Positions 1 through 11,863 of a DNA stretch of 11,863 nucleotides are shown piece after piece; within the stretch, counting starts at the first letter, position 1, and each line of letters opens with the position of its first letter. Both the position numbers and the translations under genes were made by a program. The stretch is from NCBI GenBank assembly GCA_963977445.1, contig CAXBPH010000218.1, positions 1 to 11,863 of the forward strand, read 5' to 3'. Below the pieces are notes generated by a model. The model was not told where the DNA came from, did no database searches, and saw nothing but the letters and a program-made list of their open reading frames with translations. Source of the stretch: an uncultured bacterium (GTDB taxonomy: Bacteria; Hydrogenedentota; Hydrogenedentia; Hydrogenedentales; JAEUWI01).

Positions 1-48
1 GAAAATGAGGGCTTTAAGATCACGAAGGTCCAAGCGGCCTCTGCCTGA
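1..48 (+). CDS. Probable 3' end of a gene entering from the left edge (...ENEGFKITKVQAASA*), product unknown
   Basis: Frame 1 is open from base 1 to TGA at 46-48 with protein-like composition, and stops 9 bp before the convergent stop at 58. Too short to assign a family. Confidence 0.45.
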   Translation, partial: ENEGFKITKVQAASA

Positions 49-57
49 AACGGGTAA

Positions 58-1131
58 TCAGTCCGTAAATAGCTCTAGAATCTCCGGTTCGCGGGGCGGT
101 ATAAAGATGGGGTAGAGGTCCACCAGAACCTCTACGTCTATTGCCGCGTACTGTATTTGATCGGGGGCAAGGGGGCGAAGTGTCCAATCGGAAGTCTGAT
201 TGGTCTTGTCCAGGTATATCCCCAATTCCCGTTCGCAGACATCTCCCAGTTTGTGACTCAGGCCCACACTCTTCTTATGCTTTCTCCGCGACCAATGTAG
301 CGTATCGAATACATTGTGAATCTTGATACCATGTTTGCCGAGCATCTGCTCTTCAAAGAAGGCATTGTGAATGACCTTTTCAATCTGGTCATTCTCCATG
401 ATGGCCTTTACGGGCGCGAGATCGTCCATGGCCAGGGCGTCAATAATCCACGAGAAACCCTTTATCCCCAGCTGAATCGTGCAAAGCTTCCGAGGCTCTT
501 CCAAGGTGGTTTCCACGTCAAGGGCAACCATGGGTTCGCTGGCAATCTTGCTGCAAACCCGGGCCATTTCTTCGTAGGTGTCAATCCATGTGATGGGAAA
601 CCGGGGCTCATAGATACCCGCCCGTCGAATGGCCACCACAAGGGCGTTGTCTTCCGAATCCACTTCGAGAAGTCGGACCTCGCGCACATCACAGTTTGAC
701 GCCAGCGATGCGAAATAGGATCGGGCCCCCTCGGGACCCTGTGAGGGGTCGTCGACGCACTTATTCCAATGTCTGCTCGCGATAAGCAAGGTGCCGCCGG
801 GGCGCACGTTGTTGAAGGCCTTTTCAAAGGCCTGTCTACGTCCATCGTCGGTCTTGAGGCGGGTCATGAGGTATATCATCAATACCATGTCGAACTGTTG
901 TTCGGGCCACTCGCTAAACCCGTAGGGGACATGGGGGTCGTAACCGGTCGCGTTGAATTTGCGGCGTTTCAGCCAATTCAGGTCGATTCCACGTCCGCAC
1001 CCGAAACAAAGTATCTCCTGCTTCGGGTGGAGATGAAGGGTTTCAACGAGGCGTTGGAGTATGGGGGCCGCTTCGGTGCGGTTACGCACGCGGCGCTGTG
1101 GTTCGTTATCGGGGGATAGGGTGTTGCTCAT
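58..1131 (-). CDS. Fusion protein (357 aa): N-terminal class I SAM-methyltransferase-like domain plus C-terminal DEDDy 3'-5' exonuclease (RNase D/PolA-exo type, no HRDC domain)
   Basis: N-terminal half: LCFGCGRG (motif I-like), GYDP, FDMVL and VRPGGTLLI. C-terminal half: Exo I ALDVET (D205/E207), Exo II VIHNAFFE, VFDTL, QTSDWTLRPL and Exo III YAAID, all typical of the RNase D/WRN-like exonuclease family. Confidence 0.88.
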   Translation of the reverse strand: MSNTLSPDNEPQRRVRNRTEAAPILQRLVETLHLHPKQEILCFGCGRGIDLNWLKRRKFNATGYDPHVPYGFSEWPEQQFDMVLMIYLMTRLKTDDGRRQAFEKAFNNVRPGGTLLIASRHWNKCVDDPSQGPEGARSYFASLASNCDVREVRLLEVDSEDNALVVAIRRAGIYEPRFPITWIDTYEEMARVCSKIASEPMVALDVETTLEEPRKLCTIQLGIKGFSWIIDALAMDDLAPVKAIMENDQIEKVIHNAFFEEQMLGKHGIKIHNVFDTLHWSRRKHKKSVGLSHKLGDVCERELGIYLDKTNQTSDWTLRPLAPDQIQYAAIDVEVLVDLYPIFIPPREPEILELFTD

Positions 1132-1169
1132 GCTATACGATAGGGCTTGTCAGGTTCAGGGGACGGCAA

Positions 1170-4067
1170 TCAACGTACGGAAATCTGGTAGCGAAGCTTA
1201 CGAAAGGCCTGGCCTTCCTGAGATTTCGGATCTTTTCCATGGCATAGAATTTCATAGGTTCCACTCTTATCGAAGGCATGGGAAAATTCTGGAAGCCTTC
1301 CAACGATGGTCCCATTTATCGACCATTCGATGGTATTAAATGCGCCAAAATTCTCAGAGGTACTAAAGCGTACCGCGGTGTTTACGGTCGTTTCAACAGG
1401 CACCGGCGCTTCATCTGCCACAGTATACGTGCCATTCCACGCTGCCTTCAATTGGTCACCTGAAAATTCCTCTAAACTGAGGGAAAAGGTGCCTGCCTTT
1501 TCGGCGACCAGCGCCAGGGTGGCTTTGCCGATACCTTCTTGGACAATTTTGCCGTCCCGTTTCCATACGAATCGACGTCCTGCCTGCGTCTGCAGGGGAA
1601 TCTGTATATATTGGCCTGTCGTGAAGTTGCTGGAAAAGTCTATCTCGATGCGCTCGATCACGTTGGAACCGGTGGTAATCGTCGGGTTGGGCGGTGTCGC
1701 ACCCATCTGGAAGGACAAACGGAGTTCTATGGTCTCTGCCTGCCCCACAATCTGGAGAACATAGTCTCCCGGTTGGATCTTGTCGGCCACCGGGGAAATT
1801 CGCACGGTACCGGCGGGGGCGGAGAGCCCCTCAATGATAAACATGGGGGCGACCGTCCCGTGATCGACAAAGCGATAGCCTTTGACTACGTCGGAAGTGG
1901 CGGGCTTGCCGTTACGCTTGACCGCAACCGTGGCGACATCATCGAGGGACCGAAAAACGACCGTGGTGGGTTCTACGGTGAGGCCAACTACAGGGAGGAC
2001 TTCCACAGGCCGCTCCATGGTGGGGACAGTACCCGACGTGACCGGCGATCCCTCTTTCTTCATGGCCGAAGCTTCACGCCGGGCCAACGCTTCACGAGCT
2101 ACCCTGGCAGCGGTGTCGAGGGCATTGCGTGCTTCCTCATGGGCCTGCCGAAAGGTGCTCGCTGCTTCGTCATAGGCGGTATCGGCACCACTAAAGTCTT
2201 CATTCTTGACGGCGTTGCGGGCGGCGGCAAGAGATTCCAGAGCAGATTCATAGCGGGCCGTGGCATACTGGGTGGCCTGGCTTCCCTTGGCTTTCTCTTG
2301 GAGAGCCATGACCTCCTTGTCGCGGACCTTAAGTCCTTCCAGGCGGTCATTCATTGCCCCCGCTGCCTTCCGACCCTTCGTGAACTCGTCATATAGGGAT
2401 TTGGCTTCAAGGAACCCATTCTCCGCACGGGCCCACGCTGCGTCTTCTCGAAGTAGTCGGGCGTTCTCCAATTGCTTCTGTGCCGCGATCAGGGACTCAG
2501 GAGCTTCCGCTTCCCCAAGGGCTTCGCGGGCCGAATCTTCTGCCTGTTCTGCGGATACCTGGGCGTCATTCAGGGCTTGCTCCCACGTGAACTGGGCTGC
2601 CGTAGCGAGTTGTCGGGATTCTTCGATGGACTGAAGCACCGTATCGGCGGCAATTTGCCATTGACTCAGGGGAGTCGCCTCGTCCAGGTTTTTAAAGGCG
2701 TTCCACCCATCCACCGCAGATTTGTGGGCCTCTGGTGCCCACTGGATCGGGGAGCTTTCCGCTTCAAAGGCTTCCCATGCCTCCTGGGTGGCGAAACGCA
2801 ACTGGTCACGCTCGGCCTGATTGGGTGTCGATGGATCCACCGTCACCACGGGCGGCCCTTCGTCGTCGGGTACTACCAGTGTGGGAAGCTCCGGTGGCGA
2901 ATCAGACAGAACCATCCACGTCGCCCATTGCTTCTGCAGCGTCTCCCGAGCCGGTGGATAGAAGGAAACACCTGCAAGCAAAACCAACAGTAGCAAGAGC
3001 ACTACCGTAGTCCAAGCAGCATGCTTCTTTCGCGGACGTGTTGCTTGCCGGAGTGCGGCGGCGAGTTCTTCCGCAGTTTGATAGCGGTCTTCTCGCTGGG
3101 ATTCCAGGCAGCGCATGATTACCCGGTCCAGCGCACGACTCACAGCTTTGTTTAACTTGGATGGGGGATGAATATGACCCACCGGAACTTCGCCGGTAAG
3201 CAGCTGATAGATAATGACCCCGACCGAATAGAGATCGGAACGTTTGTCGACTTCACCGGGACGGATACTTTGCTCGGGCGACTGATAGTAGACGGTCCCC
3301 AACACCATACTTGATTGGGTAAGTTGTCCGGGAGACATCATCTTCGCGAGTCCAAAATCGAGGACCAGAATTCGGCCATTGGGTCGAAGCATGATATTCA
3401 GTGGCTTGAGGTCCCGATGCACCAGAGAGGTATGGGCATAACTGAGGACGTCCAGCAACTGGAGAATGATGTCCACCGTTTCTTCTACGGTGAGTCGACC
3501 GCCCCTGCGGATCAATAACTCACTCAGGGTGGTGCCTTCGACATATTCCATAGAAAAGAAGCAACTGCCCGTGCGGCTATCGCGACCATAATCAAATACA
3601 CGAATGATACCCGGGTGTGCGAGGCGTTGGAGGGCTTTGATTTCCAGGATAAATCGATTCTGGGCTTCTTTGCTCGCGAGAAGGCCCGGCAACATGGTCT
3701 TCAAGGCCTTCTGGTCATTCAGGCGAAGGTCATTTGCAAGATAGACCGCGCCCATACCCCCGGCACCCAACTGTTTCACCAACTGGAATCGCTCATTGAT
3801 CATGGTGCCGGGTGAATACATGGGCGCTTCGTGGGCCGCTTGGAGGTCATTGAGAAAGGAGCTTTCACCCAGTATGGTGGACGCATTCTTTATATTGGCT
3901 TTGAGATGGTGGCCCTGGGGCAAGCGACGGGTGTCGCCGGGATCGAGGAGTGGTTCTGCGTGTTCCATGTCGCCCATGATACTGTCCAGCTGGGCTTCGG
4001 AATCTTCAAAGGGGTTTTCGCCCGGTCGGGGTGGTCGTGACTTTGGCGGTTCTTTCATCTCTTCCAT
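1170..4067 (-). CDS. Transmembrane Hanks-type Ser/Thr protein kinase (965 aa) with a large extracytoplasmic region (helical repeats plus Ig/PKD-like beta domains)
   Basis: Complete kinase motif set: LGAGGMGAVY, KALK, MEYVEG, HRDLKPLN (D219), DFG (D237), GTVYYQSPEQ, SDLYSVG. A basic patch RPRKKH is followed by a hydrophobic helix (WTTVVLLLLLVLLAGVSFY). Purine-rich GGAACGGGGA lies directly upstream of the ATG. Confidence 0.95.
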   Translation of the reverse strand: MEEMKEPPKSRPPRPGENPFEDSEAQLDSIMGDMEHAEPLLDPGDTRRLPQGHHLKANIKNASTILGESSFLNDLQAAHEAPMYSPGTMINERFQLVKQLGAGGMGAVYLANDLRLNDQKALKTMLPGLLASKEAQNRFILEIKALQRLAHPGIIRVFDYGRDSRTGSCFFSMEYVEGTTLSELLIRRGGRLTVEETVDIILQLLDVLSYAHTSLVHRDLKPLNIMLRPNGRILVLDFGLAKMMSPGQLTQSSMVLGTVYYQSPEQSIRPGEVDKRSDLYSVGVIIYQLLTGEVPVGHIHPPSKLNKAVSRALDRVIMRCLESQREDRYQTAEELAAALRQATRPRKKHAAWTTVVLLLLLVLLAGVSFYPPARETLQKQWATWMVLSDSPPELPTLVVPDDEGPPVVTVDPSTPNQAERDQLRFATQEAWEAFEAESSPIQWAPEAHKSAVDGWNAFKNLDEATPLSQWQIAADTVLQSIEESRQLATAAQFTWEQALNDAQVSAEQAEDSAREALGEAEAPESLIAAQKQLENARLLREDAAWARAENGFLEAKSLYDEFTKGRKAAGAMNDRLEGLKVRDKEVMALQEKAKGSQATQYATARYESALESLAAARNAVKNEDFSGADTAYDEAASTFRQAHEEARNALDTAARVAREALARREASAMKKEGSPVTSGTVPTMERPVEVLPVVGLTVEPTTVVFRSLDDVATVAVKRNGKPATSDVVKGYRFVDHGTVAPMFIIEGLSAPAGTVRISPVADKIQPGDYVLQIVGQAETIELRLSFQMGATPPNPTITTGSNVIERIEIDFSSNFTTGQYIQIPLQTQAGRRFVWKRDGKIVQEGIGKATLALVAEKAGTFSLSLEEFSGDQLKAAWNGTYTVADEAPVPVETTVNTAVRFSTSENFGAFNTIEWSINGTIVGRLPEFSHAFDKSGTYEILCHGKDPKSQEGQAFRKLRYQISVR

Positions 4068-4097
4068 TCCCCGTTCCAGTAACGTTTCCGCCCTTCG

Positions 4098-5282
4098 TCA
4101 GCCATAGAGCCACCACAATACAGCACCAAAAAGGGATGCGAGCAAAGCAGCCACAAGTAACTTCTTGTACCCCGATTTTTCCGCACGAAGCAACGCCCCT
4201 TTCACTTCCTGTGCCGTCTGATAGCGGCGTTCGGGGCGGGTTTCGAGGCAGCCCATGACAACGCGGCCCAGACGTTTCGGAATAGCGCGATTTACCCGTG
4301 AAGGGGATGGTACATCGCCAATGGGTACCACCCCGGTCAGCATCTGATAGAGGAGTACCCCCACCGCATAGATATCCACCTGTGGCGTAGTAATTTCCGG
4401 GTCTACGCTCTGCTCCGGGGCCTGATAGTGAATGGAACCCAGATTTCTCTTGCGATTACTCATTTTGGATAGGGTGTCATGGGAGATTCCGAAATTGAGC
4501 AGGACAATTTTGCCCGTAGGACGGATCATGACGTTCAGGGGCTTCAGGTTCTTGTAGACGCAATGTTTGTGGGCGTAAATCAAGGTGTCGAGAATCTGAT
4601 GTATGATGGAGAGACTTCGATCAAGGGGAAGCCGTCCGCCTTTCTTCTTGAGGATATCGGCGAGGGTCGCGCCTTTTACATATTCCATGGTGAAATAAGT
4701 CAACTCACCGTGATCGGTTTTCCCGAGGTCATAGACGCGAACAATGTGCTCGTGGGATAGGCGCTGCAGCCCCTTCACTTCACTGACGAACCGGCCTTCC
4801 GCCTCTGGACTGGCCATGAGCTCGGAGTGCATGAGCTTGAGTGCTTTGTTGTCTTTCAGGCGGAGATCGTCGACACGATAGACCGTACCCAAGGCACCCA
4901 CGCCAATGACGTCGCGGATTTCGAAGCGCTCGTTAAGGACTTCACCGACTTCTGGAACGTAATTGTTCCACTCCCGGGTGATGAAGAGTTCCCGGGGGGT
5001 GGACATATTGACGTCGGCCTCATCGAACACCGTGGGCGGTTCGAAGGCACTCCCCATCGCCCCACTGGGCAGGCTCAAGTCGAGGGCCGCCTCATCTTCC
5101 AGGCCGAGAGAGGCCTCCTGATCGGCTGATGGGGGCGGTGTCGACCGGGTGTCTTTGGGTACACCACGATGTTTCTGGTTGGCCCAGGGGTCGAAAGAAT
5201 CCATATTCGAATCGAATGCACTGATCTCGGGTGTATTCGGTTCCTCAACACCTTCTGGCTTGTCTGTGTCATCTTTTTTCAT
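4098..5282 (-). CDS. Hanks-type Ser/Thr kinase-like protein (394 aa), predicted pseudokinase, with C-terminal membrane anchor
   Basis: Kinase-fold motifs IGVGALGTVY, KALK, MEYVKG, YQAPEQ and DIYAVG are present, but the catalytic loop reads YKNLKPLN and the Mg-binding loop reads NFG. The protein ends in KKLLVAALLASLFGAVLWWLYG*. The N-terminal ~100 aa are acidic and Pro-rich, probably disordered. Confidence 0.93.
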   Translation of the reverse strand: MKKDDTDKPEGVEEPNTPEISAFDSNMDSFDPWANQKHRGVPKDTRSTPPPSADQEASLGLEDEAALDLSLPSGAMGSAFEPPTVFDEADVNMSTPRELFITREWNNYVPEVGEVLNERFEIRDVIGVGALGTVYRVDDLRLKDNKALKLMHSELMASPEAEGRFVSEVKGLQRLSHEHIVRVYDLGKTDHGELTYFTMEYVKGATLADILKKKGGRLPLDRSLSIIHQILDTLIYAHKHCVYKNLKPLNVMIRPTGKIVLLNFGISHDTLSKMSNRKRNLGSIHYQAPEQSVDPEITTPQVDIYAVGVLLYQMLTGVVPIGDVPSPSRVNRAIPKRLGRVVMGCLETRPERRYQTAQEVKGALLRAEKSGYKKLLVAALLASLFGAVLWWLYG

Positions 5283-5336
5283 GCAGCAACCCGGTCTACA
5301 TACAAGTGGGGCGGTCTGTCGCCGATGTACACCAAC

Positions 5337-5365
5337 ATCATAGCGCAGATAGACAGGTATTAGAA
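5337..5365 (-). promoter_or_regulatory. Possible sigma70-type promoter for the pseudokinase/kinase unit
   Basis: Minus strand TTCTAA (5365-5360), 17-nt spacer, TATGAT (5342-5337), 54 nt upstream of the ATG at 5282. The -10 is a good match and the -35 is weak. Confidence 0.3.
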
Positions 5366-5593
5366 AGTGTAGTTTGGGAGTCTGACCTCTGGCCGTCCTG
5401 GCTGCATAGCGATTCCTTCAAAGCACCTTCGCCGCTTCTCCCGCCGTGCGTATTGAGATGGGCAACGAGATAGACAATTTCGGTGCGAACTACGTATAGT
5501 TGCGTGGGTGCGCGGACCTGTTTGTCTTTACAACGAATAGCGCATGTATTGCTGTGTAGTAACAATCGACGCTGGTCACAGGGAGCGGACTTT

Positions 5594-5848
5594 ATGATTG
5601 GTGAGGAAGTCGTTGTTGGATTTTTCCTGTGGGTGGGCCGGGGGATTCTTGAAGTTTTCTACTGGATCTACGACCTGTCGTTTTTGCCCCGTATCATCTC
5701 CTTCCCAGGCACCCTCATCCTCACGTGCATTTTCGGAGCGGACCGCAGGAATGAAAATTCTCCCGACGTCAAAGAATATGTGGTGGGGGCCATTTTCTGG
5801 CTGGCGGTACTGTTCTTGATCTATCTGTATTTCCGCCCAACGCTGTAG
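5594..5848 (+). CDS. Small hypothetical membrane protein (84 aa)
   Basis: ATG at 5594 is preceded by an SD-like AGGGAG. The product has two or three hydrophobic segments (e.g. YVVGAIFWLAVLFLIYLYF) and fills the gap up to the convergent stop at 5859. The ORF-track start at 5483 is probably too long. Confidence 0.65.
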   Translation: MIGEEVVVGFFLWVGRGILEVFYWIYDLSFLPRIISFPGTLILTCIFGADRRNENSPDVKEYVVGAIFWLAVLFLIYLYFRPTL

Positions 5849-5858
5849 CCGCCACGCC

Positions 5859-7667
5859 TTAGAGCGTCTCCACGCCGAGATGGCGCTTGATAAAGGCCAA
5901 GAAGAGCTCGCCGCGTAACGTGTCTTTGCCCTCCATCCCGGGTTGCACGTCACATTCGATTCCCAAGGCATCCATTTCTTTCTTGAGTGCATATCCGAAC
6001 CGGGGGTGATGTATTCCAATGCTGCGGTTCAGAATGGGCGCATCTTTTTCGCTCTTGTAGATGAGCAACGCGGGCGGGTCGTCTTTACTAAGATGGGGCA
6101 AGGCGGATACCGCATCAAAAAGTTGGTATTTCTCCTCGGGTAGCTCGTCCAGTTTCTTCAGATTCACGCCAAAAAGATTGGCGAGCGCGCTATTGGTCCA
6201 GGTGTCGGTTCCGGGAAAAAGATCGCGAATAAAACGGGGGTCGTAGGAAGTTTGTCCATTTTCCACCGCCATGCAGGTCAGACGCGTCGATTGGCGAAGT
6301 ATGGGATCGGCATTGTCGGGGTCGGCCATGTCATCATGAAATCCCAGCCAGAGGGAGAGGCCCGCCCCGGCGGATCCGCCGGAAGAAGCTATACGGGTGG
6401 GATCCATATTCCAGGCCCCGGCGTTGTGGCGGATAAATTGTATGGCCCGAGCGATATCATCGAATTGGGCGGGTGCGATGGCCTCGTCGGCGAAGCGATA
6501 GGTGAGGGTCACGACGGCGATGCCCGCTTCCAGGCATTCACGAAGATAGTGATTGCTTATCTTCTTCTGTCCATGACGAAAGGCACCACCATGGATGGAG
6601 AGCAGTACCGGCGCGGGGGTGGGGGAGTCCACCACCCAAACGTCCATCAGGTTTCGGTCGTGGGGACCATACTTCACATTGCGGTGGGTGGGCAGGACTG
6701 CAGGAACAAACAAGTCTTCATCATCGTCCAGGCCCATGAGATTGACGTTTCGGGTGAGCTGCTTATCGAAGAAGGCCATGGTCTCGTTCCACGCTGCTTC
6801 CGAAGCGACAGCGGAATTGCGAATGCCGTGGCCCCCTTCTTCCAGGAGCAGCAATTGGGTCTCCGGCTGAATGGGTGTCATGGCCTCGTACATCTGCACG
6901 GATTGCTGAAAGGGAACGGTGCCATCGTCTCTGCAATGCACCAGTAAGAGAGGGGCGTCATCCGCCGAGAGGTGATAGATGGGCGATGCCATCTTCCAGG
7001 CGTCACTGTCGGGGGAGAAGGCTTCCCCGATCCAGGCACCGTTGCTTTCCCGTTTCTCGTCTCGTTTATTGCTTTGCTGGCCGCCATCACTGAGGCGGGA
7101 GATAAAGTCGCTGACCCCGGCGAAGGAAACGGCGGCCTGGATGCGGCTGGACACACCGGCGTTCGCGCCCGCGCCTTCCAGGTCGGACTCGTCCGCCGTT
7201 ACGGCGAGCAATTGGGTAAGATGGCCGCCCGCCGATTGACCGAAGGCTCCGATACGTTTGGGGTCGATGTTGTAGCGCTCCCCGTTGGCCCGTAGAAAGC
7301 GAACTGCGGCTTTGGTGTCGCTGACCGTATCCAGGAAGGTGTGCTCTGGAGCCCCACGATAGCCGATGGACGCTGCCACGAATCCTGCTTCGGCAAGGCG
7401 TTGGGCTTCGGCGCCGAACTTCTCGCGGCTCTGCGCACGGAAACCACCACCGGGGATGACTACAATGGCGGGAACGGGTTTGCTCAGCCCGTGGGGAAAA
7501 TACAAATCGAGCTGGAGCGGACCGGACGGCGTGGACGTGAAGTCCAGGGCGCGATAGACATCAATAGTGGGGGAGATTGACTCGGGAGACTGAGCGATTC
7601 CTACCGGTGCCATGAGCACGATGGTTAGCAAGGCAATGAGCCTGTTTAAACTCGACGTAAAGGACAT
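5859..7667 (-). CDS. Secreted tandem alpha/beta hydrolase (602 aa): two HSL/BD-FAE-like esterase domains
   Basis: Start placed at ATG 7667 (SD GAGGA upstream), followed by signal-peptide-like MSFTSSLNRLIALLTIVLMAPVGIA. Domain 1: LDLY, IPGGGF, YR, GQSAGG, DDGTVP, GHG. Domain 2: MDVW, IHGGAF, YR, GGSAGA, DPPALL, IHHP. Confidence 0.92.
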   Translation of the reverse strand: MSFTSSLNRLIALLTIVLMAPVGIAQSPESISPTIDVYRALDFTSTPSGPLQLDLYFPHGLSKPVPAIVVIPGGGFRAQSREKFGAEAQRLAEAGFVAASIGYRGAPEHTFLDTVSDTKAAVRFLRANGERYNIDPKRIGAFGQSAGGHLTQLLAVTADESDLEGAGANAGVSSRIQAAVSFAGVSDFISRLSDGGQQSNKRDEKRESNGAWIGEAFSPDSDAWKMASPIYHLSADDAPLLLVHCRDDGTVPFQQSVQMYEAMTPIQPETQLLLLEEGGHGIRNSAVASEAAWNETMAFFDKQLTRNVNLMGLDDDEDLFVPAVLPTHRNVKYGPHDRNLMDVWVVDSPTPAPVLLSIHGGAFRHGQKKISNHYLRECLEAGIAVVTLTYRFADEAIAPAQFDDIARAIQFIRHNAGAWNMDPTRIASSGGSAGAGLSLWLGFHDDMADPDNADPILRQSTRLTCMAVENGQTSYDPRFIRDLFPGTDTWTNSALANLFGVNLKKLDELPEEKYQLFDAVSALPHLSKDDPPALLIYKSEKDAPILNRSIGIHHPRFGYALKKEMDALGIECDVQPGMEGKDTLRGELFLAFIKRHLGVETL

Positions 7668-7710
7668 GACACGTTCCTCGCTTCGCTTTTTTAAGCTATG
7701 TAGACGTAGA

Positions 7711-7739
7711 AATGTAACTATGGGCACAGAGGGCTTCAA
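7711..7739 (-). promoter_or_regulatory. Putative sigma70-type promoter of the hydrolase gene
   Basis: Minus strand TTGAAG (7739-7734), 17-nt spacer, TACATT (7716-7711), 43 nt upstream of ATG 7667, in an AT-rich stretch. Confidence 0.45.
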
Positions 7740-7923
7740 GATATCAATGTACGCCGCAGTATTTGATGCCATAACCCACAAAATTTAAACCACCAACGGC
7801 GTCTGGCATGCTGGCTACGGCAGCGGGGATATTCAGCTTCCCATTCGAGTTTTTTGCATTCATTCTGCTATCCAATATTCCCGGGTTGAGAACTTCGGTC
7901 GTGAAAACGTATCGGATAATCTC

Positions 7924-9210
7924 TCAACTCGCCGAGTTACCACGAAGACATGCCAACACATCAGGGCGTCCGATGGTGTCTTCCGGACCCAGCGTGGCAC
8001 CCGCTGCAACCAGTTTCATGGCGCAGGCCAGATAGTCCCCGTCGGGGTTGGGACAAAATGCGGGCGTCTGAACCGATGCAAAGGCCAGGCTCTGGGCTGC
8101 CGCCCCGCCGAATTCATTCTTGGCCGTTAAGTCGGCGCCTTCTTCGATGAGTCGCTGAAGAATTTGGGGATAGCCGCGCAATGCCGCCACGATCAACGGC
8201 GTATGCCCATGGTTCCATCGGGTATCCACCGGTACGCCGCAGTTCAACAAGGCTTCGACGGATTCGAGTTTGCCATTCCAGACCATATCTCCGAGCATGG
8301 TGTTTAGCGGAGGGGTCGCATTTTCCAACAGGTTGGCGTCATGTGCAACTTCCGCCTTCGCAGTGTCCACATCACCCAGGCGAATTGCAGCGGCAAATCG
8401 GTTGCGCGGTGAGGCATGGGGGCGCAGCAATTCATAGGCGTCGCGCTGTCCGCACCATGCGGCGACTTCGATAGGCGAGAGTCCACCCCCGAGACGCCAG
8501 AGATAGATGTTACCGCCTTTTTTCCCCATGGGGTCTTTGGTGGGTACGTCATAACGCCCCTCGCCAATACGCCATTCGATAGAATCCGGTTCTTCTTTTA
8601 AGCGCGCGGAAATGGTGACTCTATCGTCCCGCGCTATGGCCAGAAAAATATCAATGGTGGCTCCCTGCTCGACCAGATAATCCAGGACTTGGGGACGTTG
8701 CCGGACCATATACTGGGCGGCGGTTGACTCGTGATCGACACACCGGGCATCAATATTGGCCCCCCGGTCTAGAAGAAGTGTCGCCATGGCCACGCTTTGT
8801 GCATAGTGGAGGGGCAAGACACCGTCCCCACCGCGGGCGTGAACCTGTGTCGGGTCTTCCCGGAGGACCTCCAATACGGCCTCCTGATCATCCCAGCTGG
8901 TGTAGGTAAAGATGTCGGGCGTAGCGCCTCGCTCCACAAGGAGCCCCCCGATTTCTGGGTCCGTGCCTTCAAGTATATGGAAGGGTCCGGGCTCCCATTC
9001 ACTTTTTTGATTGATATCCGCACCGAACTCAAGCAATACATCGAGGAGGGGTAAGTTATCTTTCACCATGTGAACGGCGGTCTGACCGAAGGAAAACAAG
9101 GGCTGATTGATGAACGTATCTAAATCTTCGGCGGAAGCGAGGCATGCACGAAGTGGCTCCACCTCACCCTGGTAGACGACGGTGCAGAAGTGTTGCAAGT
9201 CAGTTGGCAT
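7924..9210 (-). CDS. Ankyrin-repeat protein (~428 aa)
   Basis: Repeated ankyrin signatures: GQTAVH...LLEFGADINQK, GVLPLHYA...LLLDRGANIDAR, LVEQGA, GHTPLIVAALRGYPQILQRLIEEGADLTAKN. ATG 9210 has TAAGGTG 6 nt upstream and is preferred over GTG 9219. Confidence 0.92.
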   Translation of the reverse strand: MPTDLQHFCTVVYQGEVEPLRACLASAEDLDTFINQPLFSFGQTAVHMVKDNLPLLDVLLEFGADINQKSEWEPGPFHILEGTDPEIGGLLVERGATPDIFTYTSWDDQEAVLEVLREDPTQVHARGGDGVLPLHYAQSVAMATLLLDRGANIDARCVDHESTAAQYMVRQRPQVLDYLVEQGATIDIFLAIARDDRVTISARLKEEPDSIEWRIGEGRYDVPTKDPMGKKGGNIYLWRLGGGLSPIEVAAWCGQRDAYELLRPHASPRNRFAAAIRLGDVDTAKAEVAHDANLLENATPPLNTMLGDMVWNGKLESVEALLNCGVPVDTRWNHGHTPLIVAALRGYPQILQRLIEEGADLTAKNEFGGAAAQSLAFASVQTPAFCPNPDGDYLACAMKLVAAGATLGPEDTIGRPDVLACLRGNSAS

Positions 9211-9377
9211 GGAAGACACCTTATTGGGTGTTACGATAAACAGGAAATTTCTGTTAGCCTAGCATGACGTAGAATACACATCAACATGAGCGCAGATGCC
9301 TGATGGGCCATTGTGGACACCTGATCGAATACCGCAGGAATACACACTCGTATGGGCCGGGGTGAATCAATTGAACG

Positions 9378-10595
9378 GTGAAAGAATTCGTTGTGACCGT
9401 AGTAAAAGATGAAATAGCGCCTGTTGCCCGACCCCGCTTGCAACATTCCGGGTTAGACGGGGTTCATTCTCAGCAATGGGATGCAGTCGTGGTGGGTGCC
9501 GGGGTTGCGGGGGCGACCATTGCCCGATTACTCGCAAAACGGGGCCATAGCGTGCTCCTGGTCGAGAAAAAGCAGTTTCCCCGCTACAAAGTTTGCGGCT
9601 GCTGCCTCAACCTTCGCAGTCTTCGACACCTCGACGAATGGGGCATCACGGAAAAGCTTAACACCCTCGGGGCACCAACACTCGATAGCCTCGCCCTCCA
9701 TTCCGGCGGCCAACAGGCCCAGATTCCCTTGCCCGGCGGCATGGCCGTCTCCCGCGATATCCTCGACTACACACTTGCCGAAGTCGCCATCGAGGGGGGC
9801 GCAGTCTTTCTCCCTGGGACAACGGCATCCCTTACGGATTCACCCATCGGACCGTTTCGTTCCTTGTGCCTGGAACAGGGCGAGGTAGCCCAGACCGTGA
9901 CGGCACGACTCGTGATAGCAGCCGATGGACTGGGAAGCAAATTGCTGCGCCAGAGCAACGGCAGCCGAGAAGAGATAGCCGCCCGTAGTTATATCGGTAT
10001 GGGAGCCCAGGTCGTCGATACCGATTCTGCGCTTTCCCTTGGACGCATTCACCTTTATTGCAGCGCCGTTGGCTACGTTGGCGCTGTGCGGATTGAAGAA
10101 AACAAAGTCGCCTTCGCGGCAGCGCTCCACCCGAAGAGGTTACGCGATTCAGGCACACCCGCCGATAGCATCCAATCCATCTACGGGGCCGTGCACCAGG
10201 AAGCCCCGGCGTGCCTGGAAGGCGCAAAATGGCAGGGCACCCCCCCCTTGACCCGACGGGCACCCACCATTACGGGAGAACGTCTCGTGGCATTGGGTGA
10301 CGCGGGGGGCTACGTAGAACCCTTTACCGGTGAAGGAATGGCCTGGGCGATGGATGCGGCTGCCTATCTGGATGAGCACCTGGCAACCTATCGTCCCGCA
10401 GCGTGGGACCAGGCCAGCGCAACGTGGGAAGGGGTCTACAAAAAGAAGATTCTCCCACAACGTATCTGGTGTCGGAGTATCAGCACCGCATTGCGTTTTC
10501 CCCGACTTACCACAAGCGCGGTGGCCTGTCTTTCATGGATGCCATCCCTTTCAAGTACCATTGTATCGGCCATCAATCGGCCCAAGCCCTCATAA
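9378..10595 (+). CDS. NAD(P)/FAD-dependent oxidoreductase (geranylgeranyl reductase/flavoprotein monooxygenase-like)
   Basis: Rossmann motif WDAVVVGAGVAG, EKKQFPRYKVCGCCL, SRDILD, IAADG and LGDAGGYVEPFTGEGMAWA. The exact start is uncertain (GTG 9378 or a later GTG). Confidence 0.92.
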   Translation: MKEFVVTVVKDEIAPVARPRLQHSGLDGVHSQQWDAVVVGAGVAGATIARLLAKRGHSVLLVEKKQFPRYKVCGCCLNLRSLRHLDEWGITEKLNTLGAPTLDSLALHSGGQQAQIPLPGGMAVSRDILDYTLAEVAIEGGAVFLPGTTASLTDSPIGPFRSLCLEQGEVAQTVTARLVIAADGLGSKLLRQSNGSREEIAARSYIGMGAQVVDTDSALSLGRIHLYCSAVGYVGAVRIEENKVAFAAALHPKRLRDSGTPADSIQSIYGAVHQEAPACLEGAKWQGTPPLTRRAPTITGERLVALGDAGGYVEPFTGEGMAWAMDAAAYLDEHLATYRPAAWDQASATWEGVYKKKILPQRIWCRSISTALRFPRLTTSAVACLSWMPSLSSTIVSAINRPKPS

Positions 10596-10669
10596 CGTTT
10601 GAAAACACTCCTATCCTGTTTAGCGGTGGGGAAGACGTTCGAATTAACTGGATTGGAAAAAGATTTACC

Positions 10670-11386
10670 ATGTTTCAAGACTTGAGCCAACGTGTTCCGG
10701 CCCTCGAAGAGATGGATCGCGAGGATATTCCTAAGAATGCCCTCGAAGGAGCCCTTAAGAGTCTCATCCGCATGAATAGCGTGGGGAACTGCGCGGCCAT
10801 CTTCTGGCCCGAGTTGCGAAAACTCTTGCAGCAGCGCACGGACGCAAACGGTCCGCTCCGTGTCCTGGATGTAGGCTGTGGTGCCGGCGATCTCACCTGG
10901 CGCTTGGAAGCTCGGGCGCAGCGAGAAGGTTATTCGCTGGTTGTCGACGGTTGCGACCTGAGTCCGGTTGCGATTTCCATGGCAACATCCCTCAACGAGA
11001 AACAAGGGGCCGCTGGAACATTCTTCGTGATGGATGCCGTCAACGACGAAATCCCCGAGGGCTATGACGTCATCCTGAGTTCGCTCTTTTTCCATCATCT
11101 CGACAACGAGGAAGGACGTATTGTATTACGGAAAATTGCCGACCGTGCGGGGACGGCGGTGTTGTTGAGTGACATGATTCGCTCGCGATTGGGCCTTGGG
11201 CTGGTCTATCTGGCCACACGAACGCTGAGTCGGTCGCCGGTGGTCCATGCAGACGGGGTAACGTCGCTTCTGGCGGCCTATACCACAACGGAAATCGTAG
11301 CACTCGCGGAGGAGCTTGGCTTACACGGTGCCACGCTGATGCGCCGTTGGCCCGAACGTTTCTTGATGACCTGGCAACGGGCCTGA
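10670..11386 (+). CDS. Class I SAM-dependent methyltransferase (238 aa), type commonly associated with type III PKS clusters
   Basis: VLDVGCGAGD, GCDLS, YDVILSSLFFHHL, DMIRS, N-terminal EEMD and C-terminal DGVTS..AAYT. ATG 10670 has GGAAAAAG upstream and avoids the 193-bp overlap implied by the 10403 start. Confidence 0.92.
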   Translation: MFQDLSQRVPALEEMDREDIPKNALEGALKSLIRMNSVGNCAAIFWPELRKLLQQRTDANGPLRVLDVGCGAGDLTWRLEARAQREGYSLVVDGCDLSPVAISMATSLNEKQGAAGTFFVMDAVNDEIPEGYDVILSSLFFHHLDNEEGRIVLRKIADRAGTAVLLSDMIRSRLGLGLVYLATRTLSRSPVVHADGVTSLLAAYTTTEIVALAEELGLHGATLMRRWPERFLMTWQRA

Positions 11387-11741
11387 AACAGACGTGGCCG
11401 TTAAGGAAAGAAGTGTCTTCGCTAAACCGCAAAGAGCAAGTGGCATCCGGCATCAGTACGTCTTGTAGACTCACTATATTTGCAGTTTATTACCATCAAA
11501 AGGTTGTTTCAGAAAGCCACTGCTTTTTATTGGTTCATGGGCAATTAGTGGGGATGATTCAATTGATACTTCAAGTGCCGGAGGCAATAGGATGACTCGA
11601 TGGGTTCTTGCGAATCATGTCGTCACGTAACTTTTTGCAGATAAAACGACAAACCATGGACGTGCCGCGCGATCTGGTACTCCAGTTCGTGCGAAGGGGC
11701 TGTGGGACATCGTTGGGATCTATTGTAGTTGTGGGAAGTCT

Positions 11742-11861
11742 TCAAGAGGCCATTGGGAACAGAGCATTGTGCTTGGCCTTGGCCTTGATGTAGAGACGTA
11801 GTCGTATATCCCAATCCGCGCACGAATCCTCCAACGGCGCATCTTCGACCGAAATACCGGA
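11742..11861 (-). CDS. Probable 3' end of a gene entering from the right edge (...SGISVEDAPLEDSCADWDIRLRLYIKAKAKHNALFPMAS*)
   Basis: Frame is open from the edge to TGA at 11744-11742. It is the most protein-like of the three minus frames, but the other two are also open for some distance. Confidence 0.4.
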   Translation of the reverse strand, partial: SGISVEDAPLEDSCADWDIRLRLYIKAKAKHNALFPMAS

Positions 11862-11863
11862 TC

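Follow-up and report, generated by a model that had tools for sequence, protein, structure and literature searches.

Two neighbouring kinase genes

We found that a tail-anchored protein with a degraded kinase domain, P0001, belongs to a new bacterial pseudokinase family, here called clade A, rather than to a fixed two-gene signalling unit with the receptor kinase encoded beside it, P0002. The explanation that we favour, and hold to be reasonably probable, is that clade A is a maintained, genus-restricted family of tail-anchored pseudokinases that has an ancient active sister paralogue and acts without catalysis.

The genes lie in the 11,863-nucleotide stretch of DNA that was analysed (the window). 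P0001 (4098-5282, minus strand; 394 aa, from the open reading frame and its translation) is upstream of P0002 (1170-4067, minus strand; 965 aa). As the earlier note had described, the two are co-oriented and 30 bp apart: the spacer (4068-4097, minus strand) runs from the P0001 stop codon (TGA, 4098-4100) to the P0002 ATG at 4067 and contains the purine-rich stretch GGAACGGGGA. Use of an alternative in-frame ATG at 4058 would lengthen it to 39 nt. A terminator scan returned zero sites in this spacer and no convincing terminator there; the scan total of 9 sites was not clearly above the 5.6 ± 2.5 in shuffled sequences. From this layout, P0001 and P0002 are probably co-transcribed. P0004 (58-1131, minus strand), 38 nt downstream of P0002, encodes a fusion of a methyltransferase-like domain (Methyltransf_23, E = 1.4e-8) and an RNase D-like 3'-5' exonuclease domain (DNA_pol_A_exo1, E = 2.9e-33).

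Both P0001 (E = 1e-34, 120.6 bits) and P0002 (E = 1.8e-40, 139.5 bits) have a Hanks-type fold, defined here as a match to the Pfam PF00069 Pkinase profile above its gathering score of 31.7 bits. The kinase domain of P0002 (3033-3812, minus strand; aa 86-345) contains intact HRD (3411-3419, minus strand; aa 217-219) and DFG (3351-3359, minus strand; aa 237-239) motifs and a complete K123-E142-D219-N224-D237 pentad, which is invariant across its three-member family. P0002 has, on its translation, Pfam match and pentad, the residues expected of a catalytically competent Hanks kinase, and we refer to it as an active-type receptor Ser/Thr kinase. Calling transmembrane segments from the Kyte–Doolittle 19-residue maximum, we found a single hydrophobic segment in P0002, at aa 351-369 (2961-3017, minus strand; maximum 2.44 at aa 351), followed by an ectodomain of about 590 aa.

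In an AF2 model, the P0002 ectodomain consists of a long-helix region (2067-2828, minus strand; aa 414-667; helices at model residues 39-292, block pLDDT mostly 83-97), for which there was no Pfam match, and three tandem Ig-like beta-sandwich domains (1173-1985, minus strand; aa 695-965), which matched tandem Ig arrays in Foldseek. Throughout the phylum, the Ig-like module also exists by itself, as a secreted protein: 91 of 135 phylum genomes have matches to it, and the stand-alone homologues exceed the Pfam cut-offs for BiPBP_C and PKD_3. Because an outgroup kinase, P0168, carries the same helical and Ig ectodomain, the architecture of P0002 appears to be ancestral.

The kinase-fold domain of P0001 (4167-4949, minus strand; aa 112-372, from the BLASTP alignment to P0002) has lost both aspartates. 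At the HRD position it reads Y243-K244-N245 (4548-4556, minus strand; loop sequence HCVYKNLKPLN), with the catalytic Asp changed to Asn, and at the DFG position N263-F264-G265 (4488-4496, minus strand; LLNFGIS), with the metal-binding Asp changed to Asn. Under a sequence definition in which at least one of the VAIK Lys, HRD Asp and DFG Asp is missing, P0001 is a pseudokinase through N245 and N263, losses that are common to its orthologues. Its C-terminal tail anchor (4104-4160, minus strand; aa 375-393), predicted from hydropathy (maximum 2.14 at aa 375), is the hydrophobic 19-mer LLVAALLASLFGAVLWWLY, followed by one residue and the stop. In an AF2 model, a single long helix spans 357-393, the kinase domain has a pLDDT of about 80-96 and residues 1-105 fall below 50; the N-terminal ~105 aa are thus predicted to be disordered. 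A Pfam search returned no domain in P0001 beyond Pkinase. The earlier picture of an intact downstream copy with a transmembrane helix and a ~590-aa ectodomain, next to an upstream copy that lacks both aspartates and ends after its transmembrane helix, was therefore accurate.

An old duplication

In a BLASTP alignment, P0001 and P0002 agree at 120 of 263 positions (46%, E = 3e-82), and the alignment contains all of the idiosyncratic motifs to which attention had been drawn (NERF, DLRL..KALK, GGRL, LKPLN, YQxPEQS and RYQTA). P0002 was also the best P0001 paralogue among 40 kinase-like matches in its own genome. Given the alignment, the common motifs and the best-paralogue status, the resemblance is far beyond chance.

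A kinase-domain tree, which the earlier note had proposed as a check, placed the two domains in sister lineages: clade A was monophyletic (support 100/99), with P0002 as its sister (100/97). In a larger tree, P0002 grouped with two metagenomic orthologues, P0006 and P0007 (100/99); this group was sister to clade A (100/100), with 99/97 at the node that joins them. The kinase domains of these orthologues, which sit on contigs of 3516 and 3694 nt, are 91.6% and 89.7% identical to that of P0002. The AU test rejected P0001 and P0002 as a clade (p = 0.0015) and weakly rejected P0002 with clade B as a clade (p = 0.027). Since P0002 is sister to the entire pseudokinase clade, the duplication is older than the radiation of the genus. 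The tandem duplication that had been suggested thus remains reasonable as an origin, because the two are sister lineages, but it was not recent.

Another dead receptor, P0237 (HGN/NFG), arose in a separate lineage, a hint that the pairing of dead with live members may be a recurrent event in this receptor family.

A genus-restricted pseudokinase family

None of 27 clade-A sequences retains the HRD Asp (Asn in 14, His in 13) or the DFG Asp (Asn in all 27). The VAIK Lys (26/26), the alphaC Glu (26/26) and the catalytic-loop Asn (27/27) are kept. Across the tree set, K-E-D-N-D was intact in 27/27 non-A kinases and read KE[N/H]NN in 9/9 clade-A rows. Nei–Gojobori dN/dS was 0.076-0.131 across six close clade-A species pairs. 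By these measures, clade A is under purifying selection and is a genuine, maintained pseudokinase lineage. Clade-A orthologues were found in 9/9 genomes of the genus; in 32 out-of-genus genomes, the best matches to clade A were at most 40% identical, and 11 that were inspected retained all catalytic residues. On this sampling, clade A is restricted to the genus. Hydrophobic C-terminal tails are seen across its aligned members, and its profile aligns to M. tuberculosis PknB (1MRU) with E = 1.7e-55.

The retained residues bear on whether P0001 might be no true pseudokinase, with weak or atypical phosphotransfer or some other kinase-fold activity. The Lys, the Glu, the catalytic-loop Asn and a mostly kept Gly-rich loop make nucleotide binding plausible, and SelO and SidJ have other activities, according to excerpts of a pseudokinase review (PMC12599244). 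However, both aspartates are lost in every clade-A sequence, the catalytic-loop Lys is present in only 12/27 and the P+1 loop Thr varies, and we consider residual or alternative catalysis very improbable.

Two further conserved features suggest a different role. The clade-A activation segment is Ser/Thr-rich and conserved (consensus NFGLSTTxSSxGLP), and the disordered N-terminal region carries the conserved short motifs EPxTIFD and PRE[LM]KIA. P0001 could therefore be chiefly a phospho-acceptor scaffold whose activation segment or N terminus, once phosphorylated by active kinases, recruits readers, for example FHA proteins, to the membrane, much as the M. tuberculosis MviN pseudokinase is described in the available review text as promoting an inhibitory protein's recruitment (PMC12599244). 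Yet a Pfam search of the window returned no FHA or phosphatase gene, and the P0001 activation segment, NFGISHDTLSKMSN, deviates from the clade-A consensus; as its chief function, scaffolding of this kind seems unlikely.

The pseudokinase is kept without its active sister

The earlier note had asked whether the pair and its residue changes are conserved. The loss of both aspartates is family-wide, but the pair is not conserved: a P0002 orthologue was found in 0/8 congeners, although the pseudokinase is present in 8/8, and in none of 134 other phylum genomes. The congener assemblies are 91-96% complete, so that a gene missing from one of them need not be missing from the species. In 6/8 congeners, however, a P0004 orthologue lies directly downstream of the pseudokinase, with no second kinase match or ectodomain remnant at the junction, and these uninterrupted junctions are direct evidence that P0002 is absent from the locus. 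Because all eight congeners keep the pseudokinase without the active copy, its core role appears to be independent of P0002.

These observations weigh on the proposal that P0001 is a dedicated HER3/EGFR-like co-receptor, activator or brake, specifically regulating the adjacent P0002 by heterodimerization. Much about the locus would suit it: P0001 and P0002 are sister paralogues, the 30 nt that separate them hold no terminator-like site, both are single-pass proteins whose transmembrane helix directly follows the kinase domain, and their adjacency has apparently been kept since before the genus radiated. The positions aligned with PknB R10, L33 and D76 are each conserved in 26/26 clade-A sequences, P0001 included, and also in P0002; the combination of L33D with D76A is reported to disrupt the back-to-back interface (PMC13434768). 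But the soluble clade B shares this conservation of N-lobe residues, as do PknB-like kinases in general, and it does not point to P0002 in particular as the partner. Moreover, a sole regulator of P0002 should disappear along with it, whereas eight congeners hold the pseudokinase under purifying selection without P0002. The earlier note had named orthologues that are not syntenic as a ground for refutation, and by that standard dedication to the neighbour fails as the general function of the family; for P0001 itself we think it improbable.

We infer that the absence of P0002 from the congeners reflects loss rather than gain, which would require at least three independent losses because this genome nests with two of them (G003 and G007) in both the clade-A and clade-B trees. 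Alternatively, P0002 may have been gained by recombination from a relative. If it arrived by such transfer or recombination, its adjacency to P0001 could be secondary and without functional meaning. The absence from all congeners would fit, as would the rarity of P0002 orthologues: 5.8 billion clusters yielded only the two metagenomic sequences, and a search of 1.84 billion clusters returned only one representative P0002-like cluster at E ≤ 1e-30. Against this, the closest paralogue landing 30 nt away in the same orientation, among ~6000 genes, would be a large coincidence, and P0002 is sister to clade A, as a tandem duplicate would be. We give an unrelated neighbour little credence.

Relation to known kinases

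Among kinases of solved structure, those of the PknB/StkP receptor type (M. tuberculosis PknB and S. pneumoniae StkP) are nearest to both kinase domains, and they have the same kinase–transmembrane–ectodomain plan as P0002. P0002 differs from them in having its long-helix region and three Ig-like domains instead of PASTA repeats. Together with a score of 264 bits against NCBIfam PknB_PASTA_kin (NF033483; cut-off 450), in which only the kinase part matches, this ectodomain rules out P0002 as a PASTA-type receptor kinase (PknB/Stk1 equivalog). P0001 departs further from this type, with both catalytic aspartates gone and no ectodomain.

In eukaryotes, pseudokinase–kinase pairs include HER3/EGFR, STRAD/LKB1 and JAK JH2/JH1, and the HER3 catalytic loop reads HRN, as does that of several clade-A members. 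As with HER3/EGFR, the dead paralogue and the live one are each predicted to be anchored in the membrane. By contrast with HER3/EGFR, the dead copy P0001 lacks an ectodomain, the pair is missing from 8/8 congeners and its origin is bacterial and independent. An obligate pair of this kind is ruled out by co-occurrence, as the pseudokinase occurs in all eight congeners and P0002 in none.

Seven bacterial STK pseudokinase families have been described: ActPs1, ActPs2, ActPs3/MviN, GLW, CP1, DYD and DLHK (bioRxiv 10.1101/2025.01.12.632604; PMC12599244). Like them, clade A combines a conserved Hanks fold with degraded motifs, and like several of them it is predicted to be membrane-associated. According to excerpts of the atlas preprint, VAIK-Lys substitution occurs in all seven, in all members of ActPs1-3, DLHK and GLW, 60% of DYD and 34% of CP1 (10.1101/2025.01.12.632604), whereas clade A keeps this Lys in 26/26 while losing both aspartates; membership of ActPs1-3, GLW or DLHK is thereby ruled out. 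The review text available describes CP1 and DLHK as lacking transmembrane regions, CP1 as linked to a COG3899 ATPase domain and DYD as retaining a canonical HRD and/or DFG (PMC12599244). The C-terminal transmembrane helix and the lack of a further Pfam domain exclude P0001 from CP1, and the loss of both the HRD Asp and the DFG Asp excludes it from DYD. Clade A thus fits none of the seven, being set apart by their descriptions of motifs and architecture.

The topology of P0001 resembles that of Bacillus subtilis YabT, characterized in the available text as a Hanks-fold protein with a C-terminal transmembrane anchor and no extracellular sensor (PMC6333020). YabT, however, is an active, DNA-stimulated kinase, whereas P0001 lacks catalytic residues, and the two show no sequence-level kinship beyond the fold. 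The literature searched yielded no account of a bacterial pseudokinase in a pair with its active paralogue, and the words 'tandem' and 'heterodimer' are absent from the accessible portions of the review (PMC12599244) and the atlas preprint (10.1101/2025.01.12.632604).

A possible role without catalysis

Under our favoured explanation, a tandem duplication before the genus radiated would have given rise to the P0001 and P0002 lineages. P0002 would have retained the ancestral plan of a kinase, a transmembrane helix, a helical stalk and three Ig-like domains, with all catalytic residues. The active copy would survive in this species and at least two metagenomic relatives, and the pseudokinase alone in eight other sequenced species. 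P0001 would work without catalysis and without needing P0002; most likely, it acts non-catalytically on active Hanks kinases, as a membrane-anchored dimerization partner, scaffold or phospho-acceptor. In this species, the obvious candidate partner would be P0002.

In a bolder and rather doubtful version, the tail-anchored pseudokinase would act in trans to activate or restrain active Hanks kinases allosterically, forming membrane heterodimers through the N-lobe back-to-back interface, as a bacterial counterpart of HER3/EGFR that evolved independently. Which partner it has would depend on the species: P0002 where retained and elsewhere another kinase, for example the soluble clade-B paralogue, which was found in 8/9 genus genomes.

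Catalogues of bacterial Hanks-type pseudokinases exist, but there has been hardly any experimental work on them. The locus described here contributes a family whose pattern of degradation is distinct, in that the Lys is kept and both aspartates are replaced by Asn or His. If there is no allosteric regulation, clade A would be just another lineage-specific dead kinase from an uncultured phylum. The genus nevertheless provides a natural comparison, with one species in which an active sister receptor stands beside the pseudokinase and eight relatives with the pseudokinase only, and allosteric kinase regulation by a bacterial pseudokinase would therefore be directly testable.

Paired kinase genes in the source species

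The genes for a double alpha/beta-hydrolase (BD-FAE), P0001, P0002 and P0004 all lie on the minus strand of the window. First in transcription order is the 640-aa BD-FAE protein (5859–7781, minus strand; Pfam BD-FAE, E 9e-78 in two stretches), which has an N-terminal hydrophobic segment. A gap of 576 nt separates it from P0001, the 394-aa pseudokinase (4098–5282, minus strand; Pfam Pkinase, E 1e-34), followed 30 nt later by P0002, the 965-aa receptor Ser/Thr kinase (1170–4067, minus strand; Pfam Pkinase, E 1.8e-40), and 38 nt after that by P0004 (58–1131, minus strand), a fusion of an N-terminal SAM-methyltransferase-like part with an RNase D/DnaQ-like 3'-5' exonuclease. The window also encodes, at 7924–9219 on the minus strand, a 431-aa protein with ankyrin repeats (Pfam Ank, E 1.9e-20), a domain uncommon in bacteria. 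Inside the 576-nt region, a small ORF with a hydrophobic C-terminus (5483–5848, plus strand) runs divergently from P0001. It had no match in Pfam and is kept in the congeners G003 (61% identity over 89 aa) and, truncated where the contig stops, G007; in all likelihood it is a genuine gene for a small membrane protein. Among the loci examined, only that of G003 also has a BD-FAE orthologue upstream of the pseudokinase.

P0001 and P0002 are 46% identical over 263 residues (E 3e-82); NCBIfam gave only generic kinase matches, all below threshold. The earlier note had described them as two kinase genes 30 nt apart, the upstream copy dead and the downstream copy intact, and this description was confirmed in every detail. 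P0001 carries HCVYKNLKPLN in place of the catalytic loop HRDLKPxN and LLNFGIS at the DFG position, so that YKN and NFG replace the motifs bearing both catalytic aspartates, and it ends one residue past a hydrophobic 19-mer. P0002 retains K123, E142, H217-R218-D219, N224 and D237-F238-G239, and has a single transmembrane helix at about aa 351–369 with an ectodomain of approximately 590 residues beyond it. A terminator scan found no terminator-like site in the 30-nt spacer, and a promoter scan returned 3 sites against 2.7 expected. From the sequence, we infer that the two genes would be co-transcribed in the source species. Low-depth contigs of 200–560 nt from X1, a DNA run labelled as an ice metagenome, matched parts of P0004, P0002, P0001 and the sequence upstream of them, within window positions 1–6000, at 90–97% identity, although none of them spans positions 4001–4200 of the window. 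Because they match pieces of both kinase genes, a close relative carrying both is present in the ice metagenome.

A conserved family of tail-anchored pseudokinases

In 5.8 billion protein clusters we found 25 full-length relatives of P0001 (301–402 aa, 41–60% identity) and one fragment, which together with P0001 make up an alignment of 27 sequences for the pseudokinase family, clade A. One of these orthologues is assigned to 'Candidatus Hydrogenedentes bacterium' by its source record. The earlier note proposed testing whether the YKN and NFG changes are conserved; the loss of both aspartates was universal: the DFG Asp is Asn in 27/27 sequences, and the HRD Asp, present in 0/27, is replaced by Asn in 14 and by His in 13. 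Several other kinase hallmarks were retained throughout, namely the VAIK Lys and the alphaC Glu (each 26/26), the catalytic-loop Asn and the APE Pro-Glu (each 27/27), and the catalytic-loop Lys was found in only 12 of the 27. Relative to its two closest active clades, clade A is also relaxed at the Gly-rich-loop position corresponding to P0001 aa 130, an invariant Gly in those clades, as well as at LAK right after DFG and at the P+1-loop Thr. A hydrophobic tail terminates every full-length member.

The dN/dS values for clade A, calculated by the Nei–Gojobori method for six close species pairs, were 0.076–0.131, which indicates that the protein is under purifying selection. These values, together with the 27 intact orthologues, rule out the possibility that P0001 is a decaying pseudogene. 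In an AF2 model (mean pLDDT 73.6), the kinase domain of P0001 is well folded, an N-terminal region of approximately 105 residues and the activation segment are disordered, and one long C-terminal helix runs into the transmembrane tail. P0001 is a conserved kinase-like protein, folded and tethered to the membrane, to which neither the canonical catalytic base nor the metal ligand is available.

The pseudokinase is kept without P0002 in related species

All eight congeners encode a clade-A orthologue (45–55% identity, open frames of 379–471 aa), and the five catalytic positions read KE[N/H]NN in 9/9 genus genomes. In 32 genomes from other genera, the best matches to the pseudokinase were at most 40% identical; 11 of these 32 matches were inspected, and all 11 have K-E-D-N-D.

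The earlier note had also proposed testing whether the pair and its order are conserved among orthologues. The pair is not conserved, and none of the eight congeners has a P0002 orthologue: a P0002 query against them gave only kinase-domain matches (clade A, clade B, the soluble active paralogues, and others), none with the ectodomain in a receptor kinase. In six of the eight (G001, G002, G003, G006, G007 and G008), the P0004 orthologue comes immediately after the pseudokinase, with a spacing of approximately 60–270 nt in five and approximately 670 nt in G002. These six loci contained no second kinase match, and tblastn matches to the ectodomain were at noise level only. The wide spacer of G002 (locus L047, G002:C474, between about 11086 and 11841) had no kinase or ectodomain match. 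In G005 the contig ends just past the pseudokinase, and in G004 the pseudokinase lies in a different context.

Among the 135 phylum genomes searched, the full P0002 ectodomain was found in the source genome only. P0002 has two full-length orthologues, P0006 (964 aa) and P0007 (959 aa), both from metagenomes. Among 1.84 billion representatives scanned by word-free HMMER, this was the only cluster at E ≤ 1e-30, and a metagenome scan for P0002-family loci returned six loci, all of them unrelated kinases at 25–38% identity. No clade-A match came from a contig of 3516 or 3694 nt, the lengths of the contigs bearing P0006 and P0007, which leave flanks of only about 620–810 nt; a search for pseudokinase fragments possibly from those contigs found one, on a 2086-nt contig. 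Since the pseudokinase persists in eight species that lack P0002, its core function cannot depend on P0002.

The duplication predates the sampled species

When 36 kinase domains were placed in a maximum-likelihood tree, clade A was monophyletic (support 100/99) and P0002 was its sister (100/97), with clade B (soluble, active, about 340 aa, in 8/9 genus genomes; in the source genome at G000:C1:59671–60471) sister to the two together (99/95). When metagenomic sequences were added (41 rows), P0002, P0006 and P0007 grouped together (100/99) as sister to clade A (14 rows, 100/100), with a joint node at 99/97. The AU test rejected a clade of P0001 and P0002 (p = 0.0015) and weakly rejected one of P0002 and clade B (p = 0.027). 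The paralogy proposed in the earlier note is therefore borne out, but a recent tandem duplication is ruled out; with P0002 sister to the whole of clade A, the duplication took place before the sampled species diverged. Gene conversion between P0001 and P0002 was also rejected, as P0001 is no nearer to P0002 (45.7% identity) than are other clade-A members (44.6–48.8%). The genomic context of the clade B kinase showed nothing informative.

The AF2 model of the P0002 ectodomain (mean pLDDT 80.1) comprises a long-helix region (aa 414–667) and three beta-sandwich domains (about aa 695–785, 813–883 and 888–963), and in Foldseek the beta-sandwich part matched tandem Ig arrays. The kinase domain is 91.6% identical in P0006 and 89.7% in P0007, compared with 35% and 29% for the transmembrane helix and helical ectodomain region (aa 346–690) and 52% and 54% for the Ig-like part. 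In contrast to the P0002 family, the kinase domain of P0001 is only 54–62% identical to those of the seven clade-A members compared. P0168, a more distant active receptor kinase from a metagenome (938 aa) that falls just outside the group of clade A, P0002 and clade B, has the same helical and Ig ectodomain, so P0002 keeps the ancestral plan. The ectodomain and catalysis were lost in clade A, and the membrane anchor in clade B.

The three-Ig module (1173–1985, minus strand, in P0002) also occurs as a free protein of approximately 310–420 aa with a signal peptide, with matches in 91/135 phylum genomes. The source genome has two or more copies (G000:C28:7118–7978 and C45:11803–12660), and some free proteins score above the BiPBP_C and PKD_3 cut-offs in Pfam. 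This group of receptor kinases has lost catalysis on two or more occasions, as the metagenomic P0237 (862 aa) is a receptor that died independently (HRD to HGN, DFG to NFG, VAIK Lys to Glu), keeps the helical and Ig ectodomain and is collinear with the active P0168 (37% identity). In G095, a genome of another family in the phylum, three active receptor-kinase paralogues (L068, L071 and L074; open frames of 931–976 aa) lie within 42 kb (G095:C7:316944–359581); their kinase domains are 55–57% identical to that of P0002, all with K-E-D-N-D.

Possible roles of P0001

P0001 probably acts non-catalytically on active Hanks kinases. In PknB and StkP, L33D combined with D76A reportedly breaks up the interface through which N-lobes pair back to back (PMC13434768). 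The residues aligned with PknB R10, L33 and D76 are kept in 26/26 clade-A sequences and in P0002, making a back-to-back heterodimer sterically plausible; the counterparts of L33 and D76 are L142 and D185 in P0001 and L116 and D159 in P0002. The same residues are common to clade B and PknB-like kinases and so identify no partner. Complex prediction for the P0002 and P0001 kinase domains, run without controls, scored 0.14, 0.33 and 0.19 with the mark set at 0.32, and weighs neither way on binding. We consider it unlikely that P0001 acts in trans as an allosteric regulator of any sort. Alternatively, P0001 may be a phospho-acceptor scaffold, a role described for the MviN pseudokinase in PMC12599244; the Ser/Thr-rich activation segment and the disordered N-terminus would suit this role.

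Comparison with described bacterial pseudokinases

Seven families of bacterial STK pseudokinases have been defined (10.1101/2025.01.12.632604; PMC12599244). According to these sources, the VAIK Lys is substituted in all seven and lost from every member of five; CP1 and DLHK are without transmembrane regions, and DYD keeps HRD and/or DFG. By contrast, clade A keeps the Lys, has lost both Asp and is tail-anchored, and on these features matches none of the seven. Related families might be listed in the supplements of the papers cited here. The words 'tandem' and 'heterodimer' are absent from the available text of both the preprint and the review, as are 'adjacent' and 'neighbor' from that of the review. 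Our literature search found no bacterial gene pair of a pseudokinase and its active paralogue. It is already known that bacterial STK genes at large undergo tandem duplication (PMC11032199, citing Perez et al. 2008).

These results partly support the interpretation of the earlier note. A dedicated HER3/EGFR-like pair survives as a possibility for the source species only, and does not extend to the family, which has its core role in eight species without P0002. In one species a clade-A pseudokinase lies beside an active sister gene of ancient origin, and there P0002 is likely a partner of P0001 but not the reason for the family's existence.
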